Assembly: GCF_056712565.1 (NCBI RefSeq)
Contig: NZ_CM160072.1
DNA length: 64,000 nucleotides
Strand: one strand, 5' to 3'
Under the pieces are notes generated by a model. The model searched no databases and was not told where the DNA came from. It saw only the letters and a list, made by a program, of their open reading frames with translations. A program made the position numbers and the translations under genes. Shown here piece after piece: positions 1 through 64,000 of the stretch (within the stretch, counting starts at the first letter, position 1; each line of letters begins with the position of its first letter).

Positions 1-1480
1 ACTCTTTCATCTCTTTAGGGAATTTCCACAGGCGGATGATATCCGGCTTCCACGCCAATGTTTTCTCTTTGATATTGAGGAAGATTTCCGACATCGACTG
101 CCCGGATAAACTGCTACGGCCAAGTCCGAGATAGTTATCGCCACCGAGAATGTCCAGCACCGTCGCGCCGTTATCCATCGTATTACGCTTCACTGCCAGC
201 GTCTCTTGCTGCGGCTTGTCGCCACGGATGACAAAAAACAGGTTATTGCGATCCTGCTTATTAAGGTATTTCCACGCCGTATTGTTCATCGCTAAATGGT
301 CAGAAGAGACGACGATGACGGTATCTTTAAACCACGGTGACGCTTTGATTTTGTTGATAAACGTCGCAATATTCTCCTGGCTGCAACTTACCGCGCTGAA
401 TGACTGATTCGGCTTACCGTCAAAATCATATTTTTTGCGGTTACAGGTGCGCGAGATAAAACCATCCGGGTGATGGGTATCGACTGTCAGGGTAAACAGT
501 GAGAATCGCTGACCTGAGCGGGAAAGCTCTTCAAATTTTTTCCACGCTTCATCGAGAACGGTATCGTCGTAGAATCCCCAGTCGTTGCGATAGTGCGGGT
601 CGGCCACCACGCTTTTCAGCTCTTCTGAGCCGTATAAGTGGTCGAAGCCGTGCGATTTCAGGAACACATCTTTACCGGCAAAACGCAGATTCGCGCCCTG
701 CACGAAATAGTTCTGATAACCCGAGTTTTTCATAATATCGCCCAGACAGATGTTCTGCGGGAAGAAGCTGGAAACAGAAGCGGAGGCGTTGCCTTCAAAT
801 GGGGCAAACAGCGGTATGCCGCACTGAGAAGCCACCATGCCCGCAATCGTGTAATCCGTTCCTGGCAGCTGCTGCGTGTGGCTGAAATCCAGGCCTTCAT
901 TTTTCAACGCGCCCAGTTCAGGCGTGAGATCCGGGAAAGCCTCGTTATCAAAATAGGTCCGCTCGAGACTTTCGCCGTAGATATAAACCAGGTTGAGTTT
1001 CGGGTCAGGGATAGTTTTCGACGGCTCTTTATAATAAGCCGCAAAGTCCGGGTCGCCGTCGCGTGACTGGGATTTCACCAGTTCCGTTATCTGACGAAAT
1101 GCCGGGCTGGCATCCACTGAACCCAGCGCCAGTAAGAGTGCCAGCAGGCTGTAACCAAAATGGTGCGGATGATGACGACGACGGCGCAGGATCCAGCCCA
1201 GCGCACCGAACACCGCCGCCAGCCCCAGCACAATGCCGATACCAGGCAGGATGTATTTGCTGACGCCAGCACCGGTCAGGCTGTTGGTTAAGGTATAGAG
1301 AACCGCGTCGTTAATACCATCGCCAGTAAAATAGTCGCTGGCAAACAGGGTGATATTTAAAACGACAAATAGCCCCAGTACCGTTAATGTGGCTGCAAAC
1401 CACCAGGTGTTACGTCCCGCTTTCCATGCGTAAATCAGCACAGAGGCGAGAAAAAGGGCGAAAGAGAGTAGTTCTGACAA
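1..1480 (-). CDS. opgB: Phosphoglycerol transferase I (osmoregulated periplasmic glucan biosynthesis); 3' end runs off the left window edge
   Basis: Minus-strand frame open from position 1 to a TTG start at 1480-1478; translation begins [19 protein letters not shown] and at the window edge reads ...[30 protein letters not shown], matching MdoB/OpgB as I remember it. Absent from the ORF track because it is truncated. Confidence 0.85.
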
Positions 1481-1733
1481 CGGGCGATCCTCACTAAACC
1501 GGGCCGTTTAGCCAACGTTTAAGCTTTTTGAGAAGCACAATGTAATGGCGTCGCCATATTGCTGCAATTCTAGTGTCAAAAAAATGCGATGTTGTTAGGA
1601 ATTAGTTTATAAACAGACTTTTTTGATCGCGGTCGCTTCCCGTGTAACAGGGGTAAAACCGTCCAGGAGCAGGGAAAAGGGCAGGAGAGAGCCGCGTCAG
1701 CCGGGTAACAGCTAAAACGCGGCGTTTCGCGGT

Positions 1734-2231
1734 TCAGGAAATGAAGTTCAGCCCCTGCTTTAACACCAGATCGCAGGCTTTGGTTTTCACCTTTTCTGCC
1801 AGCGGAGTCGTTCCAATATTATCCAGATTGAGTTGCTGACCATCTTTGGTTTTCAGCAAACCCTGAATGCCATCCAGATAGTTGGTGTCTTCTTTTTGCT
1901 CTTCACTGTTCAGGCCCAGTTTTTCCAGTACCTGATTCTTGATGTTTTCGGCATCGGTTACCGAAGCCAGCTTTTGCTTCGCGCAGTATTGCAGAATGCC
2001 TGCGGCGTTGTTCATGTTATCTGCGCTTAAGGCCTGGTTCCCGTTGCTAAGCAAGTTAGTTAATGACGCGAGCGACCAACCGCCTTCCTGTGTCGTGTTG
2101 TTTTGGTTGCCAAGTTCGCTGGCGGCGCTGGAGAGCGCATCTTTCCAGGACGCAGCATGCACCCCGGTGGAAATTAATGCGCTGGCGGCAATGGCACAGC
2201 ACAGAAGATGTTTAATAGTTTTCATCATCAT
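1734..2231 (-). CDS. yjjA: Secreted DUF2501-family protein YjjA
   Basis: 165-aa ORF with signal-peptide-like N-terminus MMMKTIKHLLCCAIAASALISTGVHA; position upstream of dnaC matches K-12 order. Which of three tandem Met codons is the start is uncertain. Confidence 0.8.
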   Translation of the reverse strand: MMMKTIKHLLCCAIAASALISTGVHAASWKDALSSAASELGNQNNTTQEGGWSLASLTNLLSNGNQALSADNMNNAAGILQYCAKQKLASVTDAENIKNQVLEKLGLNSEEQKEDTNYLDGIQGLLKTKDGQQLNLDNIGTTPLAEKVKTKACDLVLKQGLNFIS

Positions 2232-2276
2232 TACTCAAGGTTGAATTGTGTCGCAGTATACCGCCAGAAACGGGGA

Positions 2277-3014
2277 TTAATACTCTTTACCTGTTACACG
2301 GCTACGGTAGCTATCCCAGTTGAAGATCACCCACAAACTGTTACCCAGGCGCATACGGTCCATCACGCGTTCGCCCAGCAACTTGGTCATCTCTTCCATA
2401 TTACTGTTGGTCAGCATCCCGGTTGGGCGTTTGGAAGAAGAGCGGCGATCGACGATCTGGTTGATGATCACTTTTTCGTATTTCGATTCGGTCTGCACGC
2501 CGATCTCATCGATCACCAGCAGATCAACGTTACTCAGATCGTTAAGCAGTTGTTCTTCGCTGGTACCGCTATTCCTGAAGGTATCTTTCATCGCCGACAT
2601 AATATCGGCCACGGTGATGATCAATACGGATTTACCGCGTAGCAGCAGCTCGTTGCAGATTGCCGCCGCCAGATGGTTTTTGCCGGTTCCTGGCTTGCCA
2701 GAAAAGATGAAGCTGGCGATGTTGCCGTCAAACTCTTCGACATACTGGCGCGCTTTGCTTAACGCATTCATTTGCCCTTCACACTCAACGCGATAGTTCT
2801 CAAAGGAGCAGTTCTGATGCAGTGGACGAATACCGGAGCGGTTAAAGGTGCGCTGCATTTTCATCGCCCGATTTTCACGTTCGAGAGCGGCGGAGCGGAT
2901 CGCCCCTTGTTCTTTCTGCCAGGCCAGTAATTCTTCACCCGTTTTGAAAGCAGGTTTGATATGGGCAGGCATCATTTTTTGCAGGCGTTGCATCAGGTCG
3001 CCAACGTTTTTCAT
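2277..3014 (-). CDS. dnaC: Helicase loader DnaC (AAA+ ATPase)
   Basis: 245-aa ORF; Walker A GKPGTGKNHL, Walker B DLLVIDEIG; adjacent to dnaT. Confidence 0.95.
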   Translation of the reverse strand: MKNVGDLMQRLQKMMPAHIKPAFKTGEELLAWQKEQGAIRSAALERENRAMKMQRTFNRSGIRPLHQNCSFENYRVECEGQMNALSKARQYVEEFDGNIASFIFSGKPGTGKNHLAAAICNELLLRGKSVLIITVADIMSAMKDTFRNSGTSEEQLLNDLSNVDLLVIDEIGVQTESKYEKVIINQIVDRRSSSKRPTGMLTNSNMEEMTKLLGERVMDRMRLGNSLWVIFNWDSYRSRVTGKEY

Positions 3015-3016
3015 CG

Positions 3017-3556
3017 TTACCCTCTGAATCCTGGTGGAATTTGGCTGTCAGGTTCACTGACCGTATTCACATCTCGTTTCGGCAGTCCGCCGTTGCTGGC
3101 ACGACCGATTTGCAGGCTGCGCGCCAGTTTTTGTTGCCACTGCACATGGTGAAAGACTTTGCCTTCCGCCTGCCAGTAGGCAATGAATGACGCCAGTTCT
3201 TCGGCGGTCACCGACTCTCTTAGTGCCACGCCCCATAGCGCCGCCAGGCGGATAAAGTCGGCATCGGGTTGCCAGTCTGGGTACATGGCAAATTTCCCCA
3301 TGGGTACGGCAACGGGAGCGGTTTGCGGTTCCTGATAGAGTTGATCGTCCAGAGCGACATCGCTTCCCGGACGCGCCAGCTTTTCTTCCAGCGCCAGCAG
3401 TTCAGCCAGGCGTGCAGGAGTGATGGCATAAAACGCCGGGGCATTGTTAGCAAATACGGCAACCACACCGCCTTCAGCTTTTGCCAGAACGGTTTGGTGA
3501 TCGTGTACCAGGGCGTCAATACCAACGACGTCCGGGGTCAAAACTCTGGAAGACAT
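3017..3556 (-). CDS. dnaT: Primosomal protein DnaT
   Basis: ORF-track frame 3017..3568; internal Met giving [21 protein letters not shown] (179 aa) matches DnaT; 3 bp from dnaC. Confidence 0.9.
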
Positions 3557-3663
3557 ACTGTTTCTCAAATATGGAACGATGAACGAGAAGGGAGATAACT
3601 TTTATAGTAACACACGGAGGAGAGGAGGCTGTCTCTCATCCGCGTGCTTTAAGTGAGGCAATT

Positions 3664-4898
<1,235 letters not shown>

Positions 4899-4961
4899 AA
4901 CTCGCCCTTTGTCATAGACGTGCTGCGTATTGTTCAGATAATGAGAATCCATTTGTATCAT

Positions 4962-5517
4962 GAAGCACGGTTGTTTTGCGGTAGGTTAAGATCAAAATTG
5001 CGCTGATTAATCCTGGTTATCGGGAGATGCTCGGTGATAAAAAGCGAATTATCTCTCGCCGTAAACAAACTATCGCATGAATATTATCACTATAATGAAT
5101 TTGTTATTTGGCCTTTACGAGTCAGGATAATAGATAGCTGGGCGCGTTTTTTTATGTTAACAAGTTAAAACCATCAGATTTTATTGAATAAATATTGATT
5201 GTGTGATTCCCGCACTCTGCGGGAAGAGATATTATTTAATTATAAATTAAATGAATGAGATTTCTGTTTTTCATTAAGTATTTCTAACAACTTAATGTAG
5301 ATATTTTAAATGTCTCCAGGCTATTTCACCAGGTTATCATTTGATGCTAACCTTCTGACACATGCAGTGGAGTTGTTGTGCAGCAGGAGTATGCTGATAT
5401 GAAAGTGAATGCTAAGGATAATTTATTCGCTTAATCTATTAATTTGCTGGAAATATTTAAGGAATGAATGCCTTGAATAAACCATCATGATTTTTAGACA
5501 GTGGATGTGGAGGAAAT
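4962..5517 (+). promoter_or_regulatory. AT-rich leader/promoter region of the yjjQ-bglJ operon (expected H-NS target)
   Basis: Roughly 550 bp of strongly AT-rich non-coding sequence (runs such as ttatttaattataaattaaatgaatgag) immediately upstream of yjjQ. H-NS silencing and LeuO activation are recalled from the literature, not visible in sequence. Confidence 0.6.
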
Positions 5518-6243
5518 ATGTTGCCAGGATGCTGCAAAAATGGAATTGTTATCAGTAAAATACCTGTTATGCAAGCAGGGTTAAAAGAGGTCATGAGGAC
5601 TCACTTCCCTGAATATGAAATAATATCCAGCGCCTCTGCGGAGGACCTTACCTTATTACAATTACGTCGTTCCGGATTAGTCATTGCTGATTTGGCCGGT
5701 GAAAGTGAAGATCCACGTTCCGTTTGTGAGCATTATTACTCTTTAATCTCACAATATCGGGAAATTCACTGGGTTTTCATGGTGTCACGCTCCTGGTATT
5801 CCCAGGCAGTAGAATTGCTCATGTGCCCTACGGCGACGTTATTGTCTGATGTTGAACCCATTGAGAATCTGGTCAAGACCGTACGTTCCGGCAATACGCA
5901 CTCAGAGCGTATCAGCGCCATGCTGACCTCTCCGGCAATGACTGAAACTCATGATTTTAGCTATCGCTCCGTCATTCTCACTCTTTCAGAGCGCAAGGTA
6001 CTGCGGCTATTAGGTAAAGGATGGGGCATCAACCAGATAGCTTCATTGCTTAAGAAAAGTAATAAAACTATTAGCGCCCAAAAAAACAGTGCGATGCGTC
6101 GACTGGCAATTCACAGCAACGCTGAAATGTATGCATGGATAAATAGCGCGCAGGGTGCAAGAGAACTTAACTTGCCTTCTGTTTATGGAGATGCCGCAGA
6201 ATGGAACACAGCCGAATTAAGAAGAGAAATGTCGCACTCATAG
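5518..6243 (+). CDS. yjjQ: LuxR/FixJ-type transcriptional regulator YjjQ
   Basis: 241-aa ORF; C-terminal LuxR-type HTH ([41 protein letters not shown]). Confidence 0.9.
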
Positions 6244-6878
6244 AAAAATGCGTCATGAGTCGTATCGGTATTGAGAGTTTATTCAGAAAGTTTGCAGGTA
6301 ACCCTTATAAGCTCCATACCTATACCAGTCAGGAGTCATTTCAGGATGCCATGTCGCGGATCTCGTTTGCAGCGGTCATTTTTTCTTTTTCTGCCATGAG
6401 AAGTGCGCGCAGAGAGGGATTATCCTGCCTGACTGAACTGGCGATTAAGTTTCCGCGTACCCGGCGTTTAGTTATTGCGGATGATGATATTGAAGCTCGG
6501 CTGATTGGTTCATTGTCGCCATCACCGCTGGACGGTGTATTAAGTAAAGCGTCAACGCTGGAGATTTTTCATCAGGAACTCTTTTTGTCATTAAATGGTG
6601 TACGTCAGGCGACCGATCGACTGAACAATCAGTGGTACATTAACCAAAGCCGGACGTTAAGCCCGACGGAGAGAGAAATATTGCGCTTTATGTCGCGTGG
6701 CTACTCAATGACACAAATTGCCGAGCAGCTTAAACGCAATATTAAAACGATCCGTGCACATAAATTTAATGTGATGTCGAAACTGGGCGTCAGTTCTGAT
6801 GCAGGGTTGTTGGAGGCCGCAGATATTCTGTTATGTATGCGGCATTGCGAAACAAGTAATGTGTTGCATCCTTATTAA
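6201..6878 (+). CDS. bglJ: LuxR-type regulator BglJ (RcsB partner)
   Basis: 225-aa ORF overlapping the yjjQ 3' end by 43 nt; C-terminal [48 protein letters not shown]. Confidence 0.9.
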
Positions 6879-6915
6879 TCCGCATGATGCCGGGTTTACT
6901 TCCCCGGCAGTGCTT

Positions 6916-7704
6916 TCATTTCAGCGTACAATCGCCACATTGCTGCACATCCGGTAAGCGATAACGCTGGCAGCAAGTGCGGCGCACCAGCAGGCCGTCG
7001 CGTAGCACCACGGTACGCCAGAGTGGATTATCTTCACCGGTAGTAAGCGTTTTCTCAAAAAAGAGGGCATAGCGCAGCGATTCAACCGTCGCCTCGCCGA
7101 GCAGCTGTTTCATCTCAGTCAGATACCAGTTGATCAAATAACCGGTATTGCTCCAGATAAGTTTGCCGTTAATCTCTCCCGTTGCTTCTAGTGCCTGCAG
7201 AACCGGAACCAGCGCCTGGCTGATTAACGTTTCCATTCGCTGCTGCGGCGAATGTAGTGTTGCGTTTTTATCTTCACACACATCGACCCAGAAACAGGCG
7301 GCGCGTCCGGTTTCGTGAAACTCAACGTGGACATGTTCCGGCGACACATCTAATGCTTTTTCCTGAGTCAGCAGCGCCAGCATTAATGGTGGTACCATCA
7401 GGCCGATATACCATTGCGCCCACAGTGAGATAAGCGGTTTGTTTTCGCGGATCATCAAAGGTTGGTTGCGGTAGATATGATCGGAATAGACCGCGAGTAG
7501 AGAACTTAGCGCATTCGGTGATGACCATTGCGCCAGCGTCATGGCGTTAAGTGGGGCGGGTTCATCCAGGCGGATAAACTCCAGCAAATGTTCACGATGT
7601 TCGGCGATCGTTGCCCGCACGGCTTGTGCAAGCCCAGCATCCTGCGGCTGGAGATGCGTTCGCCAGATAACATCTTCATAGAGCGGTGCGGAACGATAGG
7701 CCAT
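6916..7704 (-). CDS. fhuF: Ferric-siderophore reductase FhuF (2Fe-2S protein)
   Basis: 262-aa ORF; C-terminal cysteine cluster RRTCCQRYRLPDVQQCGDCTLK. Confidence 0.95.
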   Translation of the reverse strand: MAYRSAPLYEDVIWRTHLQPQDAGLAQAVRATIAEHREHLLEFIRLDEPAPLNAMTLAQWSSPNALSSLLAVYSDHIYRNQPLMIRENKPLISLWAQWYIGLMVPPLMLALLTQEKALDVSPEHVHVEFHETGRAACFWVDVCEDKNATLHSPQQRMETLISQALVPVLQALEATGEINGKLIWSNTGYLINWYLTEMKQLLGEATVESLRYALFFEKTLTTGEDNPLWRTVVLRDGLLVRRTCCQRYRLPDVQQCGDCTLK

Positions 7705-7709
7705 AATCG

Positions 7710-7832
7710 TGATAGTAATCTAAATGATAATTATTGCTAATCCTATCGATAGGTTTACCCGATAGCAAGGAATTTCTCTGGCTTGCAAATGATAAAAATT
7801 ATCATATGATATTAGTTATCATTATCAATGAA
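7710..7832. promoter_or_regulatory. Divergent fhuF/yjjZ promoter region with Fur-box-like repeats
   Basis: Several GATAAT/ATCATT hexamer arrays: aatgataattatt (7723-7735), aatgataaaaattatcat (7788-7805), gttatcattatcaatg (7815-7830), resembling the Fur consensus GATAATGATAATCATTATC. Confidence 0.6.
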
Positions 7833-7844
7833 AGAGATGAAACC

Positions 7845-8081
7845 ATGTTGCAACGTACGCTGGGCAGTGGCTGGGGAGTGTTGCTGCCGGGATTGCTGAT
7901 TGCAGGGCTGATGTATGCGGATTTATCGCCGGATCAATGGCGGATTGTCATTCTGATGGGATTGGTATTGACGCCGGTGATGCTGTATCACAAACAGTTA
8001 CGGCATTACGTTTTGCTACCATCGTGCCTGGCGCTTATTGCTGGCATCATGCTGATGATAATGAATTTGAATCAGGGGTGA
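7845..8081 (+). CDS. yjjZ: Small inner-membrane protein YjjZ
   Basis: ORF-track frame 7734..8081; start placed at internal ATG 7845 (MLQRTLGSGWGVLLPGLLIAG, 78 aa) from memory of K-12 YjjZ; two predicted TM helices. Confidence 0.75.
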   Translation: MLQRTLGSGWGVLLPGLLIAGLMYADLSPDQWRIVILMGLVLTPVMLYHKQLRHYVLLPSCLALIAGIMLMIMNLNQG

Positions 8082-8119
8082 TAAAACAGTGACGAGACAA
8101 GAAAAGAAGTAAAGATAAT

Positions 8120-8206
8120 TGGTGCGAGGGGGGGGACTTGAACCCCCACGTCCGTAAGGACACTAACACCTGAAGCTAGCGCGTCTACCAATTCCGCCAC
8201 CTTCGC
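8120..8206 (-). tRNA. leuV: tRNA-Leu (anticodon CAG), 87 nt including CCA
   Basis: Reverse complement reads GCGAAGGTGGCGGAATTGGTAGACGCGCTAGCTTCAGGTGTTAGTGTCCTTACGGACGTGGGGGTTCAAGTCCCCCCCCTCGCACCA; long variable arm typical of tRNA-Leu. Gene name assigned by order. Confidence 0.9.
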
Positions 8207-8240
8207 ACAGTCATCTTACTTTTTTTGATATCGCCTCGTT

Positions 8241-8327
8241 TGGTGCGAGGGGGGGGACTTGAACCCCCACGTCCGTAAGAACACTAACACCTGAAGCTAG
8301 CGCGTCTACCAATTCCGCCACCTTCGC
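8241..8327 (-). tRNA. leuP: tRNA-Leu (anticodon CAG), variant copy
   Basis: Same 87-nt sequence as neighbours except one base (window position 8280, a instead of g; C to U in the tRNA variable arm). Confidence 0.85.
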
Positions 8328-8355
8328 CCAGTGCGAGCAATATCAACGTGGTTTT

Positions 8356-8442
8356 TGGTGCGAGGGGGGGGACTTGAACCCCCACGTCCGTAAGGACACT
8401 AACACCTGAAGCTAGCGCGTCTACCAATTCCGCCACCTTCGC
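8356..8442 (-). tRNA. leuQ: tRNA-Leu (anticodon CAG)
   Basis: Identical to the 8120-8206 copy; promoter-proximal member of the three-gene tRNA operon. Confidence 0.9.
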
Positions 8443-8641
8443 ATACCATCAATTCTTAAAAAGAATTGCTACCACGGAGGCGCATTCTAGTGGTTTTCAG
8501 CTTTTCGTCAATAGTTAATTATCGACAGAGGTGTAATTGCTGGAAAAATATCCATCAGCGGATTGTGGATAATTCGTTTGTCGGTCAGATAAGGCGTGTA
8601 CGCCGCATCCGACACGGTATGCGGCGACATATATCAGATAC

Positions 8642-9673
8642 TCAACCTTTCTTCGCCTGGCGGGTCATAATGGCGCGATACACCTTGAAGCGCCCGGTTT
8701 GCGCGATCACTTCATGGAAGCCAAATGTCTCATCCAGCACGTCCGGGTAAGGCAGGAAGGCGTTCGCTACAATTCGCAACTCGCCGCCGCTGTTCAGATG
8801 ACGCACCGCGCCGCGAATCAGCGTTTGCGCGGCATCCAGGCTGGTTTGCATCCCATCGTGGAACGGCGGGTTGGAGATTATCATATCAAAGCGACCTTTC
8901 ACCTCGGAAAAGACGTTGCTGGCAAAGACTTCACCTTCAACACCGTTGGTCGCAAGTGTTGCGCGGCTGGCTTCTACCGCTGGTGCAGAAACATCACACA
9001 GAGTGAGGCGGATCTTCGGTGAATGGCGCGCAAAAGCAACGGAAAGCACTCCCGCGCCGCAGCCGACATCCAGCACTTTACCTTTCGTGTGTGGAGTTAG
9101 CGTCGAGAGCAGCAACTGACTGCCGACATCCAGACCGTCGCGGCTAAACACGCCCGGCAGTGTTTTGACCGTCAAGCCATCGACGCTGTATTCGCCCCAG
9201 AATTTATTGGCATCAAATACCGGCTGCTTTTCCAGACGACCAAAATAGAGGCCGCAGCGACGGGCGCTGTCTACCTTATTCAACGGCGCATAATCGGCCA
9301 GCATCTGCTCGGCGATGCGCACGCCGCTGCGGTTCTCGCCAACGACAAAAATATCCGTGCCCACCGGAAGCAGAGAAAGTAAATTCATCAACTGGAACTG
9401 GGCTTCCGGTTTGTTCTTCGGCCAGTAGTAGATCAGCGTATCGCAATCTGCGACATCATTCGCCGTGGCGACCAGGCTAAAACGGGCGTTATCCCCCATC
9501 TGGCGGCTTAACACCTGCCAGTGGTGGAATTGCTGGGTATGAGCACGGCTGGCCGCGGTATCTAAACGCGCGGGCAGGTCATCCTGTAAGTCTCCGGCAA
9601 ACAGAATACGGCTTTGTTCGAAATCATCACTGTGACGCAGCAAGACTTCACTTGCCGGGGTAAATGCAGACAT
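8642..9673 (-). CDS. rsmC: 16S rRNA (guanine1207-N2)-methyltransferase
   Basis: 343-aa ORF; SAM motif [13 protein letters not shown] and NPPFH catalytic motif. Confidence 0.95.
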
Positions 9674-9775
9674 GGAATGCTCCTCAATTGATACTGGCGG
9701 CGATTATAGCCATATGTTGGCGCGGTATCGACGAATTTGCTATATTTGCGCCCCTGACAACAGGAGCGATTCGCT

Positions 9776-10189
9776 ATGACATCCCGACGAGACTGGCAGT
9801 TACAGCAACTGGGCATTACCCAGTGGTCGCTGCGTCGCCCTGGCGCGTTGCAGGGGGAGATTGCCATTGCGATCCCGCCACACGTCCGTCTGGTGATGGT
9901 GGCAAACGATCTTCCCGCCCTGACCGATCCTCTGGTGAGCGATGTTCTGCGTGCGTTAACTGTCAGCCCCGATCAAGTGCTGCAACTGACGCCAGAAAAA
10001 ATCGCGATGCTGCCGCAAGGCAGCCGCTGCAACAGCTGGCGGTTGGGTACTGACGAACCGCTATCACTGGAAGGCGCTCAGGTGGCATCACCGGCGCTCA
10101 CCGAATTACGGGCAAACCCAACGGCACGCGCCGCGTTATGGCAACAAATTTGCACATATGAACACGATTTCTTCCCTCGAAACGACTGA
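9776..10189 (+). CDS. holD: DNA polymerase III psi subunit
   Basis: 137-aa ORF (MTSRRDWQLQQLGITQWSLRRPGALQGE...); overlaps rimI start as in K-12. Confidence 0.9.
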   Translation: MTSRRDWQLQQLGITQWSLRRPGALQGEIAIAIPPHVRLVMVANDLPALTDPLVSDVLRALTVSPDQVLQLTPEKIAMLPQGSRCNSWRLGTDEPLSLEGAQVASPALTELRANPTARAALWQQICTYEHDFFPRND

Positions 10190-10604
10190 TTTACCAGCGG
10201 CTTACCACATTGAACAACGCGCCCACGCCTTTCCGTGGAGTGAAAAAACCTTTGCCAGCAACCAGGGCGAGCGTTATCTCAACTTTCAGTTAACGCAAAA
10301 CGGCAAAATGGCGGCGTTTGCGATTACGCAAGTGGTGCTGGATGAAGCTACATTGTTCAATATTGCGGTCGATCCTGACTATCAGCGTCAGGGATTGGGA
10401 AGGGCGCTGCTGGAACATCTGATCGACGAACTGGAAAAACGCGGCGTGGCGACGCTATGGCTGGAAGTCCGTGCCTCAAATGCTGCCGCCATTGCCCTGT
10501 ACGAAAGTTTAGGCTTTAACGAGGCGACGATTCGCCGCAATTACTACCCCACCACGGACGGTCGCGAAGACGCCATCATCATGGCGTTACCAATCAGTAT
10601 GTAA
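10158..10604 (+). CDS. rimI: Ribosomal protein S18 alanine N-acetyltransferase
   Basis: 148-aa ORF; GNAT motif [22 protein letters not shown]. Confidence 0.95.
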
Positions 10605-10618
10605 GACAAGGTGGAATA

Positions 10619-11296
10619 ATGAAGTGGGACTGGATTTTCTTTGATGCCGATGAAACGCTGTTTACCTTTGACTCATTCACCGGCCTGCAGCGGATGTTTC
10701 TTGATTACAGCGTCACCTTTACCGCTGAAGATTTTCAGGACTATCAGGCCGTTAACAAGCCACTGTGGGTGGATTATCAAAACGGCGCGATCACTTCATT
10801 ACAGCTTCAGCACGGGCGGTTTGAGAGCTGGGCCGAACGGCTGAACGTCGAACCGGGTAAACTCAACGAGGCCTTTATTAATGCGATGGCGGAAATCTGT
10901 ACGCCGTTGCCGGGGGCGGTTTCCCTGCTTAACGCCATTCGTGGCAACGCCAAAATCGGCATCATCACCAACGGCTTTAGCGCCTTGCAACAGGTACGTC
11001 TGGAACGCACGGGCCTGCGTGATTACTTCGATTTGCTGGTGATTTCCGAAGAAGTTGGCGTTGCCAAACCGAATAAGAAAATTTTCGATTATGCGCTGGA
11101 ACAAGCGGGCAATCCTGACCGTTCACGCGTGCTGATGGTTGGTGACACTGCCGAGTCCGATATTCTCGGTGGCATCAACGCCGGGCTTGCGACCTGCTGG
11201 CTGAATGCGCACAATCGCGAGCAACCAGAAGGCATCGCGCCCACCTGGACCGTTTCTTCGTTGCACGAACTGGAGCAGCTCCTGTGTAAACACTGA
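10619..11296 (+). CDS. yjjG: HAD-family pyrimidine 5'-nucleotidase YjjG
   Basis: 225-aa ORF; HAD motif I FFDADETL at N-terminus, motif [10 protein letters not shown]. Confidence 0.95.
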
Positions 11297-11386
11297 TTGC
11301 CTCCCCCCCGTTGATGGGTAAAATAGCCGCAATTTTTCGTTTTCAACAAGCGCGGCGCGATGCCGCTTACTCAAGAAGAAAGAATT

Positions 11387-12976
11387 ATGACGTTGTCTCC
11401 TTATTTGCAAGAGGTGGCGAAGCGCCGCACTTTTGCCATTATTTCTCACCCGGACGCCGGTAAGACTACCATCACCGAGAAGGTGCTGCTGTTCGGACAG
11501 GCCATTCAGACCGCCGGTACAGTAAAAGGCCGTGGCTCTAACCAGCACGCTAAGTCGGACTGGATGGAGATGGAAAAGCAGCGTGGGATCTCCATCACTA
11601 CGTCTGTGATGCAGTTTCCGTATCACGACTGCCTGGTTAACTTGCTCGATACCCCGGGGCACGAAGACTTCTCGGAAGATACCTATCGTACCCTGACGGC
11701 GGTGGACTGCTGCCTGATGGTTATCGACGCCGCAAAAGGTGTAGAAGATCGTACCCGTAAGCTGATGGAAGTTACCCGTCTGCGCGATACGCCGATCCTC
11801 ACCTTTATGAACAAACTTGACCGTGATATCCGCGACCCGATGGAACTGCTCGATGAAGTTGAGAACGAGCTGAAAATCGGCTGCGCACCGATCACCTGGC
11901 CGATTGGCTGCGGCAAGCTGTTTAAAGGCGTTTACCACCTTTATAAAGATGAAACCTATCTCTATCAGAGCGGTAAAGGCCACACCATTCAGGAAGTCCG
12001 CATTGTTAAAGGGCTGAATAACCCGGATCTCGACGCTGCGGTTGGTGAAGATCTGGCACAGCAGCTGCGTGACGAACTGGAGCTGGTGAAAGGCGCGTCT
12101 AATGAGTTCGACAAAGAGCTGTTCCTTGCGGGCGAAATCACCCCGGTATTCTTTGGTACTGCGCTGGGTAACTTCGGCGTCGATCATATGCTGGATGGCC
12201 TGGTGGAGTGGGCGCCTGCGCCGATGCCGCGTCAGACCGATACCCGTACCGTAGAAGCGAGCGAAGATAAATTTACCGGCTTCGTATTTAAAATTCAGGC
12301 CAACATGGACCCGAAACACCGCGACCGCGTGGCGTTTATGCGCGTGGTATCCGGTAAATATGAAAAAGGCATGAAGCTGCGCCAGGTGCGCACCGCGAAA
12401 GATGTGGTGATCTCCGACGCGCTGACCTTTATGGCGGGTGACCGTTCGCACGTTGAAGAAGCGTATCCTGGCGATATCCTTGGTCTGCACAACCACGGCA
12501 CCATTCAGATCGGCGACACCTTTACCCAGGGTGAGATGATGAAGTTCACCGGTATTCCGAACTTCGCGCCAGAACTGTTCCGTCGTATCCGCCTGAAAGA
12601 TCCGCTGAAGCAAAAACAGCTGCTCAAAGGGCTGGTACAGCTTTCCGAAGAGGGCGCGGTGCAGGTGTTCCGTCCGATCTCCAACAACGATTTGATCGTT
12701 GGCGCGGTTGGTGTGCTGCAGTTTGATGTGGTGGTAGCGCGCCTGAAGAGCGAATACAACGTTGAAGCAGTGTATGAGTCAGTCAACGTTGCCACTGCCC
12801 GCTGGGTAGAATGTGCGGACGCGAAGAAATTCGAAGAGTTCAAGCGTAAGAACGAAAGCCAACTGGCGCTTGATGGCGGCGATAACCTCGCTTACATCGC
12901 TACCAGCATGGTCAACCTGCGCCTGGCGCAGGAACGTTATCCGGACGTTCAGTTCCACCAGACCCGCGAGCATTAA
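11387..12976 (+). CDS. prfC: Peptide chain release factor 3 (translational GTPase)
   Basis: ORF-track frame 11360..12976; ATG at 11387 gives [28 protein letters not shown] (G1 motif); DTPGH G3 motif present. Confidence 0.95.
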
Positions 12977-12986
12977 TTCTTGCCTC

Positions 12987-13020
12987 CAGGGCGCGGTAGC
13001 CGCTGCGCCCTGTCAATTTC
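12987..13020 (+). terminator. Probable prfC terminator hairpin
   Basis: GC-rich inverted repeat cagggcgc...gcgccctg (12987-13012) just after the prfC stop, followed by tcaatttc. Confidence 0.5.
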
Positions 13021-13368
13021 CCTTCCTTATTAGCCGCTTACGGAATGTTCTTAAAACATTCACTTTTGCTTATGTTTTAGCTGATATCCCGAGCGGTTTC
13101 AAAATTGTGATCTATATTTAACAAAGTAATGACATTTCTGACGGCGTTAAATACCGTTCAATGCGTAGATATCAGTATCTAAAGCCGTAGATTGTCATTC
13201 TACCGATATTAATAACTGATTCAGAGGCTGTAATGGTCGTTATTCATCACCCATCGCTTTTGTGATGGCGACCATTGACTTCTGTAGAGGGTGAAGTCTC
13301 TCCCTATTCAGCAATGCAACCTCGTGTTGCCAGGCTCAAATTACGAGCAAACATACAGGAATAAATCG

Positions 13369-13974
13369 ATGACTATGACAAGACTGAAGATTTCGAAAAC
13401 TCTGCTGGCTGTAATGTTGACCTCTGCCGTCGCGACCGGCTCTGCCTACGCAGAAAACAACGCGCAGACTACCAATGAAAGCGCAGGGCAAAAAGTCGAT
13501 AGCTCTATGAATAAAGTCGGTAATTTCATGGATGACAGCGCCATCACCGCGAAAGTGAAGGCGGCCCTGGTGGATCATGACAACATCAAGAGCACCGATA
13601 TCTCTGTCAAAACCGATCAAAAAGTCGTGACCCTGAGCGGTTTCGTTGAAAGCCAGGCTCAGGCCGAAGAGGCGGTGAAAGTGGCGAAAGGTGTTGAGGG
13701 CGTGACCTCTGTCAGCGACAAACTGCACGTTCGCGACGCTAAAGAAGGCTCTGTGAAAGGCTACGCGGGTGACACCGCCACTACCAGTGAAATCAAAGCC
13801 AAACTGCTGGCAGATGACATTGTCCCTTCCCGTCATGTGAAAGTTGAAACCACCGATGGCGTGGTCCAGCTCTCCGGTACCGTAGATTCTCAGGCACAGA
13901 GCGACCGTGCTGAAAGTATCGCCAAAGCGGTAGATGGTGTGAAAAGCGTTAAAAATGATCTGAAAACTAAGTAA
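13369..13974 (+). CDS. osmY: Periplasmic osmotically inducible protein OsmY (two BON domains)
   Basis: ORF-track frame 13291..13974; ATG at 13369 gives [28 protein letters not shown] signal peptide; 201 aa. Confidence 0.95.
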
Positions 13975-14100
13975 TTCGTCGTAATTCGACCTCCCGAACT
14001 TTGTCGGGAGGCGCGATGTGCACCACACTAAAAATATCGCATTGAGTGATTTTCACGCTCATATCAAGCGGTGACATTAACTATGGTAAAGGAGACGCTT

Positions 14101-14262
14101 ATGTTTCGTTGGGGCATCATATTTCTGGTTATCGCGTTAATCGCCGCCGCACTTGGGTTTGGTGGTCTGGCCGGTACTGCTGCAGGCGCAGCTAAAATTG
14201 TCTTTGTCGTCGGGATTATTCTGTTCCTGGTGAGTTTGTTCATGGGCCGAAAACGACCCTAG
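14101..14262 (+). CDS. ytjA: Small membrane protein YtjA (DUF1328)
   Basis: 53-aa hydrophobic product [35 protein letters not shown]...; AAGGAG Shine-Dalgarno 8 nt upstream of ATG 14101. Confidence 0.85.
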
Positions 14263-14293
14263 ATTTCAGACCATTAAGAAAATTTTATCCAAA

Positions 14294-14318
14294 GCCAGTC
14301 CAGCGGACTGGCTTTTGC
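14294..14318 (+). terminator. Rho-independent terminator after ytjA
   Basis: Inverted repeat gccagtc-cagcg-gactggc followed by ttttg. Confidence 0.6.
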
Positions 14319-14383
14319 GGTTTTAGCGAATAATAAATTGCGTTACTTTGTCATTCTTTCACAACAAAAACAGGAAGGCAGAG

Positions 14384-15457
14384 GTGGGGCAGCGAATACC
14401 TGTAACGCTTGGTAATATTGCGCCGTTGTCGCTAAGGCCGTTCCAGCCTGGACGGATTGCTCTGGTGTGCGAAGGCGGCGGACAACGTGGAATTTTCACG
14501 GCTGGCGTGCTGGATGAGTTTATGCGCGCGCAGTTTAATCCTTTCGATCTTTATCTCGGCACATCTGCCGGGGCGCAGAACCTCTCGGCGTATATCTGCA
14601 ATCAGCCCGGTTACGCGCGCAAAGTCATCATGCGTTACACCACAAAACGCGAATTTTTCGATCCATTGCGCTTTGTCCGTGGAGGAAATCTTATCGATCT
14701 CGACTGGCTGGTGGAGGCCACCGCAAGCCAGATGCCGTTGCAAATGGACACCGCAGCGCGGTTATTTGACAGCGGCAAATCGTTTTATATGTGCGCCTGT
14801 CGTCAGGATGACTATGCGCCGAATTACTTTTTGCCAACTAAACAAAACTGGCTGGATGTGATTCGCGCCTCCAGTGCGATACCTGGCTTTTATCGTAGCG
14901 GAGTGTCGCTGGAAGGTATTAACTACCTGGATGGTGGGATCAGTGATGCGATCCCGGTTAAAGAGGCGGTAAGGCAGGGAGCAAAAACGTTGGTCGTCAT
15001 CCGCACTGTGCCGTCACAAATGTACTACACGCCACAGTGGTTCAAACGCATGGAACGCTGGCTGGGTGACAGTAGCCTGCAGCCGCTGGTCAATCTGGTG
15101 CAGCATCATGAAACCAGCTATCGTGAGATTCAGCAATTTATTGAGAAACCACCGGGCCAGCTGCGGATATTCGAAATTTATCCGCCGAAGCCATTGCATA
15201 GTATTGCGCTCGGCAGTCGGATTCCGGCGCTGCGTGAAGACTATAAACTTGGGCGTTTATGTGGGCGTTATTTTCTGGCAACGGTCGGTAAATTATTGAC
15301 TGAAAAAGCGCCGCTGAGCCGCCATCTGGTGCCGGTGGTGACGCCGGAGTCGATCGTTATTCCGCCTGCGCCAGTCGCCAACGATACGCTGGTTGCTGAA
15401 GTGAGCGACGCTCCGCAGGCGAACGACCCGACATTTAACAATGAGGATCTGGCTTGA
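14384..15457 (+). CDS. yjjU: Patatin-like phospholipase-family protein YjjU
   Basis: ORF-track frame 14348..15457; GTG at 14384 gives MGQRIPVTLGN...; oxyanion-hole motif CEGGGQRG and GTSAG serine nucleophile motif. Confidence 0.9.
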   Translation: MGQRIPVTLGNIAPLSLRPFQPGRIALVCEGGGQRGIFTAGVLDEFMRAQFNPFDLYLGTSAGAQNLSAYICNQPGYARKVIMRYTTKREFFDPLRFVRGGNLIDLDWLVEATASQMPLQMDTAARLFDSGKSFYMCACRQDDYAPNYFLPTKQNWLDVIRASSAIPGFYRSGVSLEGINYLDGGISDAIPVKEAVRQGAKTLVVIRTVPSQMYYTPQWFKRMERWLGDSSLQPLVNLVQHHETSYREIQQFIEKPPGQLRIFEIYPPKPLHSIALGSRIPALREDYKLGRLCGRYFLATVGKLLTEKAPLSRHLVPVVTPESIVIPPAPVANDTLVAEVSDAPQANDPTFNNEDLA

Positions 15458-16233
15458 TTTGCCGTTTTATCGACACCCACTGCCATTTTGATTTCCCGCC
15501 GTTTAGTGGCGATGAAGAGGCCAGCCTGCAACGCGCGGCACAAGCGGGCGTAGGCAAGATCATTGTTCCGGCGACAGAGGCGGAAAATTTTGCCCGCGTG
15601 CAGGCGTTAGCGGAAAAATATCAACCGCTGTATGCCGCATTGGGCTTACATCCTGGTATGTTGGAAAAACATAGCGATGTGTCTCTTGATCAGCTACAGC
15701 AGGCGCTGGAAAGGCATCCGGCGAAGGTGGTGGCGGTGGGGGAGATCGGTCTGGATCTCTTTGGCGACGATCCGCAATTTGAGAGGCAGCAGTGGTTACT
15801 CGACGAACAACTGAAACTGGCGAAACGCTACGATCTGCCGGTGATCCTGCATTCACGACGCACGCACGACAAACTGGCGATGCATCTTAAACGCCACGAT
15901 TTACCGTGCACTGGCGTGGTTCATGGTTTTTCCGGCAGCCTGCAACAGGCCGAACGGTTTGTGCAACTGGGCTACAAAATTGGCGTAGGCGGGACTATCA
16001 CCTATCCACGCGCCAGTAAAACCCGCGATGTCATCGCAAAATTACCGCTGGCATCGTTGTTGCTGGAAACCGACGCACCAGATATGCCGCTCAATGGTTT
16101 TCAGGGGCAGCCTAATCGCCCTGAACAGGCCGCCCGTGTGTTTGCCGTGCTTTGCGAGTTACGACCGGAACCGGCGGATGAGATTGCCGAAGTGTTGCTT
16201 AATAACACCTATACGTTGTTTAACGTGCCGTAG
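15454..16233 (+). CDS. yjjV: TatD-family metal-dependent hydrolase YjjV
   Basis: 259-aa ORF from TTG; N-terminal IDTHCHFDF TatD motif; overlaps yjjU stop by 4 nt. Confidence 0.9.
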   Translation: MICRFIDTHCHFDFPPFSGDEEASLQRAAQAGVGKIIVPATEAENFARVQALAEKYQPLYAALGLHPGMLEKHSDVSLDQLQQALERHPAKVVAVGEIGLDLFGDDPQFERQQWLLDEQLKLAKRYDLPVILHSRRTHDKLAMHLKRHDLPCTGVVHGFSGSLQQAERFVQLGYKIGVGGTITYPRASKTRDVIAKLPLASLLLETDAPDMPLNGFQGQPNRPEQAARVFAVLCELRPEPADEIAEVLLNNTYTLFNVP

Positions 16234-16448
16234 GCCGGACAAGGCGTTTACGCCGCATCCGGCCGTTGGCGCACAATGCCTGATGCGACGCTGACGCGTC
16301 TTATCATGCCTACAAGTCTGTGCCGAACCGTAGGCCGGATAAGGCGTTCACGCCGCATCCGGCAGCTGGCGCACAATGCCTGATGCGACGCTTGACGCGT
16401 CTTATCATGCCTACAGGTCTGTGCCGATCCGTAGGCCACATCCGGCAT
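16231..16448. repeat. BIME/REP cluster: ~100-bp unit tandemly duplicated with a third partial copy
   Basis: taggccggacaaggcgtttacgccgcatccggcc...tgcctgatgcgacgctgacgcgtcttatcatgcctacaagtctgtgccgaaccg (16231-16330) is repeated with a few substitutions at 16331-16431, then a fragment taggccacatccggc; each unit contains REP-type palindromes. Confidence 0.8.
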
Positions 16449-16449
16449 G

Positions 16450-17313
16450 TCACAAATATAGCGCCGGAAATATTAACCGGCTCACCCCGCGCTCCCGTAA
16501 CGCATCAGCCAGTTGTTCCACATCCTCCGGCGTGGCGCTCGGCCAGCTTTGCGCCTCGCCATACACGCCGTGGGCATGAAACGCGTTCAGGCGTACCGGA
16601 ACATCGCCAAGTCCCTTGATTAACGCCGCCAGTTCTTCGATATGTTGCAAATAATCCACCTGGCCAGGGATTACCAGCAAACGCAGTTCCGCCAGCTTAC
16701 CGCGCTCTGCCAGCAAACAGATGCTGCGCTTGATCTGCTGATTATCGCGTCCGGTTAATTGCTGATGACATTCGCTCCCCCACGCTTTGAGATCGAGCAT
16801 TGCGCCGTCACACACCGGGAGCAATTTTTCCCAGCCGGTTTCGCTCAACATGCCGTTACTGTCCACGAGGCAGGTGAGATGGCACAGTTGCGGATCGTTT
16901 TTGATGGCAGTAAACAGCGCCACCACAAACGGCAACTGGGTCGTGGCTTCGCCGCCGCTTACCGTTATCCCTTCAATAAACAGAACCGCTTTGCGGACAT
17001 GGTTAAGCACCTCGTCCACGCTCATGGATTGCGCCATTGGCGTAGCATGTTGCGGACACATCTTCAGGCAGGTATCACATTGCTCGCAGACAGCCGCGCT
17101 CCACGCCACTTTGCCGTCGACAATCTGCAACGCCTGATGCGGACACTGCGGCACGCACTCTCCGCAATCATTACAGCGCCCCATCGTCCACGGATTGTGA
17201 CAGTTTTTGCAGCGCAGATTGCAGCCCTGCAAAAACAGAGCCAGACGACTGCCTGGCCCGTCAACGCAGGAGAAGGGGATAATCTTACTGACTAAAGCGC
17301 ATCTGCTGTTCAT
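16450..17313 (-). CDS. yjjW: Glycyl-radical-enzyme activating enzyme (radical SAM) YjjW
   Basis: 287-aa ORF; radical [11 protein letters not shown] near N-terminus plus two ferredoxin-like clusters [12 protein letters not shown] and [12 protein letters not shown]. Confidence 0.9.
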
Positions 17314-18835
17314 GGCTTATCACGCGCGGCTGGCGTTCCAGAATACGAGTGTTGCGTGCGGCTTCTTCTCCCAGCCAGGTGGTGTTGGTGCGTGAACCTT
17401 CGGCGCGATATTTTTCTAAATCCGACAAACGCACCATATAACCGGTAACGCGAACCAGATCGTTACCGCTGACATTGGCGGTAAATTCACGCATTCCAGC
17501 TTTAAAGGCACCGAGGCAAAGCTGTACCAGCGCCTGCGGATTACGTTTGATGGTTTCGTCGAGCGTCAGAATGTCGCTGATGCCGGAATAATAATAAGCA
17601 TGATGCGGGGCGACAGTTTGCAGATGGGTAATCGGATCTGGCTCATCACCATACGGCAAACGCGCGCCCGGCGTGGTGCCGATATCGGAACTTATCCCCG
17701 ACTGTGCGTGTAACATGGCGCGTTTTTGCCAGCCATATTTCACGGGGGTATTGGCGACAAACTCCGCCAGTTGCGCGCTAATGCGATAACCCACTTCATT
17801 TGCGGCGGCCTCTTTACCGTAGCGTGCGGCAATCCCTTCTTTTTCACACAGCAAGTTAACCGCTTCCGCCAGCCCATACATGCCAAACATCGGCACAAAA
17901 CGTTCAGGGTTAATCAGCCCTTCTTTCACCAGGAAGCTATTCTCAAAGAAGTGTGATTGTTGATAGAGGAATTCACACCGCGCATCGATGATGGCGATCT
18001 GCTGTTGGCAGTAGTGCGGTAGAGTGCGCGTAAAGAAGTCCTCCAGCGATTCACTGCGCTCGGCAATGGCTTTCAGGTTTAGGCGTACCAGCGTGCTGCC
18101 ACCACCCGCCAGCGGCAGTGAGTTGTAACAGCTCACAATCCCGTAGCCCCCTTTTGTGAAAATTTTATCATGCACCGGACCGTTGGCGATGTGCGGTTTG
18201 CTACATTCACAGATGTTTTTCGCCACTTCCAGCAGCAGGTCATCAGGGGTGATATCAGGATCGTAGATAAAGGTCAGGTTCGGTGAAACCTGCTTCAGCT
18301 CTGCGTCTGCACGTAATATCGCACGGGTAATGGGCGAATCAGACGGGCCGATATTGGCATGCATAAAGGCGTCTGGCAGGGTTCTGTCGAGGTAACGCCA
18401 GAAACGTTTTATTCGAATATCGATCTCGTCTTGTGTTAGAATTCTAACATACGGTTGCAACAACGCATCCAGTTGCCCCAGGTAGACCGGCATCGATGTG
18501 ACCGACGGTACATGGTGGTAAAGAATGGTCAGCAGAGAGAGTGCGTCATCAAGGTCTTTCGCGCCTTCCAGCTCCAGCCATTCGGAACCGTTGGCCAAAA
18601 AACGGGCGTAATCGGGTAAGACATAGCGCGGTTTGTACGGCGCATGACCTTCAAACATATCGCAGATTACCCCCTCATCCAGCGCGCGGCGGGCTTCGGC
18701 AGGCAGCTGTGGGTAAGGCAGATTGTTTTCTGCTTCCAGTGCCAGAAAATGGCGCTTCTGCTCCGGGCTAAGTACCGGGCTGGTGACAATTTGCTGGCAA
18801 CGTTGTTGCAGTGCATTTTCATGAGAAGTGGGCAT
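17285..18835 (-). CDS. yjjI: Glycine-radical-enzyme-family protein YjjI (DUF3029), substrate unknown
   Basis: 516-aa ORF; C-terminal region contains RVTGY resembling the glycyl-radical RVSGY motif; 29-nt overlap with downstream yjjW. Confidence 0.85.
18434..18449 (+). promoter_or_regulatory. DeoR operator O1 (deoP1), lying inside the yjjI coding sequence
   Basis: Perfect 16-bp palindrome TGTTAGAATTCTAACA; exactly 599 bp upstream of the second copy at 19033. Confidence 0.8.
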
Positions 18836-18929
18836 CTTCTTTTCCTTTTATGCCGAAGGTGATGCGCCATTGTAAGAAGTTTCGTGATGTTCACTTTGAT
18901 CCTGATGCGTTTGCCACCACTGACGCATT

Positions 18930-19030
18930 CATTTGAAAGTGAATTATTTGAACCAGATCGCATTACAGTGATGCAAACTTGTAAGTAGATTTCCTTAATT
19001 GTGATGTACATCGAAGTGTGTTGCGGAGTA
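18930..19030 (+). promoter_or_regulatory. deoP2 upstream region with CRP/CytR-type half-sites
   Basis: TGTGA-like half sites (agtgaattatttgaacc; aattgtgatgtacatcgaagtgtg) upstream of O2. Assignment to CRP/CytR rests on recalled deoP2 architecture; exact sites not resolved. Confidence 0.4.
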
Positions 19031-19032
19031 GA

Positions 19033-19048
19033 TGTTAGAATACTAACA
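19033..19048 (+). promoter_or_regulatory. DeoR operator O2 (deoP2)
   Basis: Near-perfect palindrome TGTTAGAATACTAACA, 45 bp upstream of the deoC ATG. Confidence 0.8.
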
Positions 19049-19092
19049 AACTCGCAAGGTGAATTTTATTGGCGACAAGCCAGGAGAATGAA

Positions 19093-19872
19093 ATGACTGA
19101 TCTGAAAGCAAGCAGCCTGCGTGCACTGAAATTGATGGACCTGACCACCCTGAATGACGACGACACCGATGAGAAAGTGATCGCCCTGTGTCATCAGGCC
19201 AAAACTCCGGTCGGCAATACCGCCGCTATCTGTATCTATCCTCGCTTTATCCCGATTGCTCGCAAAACGCTGAAAGAGCAGGGCACCCCGGAAATCCGTA
19301 TCGCTACGGTAACTAACTTCCCACACGGTAACGACGACATCGAAATCGCGCTGGCAGAAACCCGTGCGGCAATCGCCTACGGTGCCGATGAAGTTGACGT
19401 GGTGTTCCCGTACCGCGCGCTGATGGCGGGTAACGAGCAGGTTGGTTTTGACCTGGTGAAAGCCTGTAAAGAGGCTTGCGCTGCGGCGAACGTACTGCTG
19501 AAAGTGATTATTGAAACCGGCGAACTGAAAGACGAAGCGCTGATCCGTAAAGCGTCTGAAATCTCCATCAAAGCGGGTGCTGACTTCATCAAAACCTCTA
19601 CCGGTAAAGTGGCTGTGAATGCGACGCCGGAAAGCGCGCGCATCATGATGGAAGTGATCCGCGATATGGGCGTAGAAAAAATCGTTGGTTTCAAACCGGC
19701 GGGCGGCGTGCGTACTGCGGAAGATGCGCAGAAATATCTCGCCATTGCAGATGAACTGTTCGGTGCTGACTGGGCTGATGCGCGTCACTACCGCTTTGGT
19801 GCTTCCAGCTTGCTGGCAAGCCTGCTGAAAGCTCTGGGCCACGGCGACGGTAAGAGCGCCAGCAGCTACTAA
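19093..19872 (+). CDS. deoC: Deoxyribose-phosphate aldolase
   Basis: ORF-track frame 19069..19872; ATG at 19093 gives [25 protein letters not shown] (259 aa); first gene of the deoCABD cluster. Confidence 0.95.
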
Positions 19873-19949
19873 GGCTTGATTTGCCGGATGATGCAGCGAT
19901 GCTCATCCGGTTCCCCGATTACCTCGTCTCTTTTCCACGGGAGGTTACC

Positions 19950-21272
19950 TTGTTTCTCGCACAAGAAATTATTCGTAAAAAACGTGATGGTCATGCGCTG
20001 AGTGATGAAGAAATTCGTTTCTTTATCAACGGCATTCGCGACAACACTATCTCCGAAGGGCAGATTGCCGCCCTCGCGATGACCATTTTCTTCCACGATA
20101 TGACAATGCCTGAGCGTGTCTCGCTGACCATGGCGATGCGAGATTCAGGAACCGTTCTCGACTGGAAAAGCCTGCATCTGAATGGCCCGATTGTTGATAA
20201 ACACTCGACCGGCGGTGTCGGCGATGTGACTTCGCTGATGTTGGGGCCGATGGTCGCTGCCTGTGGCGGCTATATTCCGATGATCTCCGGTCGCGGCCTC
20301 GGTCATACTGGCGGTACGCTCGACAAACTGGAATCCATCCCTGGCTTCGACATTTTCCCGGATGACAACCGTTTCCGCGAAATTATTAAAGACGTCGGCG
20401 TGGCGATTATCGGCCAGACCAGCTCACTGGCTCCGGCGGATAAACGTTTCTACGCGACCCGCGATATTACCGCAACCGTGGATTCAATCCCGCTGATCAC
20501 CGCCTCTATTCTGGCGAAGAAACTGGCGGAAGGTCTGGACGCGCTGGTGATGGACGTGAAAGTGGGTAGCGGCGCGTTTATGCCGACCTACGAACTCTCT
20601 GAAGCCCTTGCCGAAGCGATTGTTGGCGTGGCTAACGGCGCTGGCGTGCGCACCACCGCGCTGCTCACCGATATGAATCAGGTACTGGCCTCCAGTGCAG
20701 GTAACGCGGTTGAAGTTCGTGAAGCGGTGCAGTTCCTGACGGGTGAATATCGTAACCCGCGTCTGTTTGATGTCACGATGGCACTGTGCGTGGAGATGCT
20801 GATCTCCGGCAAACTGGCGAAAAATGACGCCGAAGCGCGCGCGAAATTGCAGGCGGTGCTGGACAACGGTAAAGCGGCAGAAGTCTTTGGTCGTATGGTC
20901 GCGGCACAAAAAGGCCCGACCGACTTCGTTGAGAACTACGCGAAGTATCTGCCGACAGCGATGCTGACGAAAGCAGTCTATGCTGATACCGAAGGGTTTG
21001 TCAGTGAAATGGATACCCGCGCACTGGGGATGACAGTGGTTGCAATGGGCGGCGGACGCCGTCAGGCATCTGACACCATCGATTACAGCGTCGGCTTTAC
21101 TGATATGGCGCGTCTGGGCGACCAGGTAGACGGTCAGCGTCCGCTGGCAGTTATCCACGCGAAAGACGAAAACAGCTGGCAGGAAGCGGCGAAAGCGGTG
21201 AAAGCGGCAATTAAACTTGCCGATAAAGCACCGGAAAGCACACCAACTGTCTATCGCCGTATCAGCGAATAA
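19950..21272 (+). CDS. deoA: Thymidine phosphorylase
   Basis: ORF-track frame 19881..21272; TTG at 19950 gives (M)[25 protein letters not shown] (440 aa). Confidence 0.93.
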
Positions 21273-21302
21273 CGGTATACTGATCTGATCATTTAAATTT
21301 GA

Positions 21303-22547
<1,245 letters not shown>

Positions 22548-22603
22548 TGGATTTGGGCGGAGCAGTGACTCCGCCTTTAATATGTCACAAAAAGGATAAA
22601 ATG

Positions 22604-23323
22604 ATGGCTACTCCACACATTAATGCAGAAATGGGCGATTTTGCTGACGTAGTTTTGATGCCAGGTGACCCGCTGCGTGCGAAGTATATTGCTGAAACTT
22701 TCCTTGAAGATGCCCGTGAAGTGAACAACGTTCGCGGTATGCTGGGCTTCACTGGTACTTACAAAGGCCGCAAAATTTCCGTAATGGGCCACGGTATGGG
22801 TATCCCGTCCTGCTCCATCTACACCAAAGAACTGATCACTGATTTCGGCGTGAAGAAAATTATCCGCGTTGGTTCCTGTGGCGCTGTTCTGCCGCACGTA
22901 AAACTGCGCGACGTCGTTATCGGTATGGGTGCCTGCACCGATTCCAAAGTTAACCGCATCCGTTTTAAAGACCATGACTTTGCCGCTATCGCTGACTTCG
23001 ACATGGTGCGTAACGCGGTAGACGCGGCAAAAGCACTGGGCGTTGATGCTCGTGTTGGTAACCTGTTCTCCGCTGACCTGTTCTACTCTCCGGACGGCGA
23101 AATGTTCGACGTGATGGAAAAATACGGCATCCTCGGCGTGGAAATGGAAGCGGCTGGTATCTACGGCGTCGCTGCAGAATTTGGCGCGAAAGCCCTGACC
23201 ATCTGCACCGTGTCTGACCACATCCGCACTCACGAGCAGACCACTGCCGCTGAGCGTCAGACCACCTTCAACGACATGATCAAAATCGCGCTGGAATCCG
23301 TTCTGCTGGGCGATAAAGAGTAA
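22604..23323 (+). CDS. deoD: Purine nucleoside phosphorylase
   Basis: ORF-track frame 22547..23323; ATG at 22604 gives [34 protein letters not shown] (239 aa). Confidence 0.95.
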
Positions 23324-23355
23324 TTGTGTTTTGCTGAAAGGCGATTGTCGTGTGA

Positions 23356-23386
23356 AGCCGGAGTGGGAGACTGCTCCGGCTTTTTA
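23356..23386 (+). terminator. Rho-independent terminator of the deo operon
   Basis: Hairpin agccggag-tggga-gactgctccggct followed by ttttt, 33 bp after the deoD stop. Confidence 0.75.
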
Positions 23387-23489
23387 TTATCTATTCATTT
23401 CTCTCTCCAGCTTGAATATTTTCGCTATACTTTTCAGTGAAATGTGTTAATAAATCTATTCAAGTATCTATTCACGAATCTATTCATTA

Positions 23490-24821
23490 ATGAGCGAATT
23501 GACCGATCTTTTATTGCAAGGGCCGCGTTCTGCCCCGGAATTGCGCCAGCGTCTGGCAATCAGTCAGGCGACGTTCTCACGCCTTGTTGCCAGAGAAGAT
23601 CGGGTGATTCGCTTTGGTAAAGCACGGGCAACGCGATATGCACTGCTGCGTCCTTATCGCGGAATTGAGCGTATTCCCGTATGGCGAGTGGATGATGCCG
23701 GAAAGGCGCATAAATTCGCCGACATCCGGTTGTGCTGGCCGCAGGGAAGTTGTCTGGTAACAGGCGCAGATGGCGACGAACGGTGGTTTGATGGTTTGCC
23801 CTGGTATTTGACCGATCTGCGACCGCAGGGGTTTTTGGGGCGCGCGTGGGGCAGGAAGTTAGCCGCGCAACTGAATCTTACTGAAGATATCCGTCTCTGG
23901 CAGGAAGAAGATGTGCTCTACGCCCTGACCGTATTTAGCGGTGAATACACCGGCGGCTGGCTGGTCGGGGAGGGGAATTATCAGCGATGGATTACTGCAC
24001 AACGCCCTGCGGCAATTCCTCTGGATCAAAAACTCACCCATTACGAACAACTGGCAAGCGATGCACTGGCAGGAGAAATTGTGGGTTCTTCTGCGGGCGG
24101 TGAGCAGCCAAAATTTACCTGCTATGCACAAACGCCGTCAGGCAATAAACATGTGCTGGTTAAATTCACCGTGCCACAGCAAACCGCGGTCAGCCAACGT
24201 TGGGGCGACTTGCTTATTGCGGAATCTATTGCCGCGCAAATCCTGCGCGACGGCGGGATCCACGCCATCGAGTCAACGGTGCTTGTAACAAGTAACAGGC
24301 AGGTATTCCTTGAAGCGGAACGATTTGACTGCAAAGGTAACGATGGTCGCTTGCCCATTGTGTCGCTGGAGGCGGTGCAGAGTGAGTTTATCTCTTCTCC
24401 GGGATCGTGGCCGGAGGCTATGCGCCGTTTGTGTGAGCAACAACTTGTCACTCACCAGAGCGTGGCGCAAACAGAAGTGATCTGGGCGTTTGGGCGACTT
24501 ATCGCCAACAGCGATATGCACGCAGGCAATTTATCATTTTATTTATCTGAACCACCATTTGCGCTGACGCCCGTCTACGACATGCTGCCGATGGCCTATG
24601 CACCAAACAGCGCCGGAATGTTGCGTGATGCTGCCATTGAGGTGAGGTTTGATCTTAACGTCAGTAAAAGTGCATGGTTAACGGCGATCCCGCTGGCGCA
24701 GCAGTTCTGGCAAACGGTCGCCGGAGATCCGCGTATCAGCGAGGCATTTCGCCACATTGCACAAGAAATGCCGGAAAAAATCCGGCAAATCGAAGGGAAA
24801 GTTGCCCGCATGGGCGGGTAA
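23490..24821 (+). CDS. yjjJ: HipA-like Ser/Thr kinase-family protein YjjJ
   Basis: 443-aa ORF; N-terminal HTH-like segment and C-terminal HipA-like region (IANSDMHAGNLSF). Confidence 0.85.
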   Translation: MSELTDLLLQGPRSAPELRQRLAISQATFSRLVAREDRVIRFGKARATRYALLRPYRGIERIPVWRVDDAGKAHKFADIRLCWPQGSCLVTGADGDERWFDGLPWYLTDLRPQGFLGRAWGRKLAAQLNLTEDIRLWQEEDVLYALTVFSGEYTGGWLVGEGNYQRWITAQRPAAIPLDQKLTHYEQLASDALAGEIVGSSAGGEQPKFTCYAQTPSGNKHVLVKFTVPQQTAVSQRWGDLLIAESIAAQILRDGGIHAIESTVLVTSNRQVFLEAERFDCKGNDGRLPIVSLEAVQSEFISSPGSWPEAMRRLCEQQLVTHQSVAQTEVIWAFGRLIANSDMHAGNLSFYLSEPPFALTPVYDMLPMAYAPNSAGMLRDAAIEVRFDLNVSKSAWLTAIPLAQQFWQTVAGDPRISEAFRHIAQEMPEKIRQIEGKVARMGG

Positions 24822-25838
24822 CTATCGCACCGCCCCCGCTATCCATGCCGACAACTCCCGTAGCTCTTTTTCCTGTTCCGGGAAGTCAACCAGCAGCGCT
24901 TCGCACTCCTGTTGCAGCATATCCGCGCGGTACAGACAGCCTTGCAGTCGCCCGGCGAGGGCTTCCAGCGGCGCGGGGTTGAGACTGTCGGTAAACACCT
25001 GGGCGCGGGTGATATGGCCTTTTTCAACGTCGAAATGCAGTTCCACGCCGCCCCAGGTAAAGCGTTCATCCAGCAGATGCGAGAATGCCGGAGCCTGACC
25101 GAAGTTCCATTCCCAGCTACTCTGGCGGGCAAAGGTTTCGGCGAAGTTTGGCAAGTCTGGCGTTTTGTCCGGGGAGATGATTTCCGCTTCCACGCGCTCG
25201 CCATAATGGGCGAAAAAGGCCTCGGTTATGGCCTCGCAAACCTGCTCATGGGTGATCCCCGGTAGCAATTCGGTCAGATTGGTCACGCGGGAACGCACTG
25301 AGGTAATGCCTTTCGCCGCCAGTTTCTTTTTATCCGGATTGAGATAGTTTGCCAGGCGGCTAAGGTCGGAATTGAGCAGCAAAGTGCCGTGGTGGAAGCC
25401 ACGATCTTTGGTTTCGCGATAGGCCGAGCCTGAGACTTTGCGATCGCCTTCGGCGGTTTTCACCACCAGATCGTTACGCCCGGAAGCTTCGGCGCTGACG
25501 CCGAGCGCGTTCAGCGCATTGAGCACAATCGACGTGGAGATAGTTTTATCGTACTCCGGCTTGCCAGCCATAAAGGTAAAACAGGTATTGCCGAGATCGT
25601 GGAACACTGCGCCGCCACCGCTACTGCGCCGCGCCAGGCGGACGTTATCTTCTTCCATCCGCCGGGTATTACACTCTTTCCACGGGTTCTGCGCGCGACC
25701 AATCACTACCGTGTCGGCATTGCGCCAGAGAAACAGAACGCGCTGCGTAGCCGGCATCTGGCGAAAAATACACTCCTCTACCGCCAGGTTAAACCACGGG
25801 TCGTAAGAGTCAGAGATGAGCAGGCGTAATGTGGACAT
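24822..25838 (-). CDS. lplA: Lipoate-protein ligase A
   Basis: 338-aa [28 protein letters not shown]...; [15 protein letters not shown] lipoyl-AMP binding motif. Confidence 0.95.
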
Positions 25839-25865
25839 AACGATTTCCTTTCTTGTAGTAATGGG

Positions 25866-26510
25866 TCACTCTTTTTTCTCGCTTTCTTCCTCTTCCGGCA
25901 CCGGTTTACTGGCGGTTAACAGGAAGGGCGATTGCTGCCAGCGGGTGCGTTTACCCTGTAGCAGCGTGCGGGTCAGCACTACGCCGATTGCCAGCGAGAG
26001 CAGCAACATCAGGCGTAAAATGTTAGTGGTGTTATCCACCTGTTGGGCTTCGGTGGCGAGCGTATGGGTGTCGAGCGTCAGGCGCAGATAGCCGAGCGGT
26101 CCGTTTTTACCCGCAATGGGTTCGACAATCTGCTGGTTAAAATAGCCGCCCGCTTTTTTGCCGTCGAGCGCCAGTCGGTCGCGCACGTCGACGCTTTCGC
26201 CAGAACGGGCGATAAGATCGCCTTGCTCATCATATACGCCTGCGTCGAGAATGCGGCTTTCATCCGTTAACTGATCGAGGATCGCCTGAATGCGTTTTTC
26301 ATCCGGTGAGTCGGTACGCATCCGCGGTGCAACGTTTAGCGTCACCTGCCGCGCCAGGGTGCGGGCCAGTTCTTCCAGCTGTGGATTACGCTGTCGCTGG
26401 TGGTTTTGACTAAACCATGACGCTCCCTGCATCAGCGCCACTAACAAGGCAAGACAGAACAGGACAATCACTGCCCGATGCAGCCGGAATTTCAGTTTTG
26501 TGCGAGCCAT
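25866..26510 (-). CDS. ytjB: Inner-membrane protein YtjB (Smp)
   Basis: 214-aa ORF with N-terminal TM segment; divergent from serB. Confidence 0.85.
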   Translation of the reverse strand: MARTKLKFRLHRAVIVLFCLALLVALMQGASWFSQNHQRQRNPQLEELARTLARQVTLNVAPRMRTDSPDEKRIQAILDQLTDESRILDAGVYDEQGDLIARSGESVDVRDRLALDGKKAGGYFNQQIVEPIAGKNGPLGYLRLTLDTHTLATEAQQVDNTTNILRLMLLLSLAIGVVLTRTLLQGKRTRWQQSPFLLTASKPVPEEEESEKKE

Positions 26511-26615
26511 CTTCCACCCTTTGAAAATTTGAGACTTAATGTTGCCAGAAGCAATGGATACAAGGTAGCCTCATGCGTTATTTTCCCTGCTTCGAACGAT
26601 TTTACAGGAGCCTTA

Positions 26616-27584
26616 ATGCCTAACATTACCTGGTGCGACCTGCCTGAAGATGTCTCTTTATGGCCGGGTCTGCCTCTTTCATTAAGTGGTGATGAAGTGA
26701 TGCCACTGGATTACCACGCAGGTCGTAGCGGCTGGCTGCTGTATGGTCGTGGACTGGATAAACAACGTCTGACCCAATACCAGAGCAAACTGGGCGCGGC
26801 GATGGTGATTGTTGCCGCCTGGTGCGTGGAAGATTATCAGGTGATTCGTCTGGCAGGTTCACTCACCGCGCGGGCTACGCGCCTGGCCCACGAAGCGCAG
26901 CTGGATGTCGCGCCGCTGGGGAAAATCCCGCACCTGCGCACGCCGGGTTTGCTGGTGATGGACATGGATTCCACCGCCATCCAGATTGAATGTATTGATG
27001 AAATTGCCAAACTGGCCGGAACGGGCGAGAGGGTGGCGGAGGTAACCGAACGGGCGATGCGCGGCGAACTCGATTTTACCGCCAGCCTGCGCAGCCGCGT
27101 GGCGACGCTGAAAGGCGCTGACGCGAACATTCTGCAACAGGTGCGTGAAAATCTGCCGCTGATGCCAGGCTTAACGCAGCTGGTACTCAAGCTGGAAACG
27201 CTGGGCTGGAAAGTGGCGATTGCCTCCGGCGGCTTTACTTTCTTTGCTGAATACCTGCGCGACAAGCTGCGCCTGACAGCCGTGGTAGCCAATGAACTGG
27301 AGATCATGGACGGTAAATTTACCGGCAATGTGATCGGCGACATCGTTGACGCGCAGTACAAAGCGAAAACTCTGACTCGCCTCGCGCAGGAGTATGAAAT
27401 CCCGCTGGCGCAGACCGTGGCGATTGGCGATGGAGCCAATGACCTGCCGATGATCAAAGCGGCAGGGCTGGGGATTGCCTACCATGCCAAGCCAAAAGTG
27501 AATGAAAAAACGGAAGTCACCATCCGTCACGCTGACCTGATGGGTGTATTCTGCATCCTCTCTGGCAGCCTGAATCAGAAGTAA
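26616..27584 (+). CDS. serB: Phosphoserine phosphatase
   Basis: ORF-track frame 26478..27584; ATG at 26616 gives MPNITWCDLPEDVSLWPG (322 aa); HAD motif DMDSTAI. Confidence 0.95.
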   Translation: MPNITWCDLPEDVSLWPGLPLSLSGDEVMPLDYHAGRSGWLLYGRGLDKQRLTQYQSKLGAAMVIVAAWCVEDYQVIRLAGSLTARATRLAHEAQLDVAPLGKIPHLRTPGLLVMDMDSTAIQIECIDEIAKLAGTGERVAEVTERAMRGELDFTASLRSRVATLKGADANILQQVRENLPLMPGLTQLVLKLETLGWKVAIASGGFTFFAEYLRDKLRLTAVVANELEIMDGKFTGNVIGDIVDAQYKAKTLTRLAQEYEIPLAQTVAIGDGANDLPMIKAAGLGIAYHAKPKVNEKTEVTIRHADLMGVFCILSGSLNQK

Positions 27585-27632
27585 TTGCCTGCCCGTCATC
27601 CTGCGGGCGGCACAGCATTAACGAGGTACACC

Positions 27633-29015
27633 GTGGCAAAAGCTCCAAAACGCGCCTTTGTTTGTAATGAATGCGGGGCCGATTATCCGCGCTGGCAGGG
27701 GCAGTGCAGCGCCTGTCATGCCTGGAACACCATCACCGAGGTGCGTCTTGCTGCGTCGCCAACGGTGGCGCGTAACGAGCGTCTCAGTGGCTATGCCGGT
27801 AGCGCCGGAGTGGCAAAAGTCCAGAAACTTTCCGACATCAGCCTTGAAGAGCTGCCGCGTTTTTCCACCGGATTTAAAGAGTTCGACCGCGTACTAGGCG
27901 GCGGCGTGGTGCCGGGAAGTGCCATTCTGATTGGCGGTAACCCAGGTGCCGGGAAATCCACGCTGCTGTTGCAAACGCTGTGCAAACTGGCGCAGCAGAT
28001 GAAAACGCTGTATGTCACCGGCGAAGAGTCGCTGCAACAGGTGGCAATGCGCGCTCATCGCCTTGGCCTGCCGACTGACAATCTTAATATGCTGTCGGAA
28101 ACCAGCATCGAGCAGATCTGCCTGATTGCCGAAGAAGAGCAACCGAAGCTGATGGTAATTGACTCCATCCAGGTGATGCATATGGCGGATGTACAATCAT
28201 CGCCTGGCAGCGTGGCACAGGTGCGTGAAACGGCGGCTTATCTGACGCGCTTCGCCAAAACGCGCGGTGTGGCGATTGTCATGGTCGGGCACGTAACCAA
28301 AGATGGCTCGCTGGCTGGCCCTAAAGTGCTGGAACACTGTATCGACTGTTCGGTGCTTTTGGATGGTGATGCCGACTCACGTTTTCGCACCTTACGCAGC
28401 CATAAAAACCGCTTCGGCGCGGTGAATGAGCTGGGTGTCTTCGCAATGACCGAGCAGGGGCTGCGTGAAGTCAGCAACCCTTCGGCAATTTTCTTAAGTC
28501 GCGGCGATGAAGTGACCTCCGGTAGCTCAGTGATGGTAGTGTGGGAAGGAACGCGTCCGCTGCTGGTGGAGATTCAGGCGCTCGTCGATCACTCGATGAT
28601 GGCGAATCCACGCCGCGTGGCAGTCGGGCTGGAGCAAAACCGTCTGGCAATCCTGCTGGCGGTGCTTCACCGTCACGGTGGTCTACAAATGGCCGATCAG
28701 GATGTGTTTGTTAACGTGGTCGGTGGCGTGAAGGTGACGGAAACCAGTGCCGATTTAGCGTTACTGCTGGCGATGGTTTCCAGCCTGCGTGACAGACCGC
28801 TACCGCAGGATCTGGTGGTGTTTGGTGAAGTCGGGCTGGCAGGGGAGATCCGCCCGGTGCCCAGCGGCCAGGAACGAATCTCAGAAGCGGCGAAACACGG
28901 TTTTCGCCGGGCAATTGTTCCGGCAGCTAACGTGCCGAAAAAAGCGCCGGAAGGGATGCAGATTTTTGGCGTTAAAAAACTCTCCGACGCGCTTAGCGTG
29001 TTCGACGACTTATAA
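27633..29015 (+). CDS. radA: DNA repair protein RadA/Sms
   Basis: ORF-track frame 27585..29015; GTG at 27633 gives (M)AKAPKRAFVCNECGADYPRWQGQCSACHAWNT (zinc finger); Walker A GGNPGAGKST; Lon-like C-terminal domain. Confidence 0.93.
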   Translation: MAKAPKRAFVCNECGADYPRWQGQCSACHAWNTITEVRLAASPTVARNERLSGYAGSAGVAKVQKLSDISLEELPRFSTGFKEFDRVLGGGVVPGSAILIGGNPGAGKSTLLLQTLCKLAQQMKTLYVTGEESLQQVAMRAHRLGLPTDNLNMLSETSIEQICLIAEEEQPKLMVIDSIQVMHMADVQSSPGSVAQVRETAAYLTRFAKTRGVAIVMVGHVTKDGSLAGPKVLEHCIDCSVLLDGDADSRFRTLRSHKNRFGAVNELGVFAMTEQGLREVSNPSAIFLSRGDEVTSGSSVMVVWEGTRPLLVEIQALVDHSMMANPRRVAVGLEQNRLAILLAVLHRHGGLQMADQDVFVNVVGGVKVTETSADLALLLAMVSSLRDRPLPQDLVVFGEVGLAGEIRPVPSGQERISEAAKHGFRRAIVPAANVPKKAPEGMQIFGVKKLSDALSVFDDL

Positions 29016-29035
29016 TAAGAGATACGGAGGGAGAT

Positions 29036-30268
29036 ATGTCGTCATTTGATTACCTGAAAACTGCCATCAAGCAACAGGGCTGCACTCTACAGCAGGTAGC
29101 TGATGCCAGCGGTATGACCAAAGGGTATTTAAGCCAGTTACTGAATGCCAAAATTAAAAGCCCCAGCGCACAAAAGCTGGAGGCATTGCACCGTTATTTG
29201 GGACTTGAATTTCCCCGGCAGAAGAAAACGATCGGTGTCGTATTCGGTAAGTTTTACCCGCTGCATACTGGACATATCTACCTTATCCAGCGCGCCTGTA
29301 GCCAGGTTGACGAGCTGCATATCATTATGGGTTTTGACGATACCCGCGACCGCGCATTGTTCGAAGACAGCGCCATGTCGCAGCAGCCAACCGTGCCGGA
29401 TCGTCTGCGCTGGTTATTGCAGACCTTTAAGTATCAAAAAAATATCCGCATTCATGCTTTTAACGAAGAGGGCATGGAACCGTATCCACACGGCTGGGAT
29501 GTGTGGAGCAACGGCATCAAAAAGTTTATGGCCGAAAAAGGCATTCAGCCGGACCTGATCTACACCTCGGAAGAAGCCGATGCGCCGCAGTATATGGAAC
29601 ATCTGGGGATCGAGACGGTGCTGGTCGATCCGAAGCGTACCTTTATGAGTATCAGCGGTGCGCAGATCCGCGAAAACCCGTTCCGCTACTGGGAATATAT
29701 TCCTACGGAAGTGAAGCCATTCTTTGTGCGTACCGTGGCGATCCTCGGTGGTGAATCGAGCGGTAAATCCACCCTGGTAAACAAACTTGCCAATATCTTC
29801 AACACTACCAGTGCGTGGGAATATGGTCGTGATTATGTCTTTTCGCACCTCGGTGGCGATGAGATCGCGTTGCAGTATTCCGACTACGATAAAATCGCGC
29901 TGGGACATGCGCAATATATTGATTTTGCAGTGAAATATGCCAATAAAGTGGCGTTTATCGACACCGATTTTGTCACTACCCAGGCGTTCTGCAAAAAGTA
30001 CGAAGGGCGTGAGCATCCGTTCGTGCAGGCGTTGATTGATGAGTACCGTTTCGATCTGGTGATCCTGCTGGAGAACAACACGCCGTGGGTGGCGGATGGT
30101 TTACGCAGCCTCGGCAGTTCGGTGGATCGCAAAGAGTTCCAGAACTTGCTGGTGGAGATGCTGGAAGAGAACAATATCGAATTCGTGCGGGTTGAAGAGG
30201 ACGATTACGACAGCCGTTTCCTGCGCTGCGTGGAGCTGGTGCGGGAGATGATGGGGGAGCAAAGATAA
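29036..30268 (+). CDS. nadR: Trifunctional NAD biosynthesis regulator/NMN adenylyltransferase/ribosylnicotinamide kinase
   Basis: 410-aa ORF; N-terminal HTH, (H)xGH nucleotidyltransferase motif GKFYPLHTGH, Walker A GGESSGKST. Confidence 0.95.
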   Translation: MSSFDYLKTAIKQQGCTLQQVADASGMTKGYLSQLLNAKIKSPSAQKLEALHRYLGLEFPRQKKTIGVVFGKFYPLHTGHIYLIQRACSQVDELHIIMGFDDTRDRALFEDSAMSQQPTVPDRLRWLLQTFKYQKNIRIHAFNEEGMEPYPHGWDVWSNGIKKFMAEKGIQPDLIYTSEEADAPQYMEHLGIETVLVDPKRTFMSISGAQIRENPFRYWEYIPTEVKPFFVRTVAILGGESSGKSTLVNKLANIFNTTSAWEYGRDYVFSHLGGDEIALQYSDYDKIALGHAQYIDFAVKYANKVAFIDTDFVTTQAFCKKYEGREHPFVQALIDEYRFDLVILLENNTPWVADGLRSLGSSVDRKEFQNLLVEMLEENNIEFVRVEEDDYDSRFLRCVELVREMMGEQR

Positions 30269-30310
30269 TCATCTTTATAAGATGTTGAGTGGGATTACTG
30301 ATTCAAAAGT

Positions 30311-30343
30311 GTACTTAGTACTCCATTTCGGTGTACAATGTAC
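30311..30343 (+). promoter_or_regulatory. Paired GTAC-N3-GTAC palindromes upstream of the toxin gene (candidate antitoxin operator)
   Basis: gtacttagtac (30311-30321) and gtacaatgtac (30333-30343), 22 bp centre to centre, between a TTGAGT -35-like hexamer (30285-30290) and the GGAGGGGG RBS; the second contains TACAAT. Confidence 0.5.
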
Positions 30344-30359
30344 CTGCCAGGGAGGGGGA

Positions 30360-30692
30360 ATGGGTAAGGCGATAATATTTATAGAGACGCCAATGTTTAC
30401 GCGTCAGATCAAGCAGATTGCAACCGATGATGAATTAAAGGAATTACAAAAAGAACTCATCGGAACTCCCGATAAAGGTGATCTCATTCAGCAGACTGGT
30501 GGATTGCGTAAAGTCCGAATGGCTGCGGGTTCACAGGGAAAAAGTGGCAGTGTCAGAATAATTTACTTTCTGGCGACGGAAGAGATTATTTATTTGATTA
30601 TGGCCTATCCGAAAAATGCCAAAGATAGTCTGACAGATACGGAAAAAGCTCAACTAAAGAAGTTGACGAAACTGCTCAAAGGCGAGATATAA
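30360..30692 (+). CDS. RelE/ParE-superfamily toxin, HigB-2/Gp49-like
   Basis: 110-aa product MGKAIIFIETPMF...; core GDLIQQTGGLRKVRMA...GKSGSVRIIYFL...YLIMAYPKNAKDSLTDTEK resembles HigB-2-type toxins as I recall them; strong RBS ggaggggg; stop 1 nt from antitoxin start. ORF-track frame 30282..30692 is an upstream extension. Confidence 0.75.
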   Translation: MGKAIIFIETPMFTRQIKQIATDDELKELQKELIGTPDKGDLIQQTGGLRKVRMAAGSQGKSGSVRIIYFLATEEIIYLIMAYPKNAKDSLTDTEKAQLKKLTKLLKGEI

Positions 30693-30693
30693 A

Positions 30694-30978
30694 ATGAGTT
30701 TTTTTGATGAGTTGAAAACCTCTCTGGAAGAGGCTGTCGAGATTAAACAAGGTTTAAAAGAACCTGCACGGGTGACCCGCTACGAAATTGCGGATGTTAA
30801 AGCTATTCGTGAGCAACTCAACGTTTCTCAAAGTGAGATGGCAAAAGCTCTGGGAACCAGTGTGGATACCATTAAAAGCTGGGAATCGAAGCGAAGAAAT
30901 CCTACGGGATTGGCTGCAAAAGTACTTGCCACAATTAAAGAAAATCCTGCCTTTTTCCGGGAACTTGCTTCCCATTAA
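30694..30978 (+). CDS. XRE-family HTH antitoxin, HigA-2-like
   Basis: 94-aa product; HTH IREQLNVSQSEMAKALGTSVDTIKSWESKRRNP; toxin-first order typical of HigBA modules. Confidence 0.75.
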   Translation: MSFFDELKTSLEEAVEIKQGLKEPARVTRYEIADVKAIREQLNVSQSEMAKALGTSVDTIKSWESKRRNPTGLAAKVLATIKENPAFFRELASH

Positions 30979-30991
30979 TCATTTAACTAAT

Positions 30992-31022
30992 ACCGGATGC
31001 GATGCTGGTGCGCCGCATCCGG
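30992..31022. repeat. REP-like palindrome between the antitoxin gene and the convergent ettA
   Basis: accggatgcgatgctggtgcgccgcatccggc: GCCGGATGCG/CGCATCCGGC stems; may act as a bidirectional terminator. Confidence 0.55.
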
Positions 31023-31033
31023 CATTTTACGCA

Positions 31034-32701
31034 TTACTTCGCAATACGCTTGTACTTGATACGCTTCGGCTCCAGCGCGTCTGCGCCCAGCGTGCGTTTC
31101 TTGTACTCTTCGTACTCGGTAAAGTTACCTTCGAAGAACTCAACTTTACCTTCATCCTGGTAATCCAGAATGTGGGTGGCGATACGGTCGAGGAACCAAC
31201 GGTCGTGCGAGATAACCATCGCGCAGCCCGGGAACTCCAGCAGGGCGTTTTCCAGTGCGCGCAGGGTTTCGATATCCAGGTCGTTGGTTGGTTCGTCGAG
31301 CAGCAGCATGTTGCCGCCAACCTGCAGCAGCTTCGCCAGATGCAGACGACCGCGCTCACCGCCGGAGAGTTCGCCAACGCGTTTACCCTGATCAACCCCT
31401 TTAAAGTTAAAGCGGCCAACGTAGGCGCGGCTTGGCATCTCGGTGTTGCCGATCTTCATGATATCCAGCCCGCCGGAAACTTCTTCCCAAACGGTTTTGC
31501 TGTTATCCATTGAGTCACGGAACTGATCAACCGACGCCAGTTTCACCGTTTCACCCAAAGTGATGGTGCCGCTGTCCGGCTGTTCCTGACCAGAGATCAT
31601 ACGGAACAGCGTCGATTTACCCGCACCGTTCGGACCGATGATCCCGACGATCGCTCCTTTCGGGATCGAGAAGCTCAGGGAGTCAATCAGCAGACGATCA
31701 CCATAGGATTTACGCAGGTTGCTGACTTCCAGCACTTTATCGCCCAGACGCGGTCCAGGTGGAATAAACAGTTCGTTGGTTTCGTTACGTTTCTGATATT
31801 CGGTGCTGTTGAGTTCTTCAAAGCGCGCCAGACGTGCTTTACCTTTTGACTGACGGCCTTTAGTTCCCTGACGTACCCACTCCAGCTCTTTCTCGATCGA
31901 CTTACGACGCGCCGCTTCTTGTGAAGCTTCCTGCGCCAGACGCTGATCTTTCTGCTCCAGCCAGGAGGAGTAGTTACCTTCCCACGGAATACCTTCACCG
32001 CGGTCAAGTTCGAGGATCCAGCCCGCAACGTTATCGAGGAAGTAACGGTCGTGGGTAATCGCCACCACGGTGCCTTCGAAGTCGTGCAGGAAGCGTTCCA
32101 GCCACGCTACGGATTCCGCATCCAGGTGGTTGGTCGGTTCGTCGAGCAGCAGCATGTCTGGTTTTTCCAGCAGCAGGCGGCACAACGCCACGCGACGACG
32201 CTCACCACCGGAAAGGTTAGCGATTTTCGCGTCCCAGTCCGGCAGACGCAGCGCATCCGCCGCACGCTCCAGCTGAACGTTCAGGTTGTGACCGTCGTGA
32301 GCCTGAATGATCTCTTCCAGACGGCCTTGTTCAGCGGCCAGCTTGTCAAAATCGGCATCCGGATCGGCATACAGCGCATACACTTCATCCAGGCGTTTCA
32401 GGGCGTTAACCACTTCAGAAACCGCTTCTTCAATGGACTCACGAACGGTGTGTTCCGGGTTCAGCTGCGGTTCCTGCGGCAGATAACCAATCTTGATGTC
32501 TGGCTGCGGACGTGCTTCACCTTCGATGTCTTTATCAATGCCCGCCATAATGCGCAGCAGGGTGGACTTACCCGCGCCGTTCAGACCCAGGACACCAATT
32601 TTTGCCCCAGGGAAGAAACTCAGAGAGATGTTTTTCAAAATATGACGTTTCGGCGGAACAACTTTGCCGACACGATGCATGGTATAAACGAATTGAGCCA
32701 C
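31034..32701 (-). CDS. ettA: Energy-dependent translational throttle ABC-F ATPase
   Basis: 555-aa ORF MAQFVYTMHRVGKVVPPKRHILKNISLSF...; two ABC cassettes (Walker A GLNGAGKST and GPNGAGKST, LSGGE signatures). Confidence 0.95.
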   Translation of the reverse strand: MAQFVYTMHRVGKVVPPKRHILKNISLSFFPGAKIGVLGLNGAGKSTLLRIMAGIDKDIEGEARPQPDIKIGYLPQEPQLNPEHTVRESIEEAVSEVVNALKRLDEVYALYADPDADFDKLAAEQGRLEEIIQAHDGHNLNVQLERAADALRLPDWDAKIANLSGGERRRVALCRLLLEKPDMLLLDEPTNHLDAESVAWLERFLHDFEGTVVAITHDRYFLDNVAGWILELDRGEGIPWEGNYSSWLEQKDQRLAQEASQEAARRKSIEKELEWVRQGTKGRQSKGKARLARFEELNSTEYQKRNETNELFIPPGPRLGDKVLEVSNLRKSYGDRLLIDSLSFSIPKGAIVGIIGPNGAGKSTLFRMISGQEQPDSGTITLGETVKLASVDQFRDSMDNSKTVWEEVSGGLDIMKIGNTEMPSRAYVGRFNFKGVDQGKRVGELSGGERGRLHLAKLLQVGGNMLLLDEPTNDLDIETLRALENALLEFPGCAMVISHDRWFLDRIATHILDYQDEGKVEFFEGNFTEYEEYKKRTLGADALEPKRIKYKRIAK

Positions 32702-32907
32702 GTTGGACTTCGCCTCTATGTTTATCGTGATGATGAGTTTTCAAAGGCGAAGTGTAGCCTGTTTCCCTGTCTAATCCCAGCCAGTCGATCACCCCGTAAA
32801 AGTAAAAAAGTGTCCGTAACGTGGCGTAAACGGCAATGACTGGTTAGCATAAATCTATTACGCGGCATGACGCTGCATTGATGTATTGACACTTAGAGGA
32901 TGCGCTT

Positions 32908-34845
32908 GTGGAAAAAGCCAAACACGTTACCTGGCGGCTGTTGGCTGTCGGTGTCTGTCTGCTGACGGTCAGCAGCGTGGCGCGAGCCGACTCACTGGAT
33001 GAGCAGCGTAGTCGTTACGCGCAAATCAAGCAGGCCTGGGATAATCGACAAATGGATGTGGTCGAACAAATGATGCCTGGACTGAAAGATTACCCACTTT
33101 ATCCCTACCTGGAATACCGCCAGATCACTGATGACCTGATGAATCAACCGGCGGTGACGGTCACTAACTTTGTTCGCGCTAACCCCACGCTTCCTCCCGC
33201 TCGCACGCTGCAATCTCGTTTCGTCAATGAACTGGCGCGGCGTGAAGACTGGCGTGGCTTGTTAGCCTTTAGCCCGGAAAAGCCCGGAACTACCGAAGCG
33301 CAATGTAATTACTACTATGCGAAATGGAACACCGGGCAGAGTGAAGAAGCCTGGCAAGGGGCGAAAGAGCTGTGGCTAACCGGCAAGAGCCAGCCTAACG
33401 CCTGTGACAAGTTATTTAGCGTCTGGCGTGCGTCAGGTAAACAAGATCCGCTGGCGTATTTAGAGCGTATCCGTCTGGCGATGAAAGCGGGTAACACCGG
33501 CCTGGTAACAGTGCTGGCAGGGCAGATGCCTGCCGATTACCAGACTATCGCTTCGGCAATCATTTCACTGGCGAACAACCCTAATACGGTACTGACCTTC
33601 GCGCGTACAACCGGCGCGACCGATTTTACCCGTCAAATGGCGGCGGTGGCGTTTGCCAGTGTGGCGCGGCAGGATGCTGAAAATGCACGGCTGATGATCC
33701 CGTCGCTTGCTCAGGCACAGCAGCTTAATGAAGATCAGATTCAGGAGCTGCGCGATATTGTCGCATGGCGTTTGATGGGCAACGATGTCACCGACGAGCA
33801 GGCGAAATGGCGCGATGACGCGATTATGCGTTCGCAATCTACTTCGCTTATTGAACGCCGTGTGCGAATGGCGCTTGGCACCGGCGATCGTCGCGGCCTG
33901 AATACCTGGCTGGCGCGTCTGCCTATGGAAGCGAAAGAGAAAGATGAATGGCGTTACTGGCAGGCGGATTTATTGCTGGAACGCGGACGTGAAGCTGAAG
34001 CAAAAGAGATTTTGCATCAACTCATGCAACAGCGTGGTTTCTACCCGATGGTTGCTGCACAACGCATCGGCGAAGAGTATGAGCTGAAGATTGATAAAGC
34101 GCCGCAGAATGTTGACAGCGCCCTGACTCAGGGGCCGGAGATGGCGCGCGTGCGCGAGTTGATGTACTGGAATCTCGATAACACCGCGCGTAGCGAGTGG
34201 GCCAATCTGGTGAAGAGCAAGTCAAAAACAGAGCAGGCTCAACTGGCTCGGTATGCTTTCAATAACCAATGGTGGGATCTTAGCGTTCAGGCAACGATCG
34301 CCGGGAAGCTGTGGGATCATCTGGAAGAGCGATTCCCGCTGGCTTACAACGATCTTTTCAAACGCTACACCAGTGGTAAGGAGATCCCGCAAAGCTATGC
34401 GATGGCGATTGCCCGTCAGGAGAGTGCCTGGAATCCGAAAGTGAAATCACCGGTAGGGGCCAGCGGCCTGATGCAGATTATGCCTGGTACCGCGACCCAT
34501 ACGGTGAAGATGTTCTCTATTCCCGGTTATAGCAGCCCTGGGCAATTGCTGGATCCGGAAACAAACATCAACATTGGCACCAGTTACCTGCAATATGTTT
34601 ATCAGCAGTTTGGCAATAACCGTATTTTCTCCTCAGCAGCTTATAACGCCGGGCCAGGGCGGGTGCGAACCTGGCTTGGCAACAGCGCAGGGCGTATCGA
34701 CGCAGTGGCATTTGTCGAGAGTATTCCATTCTCCGAGACGCGCGGTTATGTGAAAAACGTGCTGGCTTATGACGCTTACTACCGCTATTTCATGGGGGAT
34801 AAACCGACGTTGATGAGCGCCACGGAATGGGGACGTCGTTACTGA
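32908..34845 (+). CDS. slt: Soluble lytic murein transglycosylase
   Basis: 645-aa ORF from GTG; signal peptide; C-terminal lysozyme-like motif ESAWNPKVKSPVGASGLMQIMP. Confidence 0.95.
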   Translation: MEKAKHVTWRLLAVGVCLLTVSSVARADSLDEQRSRYAQIKQAWDNRQMDVVEQMMPGLKDYPLYPYLEYRQITDDLMNQPAVTVTNFVRANPTLPPARTLQSRFVNELARREDWRGLLAFSPEKPGTTEAQCNYYYAKWNTGQSEEAWQGAKELWLTGKSQPNACDKLFSVWRASGKQDPLAYLERIRLAMKAGNTGLVTVLAGQMPADYQTIASAIISLANNPNTVLTFARTTGATDFTRQMAAVAFASVARQDAENARLMIPSLAQAQQLNEDQIQELRDIVAWRLMGNDVTDEQAKWRDDAIMRSQSTSLIERRVRMALGTGDRRGLNTWLARLPMEAKEKDEWRYWQADLLLERGREAEAKEILHQLMQQRGFYPMVAAQRIGEEYELKIDKAPQNVDSALTQGPEMARVRELMYWNLDNTARSEWANLVKSKSKTEQAQLARYAFNNQWWDLSVQATIAGKLWDHLEERFPLAYNDLFKRYTSGKEIPQSYAMAIARQESAWNPKVKSPVGASGLMQIMPGTATHTVKMFSIPGYSSPGQLLDPETNINIGTSYLQYVYQQFGNNRIFSSAAYNAGPGRVRTWLGNSAGRIDAVAFVESIPFSETRGYVKNVLAYDAYYRYFMGDKPTLMSATEWGRRY

Positions 34846-34919
34846 TCCACACGTTTATGATATGCTATCGTACTCTTTAGCGAGTACAACCGGGGGAGGC
34901 ATTTTGCTTCCCCCGCTAA

Positions 34920-35261
<342 letters not shown>

Positions 35262-35264
35262 TTT

Positions 35265-35873
<609 letters not shown>

Positions 35874-35912
35874 TCAGAAAATTAACGTTACAGCAGTATA
35901 CGGAAAAAAAGC

Positions 35913-36560
35913 ATGTTACAGGTATACCTAGTCCGCCACGGTGAAACGCAGTGGAACGCCGAGCGACGTATTCAGGGCCAGTCTGACAGCCCGCTGACCG
36001 CCAAAGGTGAGCAACAGGCGATGCAGGTGGCAACCCGTGCCAAAGAGCTTGGCATTACGCATATCATCAGTAGCGATTTAGGACGGACCCGGCGCACGGC
36101 GGAAATCATCGCCCAGGCCTGCGGCTGTGACATCATCTTTGATTCTCGCCTGCGTGAATTAAATATGGGTGTACTGGAAACAAGAAATATCGATTCACTC
36201 ACCGAAGAAGAAGAGAACTGGCGTCGGCAGCTGGTCAATGGCACCGTTGACGGGCGTATTCCTGAAGGCGAGTCAATGCAGGAGCTCAGCGATCGCGTTA
36301 ATGCGGCACTGGAATCTTGCCGGGACTTACCGCAGGGAAGCCGACCGCTACTGGTGAGCCATGGTATTGCACTGGGATGCCTGGTGAGTACGATTCTCGG
36401 ATTACCAGCATGGGCAGAGCGCCGCTTACGTCTGCGTAACTGTTCTATTTCGCGCGTGGATTATCAGGAAAGCTTGTGGCTGGCGTCTGGCTGGGTGGTT
36501 GAAACCGCAGGGGACATCTCGCATCTGGACGCCCCTGCATTAGATGAGCTGCAGCGTTAA
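35913..36560 (+). CDS. gpmB: Histidine-phosphatase-family phosphoglycerate mutase homologue
   Basis: 215-aa ORF MLQVYLVRHGETQWN... (RHG catalytic motif). Confidence 0.93.
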   Translation: MLQVYLVRHGETQWNAERRIQGQSDSPLTAKGEQQAMQVATRAKELGITHIISSDLGRTRRTAEIIAQACGCDIIFDSRLRELNMGVLETRNIDSLTEEEENWRRQLVNGTVDGRIPEGESMQELSDRVNAALESCRDLPQGSRPLLVSHGIALGCLVSTILGLPAWAERRLRLRNCSISRVDYQESLWLASGWVVETAGDISHLDAPALDELQR

Positions 36561-37426
36561 CGACGGATCGGAATCAGCAGTTCACAGCGCAGATTAATTG
36601 GGCGATCTCCCGCTTTGGCATCTTCTGCCGGGTAGTATCGCTCAATATCCTGACCTTTACGGCGCGTCAAGTTAAGCATTGGCATGCACGTTCCGTATAC
36701 CGTCAGGATAAACTCCTGCACGCCGGTTCCCAGACCTTCATAGGTAAACATCACATATTCGCCGCCCTGCAACATCACCGGATGCCCAGTCAGTACATAG
36801 CCATCTGCCTGATCCTGAGCTAACGCGGTGGTGTAGAACACCTCTTGTTCGTCGTCTTTATCCTGGCTCGGACGTGTTTCGTTCAAACCGTAAAGCACTG
36901 GTGGAATGGTTGGCGAGTTGCCGAGAAAATCGTGCCAGAACTGGTAGCGCATTTCATGGCGGAAATCAGAGATTTGCTCCAGCGAACAGGAGTAGCTCTG
37001 GGTAACACCAATCAGCGGCGTATCTTCCAGGGTGACAAATTTGTGCTCTGGCATAGTGAATTCACCCAGACGCAGCGGCGGGCGAATACCAAAGGCGCTC
37101 CATTCAGGAGAACGGCGGTAAAGTGCAGGAGTCTGGGCAAACTGCTTCTTGAAAGCGCGGGTAAATGTCTGTTGAGAGTCGAAGCGGTATTGCAGCGCGA
37201 TGTCCAGAATCGGACGCGCAGTCAGGCGTAGTGCGACCGCCGATTTCGACAAACGACGAGCACGAATATACGCGCCAATAGCATGGCCAGTGACATCTTT
37301 AAACATTCTCTGTAAGTGCCACTTGGAATAACCTGCTTTCGCCGCTACATTGTCGAGCGACAGGGGATGATCCAGATGACCTTCCAGCCAGATTAAAAGG
37401 TCGCGAATAATGCCGGCCTGATCCAT
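36557..37426 (-). CDS. rob: AraC/XylS-family right-origin-binding regulator Rob
   Basis: 289-aa ORF MDQAGIIRDLLIWLEGHLDHPLSLDNVAAKAGYSKWHLQRMFKDVTG (AraC-type HTH). Confidence 0.95.
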   Translation of the reverse strand: MDQAGIIRDLLIWLEGHLDHPLSLDNVAAKAGYSKWHLQRMFKDVTGHAIGAYIRARRLSKSAVALRLTARPILDIALQYRFDSQQTFTRAFKKQFAQTPALYRRSPEWSAFGIRPPLRLGEFTMPEHKFVTLEDTPLIGVTQSYSCSLEQISDFRHEMRYQFWHDFLGNSPTIPPVLYGLNETRPSQDKDDEQEVFYTTALAQDQADGYVLTGHPVMLQGGEYVMFTYEGLGTGVQEFILTVYGTCMPMLNLTRRKGQDIERYYPAEDAKAGDRPINLRCELLIPIRR

Positions 37427-37636
37427 AAAATATCCTCATCCTTTCAACAACGAGCACCTGACATCAGGTAATTGGATAATAGCATTTTTTGCTGTTTTAG
37501 CATTCAGTGTTTTTTTCTTAGTCGAGTATGTTTTAGGTCTTGACGGAAATAAAAGTATTGAGATTTTGTTCTTAATCAATATGTTATTTACCGTGACGAA
37601 CTAATTGCTCGTGTAATAGATAAAAATGGTAACGAT

Positions 37637-38110
37637 ATGAAATACAAGCATTTAATCCTGTCTTTAAGCCTGATAATGCTGGGGCCATTGGCTCATGCAG
37701 AAGAGATTGGTTCGGTCGACACCGTATTTAAAATGATCGGCCCGGATCACAAAATTGTTGTTGAAGCCTTTGACGATCCCGATGTGAAAAATGTCACCTG
37801 TTATGTGAGCCGGGCGAAAACCGGTGGTATTAAAGGGGGATTGGGCCTGGCAGAAGATACCTCCGATGCGGCCATTTCTTGTCAACAAGTCGGGCCGATT
37901 GAATTGTCGGATCGTATTAAAAACGGCAAAGCTCAGGGCGAGGTAGTATTCAAAAAACGCACGTCCCTGGTCTTTAAGTCGTTACAGGTCGTGCGCTTTT
38001 ATGACGCTAAACGCAACGCGCTCGCTTATCTGGCTTACTCCGACAAAGTTGTAGAAGGTTCGCCGAAAAACGCGATTAGCGCGGTTCCTGTCATGCCGTG
38101 GCGGCAATAA
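37637..38110 (+). CDS. creA: Periplasmic protein CreA
   Basis: 157-aa ORF with signal peptide [21 protein letters not shown]. Confidence 0.9.
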
Positions 38111-38122
38111 CAGAGGCGATTT

Positions 38123-38812
38123 ATGCAACGGGAAACGGTCTGGTTAGTCGAAGACGAGCAAGGGATAGCCGATACGCTGGTCTACATGTTGCAACAGGAA
38201 GGTTTTGACGTCGAGGTCTTTGAGCGAGGCTTGCCAGTGCTGGATAAAGCTCGCCAGCAGGTTCCCGATGTCATGATTCTCGATGTTGGTTTGCCTGATA
38301 TCAGCGGCTTTGAATTGTGCCGCCAGTTACTGGCGCTCCATCCGGCGTTACCTGTACTGTTCCTGACGGCCCGAAGTGAAGAGGTCGATCGCCTGCTTGG
38401 GCTGGAAATTGGCGCTGACGACTACGTGGCTAAACCGTTTTCACCTCGCGAAGTGTGCGCCAGAGTGCGCACCTTACTGCGTCGGGTGAAGAAGTTCTCG
38501 ACTCCGTCTCCCGTTATCCGTATTGGTCATTTTGAATTGAATGAACCTGCGGCGCAGATCAGCTGGTTTGACACGCCATTAACGCTGACGCGGTATGAGT
38601 TTTTATTGCTGAAGACGTTACTCAAGTCGCCGGGCCGCGTCTGGTCCCGCCAGCAACTGATGGATAGCGTGTGGGAAGATGCGCAGGACACCTACGATCG
38701 CACCGTCGATACCCACATTAAAACGCTGCGTGCCAAGCTGCGCGCCATCAACCCCGATCTTTCACCGATTAATACTCATCGCGGCATGGGATATAGCCTG
38801 AGGGGCCTGTAA
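38123..38812 (+). CDS. creB: Response regulator CreB (OmpR family)
   Basis: 229-aa ORF; receiver domain (MILDVGLPDISG) plus winged-helix output domain. Confidence 0.95.
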   Translation: MQRETVWLVEDEQGIADTLVYMLQQEGFDVEVFERGLPVLDKARQQVPDVMILDVGLPDISGFELCRQLLALHPALPVLFLTARSEEVDRLLGLEIGADDYVAKPFSPREVCARVRTLLRRVKKFSTPSPVIRIGHFELNEPAAQISWFDTPLTLTRYEFLLLKTLLKSPGRVWSRQQLMDSVWEDAQDTYDRTVDTHIKTLRAKLRAINPDLSPINTHRGMGYSLRGL

Positions 38813-40236
38813 TGCGTATCGGCATGCGGTTGTTGCTGGGCTATTTTTTACTGGTGGCGGTGGCGGCCTGGTTCGTACTGGCTATTTTTGTCAAAGAAGT
38901 TAAACCGGGCGTGCGAAGAGCAACCGAGGGGACGTTAATCGACACCGCAACGTTGCTGGCGGAGCTGGCGCGTCCCGATTTGCTCTCTGGGGACCCAACG
39001 CATGGGCAACTGGCGCAGGCGTTTAATCAGCTACAACATCGCCCGTTTCGCGCCAATATCGGTGGCATTAACAAAGTGCGCAACGAATATCATGTCTATA
39101 TGACCGATGCGCAGGGCAAAGTATTGTTCGATTCGGCAAATAAAGCCGTTGGACAGGATTATTCGCGCTGGAATGACGTCTGGCTAACGTTGCGTGGTCA
39201 GTATGGTGCGCGCAGCACGTTGCAAAATCCTGCCGATCCCGAAAGTTCTGTGATGTATGTTGCCGCGCCGATTATGGACGGCTCGCGGCTTATTGGCGTT
39301 TTGAGCGTAGGCAAACCGAACGCGGCGATGGCTCCGGTCATTAAGCGTAGCGAGCGGCGAATTTTATGGGCCAGCGCCATTTTGTTGGGGATTGCACTGG
39401 TGATTGGCGCAGGCATGGTTTGGTGGATCAACCGCTCTATTGCCAGGCTCACTCGCTATGCTGATTCCGTCACTGACAATAAGCCCGTTCCTCTCCCCGA
39501 TCTCGGTAGTAGCGAGTTGCGTAAACTCGCGCAGGCGCTGGAAAGTATGCGCGTGAAGCTGGAAGGGAAAAACTATATTGAGCAGTATGTTTATGCGTTA
39601 ACTCATGAGCTAAAAAGCCCACTGGCGGCGATTCGTGGCGCGGCGGAAATTTTACGCGAAGGTCCGCCGCCGGAAGTGGTGGCTCGTTTTACCGACAACA
39701 TTCTGACGCAAAATGCGCGAATGCAGGCACTGGTGGAAACGTTACTACGCCAGGCAAGACTGGAGAATCGTCAGGAAGTCGTTCTGACTGCTGTTGATGT
39801 GGCGGCATTATTTCGCCGCGTCAGCGAAGCGCGCACCGTGCAGTTGGCAGAAAAAAACATCACTTTGCATGTTATGCCTACTGAGGTTAACGTTGCTTCT
39901 GAACCGGCGTTACTGGAGCAGGCGCTGGGGAATTTACTGGATAACGCCATCGATTTTACTCCCGAGAGCGGTTGCATAACGCTAAGCGCCGAAGTGGATC
40001 AGGAATACGTCACCCTTAAGGTGCTGGATACCGGTAGTGGGATTCCTGACTACGCGCTGTCACGTATTTTTGAACGCTTTTACTCTTTGCCGCGTGCAAA
40101 TGGGCAAAAAAGCAGCGGTCTGGGGTTGGCGTTTGTCAGTGAGGTCGCCCGTTTGTTTAACGGCGAAGTCACGCTGCGCAACGTGCAGGAAGGTGGCGTG
40201 CTGGCCTCGCTTCGACTTCACCGTCACTTCACATAG
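38812..40236 (+). CDS. creC: Sensor histidine kinase CreC
   Basis: 474-aa ORF; H-box LTHELKSPLAAIRG; ATG overlaps creB stop (ATGA-type junction). Confidence 0.95.
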   Translation: MRIGMRLLLGYFLLVAVAAWFVLAIFVKEVKPGVRRATEGTLIDTATLLAELARPDLLSGDPTHGQLAQAFNQLQHRPFRANIGGINKVRNEYHVYMTDAQGKVLFDSANKAVGQDYSRWNDVWLTLRGQYGARSTLQNPADPESSVMYVAAPIMDGSRLIGVLSVGKPNAAMAPVIKRSERRILWASAILLGIALVIGAGMVWWINRSIARLTRYADSVTDNKPVPLPDLGSSELRKLAQALESMRVKLEGKNYIEQYVYALTHELKSPLAAIRGAAEILREGPPPEVVARFTDNILTQNARMQALVETLLRQARLENRQEVVLTAVDVAALFRRVSEARTVQLAEKNITLHVMPTEVNVASEPALLEQALGNLLDNAIDFTPESGCITLSAEVDQEYVTLKVLDTGSGIPDYALSRIFERFYSLPRANGQKSSGLGLAFVSEVARLFNGEVTLRNVQEGGVLASLRLHRHFT

Positions 40237-40293
40237 CTTCAAATTCTTCCCACATAGCCTTCGTATCCTGCTGTCATTGCAAAGGAGAAGACT

Positions 40294-41646
40294 ATGTTGA
40301 AATCCCCCCTGTTCTGGAAAATGACCACCTTGTTTGGTGCAGTATTGCTGTTGTTGATTCCGATAATGCTGATTCGGCAGGTGATTGTCGAACGTGCCGA
40401 TTACCGTAGCGATGTGGAAGATGTGATTCGCCAAAGTACCAGCGGGCCGCAAAAACTCGTTGGGCCGCTCATCGCTATTCCTGTGACCGAGCTTTATACG
40501 GTGCAGGAAGACGATAAAACCGTGGAGCGGAAACGAAGTTTTATTCATTTTTGGTTACCTGAGTCATTGATGGTTGATGGCAATCAGAATGTGGAAGAAC
40601 GCAAGATAGGCATCTATACCGGTCAGGTCTGGCACAGTGATTTAACGCTAAAAGCCGATTTCGATGTTTCGCGTCTTAGCGAACTCGACGCGCCAAATAT
40701 CACCTTAGGCAAGCCATTTATTGTGATTAGCGTCGGGGATGCGCGTGGTATTGGTGTGGTGAAAGCGCCTGAAGTTAACGGTACGGCGCTGACCATTGAA
40801 CCCGGCACCGGGTTAGAGCAAGGCGGGCAGGGCGTGCATATCCCTTTACCCGAAGGGGACTGGCGCAAGCAGAACCTGAAGCTGAATGTGGCGCTGAATT
40901 TAAGCGGTACCGGCGATCTTTCTGTGGTGCCTGGCGGGCGTTATAGCGAAATGACCTTAACCAGCAACTGGCCGCATCCCAGTTTTTTAGGTGATTTTCT
41001 ACCAGCCAAACGGGAAGTTAGCGAGTCAGGTTTTCAGGCGCAATGGCAAAGTAGCTGGTTTGCTAATAATCTCGGTGAGCGTTTTGCTTCAGGCAATGAT
41101 ACCGGCTGGGAAAACTTCCCCGCGTTTAGCGTCGCAGTGACGACGCCAGCCGATCAATACCAATTAACGGACCGGGCGACTAAGTACGCCATTCTGCTGA
41201 TTGCGCTGACTTTTATGGCATTCTTTGTTTTTGAAACGCTCACCGCGCAACGTTTACACCCAATGCAATATTTGCTGGTGGGGCTTTCATTGGTGATGTT
41301 TTATTTGCTCTTGCTGGCGCTTTCTGAACATACCGGTTTTACCGTGGCATGGATAATCGCCAGTCTGATTGGGGCGTTAATGAACGGTATTTATTTGCAG
41401 GCGGTATTGAAAGGCTGGCGTAATAGCATGTTGTTTACCCTCGCGCTGTTGTTGCTGGATGGTGTGATGTGGGGACTGCTCAACTCTGCCGATAGCGCGC
41501 TGTTGTTGGGAACCAGTGTGCTGGTGGTGGCGCTGGCCGGCATGATGTTTGTGACCCGTAATATCGACTGGTATGCGTTTTCACTGCCGAAAATGAAAGC
41601 CAGTAAAGAAGTTACCATGGACGATGAATTACGTATCTGGAAATAA
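40294..41646 (+). CDS. creD: Inner-membrane protein CreD
   Basis: 450-aa ORF with N-terminal TM segment and multi-TM C-terminus. Confidence 0.93.
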   Translation: MLKSPLFWKMTTLFGAVLLLLIPIMLIRQVIVERADYRSDVEDVIRQSTSGPQKLVGPLIAIPVTELYTVQEDDKTVERKRSFIHFWLPESLMVDGNQNVEERKIGIYTGQVWHSDLTLKADFDVSRLSELDAPNITLGKPFIVISVGDARGIGVVKAPEVNGTALTIEPGTGLEQGGQGVHIPLPEGDWRKQNLKLNVALNLSGTGDLSVVPGGRYSEMTLTSNWPHPSFLGDFLPAKREVSESGFQAQWQSSWFANNLGERFASGNDTGWENFPAFSVAVTTPADQYQLTDRATKYAILLIALTFMAFFVFETLTAQRLHPMQYLLVGLSLVMFYLLLLALSEHTGFTVAWIIASLIGALMNGIYLQAVLKGWRNSMLFTLALLLLDGVMWGLLNSADSALLLGTSVLVVALAGMMFVTRNIDWYAFSLPKMKASKEVTMDDELRIWK

Positions 41647-41656
41647 GGTAGAAAAA

Positions 41657-41686
41657 TAAAAACGGCGCTAAAAAGCGCCGTTTTTA
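41657..41686. terminator. Bidirectional rho-independent terminator between convergent creD and arcA
   Basis: aaaaacggcgct-aaaa-agcgccgttttt: perfect hairpin flanked by an A-run and a T-run. Confidence 0.8.
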
Positions 41687-41705
41687 TTGACGGTGGTAAA
41701 GCCGA

Positions 41706-42422
41706 TTAATCTTCCAGATCACCGCAGAAGCGATAACCTTCACCGTGAATGGTGGCGATGATTTCCGGCGTATCCGGCGTAGATTCGAAATGTTTACGAA
41801 TACGGCGGATCGTCACATCTACAGTACGGTCGTGCGGTTTCAGCTCACGGCCGGTCATTTTCTTCAGCAGTTCAGCACGGGACTGAATTTTGCCTGGGTT
41901 TTCACAGAAGTGAAGCATGGCGCGGAACTCGCTGCGCGGCAGCTTGTACTGCTCGCCATCAGGGCCGATCAACGAACGGCTGTTGATGTCCAGTTCCCAA
42001 CCATTGAACTTGTAGCTTTCAACGCTACGACGTTCTTCGCTGACAGTACCCAGATTCATGGTACGGGACAGCAGGTTGCGTGCACGAATAGTCAGTTCAC
42101 GCGGGTTGAACGGTTTGGTGATGTAGTCATCTGCACCGATTTCGAGGCCGAGAATTTTATCGACTTCGTTGTCACGGCCAGTCAGGAACATCAACGCAAC
42201 ATTCGCCTGCTCGCGCAGTTCACGCGCTAACAGAAGACCGTTCTTACCCGGCAGATTGATATCCATGATCACCAGGTTGATGTCATATTCAGAGAGGATC
42301 TGATGCATTTCCGCGCCATCTGTCGCTTCGAAAACATCATAGCCTTCCGCTTCGAAAATACTTTTCAACGTGTTGCGTGTTACCAACTCGTCTTCAACGA
42401 TAAGAATGTGCGGGGTCTGCAT
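41706..42422 (-). CDS. arcA: Aerobic respiration control response regulator ArcA
   Basis: 238-aa [46 protein letters not shown]... Confidence 0.97.
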
Positions 42423-43057
42423 GTTTGCTACCTAAATTGCCAACTAAATCGAAACAGGAAGTACAAAAGTCCCTGACCTGCCTGATGCATGCTGCAAATT
42501 AACATGATCGGCGTAACATGACTAAAGTACGTAATTGCGTTCTTGATGCACTTTCCATCAACGTCAACAACATCATTAGCTTGGTCGTGGGTACTTTCCC
42601 TCAGGACCCGACAGTGTCAAAAACGGCTGTCATCCTAACCATTTTAACAGCAATATAACAGGCTAAGAGGGGCAGGACACCCAATAAAACTACGCTTCGT
42701 TGACATATATCAAGTTCAATTGTAGCACGTTAACAGTTTGATGAAATGATCGTATCTAAATGCTAGCTTTCGTCACATTATTTTAATAATCCAACTAGTT
42801 GCTTCATACAACTAATAAACGTGGTGAATCCAATTATCGAGATTTATTTTTTATAAAATTATCCTAAGTAAACAGAAGGATATGTAGCATTTTTTAACAA
42901 TTCAATCGTTAGTACAGTCAGGAAATAGTTTAGCTTTTTTTAAGCTAAGCAAAGGGCTTTTCCTGCGACTTACGTTAAGAATTTGTAAATTCGCAACGCG
43001 TAATAAGTTGACAATGATCACCCTGTTCGCGGTTATTTGGTCAAGAAGAGTGGCAAT

Positions 43058-43744
43058 ATGCGTATAACGATTATTCTGGTTGCACCCGCCAGAGCAGAAA
43101 ATATTGGGGCAGCGGCGCGGGCAATGAAAACGATGGGTTTTAGCGAACTGCGGATTGTTGATAGTCAGGCACACTTGGAGCCAGTCGCCCGTTGGGTCGC
43201 ACATGGATCTGGTGATATTATTGATAATATTAAAGTTTTCAAGACACTAGCTGAATCGTTACACGATGTCGATTTCACTGTTGCCACCACTGCGCGCAGT
43301 CGGGCGAAATATCATTACTACGCTACGCCAGTAGAACTGGTGCCGCTGTTAGAGGAAAAATCTTCATGGATGAGCCATGCCGCTCTGGTGTTTGGTCGCG
43401 AAGATTCCGGGCTGACTAACGAAGAGTTAGCGTTGGCTGACGTTCTTACTGGTGTGCCGATGGTGGCGGATTATCCTTCGCTCAATCTGGGGCAGGCAGT
43501 GATGGTCTATTGCTATCAATTAGCAACATTAATACAACAACCGGCGAAAAGTGACACAACGGCAGACCAACATCAACTGCAAGCTTTACGCGAACGAGCC
43601 ATGACATTGCTGACGACTCTGGCAGTGGCAGATGACATAAAACTGGTCGACTGGTTACAACAACGCCTGGGGCTTTTAGAGCAACGAGACACGGCAATGT
43701 TGCACCGTTTGCTGCATGATATTGAAAAAAATATCACCAAATAA
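43058..43744 (+). CDS. lasT: SpoU/TrmH-family RNA methyltransferase YjtD/LasT
   Basis: ORF-track frame 43037..43744; ATG at 43058 gives MRITIILVAPARAENIGAAARAMKTMGF (228 aa). Confidence 0.88.
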   Translation: MRITIILVAPARAENIGAAARAMKTMGFSELRIVDSQAHLEPVARWVAHGSGDIIDNIKVFKTLAESLHDVDFTVATTARSRAKYHYYATPVELVPLLEEKSSWMSHAALVFGREDSGLTNEELALADVLTGVPMVADYPSLNLGQAVMVYCYQLATLIQQPAKSDTTADQHQLQALRERAMTLLTTLAVADDIKLVDWLQQRLGLLEQRDTAMLHRLLHDIEKNITK

Positions 43745-43954
43745 AAAACGCCTTAGTAAGTGATTTTCAGCTTTTCATTCTGACTGCAACGGGCAATATG
43801 TCTCTGTGTGGATTAAAAAAAGAGTGTCTGATAGCAGCTTCTGAACTGGTTACCTGCCGTGAGTAAATTAAAATTTTATTGACTTAGGTCACTAAATACT
43901 TTAACCAATATAGGCATAGCGCACAGACAGATAAAAATTACAGAGTACACAACA

Positions 43955-44023
<69 letters not shown>

Positions 44024-44046
44024 CGCGTACAGGAAACACAGAAAAA

Positions 44047-44078
44047 AGCCCGCACCTGACAGTGCGGGCTTTTTTTTC
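44047..44078 (+). terminator. thr attenuator (leader terminator)
   Basis: agcccgcacctgacagtgcgggct hairpin followed by ttttttt, between thrL and thrA. Confidence 0.93.
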
Positions 44079-44103
44079 GACCAAAGGTAACGAGGTAACA
44101 ACC

Positions 44104-46566
44104 ATGCGAGTGTTGAAGTTCGGCGGTACATCAGTGGCAAATGCAGAACGTTTTCTGCGGGTTGCCGATATTCTGGAAAGCAATGCCAGGCAGGGGCAGG
44201 TGGCGACCGTCCTCTCTGCCCCCGCCAAAATTACCAACCATCTGGTAGCGATGATTGAAAAAACCATTAGCGGCCAAGATGCTTTACCCAATATCAGCGA
44301 TGCCGAACGTATTTTTGCCGAACTTCTGACGGGACTCGCCGCCGCCCAGCCGGGATTTCCGCTGGCACAATTGAAAACTTTCGTCGACCAGGAATTTGCC
44401 CAAATAAAACATGTCCTGCATGGCATTAGTTTGTTGGGGCAGTGCCCGGATAGCATCAACGCTGCGCTGATTTGCCGTGGCGAGAAAATGTCGATCGCCA
44501 TTATGGCCGGCGTGTTAGAAGCGCGTGGTCACAACGTTACCGTTATCGATCCGGTCGAAAAACTGCTTGCAGTGGGGCATTACCTCGAATCTACCGTTGA
44601 TATTGCTGAGTCCACCCGCCGTATTGCGGCAAGCCGCATTCCGGCTGACCACATGGTGCTGATGGCTGGTTTCACTGCCGGTAATGAAAAAGGCGAGCTG
44701 GTGGTTCTGGGACGCAACGGTTCCGACTACTCCGCTGCGGTGCTGGCGGCCTGTTTACGCGCCGATTGTTGCGAGATCTGGACGGATGTTGACGGTGTTT
44801 ATACCTGCGATCCGCGTCAGGTGCCCGATGCGAGGTTGTTGAAGTCGATGTCCTATCAGGAAGCGATGGAGCTTTCTTACTTCGGCGCTAAAGTTCTTCA
44901 CCCCCGCACCATCACCCCCATCGCCCAGTTTCAGATCCCTTGCCTGATTAAAAATACCGGAAATCCTCAAGCTCCAGGTACGCTCATTGGTGCCAGCCGT
45001 GATGAAGACGAATTACCGGTCAAGGGCATTTCCAATCTGAATAACATGGCAATGTTCAGCGTTTCCGGCCCGGGGATGAAAGGGATGGTTGGCATGGCGG
45101 CGCGCGTCTTTGCAGCGATGTCACGCGCCCGTATTTCCGTGGTGCTGATTACGCAATCATCTTCCGAATACAGTATCAGTTTCTGCGTTCCGCAAAGCGA
45201 CTGTGTGCGAGCTGAACGGGCAATGCAGGAAGAGTTCTACCTGGAACTGAAAGAAGGCTTACTGGAGCCGTTGGCGGTGACGGAACGGCTGGCCATTATC
45301 TCGGTGGTAGGTGATGGTATGCGCACCTTACGTGGGATCTCGGCGAAATTCTTTGCCGCGCTGGCCCGCGCCAATATCAACATTGTCGCCATTGCTCAGG
45401 GATCTTCTGAACGCTCAATCTCTGTCGTGGTCAATAACGATGATGCGACCACTGGCGTGCGCGTTACTCATCAGATGCTGTTCAATACCGATCAGGTTAT
45501 CGAAGTGTTTGTGATTGGCGTCGGTGGCGTTGGCGGTGCGCTGCTGGAGCAACTGAAGCGTCAGCAAAGCTGGTTGAAGAATAAACATATCGACTTACGT
45601 GTCTGCGGTGTTGCTAACTCGAAGGCACTGCTCACCAATGTACATGGCCTTAATCTGGAAAACTGGCAGGAAGAACTGGCGCAAGCCAAAGAGCCGTTTA
45701 ATCTCGGGCGCTTAATTCGCCTCGTGAAAGAATATCATCTGCTGAACCCGGTCATTGTTGACTGTACTTCCAGCCAGGCAGTGGCGGATCAATATGCCGA
45801 CTTCCTGCGCGAAGGTTTCCACGTTGTTACGCCGAACAAAAAGGCCAACACCTCGTCGATGGATTACTACCATCAGTTGCGTTATGCGGCGGAAAAATCG
45901 CGGCGTAAATTCCTCTATGACACCAACGTTGGGGCTGGATTACCGGTTATCGAGAACCTGCAAAATCTGCTCAATGCTGGTGATGAATTGATGAAGTTCT
46001 CCGGCATTCTTTCAGGTTCGCTTTCTTATATCTTCGGCAAGTTAGACGAAGGCATGAGTTTCTCCGAGGCGACCACACTGGCGCGGGAAATGGGTTATAC
46101 CGAACCGGACCCGCGAGATGATCTTTCTGGTATGGATGTGGCGCGTAAGCTATTGATTCTCGCTCGTGAAACGGGACGTGAACTGGAGCTGGCGGATATT
46201 GAAATTGAACCTGTGCTGCCCGCAGAGTTTAACGCCGAGGGTGATGTCGCCGCTTTTATGGCGAATCTGTCACAGCTCGACGATCTCTTTGCCGCGCGTG
46301 TGGCGAAGGCCCGTGATGAAGGAAAAGTTTTGCGCTATGTTGGCAATATTGATGAAGATGGCGTCTGCCGCGTGAAGATTGCCGAAGTGGATGGTAATGA
46401 TCCGCTGTTCAAAGTGAAAAATGGCGAAAACGCCCTGGCCTTCTATAGCCACTATTATCAGCCGCTGCCGTTGGTACTGCGCGGATATGGTGCGGGCAAT
46501 GACGTTACAGCTGCCGGTGTCTTTGCTGATCTGCTACGTACCCTCTCATGGAAGTTAGGAGTCTGA
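44104..46566 (+). CDS. thrA: Bifunctional aspartokinase I / homoserine dehydrogenase I
   Basis: ORF-track frame 44062..46566; ATG at 44104 gives [48 protein letters not shown] (820 aa). Confidence 0.97.
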
Positions 46567-46567
46567 C

Positions 46568-47500
46568 ATGGTTAAAGTTTATGCCCCGGCTTCCAGTGCC
46601 AATATGAGCGTCGGGTTTGATGTGCTCGGGGCGGCGGTGACACCTGTTGATGGTGCATTGCTCGGAGATGTAGTCACGGTTGAGGCGGCAGAGACATTCA
46701 GTCTCAACAACCTCGGACGCTTTGCCGATAAGCTGCCGTCAGAGCCACGGGAAAATATCGTTTATCAGTGCTGGGAGCGTTTTTGCCAGGAGCTTGGCAA
46801 GCAAATTCCAGTGGCGATGACTCTGGAAAAGAATATGCCGATCGGTTCGGGCTTAGGCTCCAGCGCCTGTTCAGTGGTCGCGGCGCTGATGGCGATGAAT
46901 GAACACTGCGGCAAGCCGCTTAATGACACTCGTTTGCTGGCTTTGATGGGCGAGTTGGAAGGGCGTATCTCCGGCAGCATTCATTACGACAACGTGGCAC
47001 CGTGTTTTCTTGGTGGTATGCAGTTGATGATTGAAGAAAACGACATCATCAGTCAGCAAGTGCCAGGGTTTGATGAGTGGCTGTGGGTGCTGGCGTATCC
47101 GGGGATTAAAGTCTCGACGGCAGAAGCCAGGGCTATTTTACCGGCGCAGTATCGCCGCCAGGATTGCATTGCGCACGGGCGACATCTGGCAGGCTTCATT
47201 CACGCCTGCTATTCCCGTCAGCCTGAGCTTGCCGCGAAGCTGATGAAAGATGTTATCGCTGAACCCTACCGTGAACGGTTACTGCCAGGCTTCCGGCAGG
47301 CGCGGCAGGCGGTTGCGGAAATCGGCGCGGTAGCGAGCGGTATCTCCGGCTCCGGCCCGACTTTGTTCGCTCTGTGTGACAAGCCGGATACCGCCCAGCG
47401 CGTTGCCGACTGGTTGGGTAAAAACTACCTGCAAAATCAGGAAGGTTTTGTTCATATTTGCCGGCTGGATACGGCGGGCGCACGAGTACTGGAAAACTAA
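46568..47500 (+). CDS. thrB: Homoserine kinase
   Basis: 310-aa [27 protein letters not shown]...; GHMP kinase motif [10 protein letters not shown]. Confidence 0.97.
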
Positions 47501-48787
47501 ATGAAACTCTACAATCTGAAAGATCACAATGAGCAGGTCAGCTTTGCGCAAGCCGTAACCCAGGGGTTGGGCAAAAATCAGGGGCTGTTTTTCCCGCACG
47601 ACCTGCCGGAATTCAGCCTGACTGAAATTGATGAGATGCTGAAGCTGGATTTTGTCACCCGCAGTGCGAAGATCCTCTCGGCGTTTATTGGTGATGAAAT
47701 CCCGCAGGAAATCCTGGAAGAGCGCGTACGCGCGGCGTTTGCCTTCCCGGCTCCGGTCGCCAATGTTGAAAGCGATGTCGGTTGTCTGGAATTGTTCCAC
47801 GGGCCAACGCTGGCATTTAAAGATTTCGGCGGTCGCTTTATGGCACAAATACTGACCCATATTGCGGGCGATAAGCCAGTGACCATTCTGACCGCGACAT
47901 CCGGTGATACTGGAGCGGCAGTGGCTCATGCTTTCTACGGTTTACCGAATGTGAAAGTGGTTATCCTCTATCCACGAGGCAAAATCAGTCCACTGCAAGA
48001 AAAACTGTTCTGTACATTGGGCGGCAATATCGAAACTGTTGCCATCGACGGCGATTTCGATGCCTGTCAGGCGCTGGTGAAGCAGGCGTTTGATGATGAA
48101 GAACTGAAAGTGGCGCTGGGGCTAAACTCTGCTAACTCCATTAACATCAGCCGTTTGCTGGCGCAGATTTGCTACTACTTTGAAGCTGTTGCGCAGCTGC
48201 CGCAGGAAGCGCGCAACCAGCTGGTTGTCTCGGTGCCAAGCGGAAACTTCGGCGATTTGACGGCGGGTCTGCTGGCGAAGTCACTCGGTCTGCCGGTGAA
48301 ACGTTTTATTGCTGCGACCAACGTGAACGATACCGTGCCACGTTTCCTGCACGACGGTCAGTGGTCACCCAAAGCGACTCAGGCGACGTTATCCAATGCG
48401 ATGGATGTTAGCCAGCCAAACAACTGGCCGCGTGTGGAAGAGTTGTTCCGCCGCAAAATCTGGCAACTGAAAGAGCTGGGGTATGCAGCCGTGGATGATG
48501 AAACCACGCAACAGACAATGCGTGAGTTAAAAGAACTGGGCTATACCTCGGAGCCGCACGCTGCCGTAGCTTATCGTGCGCTGCGTGACCAGTTGAATCC
48601 AGGCGAATATGGCTTGTTCCTCGGCACCGCGCATCCGGCGAAATTTAAAGAGAGCGTGGAAGCGATTCTCGGTGAAACGTTGGATCTGCCAAAAGAGCTG
48701 GCAGAACGTGCTGATTTACCCTTGCTTTCGCATAACCTGCCCGCCGATTTTGCTGCGTTGCGTAAATTGATGATGAATCATCAGTAA
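47501..48787 (+). CDS. thrC: Threonine synthase
   Basis: 428-aa ORF MKLYNLKDHNEQVSFAQAVTQGLGKNQGLFFPHDLPEF...; PLP lysine motif GPTLAFKD. Confidence 0.97.
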   Translation: MKLYNLKDHNEQVSFAQAVTQGLGKNQGLFFPHDLPEFSLTEIDEMLKLDFVTRSAKILSAFIGDEIPQEILEERVRAAFAFPAPVANVESDVGCLELFHGPTLAFKDFGGRFMAQILTHIAGDKPVTILTATSGDTGAAVAHAFYGLPNVKVVILYPRGKISPLQEKLFCTLGGNIETVAIDGDFDACQALVKQAFDDEELKVALGLNSANSINISRLLAQICYYFEAVAQLPQEARNQLVVSVPSGNFGDLTAGLLAKSLGLPVKRFIAATNVNDTVPRFLHDGQWSPKATQATLSNAMDVSQPNNWPRVEELFRRKIWQLKELGYAAVDDETTQQTMRELKELGYTSEPHAAVAYRALRDQLNPGEYGLFLGTAHPAKFKESVEAILGETLDLPKELAERADLPLLSHNLPADFAALRKLMMNHQ

Positions 48788-48808
48788 CATCTATTCATTA
48801 TCTCAATC

Positions 48809-48846
48809 AGGCCGGGTTTGCTTTTATGCAGCCCGGCTTTTTTATG
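48809..48846 (+). terminator. thr operon rho-independent terminator
   Basis: aggccgggtttgcttttatgcagcccggc hairpin followed by ttttttat. Confidence 0.8.
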
Positions 48847-49000
48847 AAGAAAATATGGAGAAAAACGACAGGGAAAAAGGAGAAATTCTCAATAAATGCG
48901 GTAAATTAGAGATTAGGATTGCGGAGAATAACAACTGCCGTTCTCATCGCGTAATCTCCGGATATCGACCCATAACGGGCAATGATAAAAGGAGTAACCT

Positions 49001-49297
49001 GTGAAAAAGATGCAATCTATCGTACTCGCACTTTCCCTGGTTCTGGTCGCTCCCATGGCAGCGCAGGCTGCGGAAATTACGCTAGTCCCGTCAGTAAAAT
49101 TACAGATAGGCGATCGTGATAATCGTGGCTATTACTGGGATGGCGGTCACTGGCGCGACCACGGCTGGTGGAAACAACATTATGAATGGCGAGGCAATCG
49201 CTGGCACCCATATGGACCGCCGCCATCGCCGCGCCATAACAAGCACAATGATCATCGTGGCGATCATCGTCCGGAGCCGGACAAACATCATCGCTAA
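49001..49297 (+). CDS. yaaX: Secreted His/Trp/Arg-rich protein YaaX (DUF2502)
   Basis: 98-aa ORF with signal peptide [23 protein letters not shown]. Confidence 0.85.
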
Positions 49298-49336
49298 ATA
49301 TCAATGCCGGATTACCATCCGGCATTGACTACAAAC

Positions 49337-50113
49337 TTAACGCTGCTCGTAGCGTTTAAACACCAGTTCGCCATTGCTGGAGGAAGCTTCATCAAAGAAG
49401 TAACCTTCGCTATTAAAACCAGTCAGTTGCTCTGGTTTGGTCAGCCGATTTTCAATAATGAAACGACTCATCAGACCGCGTGCTTTCTTAGCGTAGAAGC
49501 TGATTATCTTAAATTTGCCGTTCTTCTCATCGAGGAACACTGGCTTGATAATCTCGGCATTCAATTTCTTCGGCTTCACCGATTTAAAATACTCATCTGA
49601 CGCCAGATTTATCACCACATTATCGCCTTGTGCTGCGAGCGCCTCGTTCAGCTTGTTGGTGATGATATCTCCCCAGAATTGATACAGATCTTTCCCTCGG
49701 GCATTCTCAAGACGTATCCCCATTTCCAGACGATAAGGCTGCATTAAATCGAGCGGGCGCAGTACGCCATACAAGCCGGAAAGCATTCGCAAATGCTGTT
49801 GGGCAAAATCGAAATCGTCTTCGCTGAAGGTTTCGGCCTGCAAGCCAGTGTAGACATCACCTTTAAACACCAGAATTGCCTGGCGGGCATTCTCCGGTGT
49901 GAAATTTGGCTGCCAGTCATGAAAGCGAGCGGCGTTGATACCCGCCAGTTTGTCGCTGATGCGCATCAGGGAGCTAATCTGCGGGGGCGTCAGTTTCCGC
50001 GCTTCATGGATCAGCTGCTGGGCGTTGTCTAACAGCTCCGGCAGCGTATAGCGCGTGGTGGTCAACGGGCTTTGGTAATCAAGCGTTTTCGCAGGTGAAA
50101 TAAGAATCAGCAT
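49337..50113 (-). CDS. yaaA: Peroxide stress protein YaaA (DUF328)
   Basis: 258-aa [31 protein letters not shown]... Confidence 0.93.
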
Positions 50114-50182
50114 ATCCAGTCCTTGCAGGAAATTTATGCCGACTTTAGCAAAAAAAGAGAATGAGTTGATCGATAGTTGTGA

Positions 50183-51613
50183 TTACTCCTGCGAAACATC
50201 ATCCCACGCGTCTGGAGAAAGCTGGCGACCGATCTCCGGATAACGCAACGGATCAAACACCGGACGCACGCCGAGTTTACGCTGGCGTAGATAATCACTG
50301 GCAATGGTATGAACCACAGGCGAGAGCAGTAATATGGCGGTCAAATTGGTAATAGCCATGCAGGCCATAATGATATCTGCCAGTTGCCACATCAGCGGAA
50401 GACTTAGCAAGGTGCCGCCGATGACCGTTGCGAAGGTGCAGATCCGCAGACACCAGATCGCTTTAGGGTTGTTCAGGCGTAAAAAGAAGAGATTGTTTTC
50501 GGCATAAATGTAGTTGGTAACGATGGAGCTGAAGGCAAACAGAATAACCACGAGGGTAACAAACTCCGCACCCCAGGAACCCATTAGCACCCGCATCGCC
50601 TTCTGGATAAGCTGAATACCTTCCAGCGGCATGTAGGTTGTGCCGTTACCCGCCAGTAATATCAGCATGGCGCTTGCCGTGCAGATGACCAGGGTGTCGA
50701 TAAAAATGCCAATCATCTGGACAATTCCTTGCGCTGCCGGATGCGGAGGCCAGGACGCAGCTGCCGCTGCCGCGTTTGGCGTCGACCCCATTCCCGCCTC
50801 ATTGGAAAACATACTGCGCTGAAAACCGTTAGTAATCGCCTGGCTTAAGGTATATCCCGCCGCGCCGCCTGCAGCTTCCTGCCAGCCAAAAGCACTCTCA
50901 AAAATAGACCAAATGACGTGGGGAAGTTGCCCGATATTCATTACGCAAATCACCAGGCAGGTCAGTACCCAGATTATCGCCATCAACGGGACAAACCCCT
51001 GCATGAGCCGGGCGACGCCATGAAGACCGCGAGTGATCGCCAGCAGAGCAAAGACAGCGAGAATAATACCTGTTACCAGCGGGGGAAAATCAAAAGAAAA
51101 ACTCAGAGCTCGCGCAACGGCGTTCGCCTGAACTCCGCTGAAAATTATGGCGTAGGCGATGAGCAAAAAGACGGCGAACAGAACGCCCATCCAGCGCATC
51201 CCCAGCCCGCGCGCCATATACCATGCCGGTCCGCCACGAAACTGCCCATTGGCATCACGTTCTTTATAAAGCTGTGCGAGGGAACATTCGGCAAACGAGG
51301 TCGCCATGCCGATAAATGCGGCAACCCACATCCAGAAGACGGCTCCAGGTCCACCGGCGGTAATTGCCAGCGCAACGCCGGCCAGGTTGCCGCTACCCAC
51401 GCGCGCTGCAAGACTGGTACACAATGACTGAAATGAGGTTAAACCGCCTGGCTGTGGATGAATGCTATTTTTAAGACTTTTGCCAAACTGGCGGATGTAG
51501 CGAAACTGCACAAATCCGGTGCGAAAAGTGAACCAACAACCTGCGCCGAAGAGCAGGTAAATCATTACCGATCCCCAAAGGACGCTGTTAATAAAGGAGA
51601 AAAAATCTGGCAT
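50183..51613 (-). CDS. yaaJ: Alanine/glycine:cation symporter-family transporter YaaJ
   Basis: 476-aa polytopic membrane ORF MPDFFSFINSVLWGSVMIYLLFGAGCWFTF... Confidence 0.93.
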   Translation of the reverse strand: MPDFFSFINSVLWGSVMIYLLFGAGCWFTFRTGFVQFRYIRQFGKSLKNSIHPQPGGLTSFQSLCTSLAARVGSGNLAGVALAITAGGPGAVFWMWVAAFIGMATSFAECSLAQLYKERDANGQFRGGPAWYMARGLGMRWMGVLFAVFLLIAYAIIFSGVQANAVARALSFSFDFPPLVTGIILAVFALLAITRGLHGVARLMQGFVPLMAIIWVLTCLVICVMNIGQLPHVIWSIFESAFGWQEAAGGAAGYTLSQAITNGFQRSMFSNEAGMGSTPNAAAAAASWPPHPAAQGIVQMIGIFIDTLVICTASAMLILLAGNGTTYMPLEGIQLIQKAMRVLMGSWGAEFVTLVVILFAFSSIVTNYIYAENNLFFLRLNNPKAIWCLRICTFATVIGGTLLSLPLMWQLADIIMACMAITNLTAILLLSPVVHTIASDYLRQRKLGVRPVFDPLRYPEIGRQLSPDAWDDVSQE

Positions 51614-51891
51614 GCATATCCCTCTTATTGCCGGTCGCGATGACTTTCCTGTGTAAACGTTACCAATTGTTTAAGAAGTATATACGCTACGAGGTACTTG
51701 ATAACTTCTGCGTAGCATACATGAGGTTTTGTATAAAAATGGCGGGCGATATCAACGCAGTGTCAGAAATCCGAAACAGTCTCGCCTGGCGATAACCGTC
51801 TTGTCGGCGGTTGCGCTGACGTTGCGTCGTGATATCATCAGGGCAGACCGGTTACATCCCCCTAACAAGCTGTTTAAAGAGAAATACTATC

Positions 51892-52845
51892 ATGACGGAC
51901 AAATTGACCTCCCTTCGTCAGTACACCACCGTAGTGGCCGACACTGGGGACATCGCGGCAATGAAGCTGTATCAACCGCAGGATGCCACAACCAACCCTT
52001 CTCTCATTCTTAACGCAGCGCAGATTCCGGAATACCGTAAGTTGATTGATGATGCTGTCGCCTGGGCGAAACAGCAGAGCAACGATCGCGCGCAGCAGAT
52101 CGTGGACGCGACCGACAAACTGGCCGTAAATATTGGTCTGGAAATCCTGAAACTGGTTCCGGGCCGTATCTCAACTGAAGTTGATGCGCGTCTTTCCTAT
52201 GACACCGAAGCGTCAATTGCGAAAGCAAAACGCCTGATCAAACTCTACAACGATGCAGGTATTAGCAACGATCGTATTCTGATCAAACTGGCTTCTACCT
52301 GGCAGGGTATCCGTGCTGCGGAACAGCTGGAAAAAGAAGGCATCAACTGTAACCTGACCCTGCTGTTCTCCTTCGCTCAGGCTCGTGCTTGTGCGGAAGC
52401 GGGCGTGTTCCTGATCTCGCCGTTTGTTGGCCGTATTCTTGACTGGTACAAAGCGAATACCGATAAGAAAGAGTACGCTCCGGCAGAAGATCCGGGCGTG
52501 GTTTCTGTATCTGAAATCTACCAGTACTACAAAGAGCATGGTTATGAAACCGTGGTTATGGGCGCAAGCTTCCGTAACATCGGCGAAATTCTGGAACTGG
52601 CAGGCTGCGACCGTCTGACCATCGCACCGGCACTGCTGAAAGAGCTGGCGGAGAGCGAAGGGGCTATCGAACGTAAACTGTCTTACACTGGTGAAGTGAA
52701 AGCGCGTCCGGCGCGTATCACTGAGTCCGAGTTCCTGTGGCAGCACAACCAGGATCCAATGGCAGTAGATAAACTGGCGGAAGGTATCCGTAAGTTTGCT
52801 GTTGACCAGGAAAAACTGGAAAAAATGATCGGCGATCTGCTGTAA
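51892..52845 (+). CDS. talB: Transaldolase B
   Basis: ORF-track frame 51829..52845; ATG at 51892 gives [38 protein letters not shown] (317 aa). Confidence 0.97.
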
Positions 52846-52853
52846 TCATACTT

Positions 52854-52890
52854 AGCGTGACCGGGAAGTCGGTCACGCTACCTCTTCTGA
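52854..52890 (+). terminator. Possible talB terminator hairpin
   Basis: agcgtgaccg-ggaagt-cggtcacgct inverted repeat directly after the talB stop; no clear T-run. Confidence 0.4.
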
Positions 52891-52959
52891 AACCTGTCTG
52901 TCACTCCCTTCGCAGTGTATCATTCTGTTTAACGAGACTGTTTAAACGGAAAAATCTTG

Positions 52960-53547
52960 ATGAATACTTTACGTATTGGCTTAGTTTCCATCTCTGATCG
53001 CGCATCCAGCGGCGTTTATCAGGATAAAGGCATCCCTGCGCTGGAAGAATGGCTGACATCGGCGCTAACCACGCCGTTTGAACTGGAAACCCGCTTAATC
53101 CCCGATGAGCAGGCGATCATCGAGCAAACGTTGTGTGAGCTGGTGGATGAAATGAGTTGCCATCTGGTGCTCACCACGGGCGGAACTGGCCCGGCGCGTC
53201 GTGACGTAACGCCCGATGCGACGCTGGCAGTAGCGGACCGCGAGATGCCAGGCTTTGGTGAACAGATGCGCCAGATCAGCCTGCATTTTGTACCAACTGC
53301 GATCCTTTCGCGTCAGGTGGGGGTGATTCGCAAACAGGCGCTGATCCTTAACTTACCCGGTCAACCGAAGTCTATTAAAGAGACGCTGGAAGGTGTGAAG
53401 GACGCTGAGGGTAACGTTGTGGTGCACGGTATTTTTGCCAGCGTACCGTACTGCATTCAGTTGCTGGAAGGGCCATACGTTGAAACGGCACCGGAAGTGG
53501 TTGCAGCATTCAGACCGAAGAGTGCAAGACGCGAAGTTAGCGAATAA
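52960..53547 (+). CDS. mog: Molybdopterin adenylyltransferase
   Basis: ORF-track frame 52957..53547; ATG at 52960 gives MNTLRIGLVSISDRASSGVYQDKGIPALEEWL (195 aa). Confidence 0.95.
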   Translation: MNTLRIGLVSISDRASSGVYQDKGIPALEEWLTSALTTPFELETRLIPDEQAIIEQTLCELVDEMSCHLVLTTGGTGPARRDVTPDATLAVADREMPGFGEQMRQISLHFVPTAILSRQVGVIRKQALILNLPGQPKSIKETLEGVKDAEGNVVVHGIFASVPYCIQLLEGPYVETAPEVVAAFRPKSARREVSE

Positions 53548-53552
53548 AAAAA

Positions 53553-53570
53553 TCCCCCCAAGCGGGGGGA
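53553..53570. terminator. G/C-run hairpin after mog, flanked by an A7 run (bidirectional terminator candidate)
   Basis: aaaaaaa-tcccccc-aagc-gggggga: hairpin preceded by an A-tract on the plus strand, which is a T-tract after the stem when read on the minus strand. Confidence 0.5.
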
Positions 53571-53594
53571 TCAGACTGATGACAAACGCAAAAC

Positions 53595-53694
53595 TGCCTG
53601 ATGCGCTACGCTTATCAGGCCTACGATCTTCTTGCAATATATTGAATTTGCACGATTTTGTAGGCCGGATAAGGCGTTCACGCCGCATCCGGCA
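53595..53694. repeat. REP/BIME element pair between mog and satP
   Basis: ctgcctgatgcgctacgcttatcaggcctac and gtaggccggataaggcgttcacgccgcatccggca, canonical REP palindromes. Confidence 0.7.
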
Positions 53695-53751
53695 TAAACA
53701 AAGCGCACGTTGTTAACAATCTTATCCCTTCGAGCGGGGGGAGCTTAACAA

Positions 53752-54318
53752 TTAGTGAGACTCACCAATCGGCAGAACGGTGCGACCAAACTGCTCGTTC
53801 AGCACTTCACCCATCGCCAGATAGATTGCACTGGCACCGCAGATAAGACCAATCCAGCCGGCAAAGTGGATGATCGCGGCGTTACCGGCAATGTTACCGA
53901 TCGCCAGCAGGGCAAACAGCACGGTCAGGCTAAAGAAAACGAATTGCAGAACGCGTGCGCCTTTCAGCGTGCCGAAGAACATAAACAGCGTAAATATGCC
54001 CCACAGACCCAGGTAGACACCAAGGAACTGTGCATTTGGCGCATCGGTCAGCCCCAGTTTCGGCATCAGCAGAATTGCAACCAGCGTCAGCCAGAAAGAA
54101 CCGTAAGAGGTGAATGCGGTTAAACCGAAAGTGTTGCCTTTTTTGTACTCCAGCAGACCGGCAAAAATTTGCGCGATGCCGCCGTAGAAAATGCCCATGG
54201 CAAGAATAATACCGTCCAGAGCAAAATAACCCACGTTGTGCAGGTTAAGCAGAATGGTGGTCATGCCGAAGCCCATCAGGCCCAGCGGTGCCGGATTAGC
54301 CAACTTAGTGTTGCCCAT
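53752..54318 (-). CDS. satP: Succinate-acetate/proton symporter (GPR1/FUN34/YaaH family)
   Basis: 188-aa hydrophobic ORF MGNTKLANPAPLGLMGFGMTTILLNLHNVGYF... Confidence 0.93.
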   Translation of the reverse strand: MGNTKLANPAPLGLMGFGMTTILLNLHNVGYFALDGIILAMGIFYGGIAQIFAGLLEYKKGNTFGLTAFTSYGSFWLTLVAILLMPKLGLTDAPNAQFLGVYLGLWGIFTLFMFFGTLKGARVLQFVFFSLTVLFALLAIGNIAGNAAIIHFAGWIGLICGASAIYLAMGEVLNEQFGRTVLPIGESH

Positions 54319-54466
54319 AATTCCTCAAAAATCATCATCGAATGAATGGTGAAATAATTTCCCTGAATAACTGTAGTGTTTTCAGGGCGCGGCATAATAA
54401 TCAGCCAGTGGGGCAGTGTCTACGATCTTTTGAGGGGAAAATGAAAATTTTCCCCGGTTTCCGGTA

Positions 54467-55180
54467 TCAGACCTGAGTGGCGCTAACCATCCGGCGCAGG
54501 CAGGCGATTTGCAGTACGGCTGGAATTGTCACGCGATAGGCACTGCCGCTGACCGCTTTAACCCCATTTAATGCTGCGCCCACAGGGCCTCCCAGACCCG
54601 CGCCGCGCAGCAAACCATGCCCAAGCACGCTCATTGCTGCGTGGGTGCGTAAAATGCGGGTCAATTGGCTGGAAAGCAAATGCGACACACCTTTTGCCAA
54701 TAATTTGTCTTTCATCAGCAGCGGCAGCAGCTCTTCCAGCTCATTCACCCTGGCATCGACCGCGTGCAGAAACTCCTGCTTATGTTCCTCGTCCATTTTC
54801 TTCCAGGTATTACGCAGAAATTGTTCCAGTAACTGTTGCTCAATTTCAAACGTAGACATCTCTTTGTCGGCTTTCAGCTTCAATCGCTTTGAAACATCGA
54901 GCAAAATGGCGCGATACAATTTACCGTGTCCGCGCAGTTTGTTGGCGATACTATCGCCACCAAAATGCTGTAATTCTCCGGCAATCAGCTGCCAGTTGCG
55001 GCGGTGTCGCTCGGGATGTCCTTCCATCGATTTAAACAGTTCGTTGCGCATCAGTACGCTGGAGAGGCGAGTTTTGCCTTTTTCATTATGGGTGAGCAGC
55101 CGGGCGAAATTTGCCAACTGTTCCTCACTACAATGCTGGAGAAAATCCAGATCTGAATCATTCAGGTAATTAACATTCAT
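54467..55180 (-). CDS. yaaW: UPF0174-family protein YaaW
   Basis: 237-aa ORF MNVNYLNDSDLDFLQHCSEEQLANFARLLTHNEKGK... Confidence 0.88.
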   Translation of the reverse strand: MNVNYLNDSDLDFLQHCSEEQLANFARLLTHNEKGKTRLSSVLMRNELFKSMEGHPERHRRNWQLIAGELQHFGGDSIANKLRGHGKLYRAILLDVSKRLKLKADKEMSTFEIEQQLLEQFLRNTWKKMDEEHKQEFLHAVDARVNELEELLPLLMKDKLLAKGVSHLLSSQLTRILRTHAAMSVLGHGLLRGAGLGGPVGAALNGVKAVSGSAYRVTIPAVLQIACLRRMVSATQV

Positions 55181-55205
55181 TTTTTGTGGTTTCTATATTC
55201 TGGCG

Positions 55206-55610
55206 TTAGTCGTCGCCGATAATTTTCAGCGTGGCCATATCCGATGAGTTCACTGTATGACCGGAAAAGGTGATTTTTGAGACGCAGCGTTTGTTGTCGT
55301 TATCGCTGTTAATGTTGATCCAGTCAGTGGTTTGCTCTTCTTTTATTTCTGAAGGAATATTCAGGGTCTGACTGGCGCTTCGGGTGGCTTTGAAATAAAT
55401 CGATGCACCGCTTAACTGCAAATCGCCATGGTCGGCTGAGAGTTGTATGCGTTTAACAATGCGACAAACAGGAAGTTTCAGCGCCAGATCGTTGGTTTCG
55501 TTTCGCGGCATTGCAATGACGCCGAGGATTTTATGGTCGTTTGCCTGCGCCGTGCAGCACAGCATCAGGCTAATCGCCAGGCTGGCGGAAATCGTAATAA
55601 CGGATTTCAT
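55206..55610 (-). CDS. yaaI: Periplasmic DUF2541-family protein YaaI
   Basis: 134-aa ORF with signal peptide [23 protein letters not shown]. Confidence 0.88.
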
Positions 55611-55824
55611 AAGGATTCTCTTGGTGGGGAGGGGTAAGGGGATGAAACTAGTTTACTGCTGATAAAGAGAAGTTTCAGGTACGTAATATTTTCTTTTTAT
55701 TACAATTTTTTGATGAATGCCTTGGCTGCGATTCATTCTTTATATGAATAAAATTGTTGTCAGTTTCACGTCTTGTCCTGCCATATCGCGAAATTTCTGC
55801 GCAAAAGCACAAAAAATTTTTGCA

Positions 55825-55863
55825 TCTCCCCCTTGATGACGTGGGTTACGACCCCATTTAGTA
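55825..55863 (+). promoter_or_regulatory. dnaK P1 heat-shock (sigma-32) promoter
   Basis: tctcccccttgatga (-35-like) ... gaccccatttagta (-10-like) matches the sigma-32 consensus TCTCnCCCTTGAA / CCCCATnTA. Confidence 0.75.
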
Positions 55864-55899
55864 GTCAACCGCAGTGAGTGAGTCTGCAAAAAAATGAAA

Positions 55900-55936
55900 T
55901 TGGGCAGTTGAAACCAGACGTTTCGCCCCTATTACA
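55900..55936 (+). promoter_or_regulatory. dnaK P2 heat-shock (sigma-32) promoter
   Basis: ttgaaa (55908-55913) and cgcccctatta (55924-55934), about 50 bp upstream of the dnaK ATG. Confidence 0.65.
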
Positions 55937-55981
55937 GACTCACAACCACATGATGACCGAATATATAGTGGAGACGTTTAG

Positions 55982-57898
55982 ATGGGTAAAATAATTGGTA
56001 TCGACCTGGGTACTACCAACTCTTGTGTAGCGATTATGGATGGCACCACTCCTCGTGTACTGGAGAACGCCGAAGGCGATCGCACCACGCCTTCTATCAT
56101 TGCCTATACCCAGGATGGTGAAACTCTGGTTGGTCAGCCGGCTAAACGTCAGGCAGTGACGAACCCGCAAAACACCCTGTTTGCGATTAAACGCCTGATT
56201 GGCCGCCGCTTCCAGGACGAAGAAGTACAGCGTGATGTTTCCATCATGCCGTTCAAAATTATTGCTGCTGATAACGGCGACGCATGGGTCGAAGTTAAAG
56301 GCCAGAAAATGGCACCGCCGCAGATCTCTGCTGAAGTGCTGAAAAAAATGAAGAAAACCGCTGAAGATTACCTGGGTGAACCGGTAACTGAAGCTGTTAT
56401 TACCGTACCGGCATACTTTAACGATGCTCAGCGTCAGGCAACCAAAGACGCAGGCCGTATCGCTGGTCTGGAAGTAAAACGTATCATCAACGAACCGACC
56501 GCAGCTGCGCTGGCTTACGGTCTGGACAAAGGTACTGGCAACCGTACTATCGCGGTTTATGACCTGGGTGGTGGTACTTTCGATATTTCCATTATCGAAA
56601 TCGACGAAGTTGACGGCGAAAAAACCTTCGAAGTTCTGGCAACCAACGGTGATACCCACCTGGGTGGTGAAGACTTCGACAGTCGTCTGATCAACTATCT
56701 GGTTGAAGAATTCAAGAAAGATCAGGGCATTGACCTGCGCAACGATCCGCTGGCAATGCAGCGCCTGAAAGAAGCGGCAGAAAAAGCGAAAATCGAACTG
56801 TCTTCCGCTCAGCAGACCGACGTTAACCTGCCGTACATCACTGCAGACGCGACCGGTCCGAAACACATGAACATCAAAGTGACTCGTGCGAAACTGGAAA
56901 GCCTGGTTGAAGATCTGGTAAACCGTTCCATTGAGCCGCTGAAAGTTGCACTGCAGGACGCTGGCCTGTCCGTATCTGATATCGACGACGTTATCCTCGT
57001 TGGTGGTCAGACTCGTATGCCAATGGTTCAGAAGAAAGTTGCTGAATTCTTTGGTAAAGAGCCGCGTAAAGATGTTAACCCGGACGAAGCTGTAGCCATC
57101 GGTGCTGCTGTTCAGGGTGGTGTTCTGACTGGTGACGTAAAAGACGTACTGCTGCTGGACGTTACCCCGCTGTCTCTGGGTATCGAAACCATGGGCGGTG
57201 TGATGACCACGCTGATCGCGAAAAACACCACTATCCCGACCAAGCACAGCCAGGTGTTCTCTACCGCTGAAGACAACCAGTCTGCGGTAACCATCCATGT
57301 GCTGCAGGGTGAACGTAAACGTGCGGCTGATAACAAATCTCTGGGTCAGTTCAACCTGGATGGTATCAACCCGGCACCGCGCGGCATGCCGCAGATCGAA
57401 GTTACCTTCGATATCGATGCTGACGGTATCCTGCACGTTTCCGCGAAAGACAAAAACAGCGGTAAAGAGCAGAAGATCACTATCAAGGCTTCTTCTGGTC
57501 TGAACGAAGATGAAATCCAGAAAATGGTACGCGACGCAGAAGCTAACGCCGAAGCTGACCGTAAGTTTGAAGAGCTGGTACAGACTCGCAACCAGGGCGA
57601 CCATCTGCTGCACAGCACCCGTAAGCAGGTTGAAGAAGCAGGCGACAAACTGCCGGCTGACGACAAAACTGCTATCGAGTCTGCGCTGACTGCACTGGAA
57701 ACTGCTCTGAAAGGTGAAGACAAAGCCGCTATCGAAGCGAAAATGCAGGAACTGGCACAGGTTTCCCAGAAACTGATGGAAATCGCCCAGCAGCAACATG
57801 CCCAGCAGCAGACTGCCGGTGCTGATGCTTCTGCAAACAACGCGAAAGATGACGATGTTGTCGACGCTGAATTTGAAGAAGTCAAAGACAAAAAATAA
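55982..57898 (+). CDS. dnaK: Hsp70 chaperone DnaK
   Basis: 638-aa [41 protein letters not shown]... Confidence 0.99.
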
Positions 57899-57986
57899 TC
57901 GCCCTATAAACGGGTAATTATACTGACACGGGCGAAGGGGAATTTCCTCTCCGCCCGTGCATTCATCTAGGGGCAAATCAAAAAAG

Positions 57987-59117
57987 ATGGCTAAGCAAGA
58001 TTATTACGAGATTTTAGGCGTTTCCAAAACAGCGGAAGAGCGTGAAATCAAAAAGGCCTACAAACGCCTGGCCATGAAATACCACCCGGACCGTAACCAG
58101 GGTGACAAAGAGGCCGAGGCGAAATTTAAAGAGATCAAGGAAGCTTATGAAGTTCTGACCGACTCGCAAAAACGTGCGGCATACGATCAGTATGGTCATG
58201 CTGCGTTTGAGCAAGGCGGCATGGGCGGCGGCGGTTTTGGCGGCGGCGCAGACTTCAGCGATATTTTTGGTGACGTTTTCGGCGATATTTTTGGCGGCGG
58301 ACGTGGTCGTCAACGTGCGGCGCGCGGTGCTGATTTACGCTATAACATGGAGCTCACCCTCGAAGAAGCTGTACGTGGCGTGACCAAAGAGATCCGCATT
58401 CCGACTCTGGAAGAGTGTGACGTTTGCCACGGTAGCGGTGCAAAACCAGGTACACAGCCGCAGACCTGTCCGACCTGTCATGGTTCTGGCCAGGTGCAGA
58501 TGCGCCAGGGTTTCTTTGCCGTGCAGCAGACCTGTCCACACTGTCAGGGCCGCGGTACGCTGATCAAAGATCCGTGCAACAAATGTCATGGTCATGGTCG
58601 TGTTGAGCGCAGCAAAACGCTGTCCGTTAAAATCCCGGCAGGGGTGGACACTGGAGACCGCATCCGTCTTGCGGGCGAAGGTGAAGCGGGTGAACACGGC
58701 GCACCGGCAGGCGATCTGTACGTTCAGGTTCAGGTTAAACAGCACCCGATTTTCGAGCGTGAAGGCAACAACCTGTATTGCGAAGTCCCGATCAACTTCG
58801 CTATGGCGGCGCTGGGTGGTGAAATCGAAGTACCGACCCTTGATGGTCGCGTCAAACTGAAAGTGCCTGGCGAAACCCAGACCGGTAAGCTGTTCCGTAT
58901 GCGCGGTAAAGGCGTCAAGTCTGTCCGCGGTGGCGCACAGGGTGATTTGCTATGCCGCGTTGTTGTCGAAACACCGGTAGGTTTGAACGAGAAGCAGAAA
59001 CAGCTGCTGCAAGAGCTGCAAGAAAGCTTTGGTGGCCCAACCGGCGAGCACAACAGCCCGCGTTCAAAGAGCTTCTTTGATGGCGTGAAGAAGTTTTTTG
59101 ACGACCTGACTCGCTAA
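57987..59117 (+). CDS. dnaJ: Hsp40 co-chaperone DnaJ
   Basis: ORF-track frame 57957..59117; ATG at 57987 gives [40 protein letters not shown] (J domain), Gly/Phe-rich linker, four CxxCxGxG zinc-finger repeats; 376 aa. Confidence 0.99.
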
Positions 59118-59194
59118 CCTCCCCAAAAGCCTGCCCGTGGGCAGGCCAGGGTAAAAACCAGGGTGCGTTGAAGATATGCGAGCACCTGTAAAGT

Positions 59195-59214
59195 GGCGGG
59201 GATCACTCCCCGCC
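59195..59214. terminator. Stem-loop between dnaJ and the hokC 3' end
   Basis: ggcggggatcactccccgcc perfect inverted repeat; could terminate dnaJ and/or form the 3' structure of the hok mRNA. Confidence 0.5.
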
Positions 59215-59221
59215 GTTGCTC

Positions 59222-59374
59222 TTACTCGGATTCGTAAGCCGTGAAAACAGCAACCTCCGTCTGGCCAGTTCGGATGTGAACCTCACAGAGGTCTTTTCTC
59301 GTTACCAGCGCCGCCACTACGGCGGTGATACAGATGACGATCAGGGCGACAATCATCGCCTTATGCTGCTTCAT
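59222..59374 (-). CDS. hokC: Type I toxin HokC/Gef (small membrane toxin)
   Basis: Translation MKQHKAMIVALIVICITAVVAALVTRKDLCEVHIRTGQTEVAVFTAYESE (50 aa), Hok/Gef family. Confidence 0.93.
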   Translation of the reverse strand: MKQHKAMIVALIVICITAVVAALVTRKDLCEVHIRTGQTEVAVFTAYESE

Positions 59375-59431
59375 TGCTCTCTTCTCCTTGACCTTACGGT
59401 CAGTAAGAGGCACTCTACATGTGTTCTGCAT
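59222..59431 (-). CDS. mokC: MokC, overlapping reading frame translationally coupled to hokC
   Basis: Same frame, upstream ATG at 59431 giving MQNTCRVPLTDRKVKEKRA-MKQHK... (69 aa). Confidence 0.8.
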   Translation of the reverse strand: MQNTCRVPLTDRKVKEKRAMKQHKAMIVALIVICITAVVAALVTRKDLCEVHIRTGQTEVAVFTAYESE

Positions 59432-59477
59432 ATAGGGGGCCTCGGGTTGATGGTAAAATATCACTCGGGGCTTTTCT
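59423..59477 (+). ncRNA. sokC: SokC antisense RNA (approximate position)
   Basis: Placed only by the expected position relative to the mokC start in hok/sok loci; not verified by promoter or structure. Confidence 0.4.
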
Positions 59478-59985
59478 CTATCTGCCGTTCAGCTAATGCC
59501 TGAGACAGACAGCCTCAAGCACCCGCCGCTATTATATCGCTCTCTTTAACCCATTCTGTTTTATCGATTCTAATCCTGAAGACGCCTCGCATTTTTGCGT
59601 AATCAATCTTTAGTACATTGTTTATTTTAACTCTTATGTGCGTTTTCATTTACAAAAGTTGAGATTATGAACAAGAGGTTTAAGTTATGCCTGAATGGTG
59701 AGTTATTACTGGAGAAAGTAATAGAAGATACAAAATATTCTTGTACAGAATTGAATTTTCTTTTTGTGAGGAAAAATGTTTATAAATCAATGAGTGATAT
59801 TTAAAATCGACACACTTTTTGAAACACGATACCTCCACACCCGGGGGTAAAAGTAATCTGCGATCTCCATCACGCTTTGCCATTCACCTTTAAATATACT
59901 TTCTGAGTCGTTCTTAATCAAAATGAATTATCTGATGTATTGATTTCTATGGAACCATAAAAAAAATGAATGGAGAGCATATTAT

Positions 59986-60747
59986 ATGTCTGCCAAAAGA
60001 CGGCTTCTTATTGCGTGTGCCCTGACAACGATTTTCTATCACCTTCCTGCATATTCTTCATTAGAATATAAAGGTTCCTTTGGCTCAATAAATGCAGGTT
60101 ATGCTGACTGGAATAGTGGCTTCATTAACACTCATCGTGGTGAAGTATGGAAAGTGACTGCAGACTTTGGTGTGAATTTTAAAGAAGCCGAGTTTTACTC
60201 ATTTTATGAAAGCAATGTGCTTAACCATGCCGTAGCGGGGCGTAATCATACCGTTTCTGCTATGACACATGTCAGACTCTTTGACTCCAATATGACTTTC
60301 TTTGGCAAGATCTATGGTCAATGGGATAACTCATGGGGTGACGATCTTGATATGTTTTATGGTTTGGGCTACCTCGGCTGGAATGGTTCATGGGGGTTTT
60401 TTAAACCGTATATTGGATTACATAATCAATCTGGAGACTACGTCTCAGCCAAATATGGACAAACAAATGGCTGGAATGGTTATGTTGTTGGCTGGACAGC
60501 AGTATTACCTTTTACGTTATTTGACGAAAAATTTGTTTTATCTAACTGGAATGAAATAGAACTGGACAGAAATGATGCCTATGCGGAACAACAATTTGGT
60601 CGGAATGGGCTAAATGGCGGTTTAACAGTAGCCTGGAAGTTCTATCCTCGCTGGAAAGCCAGTGTGACGTGGCGTTATTTCGATAATAAGTTGGGCTACG
60701 ATGGTTTTGGCGATCAAATGATTTATATGCTTGGTTATGATTTCTAA
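59986..60747 (+). CDS. Tsx/OmpK-family outer-membrane channel
   Basis: 253-aa ORF; signal peptide MSAKRRLLIACALTTIFYHLPAYS; aromatic/Gly-rich beta-strand pattern (WNGSWGFFKPYIG; WNGYVVGWTAV); C-terminal ...MLGYDF resembling Tsx ...GYNF; RBS tggagag; AT-rich. Confidence 0.7.
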   Translation: MSAKRRLLIACALTTIFYHLPAYSSLEYKGSFGSINAGYADWNSGFINTHRGEVWKVTADFGVNFKEAEFYSFYESNVLNHAVAGRNHTVSAMTHVRLFDSNMTFFGKIYGQWDNSWGDDLDMFYGLGYLGWNGSWGFFKPYIGLHNQSGDYVSAKYGQTNGWNGYVVGWTAVLPFTLFDEKFVLSNWNEIELDRNDAYAEQQFGRNGLNGGLTVAWKFYPRWKASVTWRYFDNKLGYDGFGDQMIYMLGYDF

Positions 60748-60766
60748 TTTTCATCAGGGAATAATT

Positions 60767-62260
60767 ATGCAGAAAACATTAATGGCCAGTTTGATCGGCC
60801 TTGCAGTTTGCACAGGGAATGCTTTTAATCCAGTCGTAGCTGCCGAGACTAAACAACCCAATTTAGTCATCATTATGGCGGATGATTTAGGCTATGGTGA
60901 TTTAGCAACATATGGACATCAGATCGTTAAAACACCCAATATTGACAGGCTTGCCCAGGAGGGCGTCAAATTTACTGACTACTATGCACCAGCTCCCTTA
61001 AGTTCTCCTTCGCGGGCGGGGTTATTAACGGGGCGGATGCCATTTCGTACCGGCATACGTTCATGGATCCCAACGGGAAAAGATGTGGCATTAGGGCGTA
61101 ATGAACTCACGATTGCTAATCTACTCAAAGCGCAAGGGTATGACACGGCCATGATGGGTAAGCTGCATCTGAATGCAGGCGGCGATCGCACCGATCAGCC
61201 GCAGGCAAAAGATATGGGCTTTGATTACTCACTGGTTAATACGGCGGGTTTTGTTACCGACGCCACGCTGGATAACGCTAAAGAACGCCCGCGTTATGGC
61301 ATGGTTTACCCGACAGGCTGGCTACGTAACGGGCAACCCACTCCACGAGCCGATAAAATGAGCGGTGAGTATGTCAGTTCGGAAGTCGTCAACTGGCTGG
61401 ATAACAAAAAGGACAGCAAGCCTTTCTTCCTCTATGTTGCTTTTACCGAAGTGCATAGCCCCCTGGCTTCGCCCAAAAAATACCTCGACATGTACTCACA
61501 ATATATGAGCGCGTATCAGAAGCAGCATCCTGATTTATTTTATGGCGACTGGGCAGACAAACCCTGGCGTGGTGTGGGGGAATATTATGCCAATATCAGC
61601 TATCTGGATGCACAGGTTGGAAAAGTGCTGGATAAAATCAAAGCGATGGGTGAAGAAGATAACACAATCGTTATTTTTACCAGTGATAACGGTCCGGTAA
61701 CGCGTGAAGCGCGCAAAGTGTATGAGCTGAATTTGGCAGGGGAAACGGATGGATTACGCGGTCGCAAGGATAACCTTTGGGAAGGCGGAATTCGTGTTCC
61801 AGCCATTATTAAATATGGTAAACATCTACCACAGGGAATGGTTTCAGATACACCCGTTTATGGTCTGGACTGGATGCCTACTTTAGCGAAAATGATGAAC
61901 TTCAAATTACCTACAGACCGTACTTTCGATGGTGAATCGCTGGTTCCTGTTCTTGAGCAAAAAGCATTGAAACGCGAAAAGCCATTAATTTTCGGGATTG
62001 ATATGCCATTCCAGGATGATCCAACCGATGAATGGGCGATCCGTGATGGTGACTGGAAGATGATTATCGATCGCAATAATAAACCGAAATATCTCTACAA
62101 TCTGAAATCTGATCGTTATGAAACACTTAATCTGATCGGTAAAAAACCAGATATTGAAAAACAGATGTATGGTAAGTTTTTAAAATATAAAACTGATATT
62201 GATAATGATTCTCTAATGAAAGCCAGAGGTGATAAACCAGAAGCGGTGACCTGGGGCTAA
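60767..62260 (+). CDS. Periplasmic sulfatase, Ser-type (S-x-P-S-R)
   Basis: ORF-track frame 60731..62260; ATG at 60767 with RBS aggga; signal peptide MQKTLMASLIGLAVCTGNAFNPVVAAE; N-terminal IIMADDLGYGD and signature APAPLSSPSRAGLLTGR; 19 bp after the channel gene. Confidence 0.85.
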   Translation: MQKTLMASLIGLAVCTGNAFNPVVAAETKQPNLVIIMADDLGYGDLATYGHQIVKTPNIDRLAQEGVKFTDYYAPAPLSSPSRAGLLTGRMPFRTGIRSWIPTGKDVALGRNELTIANLLKAQGYDTAMMGKLHLNAGGDRTDQPQAKDMGFDYSLVNTAGFVTDATLDNAKERPRYGMVYPTGWLRNGQPTPRADKMSGEYVSSEVVNWLDNKKDSKPFFLYVAFTEVHSPLASPKKYLDMYSQYMSAYQKQHPDLFYGDWADKPWRGVGEYYANISYLDAQVGKVLDKIKAMGEEDNTIVIFTSDNGPVTREARKVYELNLAGETDGLRGRKDNLWEGGIRVPAIIKYGKHLPQGMVSDTPVYGLDWMPTLAKMMNFKLPTDRTFDGESLVPVLEQKALKREKPLIFGIDMPFQDDPTDEWAIRDGDWKMIIDRNNKPKYLYNLKSDRYETLNLIGKKPDIEKQMYGKFLKYKTDIDNDSLMKARGDKPEAVTWG

Positions 62261-62308
62261 CCTGATAATCATAATAAATGTAATGTATGCCATTTAGGGC
62301 TATGCCCG

Positions 62309-62346
62309 CCTGATTCAGTGCTACGCATTGAATCAGGTTCTTTTCG
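62309..62346 (+). terminator. Rho-independent terminator after the sulfatase gene
   Basis: cctgattcagtg-ctacgc-attgaatcagg hairpin followed by ttcttttcg. Confidence 0.65.
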
Positions 62347-62388
62347 CGTTGAACAATATCAAGATACGGCTATTCGCAGGGAGTGGAT

Positions 62389-63648
62389 ATGTTTACCAAC
62401 GTAAATGTTGATTGTTGCAAAACACCAGGATGTAAAAACCTGGGGTTGCTGAATAGCCAGGATTATGTCGCACAGGGTAAAAATATTTTATGCCGTGAAT
62501 GTGGTTACTTGTTTCCAGTGATATCTGAACAGTCGCTTAATATTTATCGTAATATTGTGAATCACTCCTGGAGAGGTTTGATTTGCCAATGTTCAACTTG
62601 CGGAGGCACGTCCCTCAAAAAATATGGATATTCTGCACAAGGCCAGAGAAGAATGTATTGCCATCATTGTGAGAAAACATTTATCACTCTGGAACATGTA
62701 ATTACCACACCACGAGGAGCCCTGTTAGCATTGATGATTGAGCAAGGGGAGGCACTTGCGGATATCAGAAAGTCATTACTTCTTAACAGCACTGGACTTA
62801 GCCGTGAACTGTTAAAATTAGCGCGTGAAGCAAACTATAAAGAAAGTCGACAGTGTTTCCCAGCTTCTGATATTACCCTGAGTACCCGCGCTTTTCGCGT
62901 CAAGTATAATGGTAGCAATAACTCTCTTTATGCTCTTGTTACCGCAGAAGAACAAAGCGGCAGGGTGGTTGCCATCTCAACCAATTACTCCCCATCTGCC
63001 GTAGAGCAACATTATCAATACACATCGAACTATGAAGAGCGTATGTCTCCAGGGACGCTGGCACATCATGTCCAGCGCAAAGAGTTACTTACTATGCGGC
63101 GGGATACCTTGTTTGATATTGATTACGGCCCGGCAGTTTTACATCAAAACGATCCGGGAATGTTGGTAAAACCGGTTCTTCCGGCATATCGTCATTTTGA
63201 ACTGGTCAGAATACTGACCGATGAGCATTCCAACAACGTTCAGCATTACCTTGATCACGAATGCTTTATATTGGGCGGCTGCCTGATGGCTAATTTGCAG
63301 CATATTCATCAAGGTCGCTGCCATATTTCCTTTGTCAAAGAGCGCGGTGTGGCACCCGCCACCATTGATTTTCCACCGCGATTATTCCTTAGTGGTGGGG
63401 TACGAAATAATGTCTGGCGTGCATTTTCTAACCGCAATTATTCAATGGCTGTATGCAATCTCACTGGCAGTAAGAAAGTCCGCGAGATGCGGCATGCAAC
63501 ATTGAACAGTGCGACGCGTTTTATCCACTTTGTGGAGAACCATCCTTTCCTTATATCATTGAACCGAATGTCTCCTGCGAATGTCGTTTCTACATTAGAT
63601 ATCCTCAAACATCTGTGGAATAAAAAACTAGAGCATGGAACAATTTAA
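62389..63648 (+). CDS. Hypothetical cysteine-rich protein with two N-terminal transposase-type zinc ribbons
   Basis: ORF-track frame 62383..63648; ATG at 62389 preceded by gcagggag RBS; 419 aa; ribbon 1 CCKTPGC-x19-CREC, ribbon 2 CQCSTCGG-x17-CHHCEKTF (G-x-Q-R-x-x-C-x-x-C-x-K-T-F), followed by about 300 aa with no motif I can assign. Confidence 0.6.
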   Translation: MFTNVNVDCCKTPGCKNLGLLNSQDYVAQGKNILCRECGYLFPVISEQSLNIYRNIVNHSWRGLICQCSTCGGTSLKKYGYSAQGQRRMYCHHCEKTFITLEHVITTPRGALLALMIEQGEALADIRKSLLLNSTGLSRELLKLAREANYKESRQCFPASDITLSTRAFRVKYNGSNNSLYALVTAEEQSGRVVAISTNYSPSAVEQHYQYTSNYEERMSPGTLAHHVQRKELLTMRRDTLFDIDYGPAVLHQNDPGMLVKPVLPAYRHFELVRILTDEHSNNVQHYLDHECFILGGCLMANLQHIHQGRCHISFVKERGVAPATIDFPPRLFLSGGVRNNVWRAFSNRNYSMAVCNLTGSKKVREMRHATLNSATRFIHFVENHPFLISLNRMSPANVVSTLDILKHLWNKKLEHGTI

Positions 63649-63882
63649 TTATTACTTTTCCGAATAATTTCTTCAGAAATCTTGACATTAGACTATGATT
63701 AATGGGGTTTAAGGTCATCAGCCGCCGCTTTCGGGCATCAAAAACTCATCTCTCGCTGATGGCGCAATTCTTTTAATAGATCGTAAAAAGCGAGCTATTC
63801 CTACACTATAATCTGATTTTAACGATGATTCGTGCGGGGTAAAATCGTGAAAACGATCTATTCACCTGAAGAGAAATAAAAA

Positions 63883-64000
63883 GTGAAACATCTGCATCGA
63901 TTCTTTAGCAGTGATGCCTCGGGAGGCATTATTCTCATTATTGCCGCTGTATTAGCGATGATTATGGCCAACAGCGGTGCAACCAGTGGATGGTATCACG
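63883..64000 (+). CDS. nhaA: Na+/H+ antiporter NhaA, N-terminal fragment; runs off the right edge
   Basis: GTG at 63883 gives [39 protein letters not shown], matching the NhaA N-terminus as I remember it. Confidence 0.9.

Follow-up and report, generated by a model that had tools for sequence, protein, structure and literature searches.

The channels of the Tsx family (PF03502, TC 1.B.10) are known for nucleosides, and Tsx itself (PDB 1TLW/1TLY) is a monomeric 12-stranded barrel of approximately 250 aa; barrels of this type have a narrow pore which fits flat small molecules, not oligosaccharides. In the Klebsiella atsBA and the E. coli ydeNM and aslAB operons, an S1 sulfatase with the motif C/S-x-P-x-R is matured by a radical-SAM/SPASM enzyme encoded alongside. 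We know of no dedicated outer-membrane channel belonging to the atsBA, ydeNM or aslAB operons, and the passage of sulfo-conjugate anions through the enterobacterial outer membrane has, to our knowledge, not been described. The stretch of DNA analysed here (64,000 nucleotides of an extraintestinal-pathogenic E. coli, hereafter the window) encodes a Tsx-family channel followed by a periplasmic S1 sulfatase (Table 1), which are identified, with moderate confidence, as the leading pair of genes in a conserved periplasmic sulfate-ester-processing module.

Table 1. Features of the channel-sulfatase locus, with positions counted from the first nucleotide of the window.
Feature	Coordinates	Strand	Description or basis
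Conserved upstream box 1, ACAy-N3-5-yTGAmAC	59808..59827	+	~175 nt before the channel ATG
Conserved upstream box 2, operator-like palindrome	59858..59874	+	degenerate in the window: CTGCGATCTCCATCACG
Candidate -10 hexamer of the channel promoter, TATACT	59895..59900	+	read from the sequence
Tsx-family outer-membrane channel gene	59986..60747	+	253 aa; PF03502, fold model, RefSeq
G5T6A3 homopolymer tract in the channel gene	60392..60405	+	recurrent frameshift site
Channel-sulfatase junction	60748..60766	+	19 nt; carries the Shine-Dalgarno sequence AGGGA at 60756-60760
Periplasmic S1 (formylglycine) sulfatase gene	60767..62260	+	497 aa; Sec-type signal peptide
Codon 79 (AGT, Ser), formylglycine precursor in SSPSRAGLLTG	61001..61003	+	orthologue alignment
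Tandem hairpins and U-run, intrinsic terminator or attenuator	62297..62346	+	scan, folding, covariation
Gene for a cytoplasmic double-Zn-ribbon protein, fourth module member	62389..63648	+	419 aa; synteny, domain match

The channel ORF, with its stop codon at 60745-60747, is identical to the one annotated in RefSeq as 'outer membrane protein OmpK' (UTI89_RS00090), and the exact protein is found on at least 1000 contigs. Its assignment to the Tsx family, which the first-pass annotation had proposed, was confirmed by both profile and predicted fold. The protein scores 52.7 bits against the Pfam profile PF03502 (gathering score 27.2, E 6.7e-14) in an alignment that spans residues 105-253 only (the C-terminal 60%), and a precomputed PF03502 assignment is found on every full-length homologue. 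The AlphaFold2 model predicts 12 strands (pLDDT 90.5), and its top PDB match in Foldseek is Tsx (1TLW, TM 0.66, E 1.7e-7), with other small specific channels, among them NanC and OmpG, ranking next. By inspection, the protein has the two hallmarks of outer-membrane targeting, a Sec signal peptide (MSAKRRLLIACALTTIFYHLPAYS, cleaved between AYS and S, where residues 3-18 form a helix in the model as judged by eye) and a C-terminal aromatic residue (F253), which is nearly invariant among homologues. Searches of PDB chain sequences with the channel (phmmer) and with a 22-sequence profile of its clade returned nothing at E<=1, hhalign of this clade against K-12 Tsx gave an insignificant probability of 2%, and the identity to Tsx in the structural alignment is 14%; only the Pfam family profile and the fold reveal the kinship of the channel with Tsx. 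A YdiY-type identity, suspected from the best NCBIfam match (PRK11528, 120 bits, under its own cut-off of 282), was dropped, as BLASTP shows no similarity to K-12 YdiY.

The first-pass annotation placed the end of the channel gene 19 bp before the ribosome-binding site of the sulfatase; the distance of 19 nt is right when counted to the start codon (ATG at 60767), but the Shine-Dalgarno sequence already begins 8 nt past the channel stop codon. Its statement that no terminator separates the two genes holds, as a scan of the + strand over 59807-61609 detected neither promoter-like nor terminator-like sites and the RNA of 60700-60800 folds no better than its shuffles (z = -0.12), and, as was also stated, from the channel start to the next gene the + strand has a single terminator-like site (62308-62338 with a U-run), which lies after the sulfatase. 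The locus thus has the layout of an operon, with one strand, a short gap, no internal terminator or promoter and a terminator downstream, and from this layout the channel and the sulfatase would be co-transcribed. Of 16 co-directional loci that were compared, 15 have a junction of 17-27 nt with a conserved Shine-Dalgarno sequence, and that of L018 was not resolved. In five species (L003/L004, L020, L021, L023, L025), the two genes are divergent and hence separately transcribed, and the system is therefore not defined by a shared mRNA.

Upstream of the channel gene, box 1 recurs at a like distance (140-178 nt) in Escherichia, Kosakonia, Phytobacter, Citrobacter, Salmonella and Klebsiella spallanzanii, and is a putative regulator site. 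Box 2 is a perfect palindrome in Kosakonia and Phytobacter (TGTGATA-N4-TATCACA), and an alignment of 9 species shows no variation in its ATCAC half; five loci (L008, L011, L012, L014, L027) each contain the exact palindrome a single time, solely upstream of the channel. A strict pattern search for box 2 missed most loci. A box-2-like sequence was also tentatively seen, by eye, upstream of divergent sulfatase operons. The hexamer TATACT, which aligns with TAAACT in other genera, is a candidate for the -10 element of the channel promoter, unflagged by the consensus scan for want of a -35, and the centre of box 2 lies approximately 28 nt before it, which may correspond to a class-II-like geometry. 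Box 2 is for now rejected as a CRP or FNR site, as its half-sites are spaced TGA-N8-TCA, while the consensus spacing of CRP and FNR half-sites is N6. A regulated promoter in this region would give rise to one transcript running through the 19-nt junction.

The first hairpin after the sulfatase gene (GGGC-N3-GCCC, 62297-62307) is followed by a second one with a 14-bp stem (62308-62338) and directly thereafter by the U-run UUCUUUUC (62339-62346). The structure folds better than its shuffles (z = -3.27, with 0 of 200 as good), and compensatory changes keep 9 of its 18 pairs across 10 species. It is conserved both where the gene for the radical-SAM maturase (anSME) comes next and where the Zn-ribbon gene does. 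As in the former loci the maturase start codon lies only about 10-25 nt past the U-run, the hairpin is more likely to attenuate transcription than to mark where the unit ends; together with its U-run it would stop or attenuate most transcripts, leaving the downstream genes expressed at a lower level. The sole Rfam match was the sok antitoxin RNA, which belongs to the hok/sok locus nearby. The Zn-ribbon protein matches the N-terminal Zn-binding domain of IS1/IS1595 and contains eight invariant cysteines, which form two CxxC...CxxC ribbons, and no invariant aspartate. Its model (pLDDT 72) shows only weak fold matches, to the ISCth4 transposase and to RNase H-like folds (E ~5e-3, TM <0.3), and the dN/dS of its gene is approximately 0.1. 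It is thus a probable transposase-derived DNA-binding protein, to which the role of a regulator is tentatively ascribed.

Orthologues of the channel (49-90% identity to the window channel) adjoin orthologues of the sulfatase in 23 of 23 loci from other species, and the pairing is thus not due to chance. The pair occurs in at least 11 genera (Escherichia, Citrobacter, Kluyvera, Kosakonia, Phytobacter, Atlantibacter, Franconibacter, Buttiauxella, Klebsiella, Salmonella and Vibrio), and the adjacency survives rearrangement between co-directional and divergent orientations as well as relocation to several chromosomal contexts. A functional coupling of the channel to the sulfatase, as the first-pass annotation had supposed, is strongly backed by this synteny, but the pair is merely the front part of a larger conserved module. 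The full module comprises the channel, the sulfatase, the anSME and the Zn-ribbon protein (~415 aa), together with an aryl-sulfotransferase (ASST) in some loci; the recurrent partners among the 18 loci analysed are the Zn-ribbon protein (18/18), the anSME (14/18) and the ASST (8/18), and no recurrent glycoside hydrolase, sugar transporter or sugar kinase was found among them. The module has no inner-membrane transporter, which places its chemistry in the periplasm. The window contains the channel, the sulfatase and the Zn-ribbon gene and lacks both the anSME and the ASST, and the Escherichia locus is a reduced variant of the module.

The sulfatase (201.8 bits against PF00884) contains the S1 domain, the signature (C/S)-x-P-x-R-x4-TG and the metal-binding and catalytic residues of S1 sulfatases, and is ~98% identical to PDB entry 3ED4, an unpublished structural-genomics structure of an E. 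coli 'arylsulfatase'. A lipoprotein signal (LAVC) was rejected for this protein, as the cysteine is unconserved and is replaced by tyrosine in Kosakonia and Phytobacter. Nine active-site residues (D39, D40, R83, K132, H134, H230, D307, N308 and K334) are kept in 25 of 25 sequences. The tenth, residue 79, which must become formylglycine and with which SSPSRAGLLTG begins in the window sulfatase, is serine in 7 of 7 Escherichia sequences and cysteine in 18 of 18 non-Escherichia orthologues, and is the sole lineage-diagnostic invariant column of the sulfatase and its only lineage-fixed change. There is no anSME at the locus or within the 64-kb window, and a search of 5426 complete E. coli genomes for an island-type anSME found none and matched only a 64-bp intergenic stretch, a match to the Citrobacter intergenic region (the hairpin region) that is present in 1048 E. 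coli genomes. The Escherichia copy has lost its own radical-SAM maturase, and its catalytic cysteine codon has changed to serine (TGT to AGT). With the maturase lost and Cys79 replaced by Ser, the activity of the sulfatase must depend on a maturase encoded elsewhere, for which YdeM of the core genome would be the most plausible candidate and AslB an alternative. The ydeM gene is present in 5334 of the 5426 genomes, YdeM is 43-46% identical to the anSMEs of the module, and YdeN, the natural partner of YdeM, carries SGPSR and is of the Ser type. With YdeN the window sulfatase shares only 25% identity. Laboratory E. coli has been reported to convert Cys but not Ser sulfatase precursors (PMC6189696), and the Ser79 enzyme might for this reason be immature under many conditions; a contrary case of Ser-type conversion in E. 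coli has also been published (PMC8379841).

The missing maturase, the change of the formylglycine precursor and the reported restriction of E. coli to cysteine would also suit a decaying remnant, in which the sulfatase is inactive, the channel dispensable and import-and-desulfation absent from the strain. Decay would likewise account for the degenerate box 2 operator and for independent inactivating alleles of the channel (through a frameshift, a nonsense mutation and the deletion of 31 aa): the homopolymer tract of the E. albertii type strain contains T5, which truncates the product to 190 aa, and public E. coli variants of 190 aa are truncated by a shift to the +1 frame at the same tract. 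The island is moreover absent from 4153 of the 5426 complete E. coli genomes (76%) and present in about 23%, and was described by Lescat et al. (2014) as a volatile module (PMC4182557). Against decay, the dN/dS of the sulfatase is 0.023-0.050 at dS up to 0.89 across E. coli, E. albertii, E. whittamii and Escherichia sp., that is, within a lineage already Ser79 and without anSME, and that of the channel is 0.04-0.10 within E. coli. Furthermore, the nine other catalytic residues are untouched, the channel and sulfatase ORFs are intact in every complete genome inspected, and the core genome encodes, with YdeN/YdeM, a pair of a Ser-type sulfatase and its anSME. The dN/dS values show strong purifying selection, both genes are probably still functional in Escherichia, and we consider a remnant unlikely.

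Outside the sulfatase-linked clade, a sister clade of channels (33-37% identity to the window channel) is represented by nine loci (L028-L036), none of which has a sulfatase within 8 kb of the channel. In the one context examined, the sister channel (P0077) lies in a nucleoside operon with genes for a nucleoside hydrolase, a CNT transporter and a ribokinase-like regulator. As the sulfatase accompanies the close clade but none of the nine sister loci, and P0077 is found in a nucleoside operon, the specificity of the channel seems to track its operon. The two clades differ at 44 clade-diagnostic conserved positions, among which R51, H81, R86, R97 and H146 of the sulfatase-linked clade correspond to Y, D, Q, Y and Q in the nucleoside-linked one, and the sulfatase-linked channels are less acidic overall; the five gained basic residues suggest that these channels are adapted to anions. 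An ordinary nucleoside pore of the Tsx/OmpK type, whose adjacency to the sulfatase is meaningless, would fit the Pfam match, the nucleoside operon of the sister clade, the deoCABD-like genes beside the Vibrio module and the 5'-nucleotidase-like gene that follows the channel in the Salmonella-type arrangement, and a channel serving mainly as a phage or colicin receptor would fit the great divergence of its alleles within E. coli (dS 0.55 vs 0.004 for the Zn-ribbon gene) and the recurrent frameshifts, as expected where phages or immunity exert pressure on a surface protein. However, both are quite improbable given an adjacency which persists in every locus through rearrangement and relocation, the conserved differences between the clades, and the fact that E. 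coli already owns Tsx, to which the window channel has no significant sequence similarity.

The two-gene unit thus probably serves the uptake and desulfation of small sulfate esters. The 12-stranded Tsx-type barrel would admit sulfate esters that are small, anionic and probably planar or aromatic, and the Sec-exported formylglycine sulfatase would hydrolyse them in the periplasm to sulfate and the aglycone. Host phenolic sulfo-conjugates are candidate solutes; host phenolic and steroid sulfo-conjugates are plentiful in the gut and urine. Steroid sulfatase, arylsulfatase A and carbohydrate sulfatases are among the nearest characterised relatives of the sulfatase, at ~30% identity, and sequence thus does not decide between aryl and sugar esters. 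The first-pass annotation had proposed the import and desulfation of a sulfated small molecule or glycan; the coupling it assumed is upheld by the 23 loci, but a glycan is an unlikely substrate in view of the narrow barrel, the lack of recurrent glycoside hydrolases and sugar transporters, the recurrence of the aryl-sulfotransferase and the 5'-nucleotidase-like enzyme of one arrangement; the substrates would be small, probably aromatic, esters. Import and desulfation of sulfated sugars or glycan fragments (pieces of mucin or glycosaminoglycans) would agree with the many carbohydrate sulfatases, GalNAc-6-sulfatase and carrageenan sulfatases among them, that are close to the sulfatase in structure, with the mucosal surfaces inhabited by B2 E. 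coli and with the only label given to the gene by Lescat et al., 'putative cerebroside sulfatase' (PMC4182557), but has little probability for a module in whose 18 loci no sugar kinase recurs, nor any of the sugar enzymes and transporters named above, and in which the recurrent extra enzyme is an aryl-sulfotransferase and the pore suits flat small molecules over oligosaccharides.

More tentatively, this distinct Tsx subfamily may be an aryl-sulfate channel which, together with the sulfatase, the maturase, a regulator domesticated from a transposase and, often, the aryl-sulfotransferase as well, would constitute an undescribed periplasmic sulfo-conjugate system of Enterobacteriaceae and Vibrio, with the Escherichia enzyme having turned from Cys- to Ser-type at the loss of the maturase and its maturation having passed to YdeM/AslB. 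The gene annotations, the sulfatase structure and the island were known already, and the finding is in this respect incremental, its functional part being inferred. Literature searches with the locus tags, the RefSeq accessions and the Salmonella STM0033-38 tags returned nothing, and those combining Tsx/OmpK with sulfatase (and arylsulfate sulfotransferase) returned nothing either, with one mention of 3ED4 in a methods section besides Lescat et al. (2014); neither the channel-sulfatase module nor the Cys-to-Ser switch was found to have been described, and no report was found that assigns sulfate esters to a member of the Tsx family. If dedicated to a sulfatase, a Tsx-type channel would give a family known for nucleosides a new class of substrates. 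The Cys79Ser change, the loss of the maturase and the strong purifying selection together offer a testable handle on sulfatase maturation in E. coli, and the switch of Escherichia from Cys to Ser type would, if true, be a natural experiment on how E. coli matures sulfatases. As the island is carried by about 23% of the complete E. coli genomes, with the well-known B2/ExPEC strains UTI89, S88, APEC O1, Nissle 1917 and ATCC 25922 among the matches listed, it could contribute to the niche fitness of such strains, and the reading would, if true, bear on why B2/ExPEC lineages retain the system.

Compared with the described systems, the window channel is, by its model, a monomeric 12-stranded barrel of the same size as Tsx, but lies beside a sulfatase rather than in a context of nucleoside genes and has basic residues specific to its clade. 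The sister OmpK-like channels share its family and size, and their genes likewise lie directly upstream of a set of periplasmic or uptake enzymes, but their partners are those of nucleoside uptake instead of a sulfatase. In the genera other than Escherichia, the full module is arranged like atsBA, ydeNM and aslAB, whereas the E. coli island is without the maturase. On established knowledge, the same logic of a dedicated outer-membrane entry protein co-encoded with solute-processing periplasmic enzymes is found in LamB, ScrY, CymA and KdgM/NanC, and the parallels for sulfate esters are the TonB-dependent SftP of Pseudomonas putida and the SusCD proteins of Bacteroides sulfatase loci. The window channel differs from the LamB-, SftP- and SusCD-type systems in its family, being a passive 12-stranded channel of the Tsx type.

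A sulfatase orthologue (59–98% identity) adjoins the channel gene (49–90% identity) in 23/23 loci from other species, drawn from Escherichia (four species), Citrobacter, Kluyvera, Kosakonia, Phytobacter, Atlantibacter, Franconibacter, Buttiauxella, Klebsiella spallanzanii, Salmonella and Vibrio. These genomic contexts were collected by exact-protein look-ups and by scanning a single genome of each species, after which five query proteins were placed by tblastn. Where the two genes are co-directional, the junction measures 17–27 nt and carries a conserved Shine-Dalgarno sequence in 15 of the 16 loci compared (the window counted), the remaining one, L018, yielding no resolved junction. Five species (Salmonella, K. 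spallanzanii and three Citrobacter-type genomes) have the channel gene divergent from the sulfatase operon, with 555–620 bp between them. Ten loci adjoin nhaA as in E. coli and others lie elsewhere, e.g. beside the deo genes in Vibrio; the adjacency thus survives both relocation and rearrangement, and the functional pairing proposed in the first-pass annotation is well supported by comparative genomics.

When flanking ORFs are clustered across 18 loci, the channel, the sulfatase and a ~415-aa Zn-ribbon protein each recur in 18/18, an anSME-type radical-SAM/SPASM protein, i.e. the maturase converting the sulfatase precursor residue to formylglycine, in 14/18, an aryl-sulfotransferase (PF05935) in 8/18 and a 5'-nucleotidase-like protein in 5/18. 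No recurring glycoside hydrolase, sugar transporter or inner-membrane permease is present among the flanking ORFs of these 18 loci. In the divergent arrangement (Salmonella/Citrobacter braakii-type; loci L003/L004, L020, L021, L023 and L025), the channel gene is followed by the 5'-nucleotidase-like gene, and two aryl-sulfotransferase paralogues also flank the locus except in L020.

The region 59100–64000 is 100% identical to the chromosomes of the B2/ExPEC E. coli UTI89, S88, APEC O1 and NU14, and the gene order is dnaK, dnaJ, mokC/hokC with sok RNA, the channel ORF, the sulfatase gene, the gene for a 419-aa hypothetical protein (the Zn-ribbon protein) and nhaA. The mokC/hokC-sok locus is an ordinary, known feature. 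The three genes of the island (channel, sulfatase and Zn-ribbon) are already known and annotated, their RefSeq names being 'outer membrane protein OmpK', 'sulfatase family protein' and 'hypothetical protein'. The basic channel-sulfatase layout described earlier is confirmed, with the correction that the 19 nt separate the channel stop codon from the sulfatase start codon instead of its ribosome-binding site, as the AGGGA lies between the two (Table). No terminator separates the genes: a consensus scan, whose overall counts are not above those from shuffled sequence, gives zero promoter-like or terminator-like sites on the plus strand of the channel gene and junction, and the junction RNA is without structure (folding z = -0.12). 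From this layout we infer that the channel and sulfatase genes may be co-transcribed.

The hairpin and U-run formerly taken as the terminator closing this unit are present, as a small GGGC/GCCC hairpin precedes a 14-bp hairpin followed by UUCUUUUC (z = -3.27; 0/200 shuffles equally good). Compensatory changes keep 9/18 pairs of both hairpins among ten species, and the element is selected. The hairpins and U-run are kept both ahead of the maturase gene and ahead of the Zn-ribbon gene. Where the maturase follows, its start codon lies only ~10–25 nt past the U-run, with no space for a promoter. This suggests an attenuator within the operon, which is more likely than termination of the unit.

Table. 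Features of the island and related loci (window positions unless a compared locus is named).
Feature	Position	Strand	Remarks
mokC/hokC type I toxin gene + sok antisense RNA	59222-59524	minus	directly upstream of island
sok RNA	59372-59524	minus	Rfam RF01794, 116.9 bits
Box 1	59808-59827		~140-178 nt before channel ATG across genera
Box 2	59858-59874		E. coli form degenerate, CTGCGATCTCCATCACG; ~28 nt before TATACT hexamer
Exact box 2 palindromes	L008 7876-7893; L011/L012 7877-7894; L014 1695-1712; L027 7805-7822		
Channel ORF	59986-60747	plus	253 aa, Sec-type signal peptide, C-terminal Phe; stop codon 60745-60747
G5T6A3 homopolymer tract	60392-60405		inside channel gene; recurrent frameshift site
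Sulfatase start ATG	60767	plus	start as taken by RefSeq; AGGGA upstream at 60756-60760
Ser79 codon AGT	61001-61003		sulfatase codon 79
Tandem hairpins + U-run	62297-62346		3' of sulfatase; equivalents in L008-L015, L024, L027
419-aa Zn-ribbon protein	62389-63648		two invariant CxxC...CxxC zinc ribbons
Sister-clade channel gene	L037/L039 6001-6735; L038 4764-5498		nucleoside operon context

Two boxes upstream of the channel gene are conserved across genera. In five loci box 2 forms an exact TGTGATA-N4-TATCACA palindrome, present a single time in each and nowhere but ahead of the channel gene. The layout of the E. coli box 2 and TATACT hexamer resembles an activator-dependent promoter; CRP and FNR were set aside for now as its regulator, as the half-site spacing does not fit. 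Visual inspection alone also picked out a tentative box-2-like sequence ahead of the divergent sulfatase operons, which would imply co-regulation without co-transcription. The Zn-ribbon protein, found in all 18 module loci, which range from Escherichia to Vibrio, contains an IS1/IS1595-type N-terminal domain, and its structural model, of moderate confidence, gives weak matches to transposase/RNase-H-like folds. No Asp is invariant across the orthologues compared, and the DDE triad is therefore absent; the protein may be a regulator derived from a domesticated transposase.

The assignment of the channel to the Tsx family also holds, although the relationship is remote. Pfam Tsx (PF03502) aligns with residues 105–253 at 52.7 bits (gathering score 27.2), and the AlphaFold2 model (22 homologues; mean pLDDT 90.5) is a predicted 12-stranded barrel, the best solved fold match of which is Tsx 1TLW (E 1.7e-7, TM 0.66, 14% identity), with NanC and OmpG coming next. 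Direct similarity to Tsx is not detectable in sequence and profile comparisons, and the channel is a remote family member, seen only via family profile and predicted fold. K-12 YdiY was ruled out as a relative, sharing no similarity in sequence comparison. The 90%-identity protein cluster of the channel (59986–60744) also contains 497-aa sulfatases and is represented by one, probably through chaining via fused ORF calls, so the exact channel sequence is missing from the homologue matches.

The sulfatase scores 201.8 bits against PF00884 and shares ~98% identity with PDB 3ED4, which structural genomics deposited as a 'putative arylsulfatase from E. coli' and which is unpublished. Its next solved relatives, at ~30% identity, are a mix of steroid sulfatase, arylsulfatase A and carbohydrate sulfatases, and the sequence thus leaves the substrate unsettled. 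The signal peptide is of Sec type; a lipobox was rejected, as its apparent Cys is not conserved. The formylglycine precursor is Cys (CSPSR) in 18/18 non-Escherichia orthologues and Ser (SSPSR) in 7/7 from Escherichia, namely the window, three other E. coli alleles, E. albertii, E. whittamii and Escherichia sp. MOD1 (non-window loci L015, L024, L026 and L040–L042). Position 79 is the sole column invariant within each group but differing between them, and the nine other canonical active-site residues are identical in all compared sulfatases. By tblastn of the loci, an adjacent maturase is absent in the same Ser-type genomes; none is encoded within the 64-kb window, and at the DNA level the Citrobacter maturase gene finds nothing in 5426 complete E. 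coli genomes beyond 64 bp of the conserved post-sulfatase intergenic region. K-12 YdeN is likewise Ser-type (SGPSR) and encoded beside YdeM, which is 43–46% identical to the module maturases and whose gene is present in 5334/5426 genomes. We infer that Escherichia may have passed sulfatase maturation to a core-genome anSME; published statements on the conversion of Ser precursors by E. coli conflict (PMC6189696 versus PMC8379841).

Ser79 coincides with absence of the adjacent radical-SAM maturase, yet the sulfatase dN/dS is 0.02–0.05 (0.023–0.050, with dS up to 0.89 between E. coli and E. albertii). With values of 0.04–0.10 for the channel and ~0.1 for the Zn-ribbon gene, the island genes are under strong purifying selection. 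This contradicts the main rival reading, in which the E. coli copy would be a remnant without activity, and we consider that reading less probable. The channel-sulfatase pair occurs in 1273/5426 complete E. coli genomes, chromosomal and single-copy in every case. The window's ST95-type allele (59986–63648) and the common B2 allele (L040/L041) show mosaic divergence: dS is 0.55–0.61 for the channel, falls to 0.13 for the sulfatase and is 0.004–0.01 for the Zn-ribbon gene, which suggests that recombination replaced the channel-gene allele. A minority of genomes carry inactivated channel alleles, with frameshifts, a nonsense mutation or a deletion of 31 aa. One of the frameshifts is that of the E. 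albertii type strain, where the G5T6A3 tract is shortened from T6 to T5 and the product is 190 aa long; similar truncated E. coli products of the same length are present in public data. Pseudogenisation, a sequencing error or the on/off switching of a surface protein could each account for such frameshifts.

In the favoured mechanism, small, probably aromatic, sulfate esters would enter through the channel and then be hydrolysed in the periplasm, with Escherichia retaining a reduced module reliant on a maturase encoded elsewhere. The first-pass proposal of import and desulfation of a sulfated small molecule or glycan is thus kept as to coupling, while a glycan is unlikely. Lescat et al. 2014 (PMC4182557) list a 'putative cerebroside sulfatase' region among several volatile modules around nhaAR, with no functional study. 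The searchable literature seems to contain no account of the module architecture, of the Tsx subfamily linked to the sulfatase or of the switch from Cys to Ser together with maturase loss; Ser79 and the maturase absence lay beyond what the first-pass annotation could see.

The channel homologues split into two groups. Nine loci (L028–L036) with channels at 33–37% identity have no sulfatase nearby, and P0077, a channel protein found in three places (L037–L039), is the sole sister-clade member whose gene context was examined; its gene has a ribokinase-like regulator on one side and a nucleoside hydrolase with a CNT nucleoside transporter on the other. Residues R51, H81, R86, R97 and H146 are conserved in the sulfatase-linked clade and correspond to Y, D, Q, Y and Q in the nucleoside clade, and the net charge of the former is less negative; these features would be consistent with an anionic solute. 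As sulfatase adjacency in 23 loci stands against a nucleoside operon for the examined sister-clade member, Tsx-family channels appear to be operon-embedded and substrate-matched, and the window clade appears to be the one matched to a sulfatase.

Follow-up and report, generated by a model that had tools for sequence, protein, structure and literature searches.

The locus and gene X

We analyzed a window of 64,000 nucleotides (contig NZ_CM160072.1 of RefSeq assembly GCF_056712565.1). The window is E. coli DNA, and the region described here is 100% identical to strain ATCC 11775. The order of genes is dnaK, dnaJ, mokC/hokC, a porin of the OmpK/Tsx type, a sulfatase, the gene that we call X, and then nhaA (Table 1). 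The porin, the sulfatase, and X form an islet, and K-12 has about 107 bp in its place (about 59604-63638).

The initial annotation, which was made from the sequence alone, described X as an uncharacterized protein of 419 amino acids with its own ribosome-binding site, and both statements hold. The reading frame extends from the ATG at 62389 to a stop codon at 63646-63648, and RefSeq gives the same coordinates and the same ATG (WP_000494924.1, a hypothetical protein). A GTG at 62383 is unlikely to be the start codon, because the ATG has a Shine-Dalgarno sequence (GGGAG) 5 nt upstream of it and because all of the orthologs begin with MF.

Automated annotation is inconsistent about the orthologs of X. 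They are named "hypothetical protein," "cytoplasmic protein," "IS1 family transposase," or "zinc-binding domain-containing protein," and occasional frameshifted copies are annotated as pseudogenes of a "transposase." We caution against counting these genes as copies of an insertion sequence in surveys of the mobilome.

Table 1. Features of the islet and of gene X (coordinates refer to the window)
Feature	Coordinates	Strand	Basis or remark
Islet (porin, sulfatase, X), absent from K-12	59604..63638	.	Alignment with K-12; no terminal inverted repeats (IR) or direct repeats (DR)
Conserved upstream box ACACACTTTTTGAAAC (CAACAy-N4-6-TGACAC as the family consensus), a candidate operator for X	59810..59825	+	Promoter comparison; kept in the ST131-type allele
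CRP-like site TGCGATCTCCATCAC (downstream of the box by 33 nt; upstream of the porin ATG by about 117 nt)	59859..59873	+	Promoter comparison
Tsx/OmpK-type outer-membrane channel of the cassette	59986..60747	+	Annotation; Pfam Channel_Tsx in orthologous loci
Sulfatase of the cassette, Ser at the FGly position in Escherichia	60767..62260	+	Annotation; essentially identical to PDB 3ED4
Hairpin and U-tract after the sulfatase gene	62308..62348	+	Internal attenuator or partial terminator; conserved across genera
Shine-Dalgarno sequence GGGAG of X	62379..62383	+	Read from the sequence; about 20 nt ahead of the ATG kept in four lineages that lost anSME independently
Gene X, encoding a domesticated IS1-like protein of 419 aa (two zinc ribbons, then an HTH and an RNase-H-like domain)	62389..63648	+	ORF, annotation, orthologs at 36-85% identity, model with pLDDT 94
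Zinc ribbon 1 (residues 10-38; C10, C15, C35, C38)	62416..62502	+	Cysteines invariant or nearly so; beta-hairpins at 26-43 in the model
Zinc ribbon 2, InsA type (residues 68-94; C68, C71, C91, C94)	62590..62670	+	NF050000, Zn_ribbon_InsA in relatives, hhalign
HTH region of three helices (residues about 105-153), homologous to that of InsA	62701..62847	+	hhalign through InsAB' residues 5-89; helices in the model
RNase-H-like (DDE-transposase-type) domain (residues about 158-419)	62860..63645	+	Apparently without an intact D-D-E triad

An N-terminal module similar to IS1 InsA

The two consecutive Cys4 zinc ribbons that had been noticed at the N-terminus of X are present and conserved. In 25 orthologs (36-85% identity), the cysteines of ribbon 2 are invariant and those of ribbon 1 are invariant or nearly so. 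Across a superfamily of 50 members, three of the cysteines of ribbon 2 are invariant, and the other five ribbon cysteines are at least 90% conserved.

Ribbon 2 had been likened to the ribbons of InsA and of the IS1595 family. The profile searches that were proposed to check this did find homology, of the InsA type. Ribbon 2 barely exceeds the cutoff of the NCBIfam model for the zinc domain of IS1/IS1595 (NF050000; 28.1 bits, with a cutoff of 28; E = 2.3e-6), and 8 of the 50 relatives of X match Pfam's Zn_ribbon_InsA (PF03811) at E ≤ 1e-3. The IS1595 half of the comparison did not stand: the match of X to Zn_ribbon_IS1595 (PF12760) is not significant (E = 1.6), and Pfam finds no IS1595-type DDE domain in X or in the 50 relatives, so X does not qualify as a member of the IS1595 family. 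For ribbon 1 of X, we looked for a matching family and did not find one. A Pfam search with the sequence of X alone gave nothing significant; searches of PDB sequences with X or with the family profile gave just compositional matches to C2H2 zinc fingers; and libraries of defense-system and phage proteins gave no match beyond the ribbon.

More sensitive comparisons extend the similarity beyond the ribbon. We rebuilt the InsAB' sequence from the IS1A of K-12 and compared it with X by using hhalign. Residues 65-146 of X align with residues 5-89 of InsAB' (96.5% probability, E = 8.7e-10), and also with a profile of 13 IS1 members (95%). Because these matches cover both the ribbon and the HTH, the initial annotation was wrong to state that X has no HTH signature. 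In the structural model of X, this region has helices at 108-118, 123-130, and 134-153. Judging from these alignments, residues 65-146 are homologous to the ribbon and HTH of InsA, and a DNA-binding domain is predicted in X by this homology. InsA is a DNA-binding repressor that recognizes the ends of IS1 and represses a promoter.

A C-terminal domain with an RNase-H-like fold

The structure prediction that had been suggested for X, with a search for a DDE fold at the C-terminus, was informative. With an alignment of just the 25 close orthologs, the C-terminal region was modeled by AlphaFold with a pLDDT of 57; once distant relatives were added to the alignment, the pLDDT was 94. This model has a recognizable RNase-H-like fold of the transposase type, with a beta1-beta2-beta3-alpha1-beta4-alpha2-beta5-alpha core and structural similarity to known members. 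The earlier statement that the remaining ~300 residues carry no catalytic signature needs to be revised.

The catalytic triad itself is apparently broken. We placed the catalytic positions by predicted secondary structure and conservation, rather than by 3D superposition. The middle of beta-1, where DDE enzymes have the first Asp, is Thr/Ser166, and the position after beta-4, where they have the second, is Pro262; neither is acidic in any of the 50 sequences. At the start of the helix after beta-5, Glu/Asp291 is found in 100% of the 50 sequences. Since two of the positions are never acidic, we infer that two of the three carboxylates have been lost. The family conserves another set of residues instead: N199, Y211, R238, Y246, H269, H286, H290, E291, and W343.

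Profile comparisons do not link this domain to the IS1 core. None of the 50 family members matches Pfam's DDE_Tnp_IS1 (PF03400), and X scores 19.5 bits against the NCBIfam model for IS1 (NF033558), whose cutoff is 100. Two distant relatives of X match the NCBIfam IS1 model up to position 130-140 of its 199 positions. Aligning the C-terminal region of X to a profile of the IS1 core with hhalign, in local or global mode, indicated no relationship (0.3%; the IS1 core profile is of low diversity). There were no bona fide transposases among the matches listed in the protein search with the family profile.

X is not mobile and is under purifying selection

The suggested survey of E. coli genomes found X in 1275 of 5426 complete genomes. 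Each of these has a single chromosomal copy, no copies are on plasmids, and 1273 of the 1275 copies are full length. We looked for terminal inverted repeats or target duplications at the ends of X and of the islet and found none, which agrees with the initial annotation's observation that no inverted repeats flank the gene. We also considered an active or mobile cassette, and rejected it (no inverted or direct repeats, single copy).

X evolves under purifying selection. The dN/dS ratio is 0.10 between the two alleles from E. coli and 0.08 relative to E. albertii. Orthologs with 36-85% identity are found in Escherichia, Salmonella, Citrobacter, Klebsiella, Kluyvera, Kosakonia, Phytobacter, Scandinavium, Buttiauxella, Franconibacter, and other genera, and the ORFs are intact in every genus that we sampled. 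In other words, X has the hallmarks of a domesticated transposase: it is immobile and single-copy, its synteny is conserved, it is under purifying selection, and it lacks element ends. X is a host gene of long standing that selection maintains, rather than a mobile element.

X belongs to a sulfatase cassette

We used tblastn to mark the neighbors of X in all of the loci that we collected. The sulfatase adjoins X in all 36 loci in which X is at least 32% identical, and these loci come from at least 10 genera and several places on the chromosome, with X either co-directional or convergent. The canonical order is the Tsx-type porin, the periplasmic sulfatase, anSME (a radical SAM/SPASM protein), and X. 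In canonical cassettes, X begins 8-33 nt after the end of anSME, and the two genes are probably co-transcribed. Escherichia, Salmonella, Citrobacter, Klebsiella, Kosakonia, and Phytobacter all have the cassette between dnaJ and nhaA, a shared position that points to vertical inheritance. The cassette lies elsewhere on the chromosome in Scandinavium, Buttiauxella, Franconibacter, C. amalonaticus, and a metagenomic contig. In a low-GC relative (P0066, 33% identity), X is convergent with anSME-sulfatase-porin.

The anSME gene has been deleted independently at least four times: in Escherichia, in K. oxytoca and K. spallanzanii, in P. massiliensis, and in K. intermedia. Each loss left the sulfatase, X, and roughly 20 nt with the ribosome-binding site of X in place. 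We searched the window for a remnant of anSME and did not find one. X is not itself an anSME, as neither Pfam nor NCBIfam finds radical-SAM or SPASM domains in it; it has no known chaperone signature either.

We made several observations about the sulfatase and its surroundings. All of the Escherichia cassettes (the window and loci L002 and L020-L022) encode Ser at residue 79 of the sulfatase (SSPSRAGLLTG) and also lack an adjacent anSME, while 21 loci from outside Escherichia, including those from four anSME-less lineages, have Cys at this FGly position (CSPSR). The Escherichia sulfatase is under strong purifying selection (dN/dS of 0.02-0.03). The sulfatase (60767-62257) is essentially identical to the "arylsulfatase" in PDB entry 3ED4 (1132 bits over residues 6-497), and the cassette's enzyme therefore already has a crystal structure. 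In Citrobacter amalonaticus (L038), the sulfatase is split into two tblastn pieces (4262-4873 and 4915-5763, within 4262-5763), and this gene is possibly a frameshifted pseudogene; in the same locus, both anSME and X seem to be intact. Genes for arylsulfate sulfotransferase (ASST) are found beside the cassette in Salmonella, Citrobacter, Buttiauxella, Franconibacter, and a metagenomic contig (L004, L012, L023, L025, L026, L036, L037, and L039), which suggests a larger module for the metabolism of sulfo-esters. The cassettes of Escherichia and Klebsiella are not flanked by ASST genes. In the Salmonella and Citrobacter cassettes, the inverted Tsx-type porin is followed by a gene of the UshA/CpdB/SoxB type, with Metallophos and 5_nucleotid_C domains (L004 2168-4599; L023, L025, and L026).

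A conserved promoter module and an internal hairpin

To find cis-elements, we used phylogenetic footprinting, that is, an anchored comparison of the cassette promoters. Two elements emerged. One is the upstream box; the other has the form TGnGA-N6-TCAC (59859-59873), which we take to be in agreement with the CRP consensus. The two are separated by 32-34 nt, except in Buttiauxella, where the spacing is 22 nt, or one helical turn less. Both spacings keep the helical phase (three turns, or two in Buttiauxella). The composite pattern occurs 22 times on both strands of the roughly 985 kb of loci that we collected, and every occurrence is at a cassette promoter; shuffled sequence contains an average of 0.2 occurrences. 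The porin gene is inverted at Salmonella-type loci, and there each of the two divergent promoters has the composite module. The ST131-type allele from E. coli retains it intact even though the surrounding sequence is just 85% identical.

As X is the sole predicted DNA-binding protein that the cassette encodes, we infer that it is the obvious candidate to bind the box. The box could be bound by a different protein. The E. coli box departs from that of other genera in that TGAAACAC replaces TGACAC. Given this change and the loss of the cognate anSME, regulation may be modified in E. coli. Two other ideas about the promoter were discarded. Upon inspection by eye, the upstream box is not a -35 element, as there is no -10 at a suitable distance. 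Nor is the promoter an invertible switch: its low coverage is due to allelic divergence (85% identity) and not to inversion.

The initial annotation placed X downstream of a terminator and, on that basis, in a separate transcription unit. The hairpin is there (62308-62338, with a stem of 14 bp followed by TCTTTT), but it does not appear to bound a transcription unit. It is kept, with compensatory changes in the stem, in Klebsiella, Salmonella, Citrobacter, and Kosakonia, where it precedes anSME-X, and we found no good promoter between the hairpin and the ATG of X. For both of these reasons, we interpret it as internal to the operon. It looks like a conserved attenuator or mRNA-stabilizing element that would set how much porin and sulfatase is made relative to anSME and X. 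This hairpin and its U-tract, just after the stop codon of the sulfatase, have counterparts at the equivalent position in L004, L007, L025, and L027-L033, and a smaller GGGC...GCCC hairpin lies ahead of them.

Distant relatives of X

Full-length relatives of X, with 16-30% identity and 400-510 amino acids, are found in Vibrio, Photobacterium, Enterovibrio, Proteus, Serratia, and other genera. Four of these distant relatives have readable contexts, and all four are single genes. P0072 and P0086 are divergent to genes of the 5'-nucleotidase family (UshA/CpdB/SoxB-type), P0084 is divergent to tal-add-deoCABD, and P0098 is divergent to a nupC-type transporter and a nucleoside phosphorylase. Three of the four intergenic regions contain a good CRP-like site. 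Regulators are usually encoded divergently from their target genes. Within this small sample of four, the contexts hint at a link with the scavenging of nucleosides and nucleotides.

A side observation is that proteins of the X family recur beside nucleotidase, nucleoside, or Tsx genes, in the cassettes and among the distant relatives alike.

Comparison with known systems

InsA of IS1 has the same arrangement of a zinc ribbon and then an HTH, and the alignment with InsAB' falls in this part of X. InsA has 91 amino acids and is encoded within a mobile, multi-copy element. X, in contrast, has an additional ribbon at its N-terminus and a C-terminal domain of 260 residues, exists in one copy, and is linked to a host operon; its binding to DNA is predicted. 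The full IS1 transposase, InsAB' (a DDE enzyme), has the same order of modules as X: zinc ribbon, HTH, and RNase-H-like core. However, the core of X is about twice as long and has no similarity to the IS1 core at the level of profiles, and X lacks two catalytic Asp residues, inverted repeats, the frameshift, and mobility. When compared to the catalytic domains of the IS256/Mutator and Tn5 types (ISCth4, 6XG8; Tn5, 1MM8), X is 9-11% identical, its scores are far below the family cutoffs, and the triad is not conserved.

Transposon proteins have become host regulators in other lineages. In plants, FHY3/FAR1 are transcription factors that derive from Mutator-like elements (PMC13306707), and the bacterial regulator TldR derives from TnpB (PMC10705468). 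Both kept a module for recognizing DNA, lost catalysis, and became host regulators. X would share these features if our prediction of a regulatory role is correct, and it belongs to a different lineage of proteins than either of them. In a literature search, whose coverage was incomplete, we found no paper about X, about the regulation of the cassette, or about bacterial regulators derived from DDE transposases. Nor did the search turn up a bacterial DDE transposase core that was recruited as an operon-specific regulator, although absence from a search is not proof.

Proposed role of X and its alternatives

The origin of X as a domesticated IS1-like protein is well supported; it combines a DNA-binding module of the InsA type with an RNase-H-like core that is probably inactive. 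As to what it does, we lean slightly towards a role as the dedicated transcriptional regulator of the sulfatase cassette, acting from the conserved box together with CRP, with the old catalytic domain now used for oligomerization or for sensing an effector. In this scenario, an IS1-like transposase would have been immobilized and recruited by the host. It would have retained the InsA-type zinc ribbon and HTH, with an extra zinc ribbon in front, and without two of the three catalytic carboxylates, it probably would not cut or join DNA. As a fixed member of a four-gene cassette, X would bind the CAACAy-N4-6-TGACAC box upstream of the CRP-like site in every cassette promoter, and X and CRP would jointly control transcription. 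The former catalytic domain would mediate oligomerization and might sense an inducer, with the conserved set from N199 to W343 as its pocket residues. Read-through of the hairpin after the sulfatase would yield a low level of X. The location of X counts against this proposal: encoding a regulator at the 3' end of its own operon is not the most common layout.

X could instead help the sulfatase to mature, for instance as a Cys-rich cytoplasmic chaperone or as a donor of metal or Fe-S that works with anSME on the unfolded sulfatase before export. This would fit with the short distance from anSME to X, with the absolute association of X with the sulfatase, and with the conservation of cysteines in the sulfatase-linked subfamily (the eight in the ribbons as well as C292, C298, and C311). 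Yet X outlasted every deletion of anSME, it shares homology with a DNA-binding protein in its N-terminal module, and its distant relatives adjoin genes for neither a sulfatase nor anSME. The conservation of C292, C298, and C311 does not extend to the superfamily, and X has no signature of a radical-SAM protein or of a known chaperone. We consider a maturation factor to be unlikely. We are a bit more doubtful that X is an enzyme that acts on nucleic acids, such as a site-specific nuclease or recombinase or an RNase for the operon's transcript. The strictly conserved R238, H269, and E291 could, with others, form a non-canonical active site. The fold, the fully conserved E/D291, and several invariant polar residues make this conceivable, and a Foldseek search with the model of X retrieves PIWI domains as well. 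However, two of the three canonical carboxylates are absent from every member; we found no invertible segment, inverted repeat, or direct repeat; the allelic variation in the promoter is sequence divergence and not inversion; and models of defense systems do not match.

The remaining two alternatives concern the transposon origin of X, which the initial annotation had left as a choice between a domesticated regulator and a degenerate transposase. If X were the active transposase of a mobile cassette, with the porin, sulfatase, and anSME as cargo, this would account for the different chromosomal sites in different genera and for the pipelines that label the orthologs as "IS1 family transposase." But there is one copy per genome and none on a plasmid across the 1275 E. 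coli genomes, the islet lacks terminal repeats and target duplications, and six genera share the site between dnaJ and nhaA, which indicates vertical inheritance; also, the positions of the catalytic Asp residues are not acidic, and the score against the NCBIfam IS1 model is far short of the cutoff. We view this as very improbable and largely refuted. Least credible of all is that X is a decaying remnant without a function. The occasional frameshifted pseudogenes might give that impression, but the selection data refutes it: dN/dS is 0.08-0.10, ORFs are intact in all of the genera sampled, many residues are invariant across orthologs with 36-85% identity, and nearly all copies in E. coli are full length. 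Of the two choices in the initial annotation, then, domestication stands, on the basis of selection, synteny, and the lack of element ends; the role in regulation is our prediction.

If X is a regulator, it would clearly exemplify, in bacteria, how a DDE transposase core became an operon-specific transcription factor, with relatives that control other scavenging operons. It would also offer a handle on regulation, and a promoter architecture that can be tested, for the cassette in extraintestinal pathogenic E. coli (ST131, NC101, and UPEC), Salmonella, and Klebsiella. More tentatively, and we would not go beyond calling it possible, X and its relatives in Vibrionaceae, Morganellaceae, and Yersiniaceae might be a new family of transcription factors derived from DDE transposases and a bacterial counterpart of FHY3/FAR1 from plants. 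The dead core would sense a small molecule (perhaps a nucleoside, a nucleotide, or a sulfo-ester), and the InsA-type module would target the CRP-dependent promoters of periplasmic scavenging operons (the sulfatase cassette, 5'-nucleotidases, deo, and nupC).

Variation around the islet within E. coli

The spacer between dnaJ and mokC, beside the islet, seems to attract insertions of the IS4 family. K-12 has IS186 there (L044 1388-2732), and an ST131 strain has an element of the IS421 type in the opposite orientation (L045 2760-3872). In the window, this spacer (about 59118-59222) has neither.

The islet itself is a mosaic. Across the islet (59604-63638; the comparison covered the window, L002, and L045), dS between two haplotypes climbs from 0.09 in the porin to 0.48 in the sulfatase and 0.91 in X. 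Conversely, 918 genomes (ST131, NC101, UPEC, and others) have an allele of the promoter and the 5' part of the porin that is 85% identical to the window, along with an X that is at least 99% identical. These patterns imply that there are recombination breakpoints within the islet.
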